From Candidatus Borrarchaeum weybense (GTDB lineage Archaea > Asgardarchaeota > Sifarchaeia > Borrarchaeales > Borrarchaeaceae): 64,000 bases of DNA. Position numbers and translations under genes: made by a program. The notes under the pieces were generated by a model. It made no database searches. It saw nothing but the letters and a program-made list of their open reading frames with translations, and was not told the origin of the DNA. Every line of letters starts with the position of its first letter. The first letter of the stretch is position 1. The DNA lies in the NCBI GenBank assembly GCA_019057385.1, contig JAHQJS010000004.1, positions 773,062-837,061 of the forward strand, given 5' to 3'. This document shows positions 1-64,000 of the stretch, in pieces.

Positions 1-434
1 GTTATTGCGTCACTAATAGCACCGGGATCTACCATTGCATATTCATCCACAGGTATTACAGTTACTTCAAAACCCTCTTTCATAAGCGCTTTAGTGATGT
101 TTATTACAGACATATGTTCTACAGCCGTGGTGATGATATGGTTCTTACCTCTAGAGCGATATGCAGTACCCTTTATTGCGATATTGCTACTCTCGGTTGC
201 GCCTGATGTAAAGATAATCTCGCGTTTCGGATCTTCAGCACCGATTAGTTGGCCTATCTTGTTTCGGGCCTCTTCCATTGGTTCTCTCACTTCAGCGCCA
301 AATGAGTGAAAAGAAGCGGGATTTCCATATTTTCTAGTAAAAAAAGGCATCATAGCCTCAACAACTCTAGGATCAACTGGTGATGAAGCAGTATAATCCA
401 TATAAACACGTGTGTCATCCGCTGACATTTCCAT
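1..434 (-). CDS. iscS: Cysteine desulfurase (IscS/NifS family), N-terminal part, runs off the window edge
   Basis: Not in ORF track. Manual translation from ATG 434 (or 428) gives MEMSADDTRVYMDYTASSPVDPRVVEAM...YGNPAS.H...IIFTSGATES...HIITTAVEH, the typical class V PLP desulfurase motifs. Confidence 0.9.
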   Translation of the reverse strand, partial: MEMSADDTRVYMDYTASSPVDPRVVEAMMPFFTRKYGNPASFHSFGAEVREPMEEARNKIGQLIGAEDPKREIIFTSGATESSNIAIKGTAYRSRGKNHIITTAVEHMSVINITKALMKEGFEVTVIPVDEYAMVDPGAISDAI

Positions 435-558
435 TAGCCCCCAAATCATTCAAGATATAATTTGTTTTGAGATTATTTTATCATATATTATTTTACTTCT
501 TATTTTAATTGCGATAGAACCACAAAGAAAATTAAAATGAGTAGATCTTATAGTCTCT

Positions 559-1914
559 TTATTTCCTTCGGGATGCGGTTGAGACCTCAAGTGTTTCCTT
601 TGTTACAAGTTCGTATAGGATTGCCTTTGAATGTGTGTTAGAAGGTCGTAAAATTCTCCCTAGCCTCTGAATGAACTGTCTTTTTGAACCTGACCCGCTA
701 ATGATTATCCCTATGTTAGCATCAACATCCCATCCTTCGTCCAACACTCGTCCAGTAACAAGTTTAGAGTACTGACCGTTTTTAAAACTCTCCAAGTATA
801 TTTTTCGTTCTTCAAACTTGGTTTTGTGTGTGATTTCGGGGATGAGAAACCTCTTTGCTATCTCGTGAACTATCTCGTTAAATTCACAAAAGATAATGAC
901 TCTATCATGTTGATGCTGTATCAAGAGTCCTTCAAGTACATCCAATTTTCGTCCGCTGCCAAATGAAATCTTTCTGGCCTCTTGGCGTGCTAAAAGTGCC
1001 TCTCTAGCTTTCTTGTCTCGTCCAGACCTTAGAACTAATTTTTCAAAATCAAAAACATGGTATTTTTTAACATAATCCTTGTATATTTTGTCTAAATCAT
1101 TATATCTTCTTTGTTCATCCTCTGATAATTCTATTGTTATTGTTTTTAGCTCAAAAGGTGCGACATACCCATTTTCTACTAATTCTTTATGTTCAAGTCT
1201 AAAAACCACTTTTCCTACCAGAATCTCAAGATCAAGATGTAACTCATCACTTCTTTCTGGAGTTGCACTCAGTCCTAATCTTTTTGAAGCGATTGTCCCT
1301 TCTGCAATTGCACGATAAGTTGGAGCAGGCAGATGATGCACTTCATCGAAAATAAGGAGGTCAAAAGAGTTTTGAAAGCGTTTCACGTATATGTGAGCAG
1401 AGTCGTATGTAGTAATAGTGATGTCGCCTAATTCCTGCTTCCCTCCACCCCAAATACCAATATTTTCCTTTGATACTCCTATATGCTCAACAATTGCTGA
1501 TCGCCATTGATACAATAGATTTATGGTCGGAACAATAACCAGCGTTCTATTCTTTGTATAGTGAATCGCTTCAAGACCCATGAATGTTTTCCCAGTACCT
1601 GTAGGAAGGCAAATTATACCTCTGAACTTGTTTTCAATCCATTTACTTAACGCATCTTCCTGATAAGGGCGGAGAGAATATTTAGAGACCGTTTCAAAAC
1701 TAAGTTTTTCTCCATAAGTAAAATCGATTTTCACAGCATATTCTGAAGTAAGAAATTGCATAATCTCTGGAAAAAACATAGGTAGTGCTTTAAAATTCTT
1801 GAATTTTGCATCATATTCTAACAGATGTTGTATAGGGGTTACATCGAGAAAAACGTGAGGTTGAAGAATAAGATCGTAATTTATTAACTTAAGAGAAACA
1901 TCATAAGAATCCAA
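559..1914 (-). CDS. XPB/Rad25-like SF2 DEAH helicase
   Basis: LRPYQ Q-motif, LPTGTGKT Walker A, DEVHH, GLSATPERSD, LDEGWD and QRLGRILR. Confidence 0.88.
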   Translation of the reverse strand: MDSYDVSLKLINYDLILQPHVFLDVTPIQHLLEYDAKFKNFKALPMFFPEIMQFLTSEYAVKIDFTYGEKLSFETVSKYSLRPYQEDALSKWIENKFRGIICLPTGTGKTFMGLEAIHYTKNRTLVIVPTINLLYQWRSAIVEHIGVSKENIGIWGGGKQELGDITITTYDSAHIYVKRFQNSFDLLIFDEVHHLPAPTYRAIAEGTIASKRLGLSATPERSDELHLDLEILVGKVVFRLEHKELVENGYVAPFELKTITIELSEDEQRRYNDLDKIYKDYVKKYHVFDFEKLVLRSGRDKKAREALLARQEARKISFGSGRKLDVLEGLLIQHQHDRVIIFCEFNEIVHEIAKRFLIPEITHKTKFEERKIYLESFKNGQYSKLVTGRVLDEGWDVDANIGIIISGSGSKRQFIQRLGRILRPSNTHSKAILYELVTKETLEVSTASRRK

Positions 1915-1980
1915 AAGCAGCAGCTCACATTTTTAGTTTTGTATATTAATTATCATAAGAACATAAAAACTAAATCATTT

Positions 1981-2002
1981 AAACTCCCCTTAAGGGAGGT
2001 TT
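1981..2002. other. Short hairpin (terminator or IS200/605-like palindrome remnant)
   Basis: AAACTCCC-CTTAA-GGGAGGTTT inverted repeat in the intergenic region. Confidence 0.35.
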
Positions 2003-2027
2003 TCTTCAGGTTGAAGTTTTAATGGGC

Positions 2028-2981
2028 TTATTCACTAGCTGCAGTTTTCAACGACTTTATAAAATTAATTATGAACTTCAAGCTTGTTGCAGCAGTTCTT
2101 TTGCTAACTGATTTTCCATCATATTTCACAATATTCGTCAATAGTTTTTCTACAACGCCATTCGAACTCTGAAGTTCAGTTGGATGAGTTTTTTTTATGA
2201 TCTGAACTGCAATTTTGAGATTTAAGAGACATTCTTCACAGTTATCTTCTTGAAAAGATTGTGCGGCCTGTTTTAAGTATATTATCTCCATTTGGACAGG
2301 TAATTCAGCTTGAACCGGCTTCTCTTCCACTTGGTCAGGTATTTCTTCTGATTTGACCATTTCATCCATTTGGATTTCTTGTTTTTTATCTCTTTGGATA
2401 AGCTCTTCTTCAATAAGGTTCATATGACCGGTATGATTTGACCAAATTTTATGTAACGTCTCTTGATTGATTTCAAAACCACAGCGCGTACATAATACAG
2501 TATCAAGCTCAAGGTGTTCCGCACAATTTGGACATGAATAATATCCCTCAGATATTTCAAGTTCTTCGATTGGTATGCTTTCTACAGTTATCGTTGCCCC
2601 AGGAACTGTCATTTGAGTCGGCAATCTATTTACAGAAAAGCTTACCTGCATATCACCTATTGAAACATGTTCACAAGTGGAATATGGATGGAGAGTAATT
2701 GAATACTGAAAAGAATGTTGTTTCGTGGGGGGAGTAATACCTTGATGAATGAATTGCATAGAGTCAATTTCTGTAACTGGGAAAAGTTCAACCTCATGAG
2801 CGGGTTGGATATCTCCCTCAGTGATATAAAGTGATTCTATGGGATGCTGTGTTGTATTTGTAACCAAGATTTGTACATTGATAGTATTGCCTGGAAGGAT
2901 CATATCTGTCGAGAGTGATCTTGTAACTTCTAAAGGAAGAACCTTTTTTACGTTGCTTTGTGACACATACTCTCCATCCAA
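2028..2981 (-). CDS. Hypothetical protein: DUF11/Ig-like N-domain, double zinc ribbon, helical C-domain
   Basis: LEVTRSLS...PGNTINVQILVTN beta-sandwich pattern; CPNC...CTRC. Confidence 0.6.
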   Translation of the reverse strand: MDGEYVSQSNVKKVLPLEVTRSLSTDMILPGNTINVQILVTNTTQHPIESLYITEGDIQPAHEVELFPVTEIDSMQFIHQGITPPTKQHSFQYSITLHPYSTCEHVSIGDMQVSFSVNRLPTQMTVPGATITVESIPIEELEISEGYYSCPNCAEHLELDTVLCTRCGFEINQETLHKIWSNHTGHMNLIEEELIQRDKKQEIQMDEMVKSEEIPDQVEEKPVQAELPVQMEIIYLKQAAQSFQEDNCEECLLNLKIAVQIIKKTHPTELQSSNGVVEKLLTNIVKYDGKSVSKRTAATSLKFIINFIKSLKTAASE

Positions 2982-3287
2982 GTAGTCTTATCATTTTTTC
3001 TTTAATTACACATATAACCTTTGCTAAGAAATGAGAATTTAGATTTTTGTCTCTAGAAAATAGCGACATAAGAACTAAAGCATTTAATATGCTCTTTACA
3101 ATATCCATGGAGTCAAAAAGTTATTTTAAATCTTGTGAAAAAATTCTACACATTTTGTTTTATTAGAAAAAAGAAAATGAATTAGCTTTTATTGTATAAG
3201 ATAGATAGTTTAGTTTTGTTATTGCCAATAGGTTCGACGCACTTCACTTAACGTGGAAAAAATGGGGCGCCACGCTTACTGGTGTCT

Positions 3288-3569
3288 TTATTTCTTTTTC
3301 AACGTGATTTCGATAGTACTTACGCTTCGAGTTCTTCCCCCTTCTTCGGCTAACTCCTCACTATCAATCTCGATCTTATCGACAAAAACGATGTCTTTCA
3401 TAAAACGCTGTCTCACGATCTCGGCGACATCTACTGCTGTCGATATAGATCGACCTCTAGCTTTAAGCGTACAGAAGTCAGATCCTTGATTGAGTTGAGT
3501 GACGACTGCAAGGACGTAGTTCATTACAGGCTTGCGCCCGATGTATATGTTGTTGTCTCTTCCGGACAT
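3288..3569 (-). CDS. albA: DNA/RNA-binding chromatin protein Alba (downstream copy)
   Basis: [40 protein letters not shown]; GGAGG SD upstream. Confidence 0.97.
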
Positions 3570-3936
3570 ATGGACATTCCTCCGTTCTCAAACAGGTTTG
3601 TTTTTTTATTGTGTATTAAGGTATTTTTGAGTTTTTTACTTCTTCTTAGTAAGCGTAATTTCCATAGTACTTACGCTTCGAGTTCTTCCCCCTTCTTCGG
3701 CTAACTCCTCACTATCAATCTCGATCTTATCGACAAAAACGATGTCTTTCATAAAACGCTGTCTCACGATCTCGGCGACATCTACTGCTGTCGATATAGA
3801 TCGACCTCTAGCTTTAAGCGTACAGAAGTCAGATCCTTGATTGAGTTGAGTGACGACTGCAAGGACGTAGTTCATTACAGGCTTGCGCCCGATGTATATG
3901 TTGTTGTCTCTTCCGGACATATGGACATTCCTCCGT
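3313..3936. repeat. 273-bp direct repeat (3313-3585 and 3664-3936) covering both alba genes and their SD
   Basis: The two segments read identically at offset 351. Confidence 0.9.
3636..3920 (-). CDS. albA: DNA/RNA-binding chromatin protein Alba (upstream copy)
   Basis: Same Alba motifs; protein identical to the other copy except the last residues. Confidence 0.97.
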
Positions 3937-4131
3937 GTTTTACATTGATTTAGATGTATTCTGATAGCGCACTATTTTTGATACCATCAACTTATATTAT
4001 TGCATTATTTAAGCCTATGTAAACTTCTAAAACCTTAGTCATTTCTGTTTTTTAAGTGTTGTTAGAAATTATCACACAATATATAATTCAGTATTTAGAG
4101 TATCTATAAAGAATGTAAAAGAGGCATTCAT

Positions 4132-6555
4132 ATGATTAACTTGAAAAAAGATTTTCTAGGTTCTTCTCTTATAATACTCATTCTTTTAAGCTTTATCATC
4201 ATATTTCCCTTTCAATCTGAACATCAATTTTCAACGCTTCCTCCTAAAAGTATAGAAAATAGTCAAAGTATATATGACCACTCTTATATGCCAATAATCG
4301 ATGATTCTCTCTTAACAATGCTAGAAAATGATGCAGATAAATCGATCGATTTAATCATTACCTTTGGTGGAGATAATTCACACACAAAACCTAAGCAAAT
4401 ACTGAAACAGATACTTGGTGATGATTTTGCCAAACTAGATGTAAAATATGACCTTGAAATAATTGATGCTGTGCTTGTCAACGCTCCAGTTAATATTGTC
4501 CCCCGTCTTGCAGAAAACAATCTTGTGAGTGGCATTTGGGAAGATAAGAAAGTAACTGCTCTAAAAAGTGCAGATAGAATAATTGATTCTCAAATCGATT
4601 CATATCTTGATGAAAGCACAGGTTTAATAGGTGCTGAGGAAGTTTGGGCGCAAGGATTCGATGGTAATGGGATTATAGTTGCTATAGTTGATACCGGAAT
4701 CGATTCTACACACCCAGATTTATCTGGAAAGGTAACAGCGGCAAAATCCTTTGTTCAAGGAGAAGATACACAAGATTATGATGGTCATGGTACCCATGTA
4801 GCTGGAATTGTAGCGGGAACGGGGGTAGCGTCTTCTGGGAATTATAAAGGAATTGCTCCCGGAGCTTCACTGGTCAATGCAAAGGCTTTGGATAAAACGG
4901 GTGCAGGAACAGTGTCTGATGTGATTGAAGCGATTGAATGGGCTTCAGATAAATCAGACATAATTTGTTTAAGCCTAGGCGCACCAGGGTCTCCAAACGA
5001 TCCACTTGCACAAACAGTAAATACAGCGGTAGAAAACGGAGTTATTGTTTGTGCTGCTGTTGGGAATGATGGTGACTTGGGATATATGACCGCTATGACT
5101 CCTGCCATTGCCTCAAAAGCGATTTCTGTTGGTGCTACAGTTGGGGATTTAGAGGTTGCATCTTTTAGTAGCAAAGGCATTGCCCCTGATGGAAGGAGTG
5201 ATCCAGATATCGTTGCACCAGGGTATCAAATTACTTCTACAGCATCTAGTAAAATCACTTCTTCAGATTATATTACTTGGAGTGGAACAAGTTTTTCTAC
5301 ACCTATGGTAGCTGGGGCAGCAGCATTACTACTTGATGCTACGGACAATTTGACTCCTGAGGGCGTTAAAGCAGCATTACTTGAATCTGCAACGGATTTG
5401 GATACCGATCCTAATGCACAGGGAGCTGGTCTTGTTAATGTAGAGGCCGCTTATCAGCTAATACAAAATAATGATAATTTGGTAACAATAACGCCTAATG
5501 TATTTCCAAGTGCGCCTTATGCCCCTGATGGAATTGTTTTTCCTGGAGATGCATTTGCATTTGATGTGGAGATAATATCAAATGAACTACTTTCCGACGT
5601 GACTGTGGGCTTTGAAGGTCTTGCGTGGTCTTTTGTCAAGGCTACACCTTCTTCCATTAGTAGTGTAGACAGATATGCCATTGTTACTGTATCAGTCATA
5701 ATTCCGCCAGTGGCAGTTCCATTTACTTACTCAGGACGTTTGGTAGTTAAAGAGGCAGGAACGACAGTTGCGTCAAGTCAAATTGACTTGGAAGTTAGAG
5801 CTCCTATTGCTAGAGTTCTGTGGGATCAATCACATGATGCAGATGGATATTTTGGATACTATTATGGCGACAGTCCTTATAGTATGTTTTACAAATACTA
5901 TGAAATACTCACAAAGCAAGGAATTGATTTGGATGTAACGACTGGAACACTAACTAGTAGTTCATTAAGTGGATATGATGCATTAATACTTCCTGACCCA
6001 GAAACAATGCTTCAAAGCAGTGAAATCTCTTCAATTAAGAATTTTGTTTCTTCAGGAGGAGATTTACTTGTCCTTTCGAATCCTCCGGGCAGTATTGTTG
6101 TGGGGGATACAGATATAAATGATGTAATACTTGATTTCTCAAGTTTAAATCAACTAACTGAGGTTTATGGAATCACTTGTATTCCAACAGTTGTGGAGGC
6201 AGACGAATTAACACTTTCAGATCACACTATTACAAGGAATGTTCAATCAGTATTTTATTTAGGTTGCGCATTAAGTGTTAACAGTCCAGCCAAATCAATC
6301 GGAAAAGCGGGTTCATATGACGTTCTTGCAGTTTGGGAGAGTGGACTTAGCAAAGTGTTGGTGTTTGGATCGGAGTTGGATTTCTGGGATCTTCTGATTG
6401 ATATCGAGGGATTCTCCCATACTCAACTGGCGAAAAACACCGTAACATGGTTAACATTTCCGTCTACGCTATTAATTGTTTATATAGTTCTTATCGTTGT
6501 CCCAATAATACTTGTAAGCATTTATCTCTACAGACGTTCAAAAAAACAGTTCTAG
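4132..6555 (+). CDS. Membrane-anchored S8 subtilisin-family serine protease with site-1-protease-like C-terminal region
   Basis: Signal peptide, I9-like propeptide, triad AIVDTG / HGTHVAG / GTSFSTP, oxyanion AVGND, Ig-like segment, RVLWDQSH GIFT/DUF4350-like domain, C-terminal TM and basic tail. Confidence 0.9.
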   Translation: MINLKKDFLGSSLIILILLSFIIIFPFQSEHQFSTLPPKSIENSQSIYDHSYMPIIDDSLLTMLENDADKSIDLIITFGGDNSHTKPKQILKQILGDDFAKLDVKYDLEIIDAVLVNAPVNIVPRLAENNLVSGIWEDKKVTALKSADRIIDSQIDSYLDESTGLIGAEEVWAQGFDGNGIIVAIVDTGIDSTHPDLSGKVTAAKSFVQGEDTQDYDGHGTHVAGIVAGTGVASSGNYKGIAPGASLVNAKALDKTGAGTVSDVIEAIEWASDKSDIICLSLGAPGSPNDPLAQTVNTAVENGVIVCAAVGNDGDLGYMTAMTPAIASKAISVGATVGDLEVASFSSKGIAPDGRSDPDIVAPGYQITSTASSKITSSDYITWSGTSFSTPMVAGAAALLLDATDNLTPEGVKAALLESATDLDTDPNAQGAGLVNVEAAYQLIQNNDNLVTITPNVFPSAPYAPDGIVFPGDAFAFDVEIISNELLSDVTVGFEGLAWSFVKATPSSISSVDRYAIVTVSVIIPPVAVPFTYSGRLVVKEAGTTVASSQIDLEVRAPIARVLWDQSHDADGYFGYYYGDSPYSMFYKYYEILTKQGIDLDVTTGTLTSSSLSGYDALILPDPETMLQSSEISSIKNFVSSGGDLLVLSNPPGSIVVGDTDINDVILDFSSLNQLTEVYGITCIPTVVEADELTLSDHTITRNVQSVFYLGCALSVNSPAKSIGKAGSYDVLAVWESGLSKVLVFGSELDFWDLLIDIEGFSHTQLAKNTVTWLTFPSTLLIVYIVLIVVPIILVSIYLYRRSKKQF

Positions 6556-6725
6556 CATTATGAAAAAGCCTAAATAATAAAGTAGTGCTTTCCCTTTGCA
6601 GTCATGAAGCAAATATTAACATATAAGAAATAATATTTTCCTCTAAAATGTCACAAAAAACAGAAATAGAAACAAAGAAAAAGCTGTTTTGCAGTTAATA
6701 CATGTAGTAACAAGCATATAGACAG

Positions 6726-6980
6726 GTGATAAATGTGGTTGTTGGAACTATCAATAAAATTACAGGCATACTTTACATTATGGCGGGTATAATCTTAATG
6801 GTAATAGGCGTAATTCTCGTCCAGCTAATACAGAATCTTTTACCTGTTATAGCGGCCTTTACTGGTTTTACTGTGCCTACAGAATATTTTTATGCTATAG
6901 CAGCACTTCTGATCCTTCCATGGATTTTCTTTATCATCCACGGAATCGCACATTATCTTATTGGTCGTCAAATAGAGTAG
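6726..6980 (+). CDS. Small two-TM membrane protein
   Basis: Two hydrophobic helices; AGGTGA SD overlaps the GTG, so the true start may be slightly downstream; U-rich tract after the stop. Confidence 0.65.
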   Translation: MINVVVGTINKITGILYIMAGIILMVIGVILVQLIQNLLPVIAAFTGFTVPTEYFYAIAALLILPWIFFIIHGIAHYLIGRQIE

Positions 6981-7182
6981 CAAAGCAAAGCAAAGCTGCT
7001 CTTTCAAAATTCTTTTTTGAACTTTTATTTTAATGGGAACCTTTTTTTGACTCGTTTAAAGCCCTTTTTTTCTAAATTATTGTGCGGAAGAATTTTCTAC
7101 ATAAGCGGAAGGATTTTCCACATTCTATAAATAAAATAATGAGAGATTTCAATCAAAAAAGAACAGTACAGGATTTGCTCAA

Positions 7183-7449
7183 ATGTCACCAAGATATGTA
7201 TGTCCAATTTGTCTGATGGAAGAAGATAGACATCACAAATTAATTGAAAATGAAAATGAACGTGAAAACAATCTTCTTGCTGTGAAACGAATCCCAATTC
7301 TCGTAAAGCGTGATGAATCTACTCAAGTACGGTTTATTCTTACAACGATTCATGAACATTGTTATGAATCCTATATGTCTCCACTTTCACAAAGTGGTCT
7401 AAAAAATGGGGTAGTTAGAATTAAAAAAATAGTCGATGTATTTAAGTAA
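7183..7449 (+). CDS. Small hypothetical protein, probable Zn-binding (CxxC...HxxC)
   Basis: VCPIC ... IHEHCY; TATA-like TATAAATAAA upstream. Confidence 0.55.
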   Translation: MSPRYVCPICLMEEDRHHKLIENENERENNLLAVKRIPILVKRDESTQVRFILTTIHEHCYESYMSPLSQSGLKNGVVRIKKIVDVFK

Positions 7450-7489
7450 CCTAGAACGGTCATAATCGACTATAACTAATTTTATATAC

Positions 7490-8299
7490 TTGTTATTTTT
7501 ATTGAAAATTGAAATGATTTCTTGGATTTTGGCTTTTATTATAGCTATTTGGTGTTTAGTTAAACGGTTTAGGAAAGATGGTAAAGTTAGTGAATATCCA
7601 CTGGGAATGCCGCGAGGTACTGTGAGAGCTTATATTGCTATTATTGTTGTAGCGTTTCCTTTTAATTATTTAATTGTAAATCAAGAGATCCCAAGAGTTG
7701 TAACAAGTGCAATTTTTATCTTGGTAGCATTTTATTTTGAAACACGTAAAACTAAGAGAGAGAGACTATCACTACTTATTCATGAAGTGAAACACCCTGA
7801 AAAAGCTGAGGAGGAAAAAAGAAAAGAAAAATATCCTCTTTATATTCCGAAATATTCTGTAAGGAGCTTATTAGTCCTTATGTTAGCTTCCATATTATAT
7901 GTTAATTTTTACGGACCTAATGTCACCTTTGAAGTCACTAATACGTTAATAGATATCTTTATTATTATTGTTTTCTTCATACTAGGTTCAATATTTCGAA
8001 GAATTGGATCAAGCGGAGAAGAAAGAGAGTTCAAAGACCAGGTTAGGATGAAACTAAAAGAAACACCTAGAATCTCTGATATTTCAATGATAAAATATAT
8101 AGAGGAACAAGAGTCAGGCTGGATACAAAAATCATTCAAAAATTTTGTTTCTATTTTAACACTATTTGCAATTCTTACTGCATTAGCGATGTATACAATA
8201 GATTTGGATTATGATCTTTTAATTCTGCCGCTATATGCGTTTACAGTACGTTCTACTTTGTTTTTAATGATTAATGTCTACTATGGTTTTAGAGAATGA
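7490..8299 (+). CDS. Hypothetical multi-pass membrane protein with internal duplication
   Basis: Repeated motif YPLGMPRGTVRAY / YPLYIPKYSVRSL, each followed by TM pairs. Confidence 0.7.
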   Translation: MLFLLKIEMISWILAFIIAIWCLVKRFRKDGKVSEYPLGMPRGTVRAYIAIIVVAFPFNYLIVNQEIPRVVTSAIFILVAFYFETRKTKRERLSLLIHEVKHPEKAEEEKRKEKYPLYIPKYSVRSLLVLMLASILYVNFYGPNVTFEVTNTLIDIFIIIVFFILGSIFRRIGSSGEEREFKDQVRMKLKETPRISDISMIKYIEEQESGWIQKSFKNFVSILTLFAILTALAMYTIDLDYDLLILPLYAFTVRSTLFLMINVYYGFRE

Positions 8300-8373
8300 A
8301 CTATTTTCTCTTAAGAACAGACTTATAATTATACGAGAATCTGTTTCCACCAGAAAAAATGATGTTCCGTGAC

Positions 8374-9270
8374 TTATCTTTCAAGGAATTCAACTGTTAA
8401 GTCTTTACGAGATAACATTTTATGCGGATTATTAATGATGTTTTCTAAGATTGAGAGCATTTCGTTCTTTTCTTCTGGAAGACTCCCGCAAAAGTTTGTG
8501 TAATTTGAGAGATGATCATTAAATACATCACTAGTTACTCTTAATTCTTTTAATATCGAATATTCCTCTTTCAAAACTTCACGTGGTCGTAACTCCTTAA
8601 AAATGCCTAACAACATATCGAGATAGAGTGGTGAATTAGGCAAGATGTGTAATGTCCTGAAGCGGATCATATGAGGTTTGATTGAATTTAGAATACGCGT
8701 TGTTTCAATAATGTGTTCTTTAGAGAATTTCTTGCCTCCGAGACCTAGAATCACATTAACGGAGAGCTTGAATCCCATATGCATAACTTTCTTGCTTGCG
8801 TTAATTATTTCCTCTGGAGTTATTCCTTTCTTACACATTTTGAGAAGTGAAGCGCTCCCAGTCTCTATTCCCATATAGATTGTTTGTAATCCATAGTCAT
8901 GAAGTTTTATCAGTTCATCATTCTTTTTCTCCAGTATATCCGAGGCTCTAGCGTAACTGCTTATGTGTTGAGGATGAGGGAAGTTTTGATTAATGAATTG
9001 AAGTACATCGCACAACACTTTTGTTTCGGAGCTAATAGCACTGCTGCCACCTAAAAAGAAGTTAGTAGCAAAACTTAACGATGACTTTATTCTTTCTAAA
9101 TCTTTAAAAATATCTGTTCGAGAGCGTTTTCTAAAAAATTGTGCTCTTGGATCTTTATATAGCCAACAAAATGTACATAGATTCCAAGCACATCCTTCAG
9201 TAATCTCAATTGACGCACTGTACACTTCACACGGAGGACGAACGTGAATGCCTTGAGCTATAACTACAAT
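8374..9270 (-). CDS. Radical SAM protein (YgiQ/MiaB-like Elp3 superfamily); probable start upstream of the ORF-track GTG 9225
   Basis: CxxxxCxxC-type cluster (GCAWNLCTFC), YMGIETGS, DHLSN. The conserved RPPxE motif lies upstream of 9225, behind a GGAGGG SD at 9275-9280. Confidence 0.8.
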   Translation of the reverse strand: MVVIAQGIHVRPPCEVYSASIEITEGCAWNLCTFCWLYKDPRAQFFRKRSRTDIFKDLERIKSSLSFATNFFLGGSSAISSETKVLCDVLQFINQNFPHPQHISSYARASDILEKKNDELIKLHDYGLQTIYMGIETGSASLLKMCKKGITPEEIINASKKVMHMGFKLSVNVILGLGGKKFSKEHIIETTRILNSIKPHMIRFRTLHILPNSPLYLDMLLGIFKELRPREVLKEEYSILKELRVTSDVFNDHLSNYTNFCGSLPEEKNEMLSILENIINNPHKMLSRKDLTVEFLER

Positions 9271-9297
9271 ACAACCCTCCAGTTCACATACTAGGGC

Positions 9298-9651
9298 TCA
9301 ATAAGCAACGCCCCTACCTTTAACTCTTAATTCATCTTCAGCTAGTTTCCATACCTCGCCCTCGACATCCCACGTTGTTCCAATATCTTTGATTTTCATT
9401 TCTTTGTCTAACACAAGATATATCTTATCCTCATGCTTCTGAACGATCATAATGTGGTTTCGTAATTTTTCTGGAAGTGAGTCATACCATTTGAATATCC
9501 TTTCGTCTCTGTCTCTATTCCATTGAACAATAACGTCTTTGTATAAAGTGAATCCATAGCGATATTGATCTGCTTCTTCTTTGTTTGGGAAATTGTCTGG
9601 ATATCGAATTTTTCCTTTTGGATGATCTATTTTTATTGATACAGATGACAT
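9298..9651 (-). CDS. Hypothetical protein
   Basis: 117-aa ORF with AGGTGG SD; no family recognised. Confidence 0.6.
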   Translation of the reverse strand: MSSVSIKIDHPKGKIRYPDNFPNKEEADQYRYGFTLYKDVIVQWNRDRDERIFKWYDSLPEKLRNHIMIVQKHEDKIYLVLDKEMKIKDIGTTWDVEGEVWKLAEDELRVKGRGVAY

Positions 9652-9826
9652 TCTTTAATCCACCTTTATTTCAGAGTTCATTGATCAGTGAATCAATGGT
9701 AGATTATCTTAACTGAATAAGTGCTGGTTCTTTTAAAAAATTTAACTTATGCGGAGGAAATTCCCTTTCTGATGGATGGCTCGTTCAAATAAAAAAAGAA
9801 GGTAACGAAGAGCGCATTAAAAGGTG

Positions 9827-10756
9827 TTAGATAAATGACAAAGACAAAGCATCATGTTTACAGGCGTTGACACACTCAAGACACAAAATACAGTTATCAT
9901 CGCGAACCTTTTCTAATTCTTCGCCTGCGCCGGTATCCAATAAACGTACACCCATTGGACATACCTTCATACAATCATCGCATTCTCCTTTCGGACATCG
10001 AATTGGATTTCTTTTAAGCGTTAAGAGACCATATTTTCCACAATATCCTAATATTCCACCTAGCGGACAGAAGTATCTGCACCATGCCCTAGGCACATAT
10101 ACTGAAACCAAAACAATGATTACAAGGACTGCGACACGAATCCAGAGAAGAACTGGCCAACCACCTAATTGATAAAGTTTTTCATAAGAGGGAGGAAGGA
10201 AAAATAGGATATTTGCAAAGAAATGCGGTAAAAAACTAAATAGCGTAGCAGCAGGATCAATCGGCGCAAAAGAATTATTTGCAAAAGGACCAAAAGCCCC
10301 TACTATCCCTGTACTACTTCTTTGTAGTCGTCTAATTCCAATAATAGTTGATATCAAAATTGTAGCAATTAAAATATAAAGTCTTATTTGTCTCAAGGAG
10401 TTGTCATTTTGCCGAGTTATCGGTTTGACATGCTTTTTAGGTCGAATATATGAAAGAAGGTCTTCAACAAATCCAAAAGGACACGCCCAAGCACAGGGTG
10501 TGCGACCTAAAAATACAGCCGTAAGTAAAATAATTCCTATTGCGAGTAAAGGAAAAATACCAAATGCAAGTGACGTCAAGAGGATGTCATAGGCCCCGGC
10601 AACCGTTGTATAAGGCGCTCCTGTTGGTTGTATAAAAGGAACGATTATTGCTGCGAAAGCCAAATCAAAAAGGACTCCAAATACTATAAGGAAGACACAC
10701 AGTTGAATTATTGATCGAAATAATCTCATTTTGTTTCTAATAAGCCATGGGTGCAT
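9827..10756 (-). CDS. NapH/MauN-type membrane polyferredoxin (4Fe-4S binding protein)
   Basis: GRTPCAWACPFG, RAWCRYFCPLG, CxxCxxVCP and CILCLECVNAC plus TM helices. Confidence 0.88.
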   Translation of the reverse strand: MHPWLIRNKMRLFRSIIQLCVFLIVFGVLFDLAFAAIIVPFIQPTGAPYTTVAGAYDILLTSLAFGIFPLLAIGIILLTAVFLGRTPCAWACPFGFVEDLLSYIRPKKHVKPITRQNDNSLRQIRLYILIATILISTIIGIRRLQRSSTGIVGAFGPFANNSFAPIDPAATLFSFLPHFFANILFFLPPSYEKLYQLGGWPVLLWIRVAVLVIIVLVSVYVPRAWCRYFCPLGGILGYCGKYGLLTLKRNPIRCPKGECDDCMKVCPMGVRLLDTGAGEELEKVRDDNCILCLECVNACKHDALSLSFI

Positions 10757-10910
10757 TAAAGTCGCGTCCTTTCAATAATTTTTTCGAAGTTAAAGAATAA
10801 TCCACTTATACACGGAAATTGCTATACAAATGAGAGCTATCACAGAGTTTAGTAAACACTCAATACGATACCTTTCTTCTATTAGCATTCCAGTTTTTCA
10901 TGATTTGAGA

Positions 10911-11240
10911 GGCAGTATTATCATAAAACCGTGAACTACTCCACCCTGACGGATGAAGTTTCCTGCGAGTCCTCCCAACCCTTGCGGGAAACTCTCGTTT
11001 TACGATCGGCTGTGTGTCGCAGATCATCCTCTTGTGAGGATGGCCTGTCCACCTGGCATTCTGTGATAGGAACCTTCAGTTCCAGCATCACATCATACGG
11101 GTTCGTCAAATGCTATTGTCCTTTTACCTTCGCAGTTAACCGCGCTGGTTAGCAACTGTACGAATCCTCGCTCACAGGGTCGCCTCTTCAATCATCCTAC
11201 CGGGAGTTTTGTATCCCTGCCTTCCTCTCGATATTCATCA
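10911..11240 (-). ncRNA. Candidate stand-alone TnpB omegaRNA-like structured RNA (scaffold plus flank-derived guide)
   Basis: TATA-like CTTTATAAAG at 11261-11270; hairpins at 11063-11091, 11025-11042, CCC-GCAA-GGG at 10979-10988 and 10939-10958; G-U pairing favours the minus strand. Confidence 0.5.
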
Positions 11241-11321
11241 CCACCCTTCTGGGCAAAACACTTTATAAAGCTAGCGGCTTTCATCCCCTACCTGACAGAA
11301 GGGAACTTTCCGCCGATAATG
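10931..11321 (-). mobile_element. Non-autonomous IS200/IS605-family element (MITE/PATE-like) with no protein ORF
   Basis: Minus strand shows TTTAAC, a left-end hairpin (TCCCTTCTGTCAGGTAGGGGATGA) and a right-end hairpin CTTCATCC-GTCA-GGGTGGAG-TAGTTCAC typical of tnpB-element ends; GC-richer than the flanks. Confidence 0.75.
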
Positions 11322-11485
11322 TTAAAAACATGATGTATATCTAAAGCACACTATTTCCTAACTAGAACACTTACGCTTATTTAGTCTTTTCAATTAATTT
11401 GAAAACGCAAAACCTGAGATTCTATTCGGAATTTGAGTTAAATGAGCGCTTAAACAACCTTAATTAACTTTGGGAAACACCAAAC

Positions 11486-12811
11486 ATGTCTTTAGATCTC
11501 AAATCAATATCAAATACACCTTTTTCTATCCCTGACTATCACCAGAATATTTCTATGGTAGTCCCTTCAGCTTTTAAATGTTTAGATCAAGATCTTGGAA
11601 GGCGTTCACTTTTTGATCTACCACAGACAAAACGGGTTTTGGAAGCTAACGAATGTATGGATGCTGAAACTGCTGTCGTCATTTTAGTGGATACTTTAGG
11701 TTTTACAAAACTACAAGAGATGTCAAATTGGCTTTTTCCTATTATTAAAAGTCATGGATTTCAATTATCTTCAACGTGTCCCACGATAACATCCACATGT
11801 TTAATGAGTGCTCATACTGGGCTAACTCCCTGCGAACATGGAATCGTTGGACACAAGATATACATTCCTGAGTACGATAACATAATAGATTTCCTTAAGA
11901 TGAGTCCGATTGACTTTAAAACGCGAGATAGCTTAATGAGCAGCGGAATTAACTTTCGAAAACTCGCTTGGAATCCTTCGCTTTATGATTTAATGAATCG
12001 TGATTTGGTTGCACATGTAGGTTTAATCCACCACAGAATTCTCGGCACAGGACTATCTAACTTGCTTGTAGATCCCAAAATACGGACTGACATTGGCTAT
12101 GCAAACATGATAGACTTATTCGCAAAAGCAAAGAAGATAATAAAGAATAAGACTAATAAGAAGATTCAGCAGCCAAAAATGCTCCTTAACATTTATATTG
12201 GATATTTGGATGAACTCTCTCATCTATACGGACCGAATAGTCAAGAATATCTTGCAGGTTTTCATTATTTTGAAATTAGACTTCGTGAATTTATTAATAC
12301 TTTAGAAAAAAATGGCTTGGGTGAAAAGACTACTCTTTTTCTTTTTTCTGATCATGGTCAAGTTCCGATAGATAAAATACTTGCTTTTACGAAGGATGAC
12401 ATCGAACAGTTAGGCAAATATCTTTCTTTTAGACCTGGAAGGAGTGGACGTGCAATCCATTTTTACATAAAATCAGAGTTTTTAGACGAGGCTAAAAACT
12501 TCCTTTCTAACTTCATTGGAGATAAAGGCGTTGTATATAATTTCTCAGATGTGGTAGACTTTCTAGGATGTCTCCCGTCTAATAATCACAACATAAAAAG
12601 ATTACAAGAACGATTTGGGGATCTAATAGTCTTCTTAAAAACTGGCTATCATCTAGACCTTCCAAAACCAACTAAAGAGAAAAAAATGGATTGGATTGAT
12701 AGACTAATGAGTCCCACAGTCAAGTTCGGTTCACACGGATCTCTAACGCTTGATGAATTAATTGTGCCTTGTCTAGCATCAAATGTATCTAAGATCGCCC
12801 AACAAATTTGA
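11486..12811 (+). CDS. Alkaline phosphatase superfamily, type I phosphodiesterase/nucleotide pyrophosphatase
   Basis: VILVDTLG, PTIT nucleophile, HGIVG, DELSH.YGP, SDHG, GSHGSL. Confidence 0.88.
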   Translation: MSLDLKSISNTPFSIPDYHQNISMVVPSAFKCLDQDLGRRSLFDLPQTKRVLEANECMDAETAVVILVDTLGFTKLQEMSNWLFPIIKSHGFQLSSTCPTITSTCLMSAHTGLTPCEHGIVGHKIYIPEYDNIIDFLKMSPIDFKTRDSLMSSGINFRKLAWNPSLYDLMNRDLVAHVGLIHHRILGTGLSNLLVDPKIRTDIGYANMIDLFAKAKKIIKNKTNKKIQQPKMLLNIYIGYLDELSHLYGPNSQEYLAGFHYFEIRLREFINTLEKNGLGEKTTLFLFSDHGQVPIDKILAFTKDDIEQLGKYLSFRPGRSGRAIHFYIKSEFLDEAKNFLSNFIGDKGVVYNFSDVVDFLGCLPSNNHNIKRLQERFGDLIVFLKTGYHLDLPKPTKEKKMDWIDRLMSPTVKFGSHGSLTLDELIVPCLASNVSKIAQQI

Positions 12812-12816
12812 AAATA

Positions 12817-13608
12817 CTATCTTTCTTTTGCCAAGATGGATTTTGCAACGTCAGCCATCTTAGAAAACATAGCTCCAGCAGCTTTCATATACTCGATAAG
12901 ACGCTCCAACAATCGAATTCGGTAAGCGTGACCACTACATGCGGGGTGGAGTGTAAGGTTAAAAACTCGGTAACCCTCTGGGATGTCTTCCATTTCTATT
13001 AGGGCATCAAACTGAGCTTTCCATATTTCAAAAACTGATGAAGGTGATGTTTGTTTCATTTCGAACAAAGGCCAGTCATCGAGAAACCATTCTACAGGGA
13101 ATTCAACTAACTTTCCGGCAATGTCTGAAAACTGCAAAACATAAGGTCGATCATCTGCCATCAGACTCGAATCATAAATATAGCCCATTTCCGTGATCAA
13201 CTGAAGTGTATTATGAGCCAGTCTCCAGTATGGGGCTCTAAATCCTTTTACTGAACCTGAACCTCCAATTTTTTCCAGAGCCTTGTGAGTCTTTTGAAGT
13301 GCATCTTTTTGCTCATAGACTGAGAGGGTATCAAAATTCTCATGTAGATAGCCATGTGCCGCAATTTCGTGATCGTGTGAAACGATTTCGCTCATAGTTT
13401 CTGGATATTGTTCTGCTGTCCATCCGCAGGTAAAAAAGGTCGCTTGAATCTCATGTTTTTCTAGGAGGGCAAGAATTCGGGATAAGCCTCTTTTGACGGC
13501 AAATTGCCCTTTCGAAACCCTAACAGCTTCTTCAAGCGCTCGGATTTGGACACTTTCCGCATCATAGTCAAAAGTCAAACATACAATAATATCTGTCATG
13601 TTGATCAC
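12817..13608 (-). CDS. Polysaccharide deacetylase (NodB/CE4, PuuE-like)
   Basis: LTFDYD, HEIAAHGYLH, GFRAPYW, YDSS, LTLHP. Confidence 0.9.
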   Translation of the reverse strand: MINMTDIIVCLTFDYDAESVQIRALEEAVRVSKGQFAVKRGLSRILALLEKHEIQATFFTCGWTAEQYPETMSEIVSHDHEIAAHGYLHENFDTLSVYEQKDALQKTHKALEKIGGSGSVKGFRAPYWRLAHNTLQLITEMGYIYDSSLMADDRPYVLQFSDIAGKLVEFPVEWFLDDWPLFEMKQTSPSSVFEIWKAQFDALIEMEDIPEGYRVFNLTLHPACSGHAYRIRLLERLIEYMKAAGAMFSKMADVAKSILAKER

Positions 13609-13653
13609 TTCCTAGCTAAAAAAAAGTTTATATGGTCCATTATTTTGAGACTA

Positions 13654-14187
13654 TTATTTTCGTTTGCGCTTTTTCTTCTTCCTTGTGCCAAATAATTCTA
13701 TTACAGACACATATGCAAGTCCTATTGCTCCAATACATATTCCTGCAGCCGCAATAATCAGAAATACAGGGTTTTCGGATGTTTCCCTCTCTGGAGATGT
13801 AATAATGGTAACACTAGATTGTCCGTAATGTGTATCTCCTCTGGCTTGGACTTCCGCTGTCAAACTCCACGTTCCTATTGCTAGTGAAGATGTGTTGAAT
13901 GTCGTTTTGTAAATACCAGTTTGAAGTTTTGCAAACATCGAAGATGTTACTTCAAACTCTCTTGAGAGTTGACTCAAAGTTAATTTAATTCTAGCGTTTC
14001 CGACCGGATCTCCATTATCAAAGACAGTTACATTGACCTCAAGCAAATCGCCTTTGACAACTTGATTTTGATAGGGGGTGACGGTGACTACAACGTCTGC
14101 ATGAGTTTCTTTAGGGTATATACTTAATGAGATCGTAAGCACAAACAAGATTGAAATTAAAATCATCAACTTCCTGTTTCGGTACAT
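13654..14187 (-). CDS. Secreted, C-terminally anchored Ig-like hypothetical protein
   Basis: Signal peptide, beta-rich domain, TM helix and Lys/Arg tail. Confidence 0.7.
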   Translation of the reverse strand: MYRNRKLMILISILFVLTISLSIYPKETHADVVVTVTPYQNQVVKGDLLEVNVTVFDNGDPVGNARIKLTLSQLSREFEVTSSMFAKLQTGIYKTTFNTSSLAIGTWSLTAEVQARGDTHYGQSSVTIITSPERETSENPVFLIIAAAGICIGAIGLAYVSVIELFGTRKKKKRKRK

Positions 14188-14336
14188 TTAAATTGGACCC
14201 CCGTTTTTTAACGACGGATAAATTTTGCTAATAAGACTTATAAAATCTGCTAAGTCTTTTTAAACTTATCATGTGAAGTGTATTTGCTTCATTTATAAGA
14301 AAAAAATACATTTGAGTTTTGAGGGAGGCGCTGGCC

Positions 14337-14888
14337 TTGAGTCAAACGATGAAACGTGTGAAAGAAGGAGTATTACAACTACTTGAAAATAGAAAATATA
14401 AAGTCGAATCGATCGAAGAGACCGAGTCAGAAATCGATATCCTTGCAAAAAAGAAAGAGGATAAAAAAGTCCTGAATTTTTTAGTACGCATTCCTAGCAA
14501 AAATGTTGTCGGTGTTGCATTAGTACGAGCATTAGATAAAGCAATGAAAAAACATGGTGTAGAGCAGGCGCTACTTGCAACTTTAGAAAGATATACGCCA
14601 GCCGCAAAAGCTGAATCAAAAAAGAAGAATATTGAATTACTTCCAACAAAGTATCCTATTTTTAATATTTTTGAACATGTTCTTGTTCCAAAACATGAAT
14701 TATTATCTGAAAAGGAAGCTAATGAAGTTTTAAAACACTATAATATTAGCAAACATCAACTTCCCGCAATTCAAGCCGCGGATCCCGCAGCAAAAGCTAT
14801 AGGGGCAAAACCTGGACGAATAGTAAAAATATATCGAGAAAGCCCTACTGCTGGTTTACATATCGTCTATCGAGTCGTTGTAGAATAG
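14337..14888 (+). CDS. rpo5: RNA polymerase subunit Rpo5/H with eukaryote-like RPB5 N-terminal (jaw) domain
   Basis: C-terminal HVLVPKHELL...QLPAI...DPAAKAIGAKPG.IVKIYRESPTAG...YRVV; ~105-aa N-terminal extension; TTG 14337 follows GGAGG. Confidence 0.92.
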   Translation: MSQTMKRVKEGVLQLLENRKYKVESIEETESEIDILAKKKEDKKVLNFLVRIPSKNVVGVALVRALDKAMKKHGVEQALLATLERYTPAAKAESKKKNIELLPTKYPIFNIFEHVLVPKHELLSEKEANEVLKHYNISKHQLPAIQAADPAAKAIGAKPGRIVKIYRESPTAGLHIVYRVVVE

Positions 14889-14943
14889 TCTTTTTTACAT
14901 TTCCGCGGATTATTGTTTTGTTGTTATTAGGAGGTGCGCATTA

Positions 14944-15882
14944 ATTCGCATTACGCTGTTAAGTGGAGGGACTGGTACTCCAAAATTACTGCAAGGTCTT
15001 GTAAGGCTTGTTTCTGAGGAAAATTTGACTATAATTTGTAATACTGCAGATGATTACTATTTTTATGGTCTTTATGTCTGCCCGGACATTGATTCTGTCC
15101 TCTACTGCCTAAAAAGTTTTTTAGATGAAGAAAAATGGTGGGGAATAAAAGGTGACACTTTTAATTGCCTTGATATGTTAAAACTGTATGGTTATGATCC
15201 TTGGTTTCAATTAGGGGATCGCGATCTCGCACTTCATATCCATAGGACGCGTTTATTGAAAGAAGGTCTTTCTTTATCTGAGATTATCAATGATGCCTGC
15301 ATGCGCTTGAATATAAAGCCTCATATAATTCCCATGACTGATCAGAAAGTCACAACAATGGTCTTTACTGACAAGGGTAAATTGAATTTTCAAGAGTTTT
15401 GGGTACGGGAACATGCAAATGTAAAGGTATTTTCGGTTGAATTTGAAGGAATTAAGAGAGCAGAACCAACCCAAGATGTAATTGATTCAATTATGGAAAG
15501 TGATGCCATAATTATCGGACCAAGTAATCCTGTTACCTCAATAGGACCTATTCTGGAAGTAAAAGGTATCAAAACAGCCTTAGAAAGGACACAAGGCATA
15601 AAAATCGCGATTTCTCCTATAATCGGAGAAAAACCATTGAGCGGTCCTGCTGGTCAACTCATGGAAACTCAAAACCTTAGTGTTTCTCCGTACGCTATTG
15701 CAAAGATTTATTCTAACTTCTTAGACGTTCTAATTATACATAGTACTGATACAGGATTGGTTCCTCAAATTGAAGAACTTGGAATATCTGTATTTTCTAC
15801 TAACATCATAATGAAGAGTCTTGATGATAAAATCACTCTAGCTCAAGAAATCCTTCGTTTAATTGAGGAAAAAACATGTTAA
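14944..15882 (+). CDS. cofD: 2-phospho-L-lactate transferase CofD (F420 biosynthesis)
   Basis: In-frame ITLLSGGTGTPKLL upstream of the ORF-track start, NTADD, CPDIDSVLY, GDRD, GPSNPVTSIGPIL, SGPA. Confidence 0.92.
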   Translation: MRITLLSGGTGTPKLLQGLVRLVSEENLTIICNTADDYYFYGLYVCPDIDSVLYCLKSFLDEEKWWGIKGDTFNCLDMLKLYGYDPWFQLGDRDLALHIHRTRLLKEGLSLSEIINDACMRLNIKPHIIPMTDQKVTTMVFTDKGKLNFQEFWVREHANVKVFSVEFEGIKRAEPTQDVIDSIMESDAIIIGPSNPVTSIGPILEVKGIKTALERTQGIKIAISPIIGEKPLSGPAGQLMETQNLSVSPYAIAKIYSNFLDVLIIHSTDTGLVPQIEELGISVFSTNIIMKSLDDKITLAQEILRLIEEKTC

Positions 15883-16649
15883 AATTGCAAAATCCTGCAA
15901 TACTATCCGCAATGGCGGGTGTTACTAATGGTGATTTTTGTGCACGAGTTGCGAAAGGTGGAGCTGGCATGATCACTCTTGGCGGATTTAATTTTGATAA
16001 GGCAACGCTTAGCGCAGCAAAACTTATCACAACTAGAGAAAGGCCAGAATTTATTATAGATCTTGAGGAACTGCCAGAATATACTGAACGTCAAGTTTCT
16101 ATTGCCCGTGAAGGAAAAACTCTCGTAAATATAAATATACGTGTTACCTCAAGAGATGGGTTACTTCTGGCAGCAAAAATATCACAGGATGCAGGTGCAG
16201 ATGCTATTGAACTAAATGCACATTGTAGACAACCGGAAATTATGGATCTAGGAACTGGACAGGCACTGCTAAAAAACTCCAAAAAATTGTGTCAGTGGAT
16301 TACAATCCTCAAAAATAATGTGAATATTCCCCTAATTGTTAAAATTCGGGCCAACATCGTCGATGAAGTGACTTTAGTGAAAAATATGGTTACAGCAGGT
16401 GCAGATGCTATTCATGTCGATGCAATGAAACCTGGATCTCCTTATGCTGATTTAGACGTTATAAAAAGGATATCCAACTCTATCGATACATATTTGATAG
16501 GTAATAATTCTGTAAAAGACATTAATTCAGCAATACAAATGCTGAACGCCGGTGCCGATGCATTTTCAATTGCTAGGGCTGCTATAAAAAATCCTGAAAT
16601 AGTTGGAAAAATTGGGAAGGCTACAATGAAACCTTACAATTATTTATAA
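15876..16649 (+). CDS. Dus-like FMN TIM-barrel protein (MJ0144 family)
   Basis: LSAMAGVT, ELNAHCRQ, IHVDAM, IGNNSV, FSIARA. Confidence 0.8.
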   Translation: MLKLQNPAILSAMAGVTNGDFCARVAKGGAGMITLGGFNFDKATLSAAKLITTRERPEFIIDLEELPEYTERQVSIAREGKTLVNINIRVTSRDGLLLAAKISQDAGADAIELNAHCRQPEIMDLGTGQALLKNSKKLCQWITILKNNVNIPLIVKIRANIVDEVTLVKNMVTAGADAIHVDAMKPGSPYADLDVIKRISNSIDTYLIGNNSVKDINSAIQMLNAGADAFSIARAAIKNPEIVGKIGKATMKPYNYL

Positions 16650-16823
16650 AATAGCGGAATAGTTGATGTAATTCCACGTTTTATTGCTGAAGACTTTTTC
16701 TAAAATTTTTAGACTCATTTGCGTCTTAGAGTAATCAATTGTTGTGAACGAACTACTACAGATCAAAAATCATTTTCTCTGAATATAATGTCAGTTTTTG
16801 AGAGGGAAAAAGATAAAAAAACG

Positions 16824-17324
16824 TTACATTCTCTTCAAATATGCTGGTACATCAAGTACTTCTATGTAGAATTCACATTCAGGATCCCCTTTTCCATAGC
16901 ACCTGATCTCGCGTACAAGACATCGTCTGTCTTTTAATCGTTCAATGACACCTGAAATGAGTCCCGTTTCAAAGCTGCATGCCGGCTTTCCTAGGTTTGG
17001 AAGACCTGCAGATGATAGGGTCTCCAGCAATATCAGATTTCCGATCCCTTTATCTGAATCAAATGTAAATGATTTTGTTCTTGCAATACTTTTCTTTTCC
17101 ATCCACTGCAAAAATTCTTCGAATTCCTTAAATTTTGTTCTCCTACCCAACGCCTTGCCACCAGCATAAGCCAGTGTTTTTGACGCATCCTCTCCAACGA
17201 CATCACGTAGGCTGAATAAACTTAATGCTCTAAATAGTCGAATATCTATTGTTGCGCCTAAATTAGGCCGGTCAACCCTGTCAAGTTCTGGCATTCTAAC
17301 CTTTTCCAATATTCCCAACTCCAA
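16824..17324 (-). CDS. V4R-domain protein
   Basis: LAYAGGKALG, CSFETGLISG, VREIRCYGKGDPECEF. Confidence 0.85.
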   Translation of the reverse strand: MELGILEKVRMPELDRVDRPNLGATIDIRLFRALSLFSLRDVVGEDASKTLAYAGGKALGRRTKFKEFEEFLQWMEKKSIARTKSFTFDSDKGIGNLILLETLSSAGLPNLGKPACSFETGLISGVIERLKDRRCLVREIRCYGKGDPECEFYIEVLDVPAYLKRM

Positions 17325-17363
17325 AAAGTGAGATAACCATTAGTCCTTATGTCATCTCACCTT
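17325..17363 (-). promoter_or_regulatory. 13-bp RNA hairpin between the leuB-like gene and the V4R gene
   Basis: AAGGUGAGAUGAC pairs with GUUAUCUCACUUU (two G-U pairs) on the minus strand and abuts the V4R TTG. Confidence 0.45.
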
Positions 17364-17391
17364 TCGACCTAGAAAAATCTTTTGGAAGAAA

Positions 17392-18417
17392 TTAAAATAT
17401 GGAAAGTAACTCTCTTATGAAGTCGTTAGTAGTATTTTTACCGCCAAGATCTGGAGTTCTAATGTTGGTTTCTTCATATATTTTTAAAATAGAGTTTTCT
17501 AGGTCTTTTGCTGCCTGTTTTGCATCACTTATTGAATATTTTTCACCTAGCCAATCTAGCATCATCGAGCAACTTAACAATATTGCAGTAGGATTCGCTA
17601 TACCTTTTCCTTCAATATCGAAAGCCGCACCATGGACTGGTTCAAACATAGCAATATCCTGTCCAAGGTTTGAAGAAGGAAGAATGCCCAAACTTCCAGT
17701 CACCCCTGCGGCTTCATCGCTTAGAATATCTCCAAACATGTTAGTAGTAACTAGGGTATCAAATTGTTGAGGATTGATCACTAGTTGGTATGCTGCGTTG
17801 TCTACATATATTTCGTTTATATCAATCTCACTATAATTCTTAGCAATTTCTAAGCAGACATTTCGAAAGAATACACAGCTTATCATCACATTAGCCTTAT
17901 GAACAATAGTTAGTTTTTTTCGCCTTTCCTTTGCCATTTTACAAGCAACAGTCATGATACGTTCAGTTGCTTCCTTTGTGATCATTCGAACATTAATTGC
18001 GCATTCTTTTGATATATCGTCTATTTTTTTATAGAGCCCCTCAGTATTTTCTCTAACAATTACCAAGTCAACTCCTGAATGAATACTCGGAATGCCAGGG
18101 ATAGTTTTTGCGGGCCTGATGTTTGCGAAGAGGTTGAGTTCTTGTCTAAGGGGCAAAACTACATATCTAGCTGTTTCACCAATCGGCGCTTTTAGGCAAC
18201 ATGAACACTTTTTAATCTCATCTATGGCATTACTGGGCAATGCATGACCAGTTTCCTTTAGAGCCCTGTCTCCTGCAAGTATCTCCTTAAACCGAAAGGA
18301 AAAACTATATTTATCTGATAATATCTCAAGCACTTTGCTTGTAGCAGTAGTTATCTCAGGTCCAATTCCATCCCCTGAAATAACGGCGATTTCAAATGTC
18401 TTTGTCATACTCATCAC
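17392..18417 (-). CDS. leuB: Isocitrate/isopropylmalate dehydrogenase family (3-isopropylmalate dehydrogenase-like)
   Basis: GDGIGPEI, RENTEGLY, HKANV, NMFGDILSDEA, FEPVHGAAFDI, ANP. Confidence 0.85.
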   Translation of the reverse strand: MMSMTKTFEIAVISGDGIGPEITTATSKVLEILSDKYSFSFRFKEILAGDRALKETGHALPSNAIDEIKKCSCCLKAPIGETARYVVLPLRQELNLFANIRPAKTIPGIPSIHSGVDLVIVRENTEGLYKKIDDISKECAINVRMITKEATERIMTVACKMAKERRKKLTIVHKANVMISCVFFRNVCLEIAKNYSEIDINEIYVDNAAYQLVINPQQFDTLVTTNMFGDILSDEAAGVTGSLGILPSSNLGQDIAMFEPVHGAAFDIEGKGIANPTAILLSCSMMLDWLGEKYSISDAKQAAKDLENSILKIYEETNIRTPDLGGKNTTNDFIRELLSIF

Positions 18418-18510
18418 ATTAAATGATGATAGCTTAAAAGTGGTAATGCAATCTTTATAAATGTATGTCTTTCATCGCTATTTAAATAAGATTAAAATTC
18501 ATAATGGCAT

Positions 18511-19179
18511 TTGACGTCTATAAGCTGTGATCTATTGAACATATATGCGCTTATTCCATTGAAAAAATTGGAGAATTCAAAAACTCGCATAAGCAATTTA
18601 TCTCTTGAATCTCGAAAAATGCTTACCAAAGCTATGCTAACTGATGTAGTTCAATCAACTTTAGAAGCAAAAAATATCACCGAAACTTTTGTGATGTCAC
18701 CAGATCAGGAGATAGTTACGCTTGCAGAGAAATTAGGTGCTAACACAATCCTTGAGGGAAAACAGCAAGGATTAAATATTGCTGTTTCTGAGGGGACACA
18801 CAAGTTAGAACAACAGGGCGCTGAGGGTGTGATTGTTATTCTTGGAGATTTACCTCTAATTACACCACGTCTTCTTGATCTTCTTATTAAAAAGGCAATA
18901 AGTCGTCCATGGGTGGTAATCGCGCCTTCAAAAGACAATGGTACCAATATTTTGCTAAGAACTCCTCCAGAAGTAATTCCACATGTTTATTATGGATCAA
19001 ATAGCAGCGTAATACATACCAGAATTGCTCGCTATTTTCATGTTTCTTATACCATATTTAATTCACCAAAATTGATGATTGATATTGATACTTCTCAAGA
19101 TCTTGCCCTTATCAAAAAATATGAAACCGAAAAACGGACGCATACATTTCAACTACTAAACCAACTTAAGCTTTTATAG
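18511..19179 (+). CDS. cofC: 2-phospho-L-lactate guanylyltransferase CofC
   Basis: ALIPLK...SKTR, AMLTDV, GLN.A, GDLPL, D.GTN, DIDT..DL. Confidence 0.9.
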   Translation: MTSISCDLLNIYALIPLKKLENSKTRISNLSLESRKMLTKAMLTDVVQSTLEAKNITETFVMSPDQEIVTLAEKLGANTILEGKQQGLNIAVSEGTHKLEQQGAEGVIVILGDLPLITPRLLDLLIKKAISRPWVVIAPSKDNGTNILLRTPPEVIPHVYYGSNSSVIHTRIARYFHVSYTIFNSPKLMIDIDTSQDLALIKKYETEKRTHTFQLLNQLKLL

Positions 19180-19218
19180 AACTTCAATTTTTTAAAAGAT
19201 ACCTTGGTGTGTCTAACT

Positions 19219-20373
19219 ATGACTGCAGAAAGAATAAAACATTCTCAAGAATTACTTAAGGAAATGAATTACGATGGATGGGTCATTTTAACAAATCACG
19301 GACAGGATCTACATGCTCTTCTATTGCTTGGGAAAAAAAATCCAGGAAGACTATCTGTCATTGTTACACCTAACGAAAATCCTCATATCATAGTATCGCA
19401 GATGGAAGCGCCAATTTTCGAGGATATGATAGGCATAGAAGTATCTTCGTACAGTGATACAAAGCAATTAGTTGAACAGATAAAAAATGAATTTTCTCAG
19501 TTTTCAGATAATTCTAAGATCATTCTTGACTATGTAGATGATCCATTGGGACGTGATGATACATTTGATCTTATGACTTATGGAGAAGTAACTAAATTAA
19601 AAACCATGTTTCCTGAAATTAATTTTGAACCTGCAGCGCCATTTCTAAAAAAATTACGCACAAAAAAAACTGAAGCTGAAATAAAGGCTCACGAAATCGC
19701 ATGCAAATATACAATGGAGATTTTAGAAGATGTTCCAAATTTTGTGAGTGTTGGTATGTCAGAACGAGATATACTTTCCGAAATAGATTGCCGATCAAAA
19801 AAAGTTGGAGAATCTGCATTTGACACGATTGTAGGCATAGGTCCAGATGCAGCGAGTCCTCACCACGTTCCATCTTCCTTTGAAAAACTAGGAAATGATG
19901 AATTACTTTTAATTGACATGGGTATTTTTATAACAGATCCTTCACCAGCTTCCTCAGACCAAACGTGGACCTTCTATACAGGTAGACCTACTGAACAAGC
20001 ACTTAGAATGTATGAGGCTGTCTATGAGGCAAAAGAACGCGCAATAAAAGCAGCAAAACCAGGAATTCCCGCATATACTCTTGATGAAATAACCCGGGCT
20101 ACTATTGAGGAATTCGGCTTTGATGAAAAAAAACTGTTTATTCATGCAACAGGGCATCCTCTCGGCATAGAAGTGCATGATGTTGGGCCAATTATTTCCA
20201 AAAAGTCACCACATTCTGAACAGCTACTAGAACCTAATATGGTACTCACTGTTGAGCCAGGACTTTATATTAAGGATCTTGGTGGAGTTCGATTGGAAGA
20301 TGACATTGTAATAACAAAAACAGGGTGTAAACGGCTCTCATACACTCCTCCTGAACTCATTCAGATTAGATAA
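19219..20373 (+). CDS. Xaa-Pro aminopeptidase/prolidase (M24B)
   Basis: PHH, LLIDMG, SDQTWT, HATGHPLGIEVHD, TVEPGLY, GVRLEDD. Confidence 0.9.
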   Translation: MTAERIKHSQELLKEMNYDGWVILTNHGQDLHALLLLGKKNPGRLSVIVTPNENPHIIVSQMEAPIFEDMIGIEVSSYSDTKQLVEQIKNEFSQFSDNSKIILDYVDDPLGRDDTFDLMTYGEVTKLKTMFPEINFEPAAPFLKKLRTKKTEAEIKAHEIACKYTMEILEDVPNFVSVGMSERDILSEIDCRSKKVGESAFDTIVGIGPDAASPHHVPSSFEKLGNDELLLIDMGIFITDPSPASSDQTWTFYTGRPTEQALRMYEAVYEAKERAIKAAKPGIPAYTLDEITRATIEEFGFDEKKLFIHATGHPLGIEVHDVGPIISKKSPHSEQLLEPNMVLTVEPGLYIKDLGGVRLEDDIVITKTGCKRLSYTPPELIQIR

Positions 20374-20403
20374 TCCTCTCTTTTGAAGAGGAAAAAACTC
20401 CAA

Positions 20404-20544
20404 TTATTTATGCTCTTTGGCGCATGTTTTGCAAGCCCATCGTTTTATGACATTTCTTCGTCGAGTTGTAATTTCCACTAACTTAGCAACCGAAGATGAG
20501 TCAGAAATGACTGCACCACAATATACGCATTTCCTACGAGCCAT
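20404..20544 (-). CDS. 46-aa basic C4 zinc-finger microprotein (not in ORF track)
   Basis: MARRKCVYCGAVISDSSSVAKLVEITTRRRNVIKRWACKTCAKEHK*; AGGTGA SD; lies 26 nt after the rfcL stop. Confidence 0.75.
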   Translation of the reverse strand: MARRKCVYCGAVISDSSSVAKLVEITTRRRNVIKRWACKTCAKEHK

Positions 20545-20570
20545 TTTTGTGTCACCTTTGTTAATAAAAC

Positions 20571-22079
20571 TCAAAACCATTTGTCTAACTGTGTGTGTTT
20601 AGGTTTTTCCTCGTCCGCTATTGAAGGTTCTTCAAGTTTTTTTCTTACCTTTTTTACAACTTTTTTAGTTTCTTTTTTGGATTCTTTTTCAATCTTTTCT
20701 TTTGATTCTTTGGTAACTTTCTTTTTCTCTATCTTTTTTGTTGTTTCTGTTTTCTTCTCTTTCTTCACTTGTTTTGCAGGTTTTGGAGGAGGTTTAAGTT
20801 TTTCCATTTCTTTTTTGATTTCCTTAATGTTCTTTTTTTCTGTAAGCAAAGCAAGATCGTCATCTGAAAAATTGAACCATTTAGTAAGCTTAGCCGACAT
20901 CTCTAGATCATTAAACATCCACTTTATAAAGGGTATATAATCTTTTGTTGCTCTTCTTTTGGAAGTATGGCATTTTTTTCCGATAGTTGCAGCAAGTTCT
21001 CCGGTTGCTCCCCGAACTTCTTTTGTACGGCTCATTTGCGATACCCAAGTAGGAAATCCATATCTTTGATAGGTATATCTCTGTCCCTTTAGTGGATTTG
21101 CTACGCCCTCTATCATATTGCTATATACATATTTCAACAAAGTCCATTGCTGTCGTTTGCGTATTCTAGCCCTAAAAAGATCAGCCCTTGAAATTGCATC
21201 ATACACCTGTGCAAGTGTTTCAGGCTCTATGGCGTGTTTTGCTGCATTTTCATTAATCCAAAGCAGAAGCATGTCAGGTCTTATATCTAGATCTCTTACT
21301 GACATACGTGCATCCTTTACAGTTTTCGCAGAAAATAGACCTTTCAACGCATTAAAAATGTCAGTTTCGTGATCTCTCGATGTCAATGTAGACAAATCAT
21401 TCTCTGTAAGTTGGTTTTTGTCCATAGCTATTGCCTGCAAATCATTAATTGCAGATCGCAGATCACCACCAGAGTTTTCTGCTATCTTTAGTAAAATACT
21501 ATCGTCAACAACAATATCTTCGTTCTTGCAGATCTTCTTAAGTACATTTTTTATACTGGCTGCACGTAGACGTTGAAATTTAATTATTGTACAATATCTT
21601 CTAAAAGATGATAATCTTTGGTTGTATGGATCATTAGCCGTTGCAATAATTGGAACTCTTGCTTCTTTAAATATCTTTATTAGAGCTGCTATTCCTCCGC
21701 GATCTTCTCGACCAGAGACACCATCTACTTCATCGATCAAAATTAGTTTCTTAGGACGGTTTCCGGAGTAAAGTGAACCTTCTGTTGCTGCTAATCCTAC
21801 AATATCTTGAATTTGAGATTGCCCTCTTTTATCACTTGCATTCACTTCAATTACATCAAGCCCGTAGGTATTTGCTAAAGCATAAACTGCTGAAGTCTTT
21901 CCTGAACCAGGAGGTCCAACAAGAAGTGGGAACTTGATTGCTGATTTCTTTTTCTGTTCTTCAACTCTTTGCTTTTCTGTCCATTCCTCATACCACTTCA
22001 ATAAATCAGTTGCTGCCTTCTTATTGCCTGCGATTTGGTCTAGTGTAACTGGTCTGTACTTTTCTGTCCATAATACCAT
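20571..22079 (-). CDS. rfcL: Replication factor C large subunit
   Basis: WTEKYRP, GPPGSGKT, EVNASDKR, ILIDEVDG, GDLRSAINDLQ, Lys/Glu-rich tail ending in PIP-like TQLDKWF. Confidence 0.95.
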   Translation of the reverse strand: MVLWTEKYRPVTLDQIAGNKKAATDLLKWYEEWTEKQRVEEQKKKSAIKFPLLVGPPGSGKTSAVYALANTYGLDVIEVNASDKRGQSQIQDIVGLAATEGSLYSGNRPKKLILIDEVDGVSGREDRGGIAALIKIFKEARVPIIATANDPYNQRLSSFRRYCTIIKFQRLRAASIKNVLKKICKNEDIVVDDSILLKIAENSGGDLRSAINDLQAIAMDKNQLTENDLSTLTSRDHETDIFNALKGLFSAKTVKDARMSVRDLDIRPDMLLLWINENAAKHAIEPETLAQVYDAISRADLFRARIRKRQQWTLLKYVYSNMIEGVANPLKGQRYTYQRYGFPTWVSQMSRTKEVRGATGELAATIGKKCHTSKRRATKDYIPFIKWMFNDLEMSAKLTKWFNFSDDDLALLTEKKNIKEIKKEMEKLKPPPKPAKQVKKEKKTETTKKIEKKKVTKESKEKIEKESKKETKKVVKKVRKKLEEPSIADEEKPKHTQLDKWF

Positions 22080-22405
22080 CAGAATCCTTCACCTAGGCGT
22101 TTCGAAAATCATAGACTCGTAGTTTATATTTGCGCCTTTTGCTTAAAAAGTACATGCTTTAAGAAAAGTCGCAAGAACATCAGTTTCACACTTTTTGTCT
22201 TTGACCATAATTGACAACAATATTTGTTTCGTTATTCGCGGATTTAAAAGAAATATTGAAATAACTTGCTAATTTTAAGTTAGTTAACTAAAAGCCAGTT
22301 TTTAAATGAAAAATAATTTAAATTGCGATTCAATGAAATAACTTAGACTTTTTATAGTACTAGGAAATGCTACTTTCAATTCAAGTTGATATCGGTGAAA
22401 AATAA

Positions 22406-25336
22406 TTGAGCAGAAAAGCACCTTCAGTCGAAGCTTCAGTCGAAGATGAGCTATTCGAAGGAAAATTTGCCTATAGTTTCTCTCCCGATGAATTAATTGA
22501 TATATTCAACACTGATAGAGAAAAAGGTCTTCCTTCAGAAGAGGCAGTTAATCGTTTAGAGAAATATGGTGAAAATGAACTTCCAAAGGTTAAGACATCA
22601 TTTTGGAAAATCTATATTGCTCCTATTTCCAATTGGCTCATTAATATTTATTTGATTGCCGCTCTTGCTATTTTTCTAATAGCCTTATCTCTTGGGCCAC
22701 AAGATGTCGGGGCAGTTCTCCCACTTGTTGTTCCCTGGTTTGTAGTAATAGGTGCTAACGTTGTTGTAGCAGTCGTTCAGCAATTTAGAGGACAGAAAAA
22801 ACTTGAAGCGTTGCAACAACTGATGGCTGACGACATTCCTGCACTGCGAGATGGCAAACAAATCACTGTTATGACTCGCGATTTAGTACCAGGCGACGTG
22901 ATTTTGTTACGGCAAGGTGAGAGGGTGCCCGCTGATTGTTTAATAATTGATTCTGCAGATCTTGCTCTGGATGAATCTAGTCTTACAGGAGAAAGTGTAC
23001 CTGTTGAAAAAAATGTGGCTCCAGAGGGATTAGATGGCGAATTATCAATACAAGAAACAACAAATATGGTTTTTCTGGGTTCATATGTTGCACAAGGTAC
23101 CGCCAAAGTCATTGTCATTTTCACAGGTATTAGGACGGTTATCGGAGAATTGAGCCGAGAATTAGAGGAAATAACTACAGGGGAAATTCCCATCAGGAAA
23201 AAGGTGAATGTTTTAGCAAAATATTTGGGTACAGCAGTTGGAATCCTTCTAGCAATTTCTGTATCTTTTAGAATTTTGAGCTTATTCGTTTTTCCTCCAC
23301 CGGGAGTTCAGGCAAAAGGGGGGATGATCGAATGGGTGGATTTAGCACCAGTTTTGATAAACGGCCTAACTGTTGCCTTAGCCATAATGCCAATCAATAT
23401 TGTGTTACTTGTTACGATTGTCTTAATAACAGGTGTCCTTGCAATGGCTAAAGAAAAGGTAATCATTAGAGATCTCAGTGCAGTAGAAACTTTAGGTAGG
23501 GTTAGCGTGGTTTGTTCTGACAAAACGGGGACAATGACTGAGAATAAAATGACTGTTAAGCGCATTTGGGATGGTGATGGAAATCTATATGGCATCACAG
23601 GATCTGGATTGAATATAGAAGGGGTCATTTTTAAGATTGAAGATAGAGCTACTGTGGATTTACCTCGCGATGCATCTCTGCAAAAACCTGTTGGTTCTTT
23701 CCCAAAATCTCTAGAGTTTCTGTTGATAAACAGCCTGTTAAATAATGACGCTAAAATAAGCGATGGGAAATTAATTGGTACGCCAACTGAAGGTGCGATT
23801 AAGATTCTTTTTCATAAGTCAAAATTACAGGAAAGCGAGATATTGAAGAATTATAATATGATTGCCGAATTTCCGTTTGACTCGAACGTGAAAAGAATGT
23901 CAAAAATGTTTAATGGAACGCACACTGATATTGTATTTTGTAAAGGTGCTAGTGAAGTAATTCTACCTCGTTGCTCACAGATTTCACGTGAAAATAATGA
24001 GGAAAAATTTACAGAACAAGAAAAAGAAAAGATTCTTGCACATATTAACGAATTTGCACAAATAGGGTTCAGAGTACTCTCATTAGCACATAAGAGCATA
24101 AAAGAACTTCCTAACGATATGAAAGAATCGCGTCACGAAATTGAAAGCAACATGACCTTTGATGGATTTGTTTGTATTGTTGATCCCCCTCGTCCTGGCG
24201 TATATGAAGCTATAAAGGAAACCCAGTCGGCTGGAATACAAGTCACAATGATTACAGGCGACAGCCCAGTTACAGCATCCTCAATTGCACGTGAATTGAA
24301 TATCATCGAAGAAGGTTCAGATCAGATGAGTGTGGAAGGTTATCAGGTTAAATCACTTACTGATGAAGGCTTCTTTAAGACAAGAGTATTTGCCCGAGTA
24401 AGCCCAGAAGATAAACAAGTCATCGTTGCAAGATATCAAAAGCGTGATAAAGTCGTCGCAATGACTGGTGATGGTGTGAATGATGCATTAGCTCTTAGCT
24501 TGTCAGATGCTGGAATTGCAATGGGCATCGCAGGGACTGATGTGGCAAAGCAGGCATCAGATATTATTATTACGGATGATTCTTTTACATCAATTAGAAC
24601 AGGGATAAGAGAGGGAAGAAATCTCTTTCAAAAAATCAGAATGATGTGTTATTTCTATGTTTGCATAAACTTAATGGAAGCAGCTATCTTATTTGGAATG
24701 TCATTCATACCGAATTTCTTTGGCTTTTTGACGTTCCAACTTCAATGGTTGTATGTGTCGGCTCACACATTCCCAGGTTTTGCACTAGTATTTGATAAAA
24801 GTACAAGCAATATAATGCAAGAAAAACCGCGTGATACTCAAGAAATCATAGATCGTAAACTTTTTAAGATAATGGTTTTCCATGCAGCTTTGATGGCTAT
24901 CGGAGTCGCGTTTATTTATATTATAACGTTTACGGGAATCTATCCTGTATTTCCGGGTAACAATGTAGGATTGGTATCAACTGAATGGCCTTTGGCCCAA
25001 CAGAAGGCTAGAACAATGGCAATTGTTACAATTGTGTTTGTGGAATCTTTTATGGTACTCGCTATTCGCCGAATTAATATGTCCATCATTCAATCCAACA
25101 AAGGAGAAGATTTCTCACTTAGAACCTATATTTTCATAGGAATGGTTATTTTCGGGACAGTTGGTCTTATTTATACCCCTATAGTCCAATTAGCAGTGAT
25201 ACATATTGGGATTGTCTTTGAATTCATGTGGCTAACTTGGCTTGATTGGGTACTAATCATTATAGCATGCCTTCCTTCAGTTGTTGGAATTGAATTATAT
25301 AAATGGACTAAAAGAAGTAAAGGCATTACATTTTGA
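22406..25336 (+). CDS. P-type ATPase with P2A-like scaffold and atypical transport-site residues
   Basis: LTGES, CSDKTGT, KGA, DPPR, MITGD, TGDGVND; M4 reads IMPINI instead of IPEGL. Confidence 0.92.
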   Translation: MSRKAPSVEASVEDELFEGKFAYSFSPDELIDIFNTDREKGLPSEEAVNRLEKYGENELPKVKTSFWKIYIAPISNWLINIYLIAALAIFLIALSLGPQDVGAVLPLVVPWFVVIGANVVVAVVQQFRGQKKLEALQQLMADDIPALRDGKQITVMTRDLVPGDVILLRQGERVPADCLIIDSADLALDESSLTGESVPVEKNVAPEGLDGELSIQETTNMVFLGSYVAQGTAKVIVIFTGIRTVIGELSRELEEITTGEIPIRKKVNVLAKYLGTAVGILLAISVSFRILSLFVFPPPGVQAKGGMIEWVDLAPVLINGLTVALAIMPINIVLLVTIVLITGVLAMAKEKVIIRDLSAVETLGRVSVVCSDKTGTMTENKMTVKRIWDGDGNLYGITGSGLNIEGVIFKIEDRATVDLPRDASLQKPVGSFPKSLEFLLINSLLNNDAKISDGKLIGTPTEGAIKILFHKSKLQESEILKNYNMIAEFPFDSNVKRMSKMFNGTHTDIVFCKGASEVILPRCSQISRENNEEKFTEQEKEKILAHINEFAQIGFRVLSLAHKSIKELPNDMKESRHEIESNMTFDGFVCIVDPPRPGVYEAIKETQSAGIQVTMITGDSPVTASSIARELNIIEEGSDQMSVEGYQVKSLTDEGFFKTRVFARVSPEDKQVIVARYQKRDKVVAMTGDGVNDALALSLSDAGIAMGIAGTDVAKQASDIIITDDSFTSIRTGIREGRNLFQKIRMMCYFYVCINLMEAAILFGMSFIPNFFGFLTFQLQWLYVSAHTFPGFALVFDKSTSNIMQEKPRDTQEIIDRKLFKIMVFHAALMAIGVAFIYIITFTGIYPVFPGNNVGLVSTEWPLAQQKARTMAIVTIVFVESFMVLAIRRINMSIIQSNKGEDFSLRTYIFIGMVIFGTVGLIYTPIVQLAVIHIGIVFEFMWLTWLDWVLIIIACLPSVVGIELYKWTKRSKGITF

Positions 25337-25565
25337 ATATCTAATAGACTCCTTGAAGTAGATTTTATGATTCTATGAAAATGTTAGAAATTCTTTATTA
25401 GCCTAATTTCTTCTACAGTTTTCCTCTCATTATTTTTCTGATCTATAATTTGCCGAAATCCAGTCCTCTTCTTAAATGCCTGAGATAGAAGTTAAAGCAA
25501 TTCCATTGTACGAAAACATCTTAAACAACATTTAATATTTAGGCATAATAATATCGTCTTATCGA

Positions 25566-27158
25566 GTGGCTTCTATGAATGCAAAGGGCAGGAATTTTGC
25601 ATTAATTGTACTCTTAACCTTTATGGGTGGCCTACTACGTTTTTTAGTTTATTCAGATTTATGGTTTATCTTTGGAGATGACTGCAGATATGCTGGGCTT
25701 TCAAAAAATCTTATTGAACAGAGAGTATATTCATTGTATGCGCATGATCCCTTTATACTCCACCCACCCGTTCACCCAATTCTTGGAGCACTTATTCATA
25801 CTGCTACTGGACTTGATTTTATCTATTCAGATCGCTTACTCTCATTTGTATTTGGAACTATGTCAATCCCTATCGTGTTTTTATTGAGTATGTTGTTTTT
25901 GAATTATCGCGAAAGCATTCTTACAACATTTCTATTTACTATCTCAGGATTTCACATCTATTTAGCACAACTCTCTCTAACAGACAACACATTCATGTTC
26001 ATGGGTTTTCTTAGTCTATATTGCTATTGCAAAGGGATATCCAATAGAAATTATCCAAAATTAATCATGGCAGGTCTTCTAGGTGGTTTTTGCGCCCTTA
26101 CAAGAGATTTGGGCATCATATTGATACTTCTCTTTTTCATATATTGGATTTTGACCACAGAACTTGTAAATACTTGGAGAATGCCGGTATTGGCAAGTTT
26201 GACACAAGGAGCAGTCTATTCCGTTTGGCCAGTATATCGTTACTTAAACTATATTTCACATCGTTATATTTGCGCCTGGGAAGGCTTTCCTGTTTATACC
26301 GGAAATTTCAATATTATAACGCTTGTTTCTCCTTTTAGTTTCCCAGAAATTTCAGCAGCCTTCGTTGGTTTATTTGCTCCTTATACCTATTACATTATTA
26401 CCCTCCCTCATCTTACTAGCCTTTTTCTGCCATGGCCACTTAACAGTTCTATTGTTCTTTATGGTCCTTTTGGTGGAAATGAACATCTTGTCCCATTATA
26501 TTTCTTCCTTTTGATTCCGGGAGTAGTAGGAGCTCTAAAATCACGCCAATATTTTATTCTATCATGGATTCTGATATTTTTTGTTCCCCTATCGTTTCTA
26601 ACAAATGTTGACGTAAGATTCGTCGATTTCACTCTACCTGCTTTTAGCATGCTATATGTGTATGGGTTAGTCACATGTAAAAATATCTTAAAGTGGGTTC
26701 TAGAAAAGTTTAAACCTGGAGCAAATAGGCAGATTATAGAACTCTTACGCCATCAAGATGTACTCTCTTATTTGATTACTTTTTTAACGGTTAGTTTTAT
26801 CATATTTGGACTCCTTCAAGCGAGAGGAACTATTCTTACTCAGCGATACGAAATTCAAGGTGCCGATCTTGCAGCTGAGGTTGAGGAATTGAATGGGGTG
26901 ACAATGGTGCGACTTGGCTACTCACAAGAAGTAGCGTATCTTACTTCAAAGGAGATCATAGGAATGCCACACACACCTACGAGGTTGGATGATATTATAA
27001 ATCATTATAACGTGAATTATATTGCTTGGGGGCAGCATTCACCTTGGTGTGAGCAAACAATAACATATATTCAAGAACATCCCGAGAAATACGCTTTATA
27101 TCTATATATCTCATCTCCAGAGAATAACGACGTCTATCTAATTTATGAAGTTCTCTAG
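25566..27158 (+). CDS. GT-C fold membrane glycosyltransferase (family 39/ArnT-PMT-like)
   Basis: GDD..Y after TM1, HPP, RLLSFVFG, many TMs, DVRF, C-terminal extracellular domain. Confidence 0.8.
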   Translation: MASMNAKGRNFALIVLLTFMGGLLRFLVYSDLWFIFGDDCRYAGLSKNLIEQRVYSLYAHDPFILHPPVHPILGALIHTATGLDFIYSDRLLSFVFGTMSIPIVFLLSMLFLNYRESILTTFLFTISGFHIYLAQLSLTDNTFMFMGFLSLYCYCKGISNRNYPKLIMAGLLGGFCALTRDLGIILILLFFIYWILTTELVNTWRMPVLASLTQGAVYSVWPVYRYLNYISHRYICAWEGFPVYTGNFNIITLVSPFSFPEISAAFVGLFAPYTYYIITLPHLTSLFLPWPLNSSIVLYGPFGGNEHLVPLYFFLLIPGVVGALKSRQYFILSWILIFFVPLSFLTNVDVRFVDFTLPAFSMLYVYGLVTCKNILKWVLEKFKPGANRQIIELLRHQDVLSYLITFLTVSFIIFGLLQARGTILTQRYEIQGADLAAEVEELNGVTMVRLGYSQEVAYLTSKEIIGMPHTPTRLDDIINHYNVNYIAWGQHSPWCEQTITYIQEHPEKYALYLYISSPENNDVYLIYEVL

Positions 27159-27316
27159 CTGATTGATTATGCTTAGAAAGCTTTTTCCACTTTTATAGAA
27201 GTCTCTGTCTCTTTGTATTTGTGAAGTTTAATAGTAAGAATTGTATCAAATAAGAAATAATTTTATATTAGGCGTAAAAGTAAATTCTGACAAGTTAAAA
27301 AGGGGGTTAATAATAG

Positions 27317-27796
27317 ATGGAACAATCTAAATTATATTCAAACGAAGATTTAGTCGCTTATTGCGGCATTAATTGTAAAGAATGTAAGGCAAAGGCTAAA
27401 AGGCGAGGAAACCTTGCTAATTTGTTGAAAGAAGCTCTTAAAGAGTTACCTTTAGAATTATTCCGTGAAGTCTTTCCACCATTTAAGCCTATCAATGAAG
27501 TAATGGAATTTCTTGAATTTTTACCGATGATGTCAAACATGCAAACATGTTGCACTTCAACAGAACATCCATGTGGAGATCCAGACTGTAAAATTCGCGT
27601 TTGTATACAAGAAAAGAACATAAGAACCTGTGCAGAATGTGAGGAAGATTATAAAACATGTGTAAAACTTGATTTTCTAAAACCAGGTCATAAAACATTG
27701 ATAGAAGATCTTGATTTTATTAAAGAAAAAGGATTTGACGCGTACGTTGAAGACGTGATTAAAAAATACAAGATGGATCCTGTAACTGTTGAGTAA
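27317..27796 (+). CDS. DUF3795-family Cys-rich protein
   Basis: VAYCGINCKEC ... CKIRVC...IRTCAEC...C. Confidence 0.8.
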   Translation: MEQSKLYSNEDLVAYCGINCKECKAKAKRRGNLANLLKEALKELPLELFREVFPPFKPINEVMEFLEFLPMMSNMQTCCTSTEHPCGDPDCKIRVCIQEKNIRTCAECEEDYKTCVKLDFLKPGHKTLIEDLDFIKEKGFDAYVEDVIKKYKMDPVTVE

Positions 27797-27814
27797 ATCC
27801 TCATTTCCCCTCCT

Positions 27815-28828
27815 TTATTCTTGTATAAAAATATCTTCGTTCAGATACACAACTCTATTATATCTTGCATTTTTTTGAATATATGCCTCATCAAAAACTA
27901 TGCTATTTTCAATTATAGAATTTTCACCGATTTCTGTATTTCTTCCTATTGTTGTATAAGGTCCTATCTGAGTATTTTTTTCTATTTTTGCATTATTTCC
28001 AATTAGCACAGGAGGAATAATCTTTGTATTACTTCCAATTTGACTTCCATTTTCTATTAGTTTAAATCCTGGCGTAATTGGGATTATTCCAGCTTGAATG
28101 CGGGATAAAACCTCACGATTAGCATCTAAAAGATCCTTTGCTCGAGAAATGTTCTTTCTCCATCCGTCAAATAATGATCCATATACTTTTACGTTGTCTT
28201 GTTTAAGTAATTTCTTAATCGCATCAGCAATTTCAAATTCCCCTCTTGGTGAGGGCTTTATTTCCTGAATAGCACGGAATATTATCGGACTGAAAATATA
28301 GATGCCGGTTGTAATGATATTAGAGAATACTATGGATGGCTTTTCTTCAATTTTAATGATCTTGTTATCTTCTCCAATGAGAACAACTCCTGTTTCTTTT
28401 GGAGTTCTTTTTTCTTCTAAAAGAAGTGTGGCATTCGCTTGGCGATTTAAATGGTGTTGAAATAAATCGTTAGGCGGCAAATCTAGAAATAGATTATCTC
28501 CTAAATACACTACAAAATCTTTCTTGACGATTTCTTTCGCCAGATTAATTGCATCAGCTAATCCTAGTTGTTTTTCTTGAAATAAATATTTGATGGATCC
28601 TCTAAAGTGTGTGCTGTTCAAATACACTTGAATTTGTTGGTATTTGTAACCCAGCACCATGAAAATTTTTCTTATATGAAGTTTTTGCAAAAAATCGAGC
28701 GCGTATTCGATGATTGGCTTTCCAGCAACCGATAGCAGTGGTTTAGGGATATGTTCTGTCAGAGGCAAGAACCTTGTTCCTTTACCAGCTGCAAGTACTA
28801 TTGCAGTATCGAGAATTTCAATCACCAA
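27815..28828 (-). CDS. Sugar-phosphate nucleotidyltransferase (glucose-1-P thymidylyltransferase-like, with hexapeptide C-domain)
   Basis: LAAGKGTRF.P...PKPL, LGDN, EEKP, PSPRGEFEI, LbH repeats. Confidence 0.88.
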   Translation of the reverse strand: MVIEILDTAIVLAAGKGTRFLPLTEHIPKPLLSVAGKPIIEYALDFLQKLHIRKIFMVLGYKYQQIQVYLNSTHFRGSIKYLFQEKQLGLADAINLAKEIVKKDFVVYLGDNLFLDLPPNDLFQHHLNRQANATLLLEEKRTPKETGVVLIGEDNKIIKIEEKPSIVFSNIITTGIYIFSPIIFRAIQEIKPSPRGEFEIADAIKKLLKQDNVKVYGSLFDGWRKNISRAKDLLDANREVLSRIQAGIIPITPGFKLIENGSQIGSNTKIIPPVLIGNNAKIEKNTQIGPYTTIGRNTEIGENSIIENSIVFDEAYIQKNARYNRVVYLNEDIFIQE

Positions 28829-28880
28829 AAGAAGATGCGTTCTATAGCTTCTAAAATGTAAAAACGAAGTAAGTAATTAA

Positions 28881-29570
28881 TTATTTGGTCTCAATAGAAA
28901 TCCCTAAAAAATCTGTATTAACGAACCAGTTAGAAATATCAGCTTGCTCTAAGAATTGTTGGACTTCTTGCGGTGTATAACTCGCATCGATTGATGATTT
29001 CCAATATTTCCACCAGTTTCCAGCAATAAGGCGTCCTAACACATGCACAATGAATTTTGCCCTTAGCCCTAAATCCCGGCGTTCATCTTTGATATATACT
29101 TTCCCATCTGGCTTTAATACCCGAGAAATCTCTTTGAAACCATTTAAGGGATTTTCCCAGTGATGCAGAGAATCGTTGGATAAAACCAAGTCATATTTTT
29201 GATCTGGAATCATTTCCATGTTTTCAACATAACCAGTTATATAATTTACACGTTCTGCTACATTTTCATCTTTTGCATTCTTTCTGGCTACTCTTTGCAT
29301 ATCGGCTGATGGTTCTAGACCATCTACTCTGACATCAGGACGTTCTTTTGCCAACCAGATACCTATCCAGCCTGGGCCTGGACCTATTTCTAGAATAATC
29401 GCCCCTTGTGGTGGATCTATTGATTTTATGATATGTTTTATAATATTTCGATACTCAAAACCCATATTTTTCTTCATCCTTTCACTATATTCTTCCATGG
29501 TAAACTCTGGAGTATCTAGTATTGCCTCTCCTTCTGGGATTCTAGGTCTGATTTTCTTGCTTTTAGCCAT
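28881..29570 (-). CDS. Class I SAM-dependent methyltransferase
   Basis: ILEIGPGPG, DLVLS..SLHHW, RVLKPDG; ATG 29570 follows GTGGTG. Confidence 0.88.
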   Translation of the reverse strand: MAKSKKIRPRIPEGEAILDTPEFTMEEYSERMKKNMGFEYRNIIKHIIKSIDPPQGAIILEIGPGPGWIGIWLAKERPDVRVDGLEPSADMQRVARKNAKDENVAERVNYITGYVENMEMIPDQKYDLVLSNDSLHHWENPLNGFKEISRVLKPDGKVYIKDERRDLGLRAKFIVHVLGRLIAGNWWKYWKSSIDASYTPQEVQQFLEQADISNWFVNTDFLGISIETK

Positions 29571-29660
29571 TTGTTTACACCACTTTTTTTTAATTCCAAA
29601 GGCGTGATATGCACTTTTCAGTGACATTGAAAAAAATAAAAAAAGGGCAATAATGCCCTT

Positions 29661-30287
29661 TCACATAATACATTCTATTAAAGCTTCTATTTTATATGGC
29701 TTTACTGCGTCTACAATAGCTTCAATTGGTTCATCGTCTTCATCTTTTTCTCTTACGATTTCTAGAGCCCTCCTGCGCCTTCGTATAAATTCTCCCAATG
29801 TGGGGAATTCATACGTCATCTCATATTCAGCAATCAATTCAATTTCTTCTTTGTGAGCAAATCCTTTGATGCTTTCTGAAAAACCTCTATGACTTACCAT
29901 AATAAATCTAAATCCATTTATTGCTATTTTTTCGTTTACAAGAAGACTCCTCAGCCGACTTATTTGATAGCCCTGATCAATTCCTACAACTCTGTTCCAA
30001 TCTTTCATAATTACTAACCCTAAATGATCGCCAATAGAGTTTTTCAAAAGCAGCGTAGTATTATTATTTGCTAACATTTTTCTGATATGGCTTTTCCTAT
30101 ATGGTTTCCAATGAGCTATGTCAACTGGTACTAAACCCTTTTTTTGGAAATAGGTTCTAGTAAGCCAACGAAGTTCATTCGGCATTCTAGCTCTCTTTCC
30201 CAGCGAAATCTCTCTAACCCCCAATTGTCTATATAGTAAAATACCGACAAAATACTTTATAATTGTTGCCCTCCTTTTTAAAGGCAT
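29661..30287 (-). CDS. Hypothetical protein with Mrr-like restriction-endonuclease fold (catalytic motif atypical)
   Basis: MKDWNRVVGID...IMVSHRGFS...FA...IELI pattern resembles Mrr_cat. Confidence 0.5.
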   Translation of the reverse strand: MPLKRRATIIKYFVGILLYRQLGVREISLGKRARMPNELRWLTRTYFQKKGLVPVDIAHWKPYRKSHIRKMLANNNTTLLLKNSIGDHLGLVIMKDWNRVVGIDQGYQISRLRSLLVNEKIAINGFRFIMVSHRGFSESIKGFAHKEEIELIAEYEMTYEFPTLGEFIRRRRRALEIVREKDEDDEPIEAIVDAVKPYKIEALIECIM

Positions 30288-30300
30288 TATAGGCGCTCTT

Positions 30301-30390
30301 CGGGCGCGATGGCGCGTTTTATTAAATATGCGGGCGCGATAACCTCTCCCTTTATATATACGTGCGCGATTGTGCGCTTCTTTATATATT
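30301..30390. repeat. Three degenerate 30-bp tandem units (CG[G/T]GCGCGAT + N10 + TATA-like decamer)
   Basis: CGGGCGCGAT at 30301 and 30331, CGTGCGCGAT at 30361; units end in attaaatatg, tttatatata and tttatatatt. Confidence 0.75.
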
Positions 30391-30558
30391 ATTACCTTAA
30401 ACGCTACAAAGATTAAAATTCTAGAAATATAGCTAAATACAATACATAAAAAGGCAGCAAATAAGAATGAAGCTGATATTTGAATCAGTATTCATTTAAA
30501 CACCACTTATATGAGATAGGCAAAGTTCTTCATATTTGAAGGTAAGCTTTTTACTTGA

Positions 30559-31524
30559 TTGGCCTTTTTCATTATAATGAGTGAGCCAGTAATGCAGAAC
30601 ATAATATCAGACGCTATCAAACTGTTTCAGTTTCTGAAAAACTCACCATATACACCCTACATAGTCATTGCGCTGTGTTTTATGATATTAGTTATAATTC
30701 AGGTACGTAAAGTTAGAGATCGAAATCGCAGGAAAGAATTTCTTTTAATCGAGACTCATCAGCAGAATCTTCAGATAAAAGAATCTTCTAGTTATGCCTT
30801 AACTCTTGAAGGGAAAATAATAGATCTTAACAAAATGACCGAAAGGGAAATGATTGAGATAAGATGGATTCTTTTCTTTCTACCGTTCTTCTTTCTTAGC
30901 ACTCTGTTGGTTATTTTGTACTCTCCATTGTTTTGGCCAATTCCTTTCATAGGTCTAATAGGTGTTCTTGTTATAACAATCTTGGGAGCGATTCGCATGT
31001 CAAAATATGGTTTTACAAAAAGTTATCTCTCTGGACACGATTTACTTAACGAAATGCGATTAGATGAAAGGAATAAGAATCTAACTGTTTCACATACATT
31101 CTTTGCAAATCAAGTTGAATTGAATAATTTCTTTGAATATGTGTCTTGTGAGAGTCGATTAACGTTAGATGACAGAGTAAGTTCTACATGGACTTTATAT
31201 GTCGGCCTTAGGGCAATAAAAACATGCGATCATGCCCTTAATAGTGCCTTATTCATGGTAAATAAACAAAAATCAAAAATATCCTCAAAACTTCGGAGAG
31301 TTATTAACTCAGAGAACATCGAAAAAATATCCGACTTCTTCCTTGATGATGAGAAAAAGTCGTGGTTTTGCATCGAATCATGGGAGAATTATTTAATTGG
31401 AAAAATTCGATTTGCTATACACGAACCTCAACGTGTGACAGAAGAACGGACAAAAAGGCTAATTCAGGCTTTCGAACTTCTTGAAGAGTTTTCTATAAAC
31501 TTCTTTCAGCATTTACAAAGTTAA
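30559..31524 (+). CDS. Hypothetical membrane protein (3 TM plus soluble C-domain)
   Basis: Long ORF with hydrophobic segments; no family recognised. Confidence 0.6.
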   Translation: MAFFIIMSEPVMQNIISDAIKLFQFLKNSPYTPYIVIALCFMILVIIQVRKVRDRNRRKEFLLIETHQQNLQIKESSSYALTLEGKIIDLNKMTEREMIEIRWILFFLPFFFLSTLLVILYSPLFWPIPFIGLIGVLVITILGAIRMSKYGFTKSYLSGHDLLNEMRLDERNKNLTVSHTFFANQVELNNFFEYVSCESRLTLDDRVSSTWTLYVGLRAIKTCDHALNSALFMVNKQKSKISSKLRRVINSENIEKISDFFLDDEKKSWFCIESWENYLIGKIRFAIHEPQRVTEERTKRLIQAFELLEEFSINFFQHLQS

Positions 31525-31568
31525 CTGAGCGATCTTTTTCGATCTAGATTATGTTTGTTTAATTTAGA

Positions 31569-33005
31569 TTATTTTGGCGTAATTAAATCGTGAGGTTGCA
31601 TTTCTTGCATACCCGCTGGTGTTAATATTCCGAAATTAGCTTTCTGTTTAAGTTCATTAAGATCTCTCGCGCCAACATAACCTAATGCAGCTTTAAGTCC
31701 GCCAGCAAGTTCATTAATTACATCACTTATTGTTCCTCGATATGGAACAAAGCCTTCTACACCTTCTGCGATATCTTTGCTTGGTTGAGAATATCTATCA
31801 TATGAAAATCGCTTTTTCCTAGCTGCAATTGACCCCATTCCATAATACTGCTTGTAGTATTTTCCTTCTAACGCTATTAACCGTCCAGGAGATTCGCGAC
31901 ATCCTGCAAAAATGTTTCCCATCATACAAGCTGAAGCGCCAGCAGCTAAAGCCACGGCGATATCACCACTGTTTTTTATTCCACCATCGGCACAGATCGG
32001 AATGCTGTTTCCTAATTCAGCAGTCGCCTTTGCAACTTGAAGTGTTGCATACAATGTTGGGGAACCAGCACGTGTTACCATGCTTGTTGAGCAAATACTT
32101 CCTGATCCAATCCCTACTCTAAGTCCTGCAACACCATCTAGCCTGCTGAGTACATCTACTGCTGCTGCATATGTTCCAATATTCCCAACTATTAAATCTG
32201 CACTTACATTGTTCAAGATTTCTTTGGCCCCTTTAAAGCAATTGACGTTATGAAAATGAGCTACATCGATTACCAAAATGTCAGCGTATTTATCAAGCAC
32301 TTTAGCACGTTCTAAATCAAATGGACTTATAGCTGCTGCACATAGTAATCGCCCTTCTTCATCTCTTACTGCATGTGGATACTTACCTTTTAAGAGAATA
32401 TCTTTGATTGTAATCAGTCCTTTCAACTTGCCAGTTGTAGAATCAACTATTGGCAATTTTTCAATTCGATGCTTATGGAGCAATGTTTTAGCGTCATCGA
32501 GGCTTACTTCTTCAGTTGCTGTGATCACATCTTTAGTCATTACATCTTCAACTTTCAAATTGTCATCAGCAAATCGTATATCGCGCCATGTAACTATTCC
32601 TATTAAATTTTCGTTATCATTTAAAACTGGTAAACCATGGACATTATATTGATTCATTAATTCAGTGGCACTTTTCACAGATTCACTAGGTCTTATGGTG
32701 AAAACTTCTGAAATGATGAAGGATTCTGCACGCTTGACTTTTCGTGTCATGTTTACTGCTTCTTCTTTTGTGCAGTTTCTATGTATAACTCCAAGTCCTC
32801 CAAGTCTAGCTAGTTCTATCGCCATTTCTTCTTCAGTAACTGTATCCATTGGAGACGAAACAAAAGGCAAAACTAATTTGTGGTTTAAAGTGATTCTTGA
32901 TGAAATATCAGGATCTTTGGGTTCAATTGAACTCCATCCTGGCAAAAGAATGACGTCATTAAATGTGATAAGCTTTTCCATATTGTTTTCTTTCCAAAAT
33001 GACAT
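31569..33005 (-). CDS. guaB: IMP dehydrogenase with CBS pair
   Basis: SSPMDTVTE, GIGSGSICST catalytic Cys, ADGGI, YYGMGS, AEGVEG. Confidence 0.96.
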   Translation of the reverse strand: MSFWKENNMEKLITFNDVILLPGWSSIEPKDPDISSRITLNHKLVLPFVSSPMDTVTEEEMAIELARLGGLGVIHRNCTKEEAVNMTRKVKRAESFIISEVFTIRPSESVKSATELMNQYNVHGLPVLNDNENLIGIVTWRDIRFADDNLKVEDVMTKDVITATEEVSLDDAKTLLHKHRIEKLPIVDSTTGKLKGLITIKDILLKGKYPHAVRDEEGRLLCAAAISPFDLERAKVLDKYADILVIDVAHFHNVNCFKGAKEILNNVSADLIVGNIGTYAAAVDVLSRLDGVAGLRVGIGSGSICSTSMVTRAGSPTLYATLQVAKATAELGNSIPICADGGIKNSGDIAVALAAGASACMMGNIFAGCRESPGRLIALEGKYYKQYYGMGSIAARKKRFSYDRYSQPSKDIAEGVEGFVPYRGTISDVINELAGGLKAALGYVGARDLNELKQKANFGILTPAGMQEMQPHDLITPK

Positions 33006-33068
33006 TTAGTGTCCCTCACCGACCAGGTTAATTTGGCGTGAAAAGTTACTTTAAAACCTTACAATTAT

Positions 33069-34598
33069 TTATAAAACAACGGAATGGTTGATATTATTCC
33101 ACGTTTTATGATAATTATTAATCTTTCTCTTGGAAAAGGAAAGACCAGCCCTAAGGTTATCAGGCTGTACGCTCGTCACCGAGTTCAAGACATATTCCAT
33201 CAATATCGTTTTTTTCAATATTTCGATAGTCTTGAAGGATGTTATCCCGCTGTGCTCAAAAAGGTCATGGATCCTCGACCATGTACGGTAAGGACTGCCC
33301 TGTTTCACACGGGGCTCTAAATAATCCCCGACGTGTGAGAGCACCCAATTGTAAACGGGTGGAATTGCTTCCTTGAATCCCAGCCCTCTTCGAGCTATTA
33401 CATAACTTGCTAAGTGATGGACTGACAAATTATGTAATCCTGAATACTTGTATTTCCCAATGAGGGAAGTATATCCGGGAAATACCTTTTGAATTGATAC
33501 ACCACGCTTTTCACACTTTCGCTCCAATAATTGCAGCGCAGTAGTCTTTAAATTACTTATTTTTCGATTACGTTTCGTATTATATGAAAATTCTTGGTCG
33601 AATTGTAAGTCCTCAACCACGATTCCTTTGCCTTTATTGATGCAATAATTAACGACTTTATCCATCTTATAGGAGATATAATCCTTACGTTTATCTTTTC
33701 TATAGGTGTGAAGGTTGCCAAACGATATACTATGATAGGAAAGTAATTTACCGTTCTTGTCCACATTTGTTAGTGCTAGAAAGTTATAATTGAAATCTAA
33801 GCCGATAGCGCCATCTTTGTATCTGTAAAATGTCGTCGGGTTTGGGATATCAAAAGACACATGGACAAAGTAACGTATTTTTCCCTTAAAGATGTTCCGT
33901 TTCACTGTTATCGTGTATTTATCGGCATTAAAAACCTTCTGAAACCACTTTTCCTGTACAGAATTTACGGATATGGGAATGACCAACCATTTGCGTCCTT
34001 TTTGCTTAGAGAAAGTGCGTATCTTAACTGTTTTATTAGGTAAAACCTTAATGTTATGGTTTTGTATACCATTTTGTTTCTTTCCGATACAACCAAAGGA
34101 GGAATCCCTTCGTATCCTGAATTCTTCCCTGCTTATATTACTGCGTAATCTGTCTCTAAATAATTTCTTTGTCCCAAATACAATGGGTTCTAGTTGCAAA
34201 TTATGTAGTTTAGCTATTATCGAGGATCTGCGGGCGAATAAGCCTTTTAATCGCCTATCATGCGTATCTTGTTCCTTTATTATGTTTATTTTCTTGTTAA
34301 TGACTTCTAGCTGCTTGCTCATGTATTTCCGTCTTTTTTCAAGCCAAGTTTCTTGTGCTTCCAGTTTCGCCCTATTATTAATAATGATGGTATTGACATA
34401 GGGATTGTTTTGACAAATGGACATTAAACACTGCTGGATGCTTTTATCCTCGCCAAAGCGTTTAGCAATATATTCCTCACCATAAAAAAGAAGGTTATAG
34501 CAGATTCGTTTCACACGATTATAGATTGTAAATATTTCATGTAGCGCATCTTCATGTAGTTTGTCAGGATAGATCTTGAATTTAATGGTTTGAATCAT
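33069..34598 (-). CDS. tnpB: TnpB-related RuvC protein (derived type lacking the Cys zinc finger)
   Basis: TIKFKIYP N-terminus, RuvC-I AIGLDFN, RuvC-II IVVEDL, PGYTSLIG...SVHHLASYVIARRGLG. Confidence 0.85.
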   Translation of the reverse strand: MIQTIKFKIYPDKLHEDALHEIFTIYNRVKRICYNLLFYGEEYIAKRFGEDKSIQQCLMSICQNNPYVNTIIINNRAKLEAQETWLEKRRKYMSKQLEVINKKINIIKEQDTHDRRLKGLFARRSSIIAKLHNLQLEPIVFGTKKLFRDRLRSNISREEFRIRRDSSFGCIGKKQNGIQNHNIKVLPNKTVKIRTFSKQKGRKWLVIPISVNSVQEKWFQKVFNADKYTITVKRNIFKGKIRYFVHVSFDIPNPTTFYRYKDGAIGLDFNYNFLALTNVDKNGKLLSYHSISFGNLHTYRKDKRKDYISYKMDKVVNYCINKGKGIVVEDLQFDQEFSYNTKRNRKISNLKTTALQLLERKCEKRGVSIQKVFPGYTSLIGKYKYSGLHNLSVHHLASYVIARRGLGFKEAIPPVYNWVLSHVGDYLEPRVKQGSPYRTWSRIHDLFEHSGITSFKTIEILKKTILMEYVLNSVTSVQPDNLRAGLSFSKRKINNYHKTWNNINHSVVL

Positions 34599-34625
34599 TC
34601 TTTGTTTTCCCCTACCTCTCTTCTT

Positions 34626-35408
34626 CTAGTTCAAGTTTGTTTTTGATAACTGTTTCCTAATATCTTCAAAATACAGCTTTAATCTTTGAATTTCCTTACT
34701 TGGTAATGGATTATTATGTGCAATAATATTTCTTGAAAGTTCAATCTCATCTAGCCTTGCTTTAATCCATCCTTGATTTGGAAAACGCTCTTTAAAGTCA
34801 TCCCAGTTTTTAGTAATTATTGAATGTAAATCACCAAAATCTGTGTAGGAAATCCTGTCTGAACCCCTCTGGCTATGCCATCTATTCTTTCCCTCTCTAT
34901 TTAACCTTGTATTGACTTTTCTGTTTATTGATGAGGAAACTCGTTGCTCCCACCACTTCTCTCCATAGTTTGCTTTAAGTACATTCGTAATAAAATATCT
35001 AAGTGCATTTTCAAGCAAATACAACATTGGATAGACGTCTGCCATTCGCTTTGCTTCGTTAGCCAAATTCTTGGGTATTAAAAAACCTTGGAGCAACTTT
35101 TCCCCAAATTTAATAGAGACTATTGGCGCTGTTTTTCTTTTGGTTTGCTTCGCCTTTGTCAAGGGTGTAGTTGCAGCTTGCGTTTTTCTTAACGTTATTA
35201 ATTCATCTATTTCTTCCTTCTTAAGATATTTAGAGACATCTATTTTCATTTGTGCAGCTAGAAGATTAGCAGCTGTCTTATTTGAGATCGTGTAATCATG
35301 TTCTTTCCTCTTTTCTTGTATTATTTTGTAAATGCGGCTTTTGCTCTTTCCAGTTTTTTTTAAAAGAGCATTAAACACGTCTTTATTAATTCTAGTCAGT
35401 AAATTCAC
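34626..35408 (-). CDS. Swt1-like HEPN-domain protein (predicted RNase) with N-terminal helical domain
   Basis: LYLLENALRYFI...WW...DFGDL..II.KNW..F...RNIIAH (RxxxxH). Confidence 0.85.
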   Translation of the reverse strand: MNLLTRINKDVFNALLKKTGKSKSRIYKIIQEKRKEHDYTISNKTAANLLAAQMKIDVSKYLKKEEIDELITLRKTQAATTPLTKAKQTKRKTAPIVSIKFGEKLLQGFLIPKNLANEAKRMADVYPMLYLLENALRYFITNVLKANYGEKWWEQRVSSSINRKVNTRLNREGKNRWHSQRGSDRISYTDFGDLHSIITKNWDDFKERFPNQGWIKARLDEIELSRNIIAHNNPLPSKEIQRLKLYFEDIRKQLSKTNLN

Positions 35409-35649
35409 CTGGGTTAGTTTCTTCTTTCAACTTTTTTGACTCTTCTTTTCTAATCTTGTGTAACGTGACATTGACATAGTTCTGAGTCTTTCCAAGTATT
35501 CGTGCAATATCGCTTGGTTTGATTCCTAAATCATCAAGTAGTTGAACTTGTTCCTTCACTTTCATATCTTTAACAACGTATAAAGCAGTCAGTTTGATGA
35601 TTATATCTAATTTCTCTATTAATTTCTCAAACTGGTTATTATCCATCAT
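35392..35649 (-). CDS. Small HTH protein with N-terminal amphipathic helix
   Basis: GIKPSDIARILGKTQNYVNVTL HTH; overlaps the HEPN gene start by 17 nt. Confidence 0.8.
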   Translation of the reverse strand: MMDNNQFEKLIEKLDIIIKLTALYVVKDMKVKEQVQLLDDLGIKPSDIARILGKTQNYVNVTLHKIRKEESKKLKEETNPGEFTD

Positions 35650-35677
35650 TACTCTACCTATCTGTATTATTTAGCAT

Positions 35678-35699
35678 AGTGTATACTTTGTATCACACT
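35678..35699. promoter_or_regulatory. Imperfect palindrome, candidate operator upstream of the HTH-HEPN pair
   Basis: AGTGTATAC-TTT-GTATCACACT. Confidence 0.35.
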
Positions 35700-35727
35700 T
35701 CTAATAAGATCTCAATTAACAACCAAT

Positions 35728-36042
35728 TCAGTCATATAATCCAGTAGATTGATAGTAAACTTTTCCTTCTTTTTTTATTCCACGAATCGCTCCTTTTTCG
35801 GACAACTCAGATATTCTTCCCTTTGCAGTTCTATTACTTTTACCTGTAGCTTGTGATACTTCTTCTGCTAATGTCGTATAGTCTCTTGATCCATCAGCTA
35901 AATCCAAAATTTTTCTCGAAATAGGATCCTTTGTAATTTCTTCCTTGAATTTCTGAATAATTGACCTATTAGCCAGTTTCCAAAGGATTATTAACTGATC
36001 TAATCTATTAACAACATCTTTAAGCGATACCTTTTCACTCAT
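35728..36042 (-). CDS. Small winged-HTH protein
   Basis: KILDLADGSRDYTTLAEEVS...RTAKGRISELSEKGAI...EGKVYY; ATG 36042 after AGGTTGA. Confidence 0.8.
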   Translation of the reverse strand: MSEKVSLKDVVNRLDQLIILWKLANRSIIQKFKEEITKDPISRKILDLADGSRDYTTLAEEVSQATGKSNRTAKGRISELSEKGAIRGIKKEGKVYYQSTGLYD

Positions 36043-36171
36043 TAATTTCAACCTGTGAGTTCATTTGATCTTTTAATCTATATTTCAACTTCGCTTCTGA
36101 AAATATTCTCTTATATCTATCTCCACGATGCACATAATTCCTTGCGTCTTATTTTTGCTCATCTAAGCCGC

Positions 36172-36492
36172 CTACTCGAACAGACCTGAATTTTCATAGT
36201 ATACTTCCCTCCCTTCCCTCCTTGTTATTAAAAATCCCATTTCTCTCAACGTTGAAATTTTCTTTTTAACCGTTATTTCTGCCACTTTCATCTCTTCAGC
36301 TATTTTCTTTGATAAATTCGAATAAGTAAGCGTTCCATCCGCCAGTTCCAAGATTCTTGAGGATACTTTATCCCTCTTTATCTCTTTTTCAAATGCCTTC
36401 AATTCATTTCGATTGCTCAGTTTCAAAAGAATTATCATCTGATCCATTTTATTAGAAATTTCCTCAAGAAGTTCTATTTCGTCTCTCTTCAC
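36172..36492 (-). CDS. Small winged-HTH (ArsR-like) protein, paralog of 35728-36042
   Basis: RILELADGTLTYSNLS...TVKKKISTLREMGFLITRREGREVYY; GTG 36492 is 4 nt after the upstream stop. Confidence 0.82.
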   Translation of the reverse strand: MKRDEIELLEEISNKMDQMIILLKLSNRNELKAFEKEIKRDKVSSRILELADGTLTYSNLSKKIAEEMKVAEITVKKKISTLREMGFLITRREGREVYYENSGLFE

Positions 36493-36496
36493 GTTA

Positions 36497-36826
36497 TCAC
36501 TCCATTTCAATGTGCCAATCTGAAGGAATATAGTCAAATCGTCTTTTGGGATATCCTCTTCTTTCGTTTTTGATTAAGTCTGCTTCTCGTAATTCCTTGA
36601 CAAACCTCTGAACACTTCTCTGACTGACATTCACCTTTTGTGCAATTTCTTCTGTATTTAACGATCCGTCACAGTGAGTCCATATTCTCTGTCTATCAAC
36701 TGTAGTCGCAATATCCTCTAAGTCTTTCCGTATTGTTTCTTTCGCTAATAACTCGACAAGTTTCCTGATTTCAGTGACTTCATCTATAAGTTTCATAAAA
36801 GATTTTTCACTAATCATAACAATCAT
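36497..36826 (-). CDS. Small winged-HTH protein
   Basis: RIWTHCDGSLNTEEIAQKVNVSQRSVQRFVKELREADLI; TTTATAAA at 36846-36853 supports a start at 36826 or 36817. Confidence 0.8.
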   Translation of the reverse strand: MIVMISEKSFMKLIDEVTEIRKLVELLAKETIRKDLEDIATTVDRQRIWTHCDGSLNTEEIAQKVNVSQRSVQRFVKELREADLIKNERRGYPKRRFDYIPSDWHIEME

Positions 36827-37400
36827 ATAAAATACGACATTAAAATTTATAAATAATTTTCGTTTTTCGATATCTTGTTTAGAATAAGTGAAATTTATGA
36901 AAAACATCTCTGTAAAATCTTACTTAAATTTTGACAGATAAATATTTAATATTCATGAAATATTCTTCAAAAATAACAAATTAATGATAAAAACATTATA
37001 TATAAAAATCTCAATGATTGTTTTGAAATCTTTCACACCTAAAAAATTTTCACGCATTAATAGTATTTTGATTTGTTGGCAAAGCTACAATGAGATATCG
37101 CGAAAACTAAAACTTTTTCTTGAAAACGAGGAGTGTTTATAAATCTCCTTTAATTGCATGTATGCAAGACGAATAATTGTATTCAAACTCATTTTAAAGT
37201 CTCAATAGAAATAACATCTGAGATAAACTCATCTAGCGCCCTGTTTCCCCAATTTTATTAGTTTAATTGAGTTTTTTGAATGGTGTGTAGCGGAAAGAAT
37301 GAGGATATTTTAGGCGACGGTTGGGGAAATTTAAAATACTATCTAGTAACACCATTTATAAAATTCCATTAAAAAATCCTGTTTCGAGTTGGAAATTTTG

Positions 37401-38048
37401 ATGTCTAAGATAAGAACTGAAGATCTTATTAATGATCTTCAGAAGTTATGTGATTATGCTATTGAAAATGGTGCCTCTAGGGCAAAGTTCTTTGATACAG
37501 ATGCCGTTGTCGTAGATGAGAGAGTCCGTCTTAAGTGTCAGGTGCCATTATGCCCATCTTTCGGAATAAATCTCTGTTGCCCACCTAAAAATACTCCTTC
37601 CGTTGATGAATTTCGGGCTATGTTGGCAAACTATAATTATGCTATACTAATCCAAGTAGATACTCCCCTGAGTGAAGAACTTGCAACGATTATTAAAAGT
37701 AATGAAAGTGTGGGCGAAATTTACGAAAATCAATCATATTTTGAAAACCGAAAAGATACTCTTGACAAGGGCCAAATAAATCTACATAAAATTGTGAATA
37801 AAGTAGAAGCAAAAGCGTATTCAATGGGCTTTTATTTTGCGACAGGATTTATTGGTGGAAGTTGTAAACTATGCTCTAAATGTGTAACACAACAATCAGG
37901 AGAAGCGTGTCAGCATCCATTTCAAGCTCGCCCATCAATAGAAGCTGTTGGCATTGACGCCTTTAAAACTGCAAAGAACATTGGCTTCGAACTAAGCCCA
38001 CCAAAGGATAATTTAGTTAGATGGACAGGGTTGATTTTGGTAGACTAA
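37401..38048 (+). CDS. DUF2284-family metal-binding protein
   Basis: VVDERVRLKCQVPLC...CCPP, GGSCKLC..C, C.HP..ARPSIEAVGID. Confidence 0.85.
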   Translation: MSKIRTEDLINDLQKLCDYAIENGASRAKFFDTDAVVVDERVRLKCQVPLCPSFGINLCCPPKNTPSVDEFRAMLANYNYAILIQVDTPLSEELATIIKSNESVGEIYENQSYFENRKDTLDKGQINLHKIVNKVEAKAYSMGFYFATGFIGGSCKLCSKCVTQQSGEACQHPFQARPSIEAVGIDAFKTAKNIGFELSPPKDNLVRWTGLILVD

Positions 38049-38147
38049 TTTAAATCGATTGAGTCCTCTTCGTCTACCAGTTTTTAAATTCGTTTCCAAA
38101 TGTTGATCTATTTAGATTTCATTTTTTAAAATATTAATGGAAAAAAA

Positions 38148-38178
38148 GAAAGGTGCTTCTTTTAAAAACGCACCCTCT
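38148..38178. terminator. Hairpin between convergent genes
   Basis: GGTGC...GCACC stem with an adjacent A-run (U-run on the mtmB strand). Confidence 0.35.
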
Positions 38179-38193
38179 GTGTAGAGAGCGCTA

Positions 38194-39594
38194 TTAAATC
38201 GAAATACCTAATGTATCTTCTGCCTGCATTTTTACGCTCTTATATAGGTTATAATATTCGTCATTGGGCTTAATTGTCCTTATATCAAAGCACTCTTTGA
38301 ATGCCTTACCCTCTGGTGCTGCCTTTCCATCGTAAATTGAAAACTTTTCATTAAGAATACTATTAACGAGATCATTCGCATTTTCACGTGTTATTTGTGC
38401 CTTAGATATTGCATGAGCCAGTTCAGCTGTAAATCGGGCTTCTAATACACCAGGATGATCTTGATATTTATTAAATGCAGCAAAACAGCTTTCTATAAAT
38501 GCACATCCAGAAACTGTATGCATTAGCGTGACAGGAACTATCTCCCAGAATAACATTTCTGTACAAGGACCTGCAGCACCGCCCGCTGTTCCACCAATTA
38601 ATAACTTCGAATTTCTGCTTAAAGCTTGCATTGCGATAGAGTGTGCCCATAGCATTTTCCTTAATTGTGAAATCTCTGGTACTATGTCAACATAACGCAT
38701 ATTGTATGGCGTGCCAGTGATTGCAAAAGAATGTCTATGAACTAATTGTCCTAATATTGATCCTGCTACCCTTGCAATAGCTACTCCTTCTGGTCCTCCT
38801 GCATAACCTCCCATAATAGCGGTATATAAACCGCAAATAAGAGCATCATATCCAACAAGATGGACTACCTTTGAAAGTACCTGATAGTCTGTTTTTAAAT
38901 CAGATGCAATTGCAACCAGATGTGAGTCAGTCCTGCGAAGGCCACCTTCTGTAGAACTTGCTGCAATTTCTGCTAAACATGTAACGCTTGTTTCGGTGCC
39001 AAGAATAGACAATCCAGGTCTTCCTACTCTTCTAAGGGCCTCGTGAACTAGTGCAATTTCGTATTTTCCAGCCTCCACTTCCAAAGGCGCGCCAGCTTTA
39101 ATTGGTCTGCCATATACTGTTGTAAGAGAACCTTGATTGAAATAATCAGTTAAAGGATCTTGTGCGAAGGCAACTGCTTCTTCCAGAAAGATATCTTCAC
39201 TAGTGGGCTGACCTAATCCACCTGTTTGCATGAGTGGAGGTAATGAATCGCTTATGGCTCTCCATCTCATAACACGTGTATCCTTTTCTTCCCCCATTAC
39301 GACTTCGCCAGGTAATCTTTTTAGCATTTCTTTTATTTCAGCCTCTTCAAAAATGATCCGTCGAGATGTTGAAGTACATAGCATGCCAACCTCAAGTGCT
39401 AACTCTAATCCTGCCTCAAAAACTTCATCAGCCAATGTGTTGTCATTTGGGATAGGCTCTTCTGGAGTGCATTTGAGGTTATGTTCACTCACCAACCTGT
39501 TTACGGTCGCTGAGAATATATTTAAATCAAAATCAGTTTCCTTACAGGCTGGACCTTCTTCAACTCGATCTAAGATTTCCCAAATCGTAACCAA
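38194..39594 (-). CDS. mtmB: Monomethylamine:corrinoid methyltransferase homolog, pyrrolysine-free
   Basis: LADEVFEAG, GRPGLSILGTETS, GGYAGGPEGVAI, AGPCTEM, PEGK.F.ECFD; uninterrupted ORF; TTG 39594 after GGAGGT. Confidence 0.88.
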   Translation of the reverse strand: MVTIWEILDRVEEGPACKETDFDLNIFSATVNRLVSEHNLKCTPEEPIPNDNTLADEVFEAGLELALEVGMLCTSTSRRIIFEEAEIKEMLKRLPGEVVMGEEKDTRVMRWRAISDSLPPLMQTGGLGQPTSEDIFLEEAVAFAQDPLTDYFNQGSLTTVYGRPIKAGAPLEVEAGKYEIALVHEALRRVGRPGLSILGTETSVTCLAEIAASSTEGGLRRTDSHLVAIASDLKTDYQVLSKVVHLVGYDALICGLYTAIMGGYAGGPEGVAIARVAGSILGQLVHRHSFAITGTPYNMRYVDIVPEISQLRKMLWAHSIAMQALSRNSKLLIGGTAGGAAGPCTEMLFWEIVPVTLMHTVSGCAFIESCFAAFNKYQDHPGVLEARFTAELAHAISKAQITRENANDLVNSILNEKFSIYDGKAAPEGKAFKECFDIRTIKPNDEYYNLYKSVKMQAEDTLGISI

Positions 39595-39713
39595 TAATAC
39601 GACCTCCAATTGAATGTACATTCGAAATAATGTATCCATTTTATAAATGATGCATAAAAAACGAAATGAAATAATATCGTTTCTAATATTTATAAGAACT
39701 ATAGGGTGAGTTT

Positions 39714-40352
39714 ATGTCTGCTGAGGAATTAAAAAATCTAGAAGAGGCAATAATTAACGGAAATAAAGAAACTGCAATTCAAACAATAGAAAAAGCAATA
39801 GTTAATGAAATCGCTACTGAAGAGATTCTTAAACACGCAACAAAAGCCATTCAACTAGTTGGTGAAAAATTTGCATTGATGGAGCTCTTCCTCTCAGACA
39901 TGATGCATTCTGCCGAGGTAATGAAAGCCGTTTTTAAGCTTCTAAGGCCACACCTATTACAAGACGAAACACAAACTGAAAAAGGTACTGTTGTGATTGG
40001 AACGGTAAAAGGTGATATCCATGATATTGGCAAAAATATTGTTGTTGCCATGCTGGAGGGAAATGGTTTCAAAGTATACGACATTGGAGTTGATGTACCT
40101 CCAATGACCTTCGTTGAGAAAGCAGAAGAAGTTAAGGCAGATGTGATCGCAGCTTCATCTTTGCTATCAACTACAATGCCCTACCAGCAGGATATTATAC
40201 GCTTTTTAGATGATCTTGGAACACGCTCAAGTTATAAAGTTATCGTTGGTGGTGCACCAGTCACAGCTGAATGGGCAAACAAAATCGGTGCAGACGGTTA
40301 CGCTGATAATGCTATGAAAGCGGTCGACATGGTTACAAATTTGTTAATATAA
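39714..40352 (+). CDS. Methyltransferase cognate corrinoid protein (MtmC/MtbC-like)
   Basis: B12 cap domain, GTVKGDIHDIGK (DxHxxG), SSLLSTTM, VGGAP. Confidence 0.92.
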   Translation: MSAEELKNLEEAIINGNKETAIQTIEKAIVNEIATEEILKHATKAIQLVGEKFALMELFLSDMMHSAEVMKAVFKLLRPHLLQDETQTEKGTVVIGTVKGDIHDIGKNIVVAMLEGNGFKVYDIGVDVPPMTFVEKAEEVKADVIAASSLLSTTMPYQQDIIRFLDDLGTRSSYKVIVGGAPVTAEWANKIGADGYADNAMKAVDMVTNLLI

Positions 40353-40764
40353 AATAACTGTTTTCCTGAGCATTCAAAATGAAAGCAAATTTCAATGCCG
40401 ACATAAAAGCTTAGTTAATTTTTTACCCCTACTCAGAAGAAGAATCGACTTTTCGGGAAATTTTTTGCTGACTAAATCGAGATCCTCACTAAAATGTTAG
40501 AATTTTGTTTTAAACGAAATCAAGGTAAGATGATTTCAACTCATATGTTCAGAAAGTCATGATAACTCATTGTTAGTCAATAAGACATTCATACAGTCCA
40601 TAAGGATTCCTAAACTTAGCAGGAAATTATTCAATTTTTTAACATGATCGTGTCAATTATATAAATCTTGTCTCGACAAAATTAACATAAAGTATTTAAG
40701 TCTGAGATACATACCTCATTGCGGTTGAAATACTATTGAAAGTGAGCGCACGAGGTGAATTGAT

Positions 40765-41358
40765 ATGGGGCTTCAACCACATGAGTGGTTAATGCGGTTA
40801 ATTCTTGCTGGTGTAGTATCTGGTGTTTGCACGGTCTTAGCTATATTTGCAGTCATTACAGTGCCTGTGCCTGTTGCACCGGGTGTGAGTGCATTCTATA
40901 TTGCAGCGGCGGTATATGTTCCCTTTGCACTTTGGTTTGGGATATGGGGTGGACCAATTGCAGGTTTTGTCAGTTGTTTCATTCTAGGGATTTATAGCGG
41001 ATTCCCCTTATGGTTTAGTGCTTTATGGGCAGTAGCTGATATCATTGAAGGTGCTGTTCCCTTGATAGCGTTTAGAACCTTTAGAGCCGATCCCGATTTA
41101 CGTGAGAGTGAAAACAAAGGGAAATCATGGGCAATGTATTTAATCTTTGGTGTAATCCTTTCCTCTCTTCTCTCTGCATTGTGGGGTGGCTATACCCTTG
41201 CATGGTTCCTAGGCTTACCACCTGCAGCAGCGTATATTGTCTTCCTTGGATGGTTCTTAGGAGATATCATTGTTTTAGCTGTGATTGCTACGCCCATGTT
41301 GTACTTCTTAACTAAGCCAATAAAAAGAAGCCAGATCTATATCGAGGGCTATATTTAA
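40765..41358 (+). CDS. Probable ECF transporter substrate-binding S component
   Basis: ~200-aa protein with about 6 TMs directly upstream of ecfT/ecfA. Confidence 0.7.
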   Translation: MGLQPHEWLMRLILAGVVSGVCTVLAIFAVITVPVPVAPGVSAFYIAAAVYVPFALWFGIWGGPIAGFVSCFILGIYSGFPLWFSALWAVADIIEGAVPLIAFRTFRADPDLRESENKGKSWAMYLIFGVILSSLLSALWGGYTLAWFLGLPPAAAYIVFLGWFLGDIIVLAVIATPMLYFLTKPIKRSQIYIEGYI

Positions 41359-41395
41359 AACCCCCTCTACCTTTTTTTTTAGAGGAGATACAAAA

Positions 41396-42301
41396 ATGTC
41401 ATCACGTTCATTCTTCTTGTATATCTCAAAAGATTCGTTTATGCATAAACTGAACCCTTTAACGAAGCTAGCATTAGTACTTGTCATTAGCTTAGTTCCC
41501 TATCTTATTGAAGATTTACTTGGACGACTTGTTGTTGTGCTACTTGGAATATTTTTATTGGGTGTTTCAAAAGTACAGATAGGTGTTATGAAAAAATTCC
41601 TTGTAGGACTAGTTTTAATGCTCAATACAATTTTTCTCGGCTTTCTTTTGTTTAGTCATATTGAGGGCTCAATAATTTTAGTGGATACAACCGTCATAGA
41701 TACTGTTTTCTTGTTGTGGCCACTTGAATGGGCGATCTTTATAACAGAGAACACAATTATTCATTCTATAAAAATTTATTTAAGGGTTCTAGCTATGTCT
41801 ATCCTCACTATTTTCTTTTTCACAACAACAAAAGATCGAGATATCATCTATAGTTTACGGTTATTGAAGATACCTTACGCTATAATATTTGTTCTTGTGG
41901 TTACACTTCGATCGATGAGTATGTTTGTCGATGACTTCTTTACGATTCGAGATGCAAATATTTGCAAAGGCGTTGATTTTAACAGAGGAAACCCAATCTC
42001 TCGTATAAAGAAATATTTATCTTTAATCAATCCTTTAGTGATGTTCCTCATCAAACGGATCGAAGAAATGACCTTTGCAGCAACAAGTAAGGGCTATATA
42101 ATTAAGGGACAACGTTCTTATTATTGGACTTATCCTTTTAAGAAAGCAGATTATTTTATTCTTGTTCTCGTTGTTACTTTCTTCGGAATCTTTTTCTTTG
42201 GATTTCTCTTCGATATAACAGTCACTCAGATTTTGCTTATGGTATCTGAGCGCGTATCATGGCTAAATGGTGGTATACCGTGGTTAAAGAAATTATCATA
42301 G
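41396..42301 (+). CDS. ecfT: ECF transporter transmembrane T component
   Basis: SFMHKLNPLTKL; the xRG motifs appear as CKG and SKG. Confidence 0.85.
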   Translation: MSSRSFFLYISKDSFMHKLNPLTKLALVLVISLVPYLIEDLLGRLVVVLLGIFLLGVSKVQIGVMKKFLVGLVLMLNTIFLGFLLFSHIEGSIILVDTTVIDTVFLLWPLEWAIFITENTIIHSIKIYLRVLAMSILTIFFFTTTKDRDIIYSLRLLKIPYAIIFVLVVTLRSMSMFVDDFFTIRDANICKGVDFNRGNPISRIKKYLSLINPLVMFLIKRIEEMTFAATSKGYIIKGQRSYYWTYPFKKADYFILVLVVTFFGIFFFGFLFDITVTQILLMVSERVSWLNGGIPWLKKLS

Positions 42302-43974
42302 AAGATGTCTGGTGGAAATATAAAGCAAGTGAAGACTGGGTTCTCAAAGGTATTTCACTTCAAGTTGAAAAAGGTCAATTTTATGGTATTATGGGACCTT
42401 CAGGTGTTGGAAAATCTACTCTTTGCCTTTGCCTTAATGGAATAATACCACAAGCTGCAAAAGGTGAGTTCAAGGGTCGAGTGAAAATCGGGGAGATGGA
42501 TACCTCTGAGGACTATATCTCTGAATTTATTGGAAAGGTTGGTCTAGTTTCACAGGATCCTGATTCACAATTTATAATGATGTCCGTTGAGGATGAATTA
42601 GTTTCTCCACTTGAAAATTTAAACCTCTCACGCGATGAAATCGCAGAAAGAATCGAATGGGTTGCAGATTTAGTGGATATAAAACATTTGCTCAAAAAAT
42701 ACCCTCATGAACTCTCTGGAGGACAAAAGCAACGAATTGCAATCGCTTCATTTCTTGCAATGCGACCTGAAATATTGGTTCTAGACGAACCAACGTCTGA
42801 TTTAGACCCAGTTGGGAAGGAATCCGTGTTTTCAATTGTGGAATCTTTGAGAACGGAAACTGATCTCACTATTGTAATGGTTGAGCATGATAGCGAAAAA
42901 CTAGCAAAATTTGCTGATCGAATTGCAGTTATTAATGATGGAACGATTATTTTAGATGATGATACGGATCACGTCTTTCAAGAATATGAAAAACTACGTC
43001 ACAATGGCATAGTGCTACCTCAAGCTGCTGATGCCTATCTACAAACCTTTGGTCTAAAAGAAGATCGTCTTCTTGTTGAATACGATAGGATTCTTAATGA
43101 ATTCAGAAATGCTTTTAGCCAAGGCAAATTAAGTTTTACTGCTCCTTGCAATACTATTCTCGAAAAAAGTGGAAATGAAGTAATTGATTTCAATGATGTA
43201 GATTTCCACTATCCCGATGGCACAAAAGCTGCAGAGCAGATAAACCTGCAGATACATGATGGAGAATATGTTGCGATTATAGGTCAAAATGGATCTGGGA
43301 AAACAACCTTAGCAAAGCTTTTGAAAGGTTTGCTAAAACCCACTAACGGAAAGGTAACTGTCTTTGGCACAGATACCTCGAAAGTTTCTGCGACTAAGAT
43401 TACACAGGTTGGTTACTGTTTTCAGAATCCAGATCACCAATTATCACGATATGATGTTCGTGAAGAACTTGAATTTGGTCCTAAGAATCTAAAACTTGAA
43501 AAAGATGAAATAGAAAGACGTGTTGATGATGTTTTGAATGTTATTGGGCTACAAAACTTTGCAAATGAATATCCCTTTTTCCTAGGGAAGGGACAAAGAA
43601 GAAGGCTTGCTGTTGGCACAATTCTGACAATGCAGCCAAAAGTAGTGATAGTCGACGAACCGACTACTGGCCAAGATTTTCTTCAATCTAAGGAAATCAT
43701 GGAATTGCTCGATAGACTTAATGAAAAAGGGCGTACGATTATTGTTATAACTCATAATATGCGACTGGTCGCCGAACACGCAAAACGAACAATCATCATG
43801 CATGAAGGAAAAATTATTGCAGATGGTCCCACTTCTGAAGTCTTCTCCAAAAGAGCTATCTTAGAACAGACACATTTGAATGTTCCCGAAATTACAAATT
43901 TAGCCATAGATTTGACATCTTGTGCAAATGTTATGACAGTAGAACAATTCCTTTCCGGATTAGTGCAATCGTAA
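42280..43974 (+). CDS. ECF transporter fused double ATPase (A-A')
   Basis: Two ABC domains: GPSGVGKS / LSGGQKQR / LDEPTS and GQNGSGKT / LGKGQRRR / VDEPTTGQD. Confidence 0.92.
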   Translation: MVKEIIIEDVWWKYKASEDWVLKGISLQVEKGQFYGIMGPSGVGKSTLCLCLNGIIPQAAKGEFKGRVKIGEMDTSEDYISEFIGKVGLVSQDPDSQFIMMSVEDELVSPLENLNLSRDEIAERIEWVADLVDIKHLLKKYPHELSGGQKQRIAIASFLAMRPEILVLDEPTSDLDPVGKESVFSIVESLRTETDLTIVMVEHDSEKLAKFADRIAVINDGTIILDDDTDHVFQEYEKLRHNGIVLPQAADAYLQTFGLKEDRLLVEYDRILNEFRNAFSQGKLSFTAPCNTILEKSGNEVIDFNDVDFHYPDGTKAAEQINLQIHDGEYVAIIGQNGSGKTTLAKLLKGLLKPTNGKVTVFGTDTSKVSATKITQVGYCFQNPDHQLSRYDVREELEFGPKNLKLEKDEIERRVDDVLNVIGLQNFANEYPFFLGKGQRRRLAVGTILTMQPKVVIVDEPTTGQDFLQSKEIMELLDRLNEKGRTIIVITHNMRLVAEHAKRTIIMHEGKIIADGPTSEVFSKRAILEQTHLNVPEITNLAIDLTSCANVMTVEQFLSGLVQS

Positions 43975-44127
43975 ATGTTTTGGAAAACGGACTTCTAAAG
44001 ATATTAAAATGGAACTACAGCACTTGACGCAAGCGCTATGTAAAAGTTACCTCGTTGTGCTCTATTTCTACAATAGAAGTGTAAATAAGCAACTGATTTT
44101 CTAAAAAGTAAGAGAATGATAGTGACA

Positions 44128-44173
44128 TCCTCCCCACCCTTTCGGATGGGGACTTCCCGCCGCATAAGTTAAA
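44128..44173 (-). mobile_element. Isolated IS200/IS605 left-end remnant related to the 10931-11321 element
   Basis: TCCTCCCCACCCTTTCGGATGGGGACTTCCCGCCGCATAAGTTAAA parallels TCATCCCCTACCTGACAGAAGGGAACTTTCCGCCGATAATGTTAAA at 11281-11326. Confidence 0.65.
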
Positions 44174-44213
44174 ATCCTTCAAAAACTAACTGAAAAAAGG
44201 AGATACAAAATAA

Positions 44214-44642
44214 ATGAGGGAAATCTTTTCTGAAATAGAAATAAAGGCAAAACCCGCAAAAGTATGGGAGATTCTCGTTGATTTTGCATCGTATCCAGAA
44301 TGGAACCCATTTGTGCGCAAGATTGAAGGTGAACTGGCCGTTGGTTCTACACTTGAAGTCACTATACAAGTACCAAACAGAGATATCATGACCTTTAATC
44401 CAGTAGTGGTCAAAGCAAATCCCAATGAAGAATTTCGTTGGAAGAGCAAAATGTGGGCTAGATTCCTATTTGCAGGCGAGCATTATTTTATTCTAGAACC
44501 CGTCGGGGAAGAATCTACAAAATTGATACAAGGTGAAAAGTTTACTGGCATTTTGGTGCCATTTCTTGCGAAACCGTCAAATGAGGCTCCACTCGGCTTT
44601 ATTGAGTTTAACAGAGCAATAAAAGAGAGAAGTGAAAAATAA
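44214..44642 (+). CDS. SRPBCC/polyketide-cyclase-like ligand-binding protein
   Basis: IEIKA.PAKVWEIL.DF..YPEWNPF, GEHYF, EKFTG. Confidence 0.88.
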   Translation: MREIFSEIEIKAKPAKVWEILVDFASYPEWNPFVRKIEGELAVGSTLEVTIQVPNRDIMTFNPVVVKANPNEEFRWKSKMWARFLFAGEHYFILEPVGEESTKLIQGEKFTGILVPFLAKPSNEAPLGFIEFNRAIKERSEK

Positions 44643-44984
44643 TTATTCTAGTAAAATTCTGTCATCAATTCTGCCTGAAAATAAGGTTTTCAAAATATTT
44701 CAAGTAGAATCTTGTATATGAAAGATAACCCGAGAGGTTCATCACCTTCGATGATGAGGATGGAAAATTGATCTACGCAACTATATAGTCACTTTTAAAT
44801 GAATGGGTTGCAGATTTAGTTTGAATAAAACATTTGACTTTGCGTATTGAAACAGGTCTATTTTTGATGATTTATAGTATTATGAATACTTCTTGAAAAG
44901 ATTAATTAGCAAGTTTTGCGACGTATTGCTTAAGATAGATTTTCATAACACCTATGATATAAATATGGATCGAGGATGTAATCT

Positions 44985-46133
44985 ATGGAAGGAGAAGGAG
45001 AAGAAGCCCAGTCGCCAAATAAACGTGCAAAAACGGAATTAGAAGATGTAATTAATCCAGTCCTAGAGAAAATCAAAAGAGGAAGTTTTGTAGAAGAATC
45101 GGTGTCAGATTTAGAAAAGGAAAAATTAATATCGGATCTCCCAGAAAAAGGATTAATAGAGGTAGATCATGCAGAAATATGCAAGGAACTTATGAAAGTA
45201 CGCGGAATTGGTCAAAAAACCGCTAAAAAACTAGTAAAATTAAATATTAATTCAATTGAAGAATTAGCCGCGCTTAAAGAAGATAAGATATCTAAGACAA
45301 TGAAAGTTTCAATAAAATCGTTTAATGATTTAATCAAAAATGCACGAAAACATCTTGGAAGAGAAATTAAAGAAGAACTAAAGAAAAAATTGGAAAAAGT
45401 AAAGCTAGAATCACTAGAGGAAGAATATTCAGAAGTAATAATGATATCACCCTTAAAAGAAAAATTAGACCAAGTTAAAATGACTATGAAAGAAGATGGT
45501 GAATTCTTTTATGATGAACTTGCAAAATATTTGGGTGAAATTACTAAATTAAAGAATGATTCTAAGACACTTAAAGATTGGGTTCACAAAATTGATAAGA
45601 AATTAAATGATATTTTAGCAGAAAAGGACTACAAAAGCGATCTTGATCTTGCAGAAATTGAAATGGTTGAGTCAGACAATACACCTTCTGGGTCAATATC
45701 TATCGATACCTTAGAAACTGCACGTTCGAATGCAAAAGAATTAAATTCACTCGATCAAGAGGACGATAACGCAGTAATAATTATAGATACTTCAGAAAAA
45801 TCGAGTTCAAGTTCAGTGGTCTCAACCGATCAGACTGGTTCCGAAACAGGGTCAGTGTTAAATGAGCAACCAGAACCCAAGTTAATTTCGCATAATGAAA
45901 TCATGGAAAGATTAGACGATGTGGGAATAATTCGAGGGGTCAATGAATATTATTATAGAGTCTGCGAAATCCTAGTTGACCAAAATCCACAAGAAATAAA
46001 ATATGACGCTCTTGTGGATAAATCAAATTTATATCCTCATGCATTTTCACAAATTATTTTTGATTTAACGACTAAAAAGATTATAGATTTCGATGTAAAA
46101 ACGGAAATAATTCGCTTTTGGACTGAAAAATAA
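44985..46133 (+). CDS. Hypothetical protein: helix-hairpin-helix, coiled coil, low-complexity linker, C-terminal wHTH-like domain
   Basis: LMKVRGIGQKTAKKL HhH; charged helical middle region. Confidence 0.65.
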   Translation: MEGEGEEAQSPNKRAKTELEDVINPVLEKIKRGSFVEESVSDLEKEKLISDLPEKGLIEVDHAEICKELMKVRGIGQKTAKKLVKLNINSIEELAALKEDKISKTMKVSIKSFNDLIKNARKHLGREIKEELKKKLEKVKLESLEEEYSEVIMISPLKEKLDQVKMTMKEDGEFFYDELAKYLGEITKLKNDSKTLKDWVHKIDKKLNDILAEKDYKSDLDLAEIEMVESDNTPSGSISIDTLETARSNAKELNSLDQEDDNAVIIIDTSEKSSSSSVVSTDQTGSETGSVLNEQPEPKLISHNEIMERLDDVGIIRGVNEYYYRVCEILVDQNPQEIKYDALVDKSNLYPHAFSQIIFDLTTKKIIDFDVKTEIIRFWTEK

Positions 46134-46287
46134 TAGATATCAACGCTTTTTAATTAAAAGACTCTTTTGTGAAAATAGATCTATCTCAAGAGTATTGTTA
46201 GTCACTAAAAAGTAACTTATAAAATCCGAGAGGTCCTACGCTTTCGAAGATTTGAATGAATGACAGATACAGGGAAGATAAAGGTGA

Positions 46288-46653
46288 TCAAATAGAAATC
46301 TTCAAATTCATATCTTTCTCAAGCAGTTTCCCTATTTCTTTTAGCCACTCATAAGCAGTTGTTTGTGCTTCTTCAAAACTACCAGCATCAAGATTTCGAG
46401 AAGTTCTTATTATAAGATTATAAGGTGCTCCCTCTTCAATTTTCTTTAATATACCTGAAAGAGAGCCGAACATATCGATATTACCATTAATTTCAGTCCA
46501 ATTGCCGTAGTAAGATTTCCGATTCTTAGTGGAGATGTTTTCAAGTTCAGGAACTTTGTTTAAAATGTTAATTAACTGTTTAGTATGCTTTTCGAGATCT
46601 AGTTCTTCATTTAGTTTTCCTTTCAGTGTTACTGTTGTCTCATAAATTGGCAT
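46288..46653 (-). CDS. Hypothetical protein
   Basis: ORF with protein-like composition; ATG 46653 is the likely start. Confidence 0.55.
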   Translation of the reverse strand: MPIYETTVTLKGKLNEELDLEKHTKQLINILNKVPELENISTKNRKSYYGNWTEINGNIDMFGSLSGILKKIEEGAPYNLIIRTSRNLDAGSFEEAQTTAYEWLKEIGKLLEKDMNLKISI

Positions 46654-46855
46654 AAGAATCCCCATAGCTATATTTTTCAAAATATGAAGGTCTCACCTAA
46701 AGAGAAAGACGTACTAACCAAGGAGATATATACACCTTCTTATTAATGTATTTCATTTGTTACTAAAATTGTTTTGCGAAACTTTATCAATTTTATATGA
46801 AAACCTGATATAGCTAGTACGTTATCAGTGATTTTGAAGACGCTTAAGACAAGAA

Positions 46856-48940
46856 CTATATTTTAACGAGAACATACTTCTTTCTTATGTAAATTAATTC
46901 AACAAGAACAACAGTAAATGCAATAGTAGTTCCTGCGAGAACCCAAGAATGAATAAGTACGTTTTGATTTAAGTGAAGCACGTTTGAAGTTCCATAAATT
47001 TCATTGTAATTACTACTGTATACTTCAACTGGTGGTAGATCATAACCTTCAACATGGTATTTAAAAGGTATTTCTAGCTTATAACTAAGTGTTAGACTTT
47101 CTCTAGGTCCTAATTGTAATTTCTCCCATTTCAAGTCCTTTGAACCAATTATACTTGGAATTCGATCAATAACATTGAAGGTTGGCGTTGGTTCTATGCC
47201 TGAATTGTAAATTGTGACATTTATGAATATTGTTTGTCCTGGCATAACTGTAGAAGGAAAAGCGTTTTTCTCAATTTCAAGATGGTACGTCCATGTTAAC
47301 TCGTTTGCAAATGTCTGATCGAACTTAAGTGAAATTTCATTTGACTTAAGTGATATATCTCCATAAGATATTGTAGTAAAGGATACAGCATCATTTTTTA
47401 TAGCTACAACATATTCAATGGTAGCAGATTCTCCAGGAGTAAGCTTCGGGAGTGTAGTTCTTAAAATAGTTCCACTAGTAGTTGAATTCTCGGGAGTTCT
47501 TACGATAGTACCATACCATAAATCTTCAGAAATTTCAATATCTTTAATTTCGGTGTTTCCAACATTCTTTACATTCAGTCTTATTGTTGTCGTAGTGTTA
47601 CTGATGATCGATGCCTCACTTTCTTTTGTTATAACAAGCAAGGACGCATTTTCTCTTGTTGAGACTAAAATTTCATTTGAATATATCCTTTCTTCTGTCT
47701 GATCGTTGCTTTTATTTGTGCTTGCATAAGTAATTTGATCTGGTTTTATTAGAGTATCTATTCTTTGTTTTGAAAGTTTAAGAATATAAGAATATGTAAC
47801 ATTGTCTCCAGGCAATATTTTCTTCCAAGATTGCTCTGATGTAAAATTAGAATGAAGTTTTACTCCCTCTGGAATCTTGATGTCAATTTCGACATCATAA
47901 GCTGTATCTATCCCAACATTTTCTATCACTGTTTCCACAATAATTTGGTCACTAGATTCTACCAAATATTGATTGACAGTCTTTGTTGCTCTGAGAATTG
48001 GAAACTTCTTCATTGTATAATTAGCTTTTAGATACGAGATTGATTTAATTTTTTCAGGAAAAGAAAAACTATAGATGTTTTCAGTTTTCGTACCTGGATA
48101 TTTTGGAAGAATTTCATCTTCAACTATTTTACCTGGAAAGAAAATAGAGATGGTTGATTTGTCCGACTGTTCATATCTGTAAATCTGATCATCTAGTTGC
48201 ATTACTTCTCCTAAATCGAATAAATGTTTCCCCTCAATGACTGGTATCGCTTTGGAATCTAATAACGATGTAATTTCTATAAATGATTGAAAATAAGGAG
48301 ACGCATCAGATTTAGGTCGTAAGAAAAGATGTATTTGAGAAAAACGAGCTGTTTGGATCATTTCTTCTGTAAATAGTGCTCCAAAAGACGTGTCTGGAAG
48401 AATCTCTTGAAACGTTTTTAGAACGGCAGAATAGTCAACGTTGGTTACATTAAAAGAGGAAAATATCAGTGTTCCACCTGATTGTTTTGTATTTCCATGA
48501 ATTTCTACTTCCACACCAAATTGTTGCTCAATTAAGTAGTTAATTATTCGTGCCCTGTCTTTTGCCTCATCATCTTCTATTGATGAATAAGCAACTTCAC
48601 TCCATAAACCTAATGTTGGACCTAGTCCTTCACCACCCTCTTTTCCACCTTGATTAGTTGAGAAGTAAATATGCAAATCACGCATTTTATAAAGTGACGT
48701 TATTTGAGGATCAAAACCAGAAATTGCCAATCTATTACTATCAAAGGATGCAGAAATTCTTATTGAGTCTCTATAGAGATTTACTTGAAGATTTTCATAA
48801 TAATAAAACGAATCTGAGGTTGCTAAAGTCGGCTCTGGAATTACTAATGGAACAAGAAGAAGAATACATATTACAAAGAGAATTCTTTTTCTTATCACTA
48901 TCACGTCCATCAAGTAAGAATCATTACTTTGCCACAGCAA
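46856..48940 (-). CDS. Large secreted, C-terminally anchored surface protein with DUF11/BatD-like Ig repeats (S-layer-like)
   Basis: Signal peptide, three repeats of K...I.V...I.N.G...., C-terminal TM, many NxS/T sequons. Confidence 0.75.
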   Translation of the reverse strand: MLWQSNDSYLMDVIVIRKRILFVICILLLVPLVIPEPTLATSDSFYYYENLQVNLYRDSIRISASFDSNRLAISGFDPQITSLYKMRDLHIYFSTNQGGKEGGEGLGPTLGLWSEVAYSSIEDDEAKDRARIINYLIEQQFGVEVEIHGNTKQSGGTLIFSSFNVTNVDYSAVLKTFQEILPDTSFGALFTEEMIQTARFSQIHLFLRPKSDASPYFQSFIEITSLLDSKAIPVIEGKHLFDLGEVMQLDDQIYRYEQSDKSTISIFFPGKIVEDEILPKYPGTKTENIYSFSFPEKIKSISYLKANYTMKKFPILRATKTVNQYLVESSDQIIVETVIENVGIDTAYDVEIDIKIPEGVKLHSNFTSEQSWKKILPGDNVTYSYILKLSKQRIDTLIKPDQITYASTNKSNDQTEERIYSNEILVSTRENASLLVITKESEASIISNTTTTIRLNVKNVGNTEIKDIEISEDLWYGTIVRTPENSTTSGTILRTTLPKLTPGESATIEYVVAIKNDAVSFTTISYGDISLKSNEISLKFDQTFANELTWTYHLEIEKNAFPSTVMPGQTIFINVTIYNSGIEPTPTFNVIDRIPSIIGSKDLKWEKLQLGPRESLTLSYKLEIPFKYHVEGYDLPPVEVYSSNYNEIYGTSNVLHLNQNVLIHSWVLAGTTIAFTVVLVELIYIRKKYVLVKI

Positions 48941-49560
48941 CTCGTCTTAGTTATTTAAACGTTTTTCTTCTACATTTTTAACATCTTAAAGTATATACTC
49001 AACGTTTTATTAGGTGCAAATAGGATATGCGCAATGAGTTTTATTTTCATCTTTTATAAATCCACTTTTAGCTTTTATGTACGTAAAGCTGTGAATTTTT
49101 AACTGAGTATGTTTATTATATATTCAGACTCAACAATCAACTGGTGTTATATATGATCTGTCGGAGGGTACATGAACTCCAACAATTTGGAGATTCATTT
49201 AGATTGTGAAATAATAAGAGATGGATCATGTATCATCATCTTACGCATTCTTTGGATTTTTGGTAAGCGAGGAGCGTTCAAAACCTCTGATGACGCTGGT
49301 AAACAAAACCGCTGTAAGAAATTTTAGAGACTTTTGTCTAGTCTTTCCACATCTAAAGGAGGCTCTTAAACTTGGCTAAAAAAAACAGCACAAAGAGAAA
49401 TCGTAAAAGAGTTGGATTCCATGATTTCGTGGCAGAAATGTTAGACGGTAGTTTTATAGAGTCTGAGAAGGAAGAGGATAACTAAAAATTCCCTTCTTCT
49501 TTTTATTTAATCTTTAGTTTTCTTAGTCGCATATTTCATATATACCAAAACTGTTGCTGC

Positions 49561-50472
49561 TTAAAACATACACATTTCTTTATACGCGCTATATCGCTGC
49601 TCTATTTCCTCCAGAGTAAGATCTAATAATTTCTTTACACTGAATTCTTCCACTACAAAACTGCCAATTATATGTCCGTACGCCATCGCCTCTTTTATCT
49701 TATTAATAGAAATACTTTTTTCGTTCTTAGTACTCCGTGCAATATGTCCTAAAAAGCCTCCAGCAAAAGCGTCGCCGGCTCCTGTTGGATCTACAATCTC
49801 CTCTAAGGGATAACCTGATGAGGGAAATATTCCATCTTTTGATACCAGTAATGCCCCATGTTCTCCTTTTTTAATAATAACATGTTTTGTGTTTGTTCCC
49901 CATTCCAAAAGGGTTTTACCGCCCTTTAACAGATTAGGAGTGCCACACAACAATCTTGTTTCTTCATCATTCAAAATAACAACATCAACTTTAGACATCA
50001 CTTCGAGGGTTTCATCCTTCATGGTTTCAATCCATAACTCAATGGTATCACAGGCTGTAAGTCTCGGCGATTTTATTTTCTTCAACAATTCTAAATTCTG
50101 AGTGGGTTCATTTGTTCCTAAATAGACAAACTCAGCGTCCTTATATGCTTCTGGTAGTGAGGGGGTGAAATCTTCCATAACTCCAAGGTGTGTTTTTGTA
50201 TTATAACGTTTGCAAAGACTGTAATCATAGGTCGATTCAAACCGAAACGTCTTACCTTCCTCTATTTTCAAACCGCGAAGATCTAAACGCTCGTCTAAAA
50301 TATCATAATAATCCTTTGGGAAATCTGTCCCAATAACTCCAACAATCCCTGTCTCCTCAAAAAGACTAGAAGCGAGAGAAAAATTCACTATAGCTCCACC
50401 TAACACCTCTTGAACTGTATCGAATGGCGTTGTGGTCGTATCCAGTGCTAGCGATCCAATTCCAACTATCAT
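49561..50472 (-). CDS. PfkB-family carbohydrate/nucleoside kinase
   Basis: GG..N, LNDEE, KKGEHG, DPTGAGDAFAGG. Confidence 0.9.
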   Translation of the reverse strand: MIVGIGSLALDTTTTPFDTVQEVLGGAIVNFSLASSLFEETGIVGVIGTDFPKDYYDILDERLDLRGLKIEEGKTFRFESTYDYSLCKRYNTKTHLGVMEDFTPSLPEAYKDAEFVYLGTNEPTQNLELLKKIKSPRLTACDTIELWIETMKDETLEVMSKVDVVILNDEETRLLCGTPNLLKGGKTLLEWGTNTKHVIIKKGEHGALLVSKDGIFPSSGYPLEEIVDPTGAGDAFAGGFLGHIARSTKNEKSISINKIKEAMAYGHIIGSFVVEEFSVKKLLDLTLEEIEQRYSAYKEMCMF

Positions 50473-50606
50473 CTTATACTACCAAAGAATGCTACCTGTA
50501 AAAAGGTGGGGAATACGAGAATAAACTATCCTATATATATACCTTTTTTTGTATGTATTTTAAAGGACGTTTTATTTTAAATTAATTAAAAGTGATCTTA
50601 TATTTT

Positions 50607-51440
50607 TCAGAAACAGAACTCACACGGGATATTAAAATCTGATTGAAATCTAAGAAGCGTTTTCTTAATATTTGTGAAATAATTATTGTTTTTTTGCTTA
50701 TCAAAGAGTAAATCGCTCACCTGGCTTAATTTCTCCGGAAAATTTTCTCTTAAGGTATCTCTGATAAGAGGCCAGTTTCCTGCCTTTATATTGAGTTTAT
50801 CGATCGAGAGACGATCGATGACCCCCTCGCTAAATACATCTAATAATTGACTTAATGATTGTTCGGTTAGAACTGGAATAATTGGACCCAGAAAAACATA
50901 AGTTGCAATGCCTTGATCGTGTAGTTTCCGTAATGTAGAAATTCTTTGTTCTATTGGTGATGCTTCTGGCTCAAAAACCTCTCTTATCTTATCATTATAA
51001 GTGGTAATCGTGAAACCTACTTCGCACTCACTAAATTGACTTAAGAGATCGATATCTCGTGTAACTAATGCAGATTTTGTTAAAATTGAAATTGTTCGAT
51101 CATATCTCAATAAACGTTGTAGACATTTTCTTGTGAGTTCATATTTTTCCTCAACGGGCTGATAGGGATCTGTCACACTACTCAACAATATAAGCCCTTT
51201 TCCTTTTTTACGGGCGAGTTCCCCAGAAAGAAGATTCGCAATATTGGTTTTTATATCTACAAATTCGCCCCAAGGCTCTTTATGCTTCGTATATCGTTTC
51301 ATAAACCGAGCATAACAGTACTTACAACCGTGAGTGCACCCAATGTAAGGATTGATCACATAATCAACATCATAGATCCGACTCTTTACCAAAGCTGACT
51401 TTACAATAATCTCTTGAATTAGCGACATTAGAAAACCCAT
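50607..51440 (-). CDS. SPL-like radical SAM protein
   Basis: INPYIGCTHGCKYCYA, SSVTDPYQP.E, LTKS, RDIDLL, EP.AS. Confidence 0.88.
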   Translation of the reverse strand: MGFLMSLIQEIIVKSALVKSRIYDVDYVINPYIGCTHGCKYCYARFMKRYTKHKEPWGEFVDIKTNIANLLSGELARKKGKGLILLSSVTDPYQPVEEKYELTRKCLQRLLRYDRTISILTKSALVTRDIDLLSQFSECEVGFTITTYNDKIREVFEPEASPIEQRISTLRKLHDQGIATYVFLGPIIPVLTEQSLSQLLDVFSEGVIDRLSIDKLNIKAGNWPLIRDTLRENFPEKLSQVSDLLFDKQKNNNYFTNIKKTLLRFQSDFNIPCEFCF

Positions 51441-51735
51441 AAAAATTGATTTAACTTCAATTTAACATGTTAAAGAAAGTTATAAGAAAATATAACTGTT
51501 TTTCTGTAAGCAACCGATAGTTTTTCAAGGACAAAAACAAAATTTTTTGCGCCTAAATAAACTTGTCAAACACTTGAGAATCAAAAAGATATTTTGGCAT
51601 AAGAAATGCATCGGTGTTGTTTGAGGTCCATTCTTATTTATCAAAATATCTAAAATATAGCTAAATTTAAATAACCATATATCAAGTATAAAACTAAAAA
51701 ATATATTCGTGTCAAGGTACTTTCTGCATCCAGTG

Positions 51736-52335
51736 ATGACGATGACTTCCCGTAAGCAAACTATCAACAATACAACAAATCTAACACGCGTCATCATGCA
51801 AATGAAACATAAATTCGATATAATCTTAGAAGTGATTGCCACTGGAAAACCATTGATTGTATGTACCGAATCTCGTAAAGATACTGAGCTATATGTACAC
51901 ACTCTAGCAAAACTTCGACCTGGAGTAAGTATTATCCCTTGGACGGAGGATGAGAATACTATCTTTTCCTTACAAGATAGAAATAATATAGTTGCAGGAG
52001 TTCCAATACAATATTTGATGAAACTTTCTGAAGAAGAAAATCTTACAATCATAAATTTAGTTTTTCTACGAATACATAGCAAGGTGCTCACTACTAAGAA
52101 ATGGAAAGATATCGCAAAATACGCAAATAAAAACATCAAAGACCTAGGCGATGAAAGAATTTATACTTACATTCAATCCCAGATGGAACCCCCTGCAGAC
52201 GTAATTCAACCCCAGATGGTACCCACTGCAGACATTAAATGTTCAAAGTGTGGTGGCCCAATAAAAGTCCGCAAAATTTCGTTAGATAAAGTACAATTGA
52301 GTTGTGAGAACTGTGGTTCAATATGGGTAGAGTGA
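51736..52335 (+). CDS. DENN/folliculin-C-like domain plus C-terminal zinc ribbon; paralog of the C-half of 53941-54765
   Basis: ILEVIATGKPLIVC...YVHTLAKLRP...IIPW...IVAGVP; CSKC...CENC. Confidence 0.6.
   Translation: MTMTSRKQTINNTTNLTRVIMQMKHKFDIILEVIATGKPLIVCTESRKDTELYVHTLAKLRPGVSIIPWTEDENTIFSLQDRNNIVAGVPIQYLMKLSEEENLTIINLVFLRIHSKVLTTKKWKDIAKYANKNIKDLGDERIYTYIQSQMEPPADVIQPQMVPTADIKCSKCGGPIKVRKISLDKVQLSCENCGSIWVE
52171..52236 (+). repeat. In-frame 33-bp tandem duplication (IQSQMEPPADV / IQPQMVPTADI)
   Basis: attcaatcccagatggaaccccctgcagacgta followed by attcaaccccagatggtacccactgcagacatt. Confidence 0.8.
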
Positions 52336-52456
52336 AGAGAAAAGAAGAACTGCTACTACCTCACTGTTTTTAAATGTCAATATTTTATAATTCTACGGAA
52401 AAATACTATCCACAAAAGACTCGACAACGGGCATTCCTGATTTGGTGTGCTAAATT

Positions 52457-53815
52457 ATGCCTCGACAAAACCCACAAAAGATAGTTAAAAGGTTTCAAAA
52501 GAAGGTTCCTTGGTTATCCGAAGTGGTTAATACTGCTGAAATAGCATCTGATCTTAATATAGCTGATTTTCGAGTAACAGCTACTTCTTCAAGCAGATGC
52601 AGTATTTGCAAAGGAGGAAAAATGCTTTGTGGCAAAATAAGATGTCCACTTCTTGCTAGAATTCGTTCCTATCTGAAAATAAAACCACTTTATGATCAAG
52701 AGGTCTTAGAAGGGGCTTCACCTCCTGGGGTCTTTGTTGGGAGAATAGGATATCCTTATGTATATGCAGGTCCACTTGTTCCTCCTATTCAGGGTGACAC
52801 CAGTCTTTTAGATGTGCCAGAACTTTGGTTTGGCAAATCAATAGAAGATATAGTTGATATGCGATTCAAGCTGGTGCGAGGGAAGTATCGTGTGAATGTC
52901 AAGAAGCCTGATGAAGGAGGACGAATTTTAGATGATACACGGCTTTTAGGACTTGCTGGACGTTCTGTAGACATTGATCTGTCCTTAAAAACAAAACCTA
53001 GTTCCACTTTTACATTAAGTTCTGAAGTACAGCCTATGGGTCCTTCTGCATTAATTAACAATTTAGAAGTTGAAGGAAACATTAAAACTGAACGTCATCT
53101 TGAGAAAGCCTATAATGATACCGATCTTAAGGCGGCAAATGCTGTTGTTGATCTTTACAACAGCGACGTAAGAGTCTCATCGATCCAGAAGGCTTTTTCT
53201 GTTGGATCATTCGGTCTGGAAGGTCAAAGGAAGTTGGTGCCAACTCGATGGAGTATAACGGCGGTCGACTCAATCCTGTCAAAGGAACTTATGAAGGACG
53301 TAAAGCGAAATCCAACTATTAATGAATTTCGTGTCTATGAATCTAATTATCTTGATAACTGTTTTCAAATTCTATTTCTTCCTGAGAACTGGAGATACGA
53401 GACCATGGAAGCGTGGTACCCAGGCACAATTTGGAATCCTGCAGATCAGAATATACATATGTTTAGCGACCATGAAGGTTATCATGGGCGTACCACTTAT
53501 GCAAAAATTGGTGGATGTTATTACGCAGCTAGACTGGCAGTTAATGAACTTCTTGAGAAGGAAAGACGCCAGGCAAGTGTTATTATACTTAGAGAAATTC
53601 GACCGGGCTATATTATGCCTGTAGGCGTGTGGAATGTCAGAGAAAACGTCAGAAACGCTTTGAAACAAAAACCTCTAAAATTCGAAACTCTAAAAGAGGC
53701 ATTAGATCATGTGCGAGCTCGGTTACACATCGATCTCGATGTTTGGATAAATAATAGCCAACTTTTGAAGGATGTACTAGTCCAGAAGAAAATTTCGGAT
53801 TTCTTTCCTACTTGA
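52457..53815 (+). CDS. nreA: Archaeal DNA repair protein Nre (PCNA-interacting)
   Basis: CxxCKG...LCG...CP, SPPGVFVGR.GYP, LVPTRWSITAVD, GCYYAARL, C-terminal PIP box QKKISDFF. Confidence 0.93.
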   Translation: MPRQNPQKIVKRFQKKVPWLSEVVNTAEIASDLNIADFRVTATSSSRCSICKGGKMLCGKIRCPLLARIRSYLKIKPLYDQEVLEGASPPGVFVGRIGYPYVYAGPLVPPIQGDTSLLDVPELWFGKSIEDIVDMRFKLVRGKYRVNVKKPDEGGRILDDTRLLGLAGRSVDIDLSLKTKPSSTFTLSSEVQPMGPSALINNLEVEGNIKTERHLEKAYNDTDLKAANAVVDLYNSDVRVSSIQKAFSVGSFGLEGQRKLVPTRWSITAVDSILSKELMKDVKRNPTINEFRVYESNYLDNCFQILFLPENWRYETMEAWYPGTIWNPADQNIHMFSDHEGYHGRTTYAKIGGCYYAARLAVNELLEKERRQASVIILREIRPGYIMPVGVWNVRENVRNALKQKPLKFETLKEALDHVRARLHIDLDVWINNSQLLKDVLVQKKISDFFPT

Positions 53816-53940
53816 GATTTATGTCTAGTTGAATGGAATATAATCATTAATGAAAAGAAATACAGTATACTTTTACTACAAAATTTATATCTCATTCTTT
53901 CAATTTTCTATTTTGAGATTACTGTTTAGAAGGGATACTT

Positions 53941-54765
53941 TTGCTTCATAATGTGTACATATTTAAAGCAGATGGGGTCTGTCTTTTCACAAGAAAATAT
54001 GGAAGTCTAGAGACTGATGAAGCAATTGTGACGGGCTTCTTAAGTGCGATTTCAAATTTTGGAGAGCAAATTGGAACGACTTCACTTCAAAGGCTTGATT
54101 TCGGTAATTATCGCATAATTCTTGTTAATACAGGAGAGAATTTAATAACAGCAGGTGTTATTGACAAGGATGATGACGTTTTTGTCATGGAACATGGCTT
54201 GAAGCGATTAACTTTAGATTTTAAGAGTCACTATGAAAATATCAAAGATAGTGCAATCAGCAATACTCTTTTTGAATCCTATACTGAAAATGCAGACAAG
54301 ATTTTACAATTTATTTCTGATTCAAATAAAGAAATTAAAAAATTAAGGAATCTATCAAAGGTCATTAAACAAATGAAAAGTAAATTCGAGATACTACTAG
54401 AAGTTATTGCCTCAGGCAAACCTCTATTTATTTGTTCAGAAAGTCGCGAAATAACGGAACTTTACTGTCATAGTTTGGCAGCCCTCCGCCCTGATATTGA
54501 ACTCATTCCTTGGATCGACAATGAGAATGCAGTATATATATTAAAACATCACAAAAACGTAATCGTTGGAATACCGTTACAGTATTTGATGAAACTTGCT
54601 GAAGATAAAGAAGTCACCATTGCTAACCTAACCCACTTTCGTATTCATGGCGCTGTGAAACCTTCAAAAAAATGGAAAGAAGTTGCAAAATATGCAACTA
54701 AACAAATCGAAGAATTAGGCGATGAGGGAATAACAAAATATATTCAGTCACGGATGGACAACTAA
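53941..54765 (+). CDS. Longin domain plus DENN/folliculin-C-like domain protein
   Basis: N-terminal VYIF..DGVCLF...VTGFLSAI..F longin signature; C-half similar to 51736-52335. Confidence 0.7.
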   Translation: MLHNVYIFKADGVCLFTRKYGSLETDEAIVTGFLSAISNFGEQIGTTSLQRLDFGNYRIILVNTGENLITAGVIDKDDDVFVMEHGLKRLTLDFKSHYENIKDSAISNTLFESYTENADKILQFISDSNKEIKKLRNLSKVIKQMKSKFEILLEVIASGKPLFICSESREITELYCHSLAALRPDIELIPWIDNENAVYILKHHKNVIVGIPLQYLMKLAEDKEVTIANLTHFRIHGAVKPSKKWKEVAKYATKQIEELGDEGITKYIQSRMDN

Positions 54766-55028
54766 TAGTGGTTTCGTTACTCTAAATGCTCTCGTGCGGA
54801 AAAGAATTACAGGCCTTTTTTAACCTAATTGTCACTTAATTAATCATCCTTTGCGCAGAGAGGAATTTGCGATATTTAAATGACATCAGGTAAAGAGTTT
54901 TGTCACAAAACAAATAAATATAAGGAAACCATGCGAATATCGCATAAGTACAGTTTTAATTCATTGAAAAACTCACAGAAATCATGATAACATGGGAACT
55001 ATGCTAAGTTGATAAGAGGTGAACTATA

Positions 55029-55271
55029 ATGGAAGAATCTACTCATGATGATGACCTTGTAAAACAGTTGAAAGAACTTCAAAACATTATAAACGACTTC
55101 GTTGAAGACAAATGTGAACGCAATGAAGTCTTCAAAAAAATTATGTTGGTCTATAAATTCATGCAAAAGGACATAGCTTCTACCATGGGTGCTATTGCAA
55201 GCCCTTGTGGTGGATGTGGCAAGAATATACCCACAAAGACAAAAGAAGCGGAAAAGAGCATCTATAGTTAA
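55029..55271 (+). CDS. Small hypothetical protein
   Basis: GAGGTGA SD; helical N-half and a CGGC motif. Confidence 0.6.
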   Translation: MEESTHDDDLVKQLKELQNIINDFVEDKCERNEVFKKIMLVYKFMQKDIASTMGAIASPCGGCGKNIPTKTKEAEKSIYS

Positions 55272-55496
55272 GGAAAAAAATATACAATCATATTCTAAAA
55301 TATTTTCTAATTTTCCTCTTTCATTCTTGATACAAGCTTTAATTATTGTTGCGCGCACCCAGTCTCCTTTTAAGTTTTGATTTTCCCGAAAGTTTTAAAT
55401 ACTTAATGCGCCTATTTATTTTTTGTACGTTTTAGAAAATTAAAACGTATTATATGATTAAATGATAACGATCACACAAATTATGGAGGTTGAAAG

Positions 55497-56213
55497 ATGA
55501 GCGAAATGACAACAACAGAAAAAACCAAAGCAGTACTTCAAACAGTAGCAGAGAATCTTAAAGTTTTGTATCAACGAGCATATCGAGCATTAACTTTTGA
55601 CAAAAGTGTATACAATGAAGTCAAGGATGACCCAGAAGCAACTATTCCGTCAGCGATAATGCCTTTTCTAATTGAGATCGCATTTCTTTTCATTGTGGGA
55701 ATTGCAACGATTCCACTCTGGCTCATGTACGGCTCTAATGCACAAATTCAAGGAAATATTACCCCTGCACATTGGGCTGCTGGAATCGGAATCGCTATTT
55801 CAGCGTCGGTAGTATTTTTCTTAGGCACATTTCTTATATGGGTTATATCACAAGCGATCATTGCGCGATTTGCGGGAGTTAAAGAACTTCAGATAAAGCA
55901 AGTATTAAGGAGCTCAGCGTTTGCTTTTGTTCCGTTATTCTTTGCACCCTTTGTCGTTGTAGCTACAATGTATGCTGCAGTGGCGGGAGCTGAAATTGGA
56001 GCAGCTGCAATCTTCTTGATCGGTGGCGGAATTATTTTCATTCTTGTCGTGATCAATAATATCCTAGCATTCAGAGAAATAACCGGTGTTACCACTGGAG
56101 TCTCAATTATGTCGAATACATTTGCCTTTGTATTAGCTAGCATTCTAGGTATCCTGATGACTGTTGCCTATGGGTTTTCATTAGCAGGTATCGCTTGGCT
56201 TGTTTTGGCTTAG
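55497..56213 (+). CDS. Yip1-family membrane protein
   Basis: RAL.FD...Y.EV.DD start, about 5 TMs, QVLRSSAFAFVP; GGAGGT SD. Confidence 0.75.
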   Translation: MSEMTTTEKTKAVLQTVAENLKVLYQRAYRALTFDKSVYNEVKDDPEATIPSAIMPFLIEIAFLFIVGIATIPLWLMYGSNAQIQGNITPAHWAAGIGIAISASVVFFLGTFLIWVISQAIIARFAGVKELQIKQVLRSSAFAFVPLFFAPFVVVATMYAAVAGAEIGAAAIFLIGGGIIFILVVINNILAFREITGVTTGVSIMSNTFAFVLASILGILMTVAYGFSLAGIAWLVLA

Positions 56214-56303
56214 ATTGTTGCAGTGAATTTGACAAACAATTCTTCCCCATTTTTTTTCAATTTTTTTTCTGAAGTAACGAATTTAATGTATGGAGGCATA
56301 AAA

Positions 56304-57080
56304 TTGGCTGAAAAGGATGATATAGTAGTAGAGGCAGTCAATTTAAACAAAGAATATTATTTAGGAGAAATAACAGTTCCCGCTTTGAGAGAAATCAACA
56401 TGAAGGTGAAAAAGGGAGAATTCATCGTTATCATGGGACCTTCAGGAAGTGGGAAATCAACGTTACTAAACATAATAGGTGGTCTAGATAATCCTACCTC
56501 AGGAAAAGTCTACATTAATGGGCAGGACATTTCAGAAATGTCGGATGGAACCTTAACTGAACTGAGAGCGCAGGAGATTGGTTTTATCTTTCAATTTTAT
56601 AATCTTGTTCCCGTACTGAGTGCGTTTGAAAATGTGGAATTACCAATGATGGTAAATGGGATTTCAGAAAAACAAGGAAAGAAACGGGCTAAAGAACTTT
56701 TAGAAATGGTTGGGCTCGCTGATCGAATGCATCACCGACCAGATGAACTCAGCGGTGGACAACGACAGCGGGTGTCCATTGCACGCGCACTTGCGAACAA
56801 ACCATCAATTGTAGTGGCAGATGAACCTACAGGTGATGTCGATACACGCACCGGTGATGAGATTTTGGAATTGATGCATGACTTAAACAAAAACATGGGC
56901 GTGACATTCATTGTTATCACTCACGATCCCAACATTGCAGAACATTGTGATAGACTCATTCGAATAGTTGATGGGCAAATTGCATCAGATAAGCCGACAG
57001 TGCATGAAATACTATCCATTACCAATGAGGAACTGAGAGCCTACAAAGGTTTCACCGGGTATATCAGTGATTCTAGATGA
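56304..57080 (+). CDS. MacB/LolD-type ABC transporter ATPase
   Basis: GPSGSGKS, GFIFQFYNL, LSGGQRQRVSIARAL, ADEPTG; TTG 56304 after GGAGG. Confidence 0.93.
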   Translation: MAEKDDIVVEAVNLNKEYYLGEITVPALREINMKVKKGEFIVIMGPSGSGKSTLLNIIGGLDNPTSGKVYINGQDISEMSDGTLTELRAQEIGFIFQFYNLVPVLSAFENVELPMMVNGISEKQGKKRAKELLEMVGLADRMHHRPDELSGGQRQRVSIARALANKPSIVVADEPTGDVDTRTGDEILELMHDLNKNMGVTFIVITHDPNIAEHCDRLIRIVDGQIASDKPTVHEILSITNEELRAYKGFTGYISDSR

Positions 57081-57105
57081 GTATACTAAATGAAGGGGGT
57101 ATTTT

Positions 57106-60060
57106 ATGCAACTAGGAATCTTAGGAGCAAATGTGATCGTATTAGTCATTCCCGTGATTATTGTTATACTCGTGTTTCTTCTTTGGAAAGATAAGCGCTT
57201 AGTTAAGATGGCATTTCGCAACCTAGGGCGAAGAAAGACTCGTAATTTTCTCACTGTGGTAGGAGTGATGGCCTCTGTCAGTTTGTATGTAGCATTTAAC
57301 ATAGCTAGTGATAATACGTATCAAATTGTTTACAACGTGGTTGAACTTCTGGGAGGCAACGTAGATTTCGAAGTCAGTCGAGTTGATGGTGAACCCTTTA
57401 ATGAAGACCTTCTCGAGGACATCTTGCAGGTGGAGGGAGTGAAAGCAGCAGCCCCTCGGATACAGCGATATAGTGTGATCTATGTCAAAGCTGATGGAAA
57501 CTCGACCACGGCAGTTGTTGTTGGCATAGATCCACAGTACGATAACGAGTTTGGAGAGCTCTTTGATTACAACACTAGCGAATCCATCGATACCAGTGAA
57601 GTCCTTACTGGAAAGGTCGCCATAGTGAGTGAATCGCTGATGGATGGCATTAATTGGCAGGAAGAAGTCAATGATGATGAGTTTGAGATCGTCAATGCCA
57701 CCGTTGGAGATAGCATGATGATTAAATACCGAGGTGGAAGCACAATAAAGAAGGAGCGTTGGGAGATCGCCTCTTTTGCAGAAGTTACTGGTAAAGCCCA
57801 ACAAGTGGGTTGGGGTTCGTGCGTCTTTATATCATTAGAAAGCGCCCAAAAGTTCTTTCCCAAGTGTAAGGGAAAGGTTGATCAGATTATAGTAGAAATG
57901 GATCCAGCGTACGGAACTGAATGGCAAGAAGTGCAGCAAAGAATTAAGGATGTAGTAGGAGAGGATCTTGAGGTCTTTGCACCAAAACAAGCGACTTTGG
58001 AAGCTAACCAAGCTGTCATTTCATTTATTCAATTAGGTATCTTTTTCGCTGGAGCGGCAACATTGCTTGCGATGTTATTTCTGATATTTAATACAGCAAA
58101 TATGACCATAGCCGAGCGTAAGTATGAAATAGGAGTCCTTCGATCCACTGGGTTTAAGAAAAGGCATGTCTTTAGGATCTTTCTTTACGAAATTCTTGCA
58201 TTCGGCATAGCGGGATCCGCAATTGGTATATTCGCCGGTATATGGCTATCAGATGGACTAACGTGGTACTTCAAAACTCTAATACAAATACCTATCGATG
58301 TGCCCTTTGAAGAGATGAAAGGCGTTGCTATTAATCCAGGATATCTCATAGAAGGTTTTGTTCTTGGCGTCATCTTCACACTACTTGGAGGCTTGTATCC
58401 GCTTTTCAGTATAACTAATTTGAACGTCATAAACGCACTGCGACCAGAAGCCCGATCAAGCAAGAAACTCACTTTGAAACATAGGATTCGATGGGTCGCT
58501 AGTGGGAGCGTACTCCTCGGTGTTGGTTTGAGTCTTATATTCGTTTTACCGTTTGTTCTGGGACTTGAAATTTCATTTCTTACGAGTATATTCCTGTTAA
58601 TGGTGGCAACTGGAATAATACTCCTATTGGGTGGTCTTAAACGAAAATACCTAACGATTGGTGCAGGCGTAGTACTACTAGCAGTCGGTCTTTTTGATGT
58701 GTTCTTCGGTGGTTCAATTATTTCGATTTTTGCTCTCATGATAGGCTCTATCATCTTTACTGCAGGCATCCTCAGAGGTGTAGGAGGTGCGTTCGATTTC
58801 ATCGTTGGACGTATTCCAGGGTTAAAGTATGTAAGCAATTTGGCGTCTAAGAACATAGCAAGAAAGCGGACCAGATCTACTCTTACCTTTGGAATTTTTA
58901 CGATTTGTTTAGCGCTTGTAATTGCAATAGCTTCAATCATGACAGCACTCGAAATTGGAATTTTGGATTTCGTTGACCAAAGCTTAGAAGGTAACCTGAT
59001 CGTTGGTACTGATGTTGGAGCACCCCCTACTCTCAGCGGAAATATTACAAGAAATATTGAAGGTATTCACTGGGCAAATACAAGTGAAGGAATGATTCCA
59101 GCCTGCACTGTCTTGGAAGGAGCGGGTGCACGTTTCGAACTGTGGGATGAAGATTACGATTCGCTGCTTATAGGTATCAATAGCACTAATTATGTTGTCG
59201 TGAATGAACAAACTCTACCGTCTAAAATCATTGATCCAAATGGTACAGATACTTTCAAGTTATTTAAGCGACTTAAGAATCCACACGAAAATGCTTGTAT
59301 CATAAGTGATAGACTTGCCTATGAACTCAATGTCAAAGTGGGACAAAAAACACCGATACAAATCTCAGCACATGGAAACACAACGGAGTTCAAAGTTATT
59401 GGGATAATGCATGAAGATTTATTCGGCTATCCGCAACCGGGTTACTTCTGCTTAATTGACATTGATCGTTTCTATGAATTTGGCGTTGATAAAACGGTCC
59501 ATACTTTCTTCATTAAATTAGACCGACGCTATATGAACGGCACAGCAGTTGATCCGCAAGTCGTGGCAGACCAGATCGACGAAAGGTGGGGCGACGAATA
59601 CAAACTAGAATTTGTAATGAAAGAAGACATCAAACAGGAAGTTCACGAACAAGCCAAACAAATAGGGACATTCTTCAATATCATAACCTATTCCAGTATC
59701 GTTGTTGGCTTGCTAGTTTTGGCAACCACTATGATCAAAATAGTCAGTGAGAGACGGCGCGAAATTGGCTTACTCCGAACAATAGGCATAAAAAAACAGG
59801 GCGTGATAATGCTTATCCTTTCTGAGTCGATATTCCTGGCTCTTATCGGGCTTTTGCTTGGGATTATCGATGGATACATCTTAGGATATACACTTGTTCA
59901 GGCATTGGGTGACGTAGGTCCTATGCAGTTTGTAATGCCGTGGGACGCTATTGTCCAAACTACTGTAGTGGCACTCGCAATTGCAGTCATCGGTGCGATA
60001 TTTCCCGCGTGGAAAGCCAGTCGGATACCTCCAGCTGAGTCATTGAGATATACAGGATAG
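57106..60060 (+). CDS. FtsX/MacB-like ABC permease (duplicated domains)
   Basis: Two ERxxEIGxLRxxG motifs, large extracellular loops, PAWKASRIPPAESLRY. Confidence 0.9.
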   Translation: MQLGILGANVIVLVIPVIIVILVFLLWKDKRLVKMAFRNLGRRKTRNFLTVVGVMASVSLYVAFNIASDNTYQIVYNVVELLGGNVDFEVSRVDGEPFNEDLLEDILQVEGVKAAAPRIQRYSVIYVKADGNSTTAVVVGIDPQYDNEFGELFDYNTSESIDTSEVLTGKVAIVSESLMDGINWQEEVNDDEFEIVNATVGDSMMIKYRGGSTIKKERWEIASFAEVTGKAQQVGWGSCVFISLESAQKFFPKCKGKVDQIIVEMDPAYGTEWQEVQQRIKDVVGEDLEVFAPKQATLEANQAVISFIQLGIFFAGAATLLAMLFLIFNTANMTIAERKYEIGVLRSTGFKKRHVFRIFLYEILAFGIAGSAIGIFAGIWLSDGLTWYFKTLIQIPIDVPFEEMKGVAINPGYLIEGFVLGVIFTLLGGLYPLFSITNLNVINALRPEARSSKKLTLKHRIRWVASGSVLLGVGLSLIFVLPFVLGLEISFLTSIFLLMVATGIILLLGGLKRKYLTIGAGVVLLAVGLFDVFFGGSIISIFALMIGSIIFTAGILRGVGGAFDFIVGRIPGLKYVSNLASKNIARKRTRSTLTFGIFTICLALVIAIASIMTALEIGILDFVDQSLEGNLIVGTDVGAPPTLSGNITRNIEGIHWANTSEGMIPACTVLEGAGARFELWDEDYDSLLIGINSTNYVVVNEQTLPSKIIDPNGTDTFKLFKRLKNPHENACIISDRLAYELNVKVGQKTPIQISAHGNTTEFKVIGIMHEDLFGYPQPGYFCLIDIDRFYEFGVDKTVHTFFIKLDRRYMNGTAVDPQVVADQIDERWGDEYKLEFVMKEDIKQEVHEQAKQIGTFFNIITYSSIVVGLLVLATTMIKIVSERRREIGLLRTIGIKKQGVIMLILSESIFLALIGLLLGIIDGYILGYTLVQALGDVGPMQFVMPWDAIVQTTVVALAIAVIGAIFPAWKASRIPPAESLRYTG

Positions 60061-60137
60061 TCTGTGTACACTTCTTCTATCCTTTTCTTTCCTTTATTCA
60101 ATAACAAACAAAAAACGACAAAAAAGAGGAGATAAAT

Positions 60138-60224
60138 ATGCCAAGTCTTATGAACGAAAATATTTGTTGGACTCTGCTATTGCTCTGTTTATGTGTATTG
60201 GTCATCTTATATGGCCTAATTTAG
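60138..60224 (+). CDS. Possible 28-aa single-TM peptide
   Basis: GAGGAG SD then MPSLMNENICWTLLLLCLCVLVILYGLI*. Confidence 0.3.
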   Translation: MPSLMNENICWTLLLLCLCVLVILYGLI

Positions 60225-60429
60225 AAAGGATGTCTAAACTTAGGAGGAATTTTGACCATAACCAATTCGTACATGATAGATTTCTTGACCATAAGCTATA
60301 CAGGTTGTGTCATTACAAGAGTCCTAACAATCAAAGGAAGAAATAAAACCTTATATAATAAGGAATATCCACATTTATCTGTTATCGTGCTTGATGTATG
60401 GATGGTTATCACCGGAGGTTTTAGATAAG

Positions 60430-61299
60430 ATGAATGAGATCTCAGTTATTGGACGGATAAAAGAAGGATTCAAGATCTGGAGAAAAGGATGGTTAAGCTT
60501 CATACTTGCTGTAATTTTGCTATCATTTGTTTTTATAATCGTATTGATCCCAGTGAGTTTTGGCATTGCGGGTATTGCGGGTATTGGAGTTTATTTTGAA
60601 GAAAGTTTGATTTCAGTAGCGATAACAGCTTTTACGGTAACAGTTTTTGGCATCGCATTTAATTTCATTGTTATCGGAACGATGTGCGGTCTAGGAAAAG
60701 AACTCATCGAGATCGAAGATACCCGAGCCGAAAACACTCTGCACTACATTAAAAGTTTTGGTTTAAGATTTGCTGCGATAGGTATCATAATCGGAGCTGT
60801 AGTTATTGGACCGTTTATGGTTGTAGGTATCACCTTCGCCTTCATAAACATCTTACCTGCTCTCTCATTAAATCTGTGGGCAGGTATTGCAGTTAGCATT
60901 TTATCGTTTATTGTTGCCTTTTTCCTCTTCGTTCCTTTCGCCCTCTCGATACCAGCATGCCTTATAGAGGATATAGGGCCAATTGAATCAATAAAAACCA
61001 GTTTTCACGCTTTCAGAAAGAATCCTAAGACAATATCAGTATTGCTAGCGTCATTTATTGTAATTTTCGTTGCTTTACTTGCGCTTCCTATCATAGGTTT
61101 AATAATCGGATTTGTTCAAACACCCTTTGCTGTGATATTAGCCGGTGTTCTTGGCACATTTGCTGTTATAGCATTCTTTGTTTGTATTTTTGTGATTCTC
61201 CCGGTAATGTGCGTCACGTTTACAAAATTTTACTATGATTACAAACTCCCAGAAAAGGAGGAGGTTTCTGAAGAAGATCTGCCAATAAGGCTACTTTAA
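60430..61299 (+). CDS. Multi-pass membrane protein (duplicate unit 1)
   Basis: About 6 TMs, GP/NAIESIKTS motif; paralog of 62220-63059. Confidence 0.75.
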   Translation: MNEISVIGRIKEGFKIWRKGWLSFILAVILLSFVFIIVLIPVSFGIAGIAGIGVYFEESLISVAITAFTVTVFGIAFNFIVIGTMCGLGKELIEIEDTRAENTLHYIKSFGLRFAAIGIIIGAVVIGPFMVVGITFAFINILPALSLNLWAGIAVSILSFIVAFFLFVPFALSIPACLIEDIGPIESIKTSFHAFRKNPKTISVLLASFIVIFVALLALPIIGLIIGFVQTPFAVILAGVLGTFAVIAFFVCIFVILPVMCVTFTKFYYDYKLPEKEEVSEEDLPIRLL

Positions 61300-61342
61300 C
61301 GAAGATATTTTGCAAACGATCCAATACAAAAAAGCGACTTAG

Positions 61343-61954
61343 GTGAAACCTGAAATGCAACAAACTATGGTTGTAAGAGATAAGGAAGTTCTGAAATCAC
61401 TTATATCACCGATCCGATCGAAGATCTTACAACTTCTTATCAACGAAGAACTTGCAGTTCAACAATTGGCAAATAAGTTAGAAACATCTGCCGGCTCAGC
61501 ATATTATCATGTAAAAGGTTTACAGGACGCTGGACTCGTTGAAGAAACGCGTACAGAAATGGAAAAGAATATCATGATGCGGTTTTACCGTGCGGTAGCG
61601 AGGCAGTTCAAGGTTGATTTTAGTATAATTACTGACGAGGCTGATGAAGAGGTTACCAAATGGGTCAAGAGCCGTGTAGAAAGCATAATTACTGGTTTGC
61701 AAGCGTATAATATTGTAATCCCAAAAGAAAAATTTCCTGATGCTGTAAAGTATTTAACAGAGTTAGTTAACCTCGAAAACAAGATAAAGGAAGAGATCTC
61801 ACCTACGAGTCCTGAACTATTGAATAATATTGCACCCTCCATACGTGAAGATATTTCTTCCCTCATGGAAATGTATCATCAAAATCAAGACAATGATTTA
61901 ATCAATGCGCGAGAAAAACTGATCTCTTTTCTAAGGAAATATGAAAAAACCTGA
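61343..61954 (+). CDS. ArsR-family wHTH regulator with C-terminal helical domain (unit 1)
   Basis: SPIRSKILQLL...YYHVKGLQDAGLVE...FYRAVA. Confidence 0.85.
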   Translation: MKPEMQQTMVVRDKEVLKSLISPIRSKILQLLINEELAVQQLANKLETSAGSAYYHVKGLQDAGLVEETRTEMEKNIMMRFYRAVARQFKVDFSIITDEADEEVTKWVKSRVESIITGLQAYNIVIPKEKFPDAVKYLTELVNLENKIKEEISPTSPELLNNIAPSIREDISSLMEMYHQNQDNDLINAREKLISFLRKYEKT

Positions 61955-62219
61955 AAGATTTCAGCACTGTTTTTACCGAAAACTAGATTTTTTATCTTTT
62001 TTTCATAAAAAGATTTTTATATATTGATGTTCATTGTACGTTTGATTTATTTCAAACGTATGAATTATTTATAAATAATTAAAAAAAATGGAGATTAAAA
62101 GATTAGTGAGAAGACAGCATTAGAAAGGATTAAGACAGTGTACTAGCGTGCAAACACTTTTTTTGAAAATCGAATGTAAACAAATCTTACTAGAAGACTT
62201 CATGGAGGTTATTGATGAT

Positions 62220-63059
62220 ATGGCAACGACCTCAATAACAGAGTTGCTAAAAGAAGGCTTTAGAATTTGGAAACAAGGATGGTTAAGCTTCATTCTGTCA
62301 GAGATTTTGTTGTTTTTTGCTTTGGCAATCTTATTAGTTCCCACGATGGCTACAGCGAATTATCTTGGAATCGTGAGAGAAACTTCGCCAGCCTTCTTAA
62401 ACCCAATATTAGTTTCAATAATGGCAATAATCGGTATAACCTTCAATAGCGTCGTTATGGGAAGTTTCTGTGGACTGGGAAAAGAACTAATTGAATTCGA
62501 AGATACTAGGGCAGAAAACGCGCTCTATTATTTAAAAAAACAAGGCTTAAGTTTTATAGGAGTTGGTCTCGTAATCGCAATCCTAATCGTTGTCCCATTG
62601 ACACTGATACGCCTCTTCTTGGGTGTAGGCACAAACTTTGAACTTTTAAGAGGTCTTACTATTATCGTTTTTATAATTATATTTTTCCTACTAGCTCCAT
62701 TTGTTATCTCAATACCTGCTGCTGTCATTGATGAGTCAAATGCTATTGAATCAATTAAAACAAGCTTAAATTTCTTACGAGAAGATCCAAAAATGGTCTT
62801 GGGAGTGCTTGGATTTTTTACTATACTATACTTCTTACTTCTTAGCCCAACCTTGGCATTAACGACCAGAAACGCTATTTTGACACATAGATTCATACCT
62901 GTATTCACTCCAGCTATTCTAGCAGTGATAGCCTTCGTTTGTTTCCTTTTTGTGCTGTTCCCGATGATGTCAATCACCTTCACAAAGCTTTACTACAATT
63001 GCAGAATCCCAAAGAAGAAACAGGTTTCAGAAGAGGAGTCACCAATTAGTCTGTTCTAA
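62220..63059 (+). CDS. Multi-pass membrane protein (duplicate unit 2)
   Basis: Shares KEGF.IW..GWLSFIL and CGLGKELIE.EDTRAEN with unit 1. Confidence 0.75.
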   Translation: MATTSITELLKEGFRIWKQGWLSFILSEILLFFALAILLVPTMATANYLGIVRETSPAFLNPILVSIMAIIGITFNSVVMGSFCGLGKELIEFEDTRAENALYYLKKQGLSFIGVGLVIAILIVVPLTLIRLFLGVGTNFELLRGLTIIVFIIIFFLLAPFVISIPAAVIDESNAIESIKTSLNFLREDPKMVLGVLGFFTILYFLLLSPTLALTTRNAILTHRFIPVFTPAILAVIAFVCFLFVLFPMMSITFTKLYYNCRIPKKKQVSEEESPISLF

Positions 63060-63084
63060 AAAAGTTCGTAGGAGTAGAAACAAG

Positions 63085-63708
63085 TTGAAACAACTTATGG
63101 TTTTGAGAAATATAGAAGTTTTGAAAGCACTCCTCTCTAGCTGGAGATCGAAAATACTGCAGCTTCTTATTGTCCAAGAATATACGGTGCAACAATTGAC
63201 AAAAATGTTGATAGAGATGACAGGAGAGAAGATTAACCCTGGTACGGTATACCATCATATAAAAGTCTTGCAGGAGGCAGGACTAGTTGAAGAAACACGC
63301 CAAGAAATTGAAAAAAATATAGTTATGAAGTTTTACCGCGCCGTAGCCAGAGATTTTAGAGTTGATTTTAGTGTATTAACAGGCAAAGATGAGACTCATA
63401 GAGATGTTACTCAATGGCTTGAAAGCCGTGTAACAGGTTTAATAGACACGTTAAAAGCTTATAATATCAATATTGATCCTGAAAATTACGTCGAAGCAGC
63501 AGAGCATATAAAAGAATTCATCAACCTTGAAAATAAACTAAAAGAAGAGATTTCATCAAAAAATCCTGAACTCTTAAAAAATAAAGATCCTTCGATAATA
63601 AAAGACGCCTTCTCGCTCATGACCCTTTATCTCCTAAACCAAAATGAAGAATACGTTATGTTACGAGAAAAATTGTTAGATTTCCTAAAAATGCATGAAA
63701 GTTCATGA
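63085..63708 (+). CDS. ArsR-family wHTH regulator (unit 2)
   Basis: RSKILQLL...YHHIKVLQEAGLVEETR...FYRAVA. Confidence 0.85.
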   Translation: MKQLMVLRNIEVLKALLSSWRSKILQLLIVQEYTVQQLTKMLIEMTGEKINPGTVYHHIKVLQEAGLVEETRQEIEKNIVMKFYRAVARDFRVDFSVLTGKDETHRDVTQWLESRVTGLIDTLKAYNINIDPENYVEAAEHIKEFINLENKLKEEISSKNPELLKNKDPSIIKDAFSLMTLYLLNQNEEYVMLREKLLDFLKMHESS

Positions 63709-63789
63709 AGTAAAAAGGTGTTGGATTAGAAAGATTTATTTGCTAATAAATATCTTTCAAAAACTCCACTCCAAAAGAGGTAGAAAAAG

Positions 63790-64000
63790 TTGAATAAAGA
63801 AAATTCGACGATGGTAAAGACAATCAACCTTCACAAAACATACGTCTCAGGTTCACTTGCCGTACAGGCGGTTCGTGGCATAGATTTAGAAGTTAAAAAA
63901 GGCGAATTTATAGCAATCATGGGTCCTAGTGGCTCGGGAAAATCGACTTTGATAAACTGTTTAGCCGCTATAGACACGCCAACAATGGGAGACATTTTCA
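63790..64000 (+). CDS. MacB/LolD-type ABC ATPase, N-terminal part (runs off the window)
   Basis: Manual translation: NLHKTY...VQAVRGIDLEVKKGEFIAIMGPSGSGKST; GAGGT SD. Confidence 0.88.
   Translation, partial: MNKENSTMVKTINLHKTYVSGSLAVQAVRGIDLEVKKGEFIAIMGPSGSGKSTLINCLAAIDTPTMGDIF

Follow-up and report, generated by a model that had tools for sequence, protein, structure and literature searches.

An 807-residue membrane-anchored subtilase encoded by the archaeon Candidatus Borrarchaeum weybense joins a peptidase S8 catalytic domain, a β-sandwich, and a GIFT domain in one chain, in the domain order of the eukaryotic site-1 protease (S1P, MBTPS1). The best overall explanation, with a probability of about 0.6, is that the protein is a catalytically competent type-I membrane subtilase with a three-domain head and a role at the cell surface. 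S1P is the protease that gates SREBP, ATF6, and CREB3 signaling and the maturation of several viral glycoproteins, and its extension by a β-sandwich and a GIFT domain is, to our knowledge, unique among eukaryotic subtilases. The Asgard-wide occurrence of intact, membrane-anchored subtilases with an S1P-type head provides a concrete prokaryotic candidate for the origin of this extension; a search of the literature found no work linking S1P/MBTPS1 to Asgard archaea. The common layout hints that the body plan of S1P predates eukaryotes, and what the data show is a shared body plan, not descent or shared function.

Gene and domain organization

The window analyzed here is a stretch of 64,000 nucleotides (contig JAHQJS010000004.1, positions 773,062 to 837,061). 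The genome to which it belongs (4.18 Mb in 8 contigs, 100% complete with 7.08% contamination) represents a small Asgard lineage, and the metagenomes that carry DNA of the gene come from sediment and marsh. The gene and its parts, in positions of the window, are the following.

4132-6555, + strand: whole gene (P0001) of the 807-aa membrane-anchored S8 subtilase, a single uninterrupted ORF of 807 codons
4132-4224, + strand: signal peptide or signal anchor, residues 1-31, with a hydrophobic core at ~11-27 (Kyte-Doolittle scan) and a predicted helix at 12-29
4294-4566, + strand: propeptide, residues ~55-145, with a predicted α/β fold like the N-propeptide of Tk-SP/subtilisin (VIA and phmmer, 3afg_A)
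4609-5466, + strand: peptidase S8 catalytic domain, residues 160-445 (Pfam PF00082, E 7e-57)
4690-4692, + strand: catalytic D187 of the S8 triad
4786-4788, + strand: catalytic H219 of the S8 triad
5065-5067, + strand: oxyanion N312 of the S8 domain
5290-5292, + strand: catalytic S387 of the S8 triad
5467-5802, + strand: β-sandwich domain, residues 446-557, all-β in the models of both the whole protein and the C-module (β-sandwich plus GIFT)
5803-6462, + strand: GIFT / GATase1-like domain, residues 558-777, opening with RVLWDQSH (D565 invariant, H568 nearly invariant)
6463-6531, + strand: C-terminal transmembrane helix, residues 778-800, the second hydrophobic segment (predicted helix 778-806)
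6532-6555, + strand: short basic, putatively cytoplasmic tail RRSKKQF (801-807, read from the sequence) and stop codon

The protein is a peptidase S8 (subtilase) of S8A-like type, with the fold, the Asp-His-Ser order, and the oxyanion Asn all present. The Peptidase_S8 model of Pfam matches residues 178-433 at 193 bits, structural alignment by VIA superposes the domain on subtilisins with an rmsd of 1.5 Å at 42-44% identity, and the family alignment (A3) has D187, H219, N312, and G385-T386-S387 in all of its 31 sequences. Together with the propeptide and the β-sandwich, this domain is closest to the archaeal protease Tk-SP, to which identity is 36-41% as compared with 21% to S1P. In a search of the PDB by phmmer, 3afg_A (ProN-Tk-SP) was matched over residues 69-441, and the VIA alignment to the same entry begins at residue 44 of the model and runs to residue 539, well into the β-sandwich. 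In predicted structure, the propeptide matches the single N-propeptide of Tk-SP, and its sequence shows no readable cleavage sites; the linker that follows it (residues 146-156) has low pLDDT in the AF2 model.

The β-sandwich has no Pfam match, and by position it corresponds to the β-jelly-roll of Tk-SP and to the P-like domain of S1P. The domain after it has the flavodoxin-like GATase1 fold and a GIFT sequence profile, and is thereby a member of the GIFT family. Its residues 576-696 attract a cluster of nearly equal, sub-threshold matches to GATase1-like and GIFT models of Pfam, with Glyco_hydro_42M at 25.9 bits, ABC_transp_aux at 25.7, DUF4350 at 23.5, MBTPS1_4th at 21.8 (cut-off 27), and IFT52_GIFT at 20.7. 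Mean pLDDT is 84.5 and pTM 0.84 for the AF2 model of the whole protein, and pLDDT is 89.8 for that of the C-module; the packing of the domains against each other is a prediction of these models.

The Kyte-Doolittle scan finds two hydrophobic segments in the protein, at ~6-31 and ~770-803, one at each end. An N-terminal signal, a C-terminal transmembrane helix that is kept in close homologues, and a short basic tail point to a type-I membrane protein, and the N-terminal signal peptide or anchor may be cleaved. The KKQF ending had been noted in the preliminary description as KKxx-like, perhaps by chance. The dilysine is indeed not conserved in relatives and is rejected as a KKxx signal; because close relatives end in RRQF, RKQF, or RK, a positive-inside tail is the best reading of the ending. 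The ectodomain holds 1 N-x-S/T sequon against 4.9 ± 2.0 expected from shuffles, a scarcity unusual for an archaeal surface protein.

Resemblance to site-1 protease and to other GIFT proteins

The preliminary description, made from the letters of the DNA, had derived an S1P-like architecture from a series of short strings, all of which are found in the ORF and in the order it gave. QGAGLVNVEAAYQLI closes the S8 domain and ITP..PY..FPG..DVEII lies in the domain that follows, after which RVLWDQSH (561-568) is succeeded by GDSPYSMFYKYYEILTKQGIDLDV, SGYDALILPDPE, and GGDLLVLS, and these by the transmembrane helix and the tail. The human S1P strings that it had set beside them are correct, as seen in HMMER alignments to PDB 8UWC_A/8UW8_A. 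The architecture was borne out by profiles collinear through S8, sandwich, and GIFT domains and by the best whole-chain match of Foldseek. The full-length family profile (A3) aligns with S1P in one stretch (profile 151-767, S1P 198-860, 289.7 bits), and a profile that starts in the middle of the S8 domain (A4) again gives a single collinear stretch, at 210 bits. A profile of 32 sequences covering the sandwich and GIFT domains after S8 (A2) matches human S1P (8UWC/8UW8) at E 1.1e-13, in an alignment that opens in the last strands of the P-like domain and continues through the GIFT domain. Other than S1P, no protein of solved structure is collinear with the family over all three domains. A single-sequence phmmer search of the PDB with residues 440-780 found IFT52 and missed S1P, even with the threshold set at E ≤ 10. 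At the level of profiles and structures, the resemblance to S1P is beyond chance.

For the whole model, Foldseek placed two S1P entries of the PDB first and second, 9csd_A (E 1.7e-44) and 8uw8_A (E 5.2e-42), with TM-scores of 0.60-0.62 by query and 0.65-0.67 by target over 705-710 columns at 21% identity; Tk-SP came next. A Foldseek comparison of the C-terminal region, a check that the preliminary description had called for, ranked S1P first (E 1.6e-17) and IFT52 after it, S1P taking that place because it alone covers both domains of the C-module. VIA aligns residues 3-334 of the C-module with S1P 478-874. When VIA aligned the whole model rigidly, the 50 matches listed were S8 single-domain matches and did not include S1P, which is not evidence against the Foldseek result. 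In a comparison by ESM-Atlas features, eukaryotic MBTPS1 accounts for nine of the ten nearest named clusters and a Thorarchaeota S8+DUF4350 cluster for the tenth; all ten score 0.96, and generic S8 clusters 0.88 or less. This nearness mostly reflects architecture.

The succession S8, P-like β-sandwich, and GIFT in a single chain is that of the MBTPS1 family. The curated S1P-specific Pfam models do not recognize the protein: PF23094 (MBTPS1_3rd) has no match in the whole genome at E ≤ 10, and PF23090 (MBTPS1_4th), which aligns over positions 35-108 of 275, reaches 25.4 bits on the domain alone and stays below its cut-off. In S1P, the acidic S4 pocket with T286, D312, D315, and N348 (PMC12067269) accommodates the Arg at P4 of R-x-x-[LK] substrates. 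In a shared-profile alignment, these S4 residues map to V261, G286, N289, and T323; one position past the D315 equivalent, D290 is an invariant Asp. Because the mapped columns vary across the family, while the oxyanion Asn is invariant, an acidic pocket for P4 Arg is not evident in the archaeal sequences, in which a loop may have shifted.

Considered by single domains, the nearest relative is not S1P. The GIFT domain is closest to those of IFT52 and OST48, and the A2 profile matches the GIFT domain of IFT52 (E 1.6e-22) more strongly than S1P. Bacterial GH88 proteins, M28 peptidases, and hypothetical proteins carry the pair of sandwich and GIFT domains as well, with TM-scores by query of 0.64-0.76 across the full module. 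The strongest motif of the preliminary description, a domain start of the form [RK]-[IV]-L-[WF]-D-x-x-H, occurs in dozens of protease-free prokaryotic GIFT proteins, and D-x-x-H was accordingly rejected as a marker specific to S1P. A modest hint of a specific link to S1P comes from MBTPS1_4th, which at E ≤ 1e-3 matches 32 of 53 S8-linked GIFT segments (best E 3.9e-12) as compared with 18 of 91 from non-protease proteins, both sets having been recruited by similarity to the window protein and their members being relatives that are not independent. IFT52_GIFT, ABC_transp_aux, and DUF4350 match the two sets at similar rates.

Distribution, gene context, and competing readings

The family is spread across Asgard archaea and is also present in Bathyarchaeia. 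An exhaustive HMMER search with residues 445-780 gave 339 proteins at E ≤ 1e-3. Of the 150 that scored best, about 64 have an S8 domain with GIFT downstream of it, and none of the 10 S1P-sized proteins scanned in this group is a eukaryotic S1P. A C-module match of some kind is found in 284 of 301 Asgard genomes. With a query spanning the S8/sandwich/GIFT junction and a conservative threshold of E ≤ 1e-30, matches occur in 106 of the 301, drawn from 35 of the 70 genera and from at least 17 of the 30 families. Members named by their clusters belong to Baldrarchaeia, Heimdallarchaeota, and Asgardarchaeia and, outside Asgard, to Bathyarchaeia. The closest homologues (76-93% identity) include one labelled "Promethearchaeota archaeon." Typical relatives in other Asgard families have 1220-1290 residues and are collinear with residues ~13-780 (E 1e-77 to 1e-108), extending ~400 residues past the collinear part to a transmembrane helix and a zinc ribbon. 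The window copy is a short form, with the membrane helix directly after GIFT, and its genus has this 807-aa form only.

Gene neighborhoods differ among members, and a conserved neighborhood was rejected. Around the window gene lie a tandem pair of alba genes, genes for an XPB-like helicase and for small membrane proteins, and a radical-SAM gene, which give no functional clue. In two lineages, genes for FtsX and an ABC ATPase stand directly upstream of homologues of 1244-1261 residues, with an NTPase gene after them; at 10 of 12 loci examined the FtsX-ABC operon is absent. One relative of 944 residues follows an Opp-type peptide ABC transporter, with a peptide-binding protein and an M14 carboxypeptidase encoded close by, a hint of a nutritional role; the FtsX/ABC operon of the other relatives could instead point to a role linked to transport. 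The RNA trace of the window gene, a single 250-nt contig in one wetland metatranscriptome (4731-4980, 8 differences), is, together with a few contigs of 90-95% identity in another library that is probably DNA, too slight to claim expression.

In the favored reading, the N-terminal signal would direct export of the protein, and a Tk-SP-like propeptide would help it to fold and then be cleaved off, leaving the mature enzyme on the outer face of the membrane, anchored by one C-terminal helix with the 7-residue basic tail inside. Exposed at the surface would be a rigid three-domain head of S8, β-sandwich, and GIFT, so that the enzyme would in effect be a Tk-SP-type archaeal protease (propeptide, S8, sandwich) to which GIFT and an anchor have been added, with the body plan of the eukaryotic site-1 protease and nearly its spatial arrangement as predicted. 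Structures of S1P show the build of S8, P-like, and GIFT domains (PMC11231238, PMC12067269; PDB 8UW8, 8UWC, 9CSD), and residues of its GIFT domain help to line the S4 / PF-429242 pocket (PMC12067269). Because the GIFT domain of S1P lines the S4 pocket and the predicted packing superposes on that of S1P, the archaeal GIFT domain probably flanks the substrate cleft; non-catalytic itself, it probably, by analogy, shapes or gates the access of substrates. Proteolytic activity, localization, the role of GIFT, and substrates are all what we infer from these comparisons, and the role that they suggest is that of a cell-surface protease, which would either digest external protein so that peptides can be taken up or process surface proteins.

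The same evidence bears on two further views of function. In the first, which is improbable, the protein would be a genuine orthologue or ancestor of S1P in archaea and would make the initial cut, on the luminal side, in regulators tethered to the membrane, with an M50 site-2 protease acting after it. The architecture and topology are of S1P type, S1P is the top whole-chain match in structure and in features, MBTPS1_4th matches are enriched among S8-linked GIFT domains, and the family occurs widely in Asgard archaea, the archaea nearest to eukaryotes. Against this stand an S8 domain far closer to Tk-SP and subtilisins, a GIFT domain nearer to IFT52 and OST48, the outcome for PF23094 and PF23090, the replaced and variable S4 residues, and an apparently single propeptide where S1P has an A+B pair. 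The genome has four M50 loci, none linked to the protease gene; M50 is also present in all 14 control genomes, so that it is uninformative and was rejected as supporting context. Neither a membrane-tethered regulator nor an M50 gene adjoins the gene, and thus neither the gene neighborhood nor the M50 survey gave evidence of regulated intramembrane proteolysis. Of the earlier proposal of a prokaryotic S1P relative, then, the shared body plan stands, but orthology and a part in regulated intramembrane proteolysis were not demonstrated. A working surface protease is the likelier role, because the active site is intact, the core is Tk-SP-like, and the protein appears to be anchored externally. That it is instead a transporter accessory or scaffold, and not a working protease, is very improbable: the GIFT family includes GldG-type auxiliary proteins of ABC transporters (the Pfam ABC_transp_aux match) and two lineages have the FtsX-ABC operon, but the four catalytic residues are intact and invariant even in homologues within ABC operons, the operon is missing at most loci, and no ABC-transporter gene adjoins the window gene.

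A separate question is how the likeness to S1P arose. Tentatively, and with more doubt than belief, an S8-sandwich-GIFT-TM protease can be taken as ancestral in Asgard archaea, with the eukaryotic S1P as its descendant and with archaeal enzymes that already process membrane or surface proteins site-specifically, GIFT gating the cleft. If this were true, the S1P body plan would be a previously unlisted Asgard-derived eukaryotic signature protein, and the archaeal enzyme would foreshadow the step with which regulated intramembrane proteolysis begins. Rather unlikely, in turn, is an independent assembly from a Tk-SP-type subtilase and a sandwich-GIFT module common among prokaryotes, in which the likeness to S1P would come from reuse of a module and not from shared descent. 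Such reuse is suggested by the presence of the module on GH88 proteins, M28 peptidases, and hypothetical proteins, by the generality of RVLWDxxH in GIFT domains, by the closer non-S1P relatives that every domain has, and by the variable distance between S8 and GIFT in other long proteins. It is harder to reconcile with the superposition of all three domains on S1P in space, with HMM collinearity that continues through the domain junctions, and with MBTPS1_4th matches threefold commoner in S8-linked GIFT domains, relatives that, as noted, are not independent.

Comparison with known systems

Among GIFT proteins, IFT52 (PDB 5FMR, 5FMS) and OST48/Wbp1 (6S7T, 8B6L) carry the domain on scaffolding subunits that are not proteases, and IFT52, unlike the window protein, has no D-x-x-H at its first strand. 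Prokaryotic GIFT/DUF4350/ABC_transp_aux proteins (GldG-like) have the domain in common with it, including the D-x-x-H start, and their Pfam models score equally with MBTPS1_4th on the window protein; these proteins are mostly protease-free, and many are multi-GIFT repeats or are fused to other hydrolases. Tk-SP of Thermococcus kodakarensis (PDB 3AFG, 9UES) shares the propeptide, S8, and β-sandwich/jelly-roll, but is secreted and ends after the jelly-roll, without GIFT domain or membrane anchor.

S1P has the same parts in identical order, namely signal, propeptide, S8, β-sandwich, GIFT, a single transmembrane helix, and a short basic tail, and it shares the probable type-I topology, the catalytic D/H/N/S, and the R-V-L-W-D-x-x-H start of GIFT. 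The differences lie in an identity of only ~21% and in the propeptide, which appears to be single and Tk-SP-like in the archaeal protein. In S1P, the two-part prodomain (A and B) is removed stepwise at R-x-x-[LK] sites. The GIFT domain has ~220 residues here and ~380, with large inserts, in S1P, and the archaeal protein has no SPRING, SREBP, or Golgi context. Small, SPRING-independent, and poor in sequons, it offers a model enzyme for the role of a GIFT domain beside a subtilisin cleft.

Apparent modularity of the C-terminal region

The predicted structure of the C-terminal module of the window protease, comprising its beta-sandwich and GIFT domains (model m10f59a4095bd), superposes on parts of bacterial proteins in the ESM Atlas with TM scores of 0.64-0.76 normalized by the query. 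These proteins are of the GH88 family, M28 peptidases and one Bacillota hypothetical protein, and the two-domain module therefore looks, at the level of predicted structure, like a portable add-on to several types of hydrolase.

Gene settings of the protease and its homologues

In the window, the protease gene is preceded directly, on the opposite strand, by a tandem Alba gene pair whose products, of 93 and 94 residues, are almost identical to each other. The neighboring genes are as follows:

559-1914 (-), XPB/RAD25-like helicase (ResIII and ERCC3_RAD25_C)
2028-2981 (-), adjoining gene for a 317-residue protein, whose sole feature is a weak zinc ribbon
3288-3569 and 3636-3920 (-), Alba gene pair (Pfam Alba, E 1.9e-21)

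In one Baldrarchaeia lineage and one other Asgard lineage (L040:6133-12308, L042:3086-9271, L045 and L046), genes for an FtsX-like permease, an ABC ATPase and an S8-GIFT homologue of 1244-1261 residues form a tight row on one strand, with a convergent NTPase_1 gene overlapping the end of the homologue; this row is absent from the other ten loci examined. A 944-residue homologue directly follows an Opp/Dpp-type peptide ABC transporter operon (L044:429-12835). A binding protein of the SBP_bac_5 family is encoded nearby, as is a carboxypeptidase of the M14 family, and this setting suggests protein scavenging.

Ectodomain sequons and an RNA match

The ectodomain of the window protease (residues 30-777) contains a single N-x-S/T sequon, at N406, versus 4.9 +/- 2.0 expected from shuffles of equal composition. 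Over 4731-4980, in the S8 region, the gene is matched by one 250-nt contig of an RNA-Seq metatranscriptome from a wetland; the match has 8 differences and is too little for a claim that the gene is transcribed.

GIFT proteins without a protease domain

Two further GIFT-domain proteins are encoded in the same genome (G000):

L009:541-2178 (G000:C6), (-), 545 residues; passes Pfam IFT52_GIFT (43.1 bits)
L010:1243-2403 (G000:C5), (+), 386 residues; IFT52_GIFT 30.9, ABC_transp_aux 34.2, weak OST48_N match

Both may be kin of the IFT52 or OST48-type GIFT proteins.
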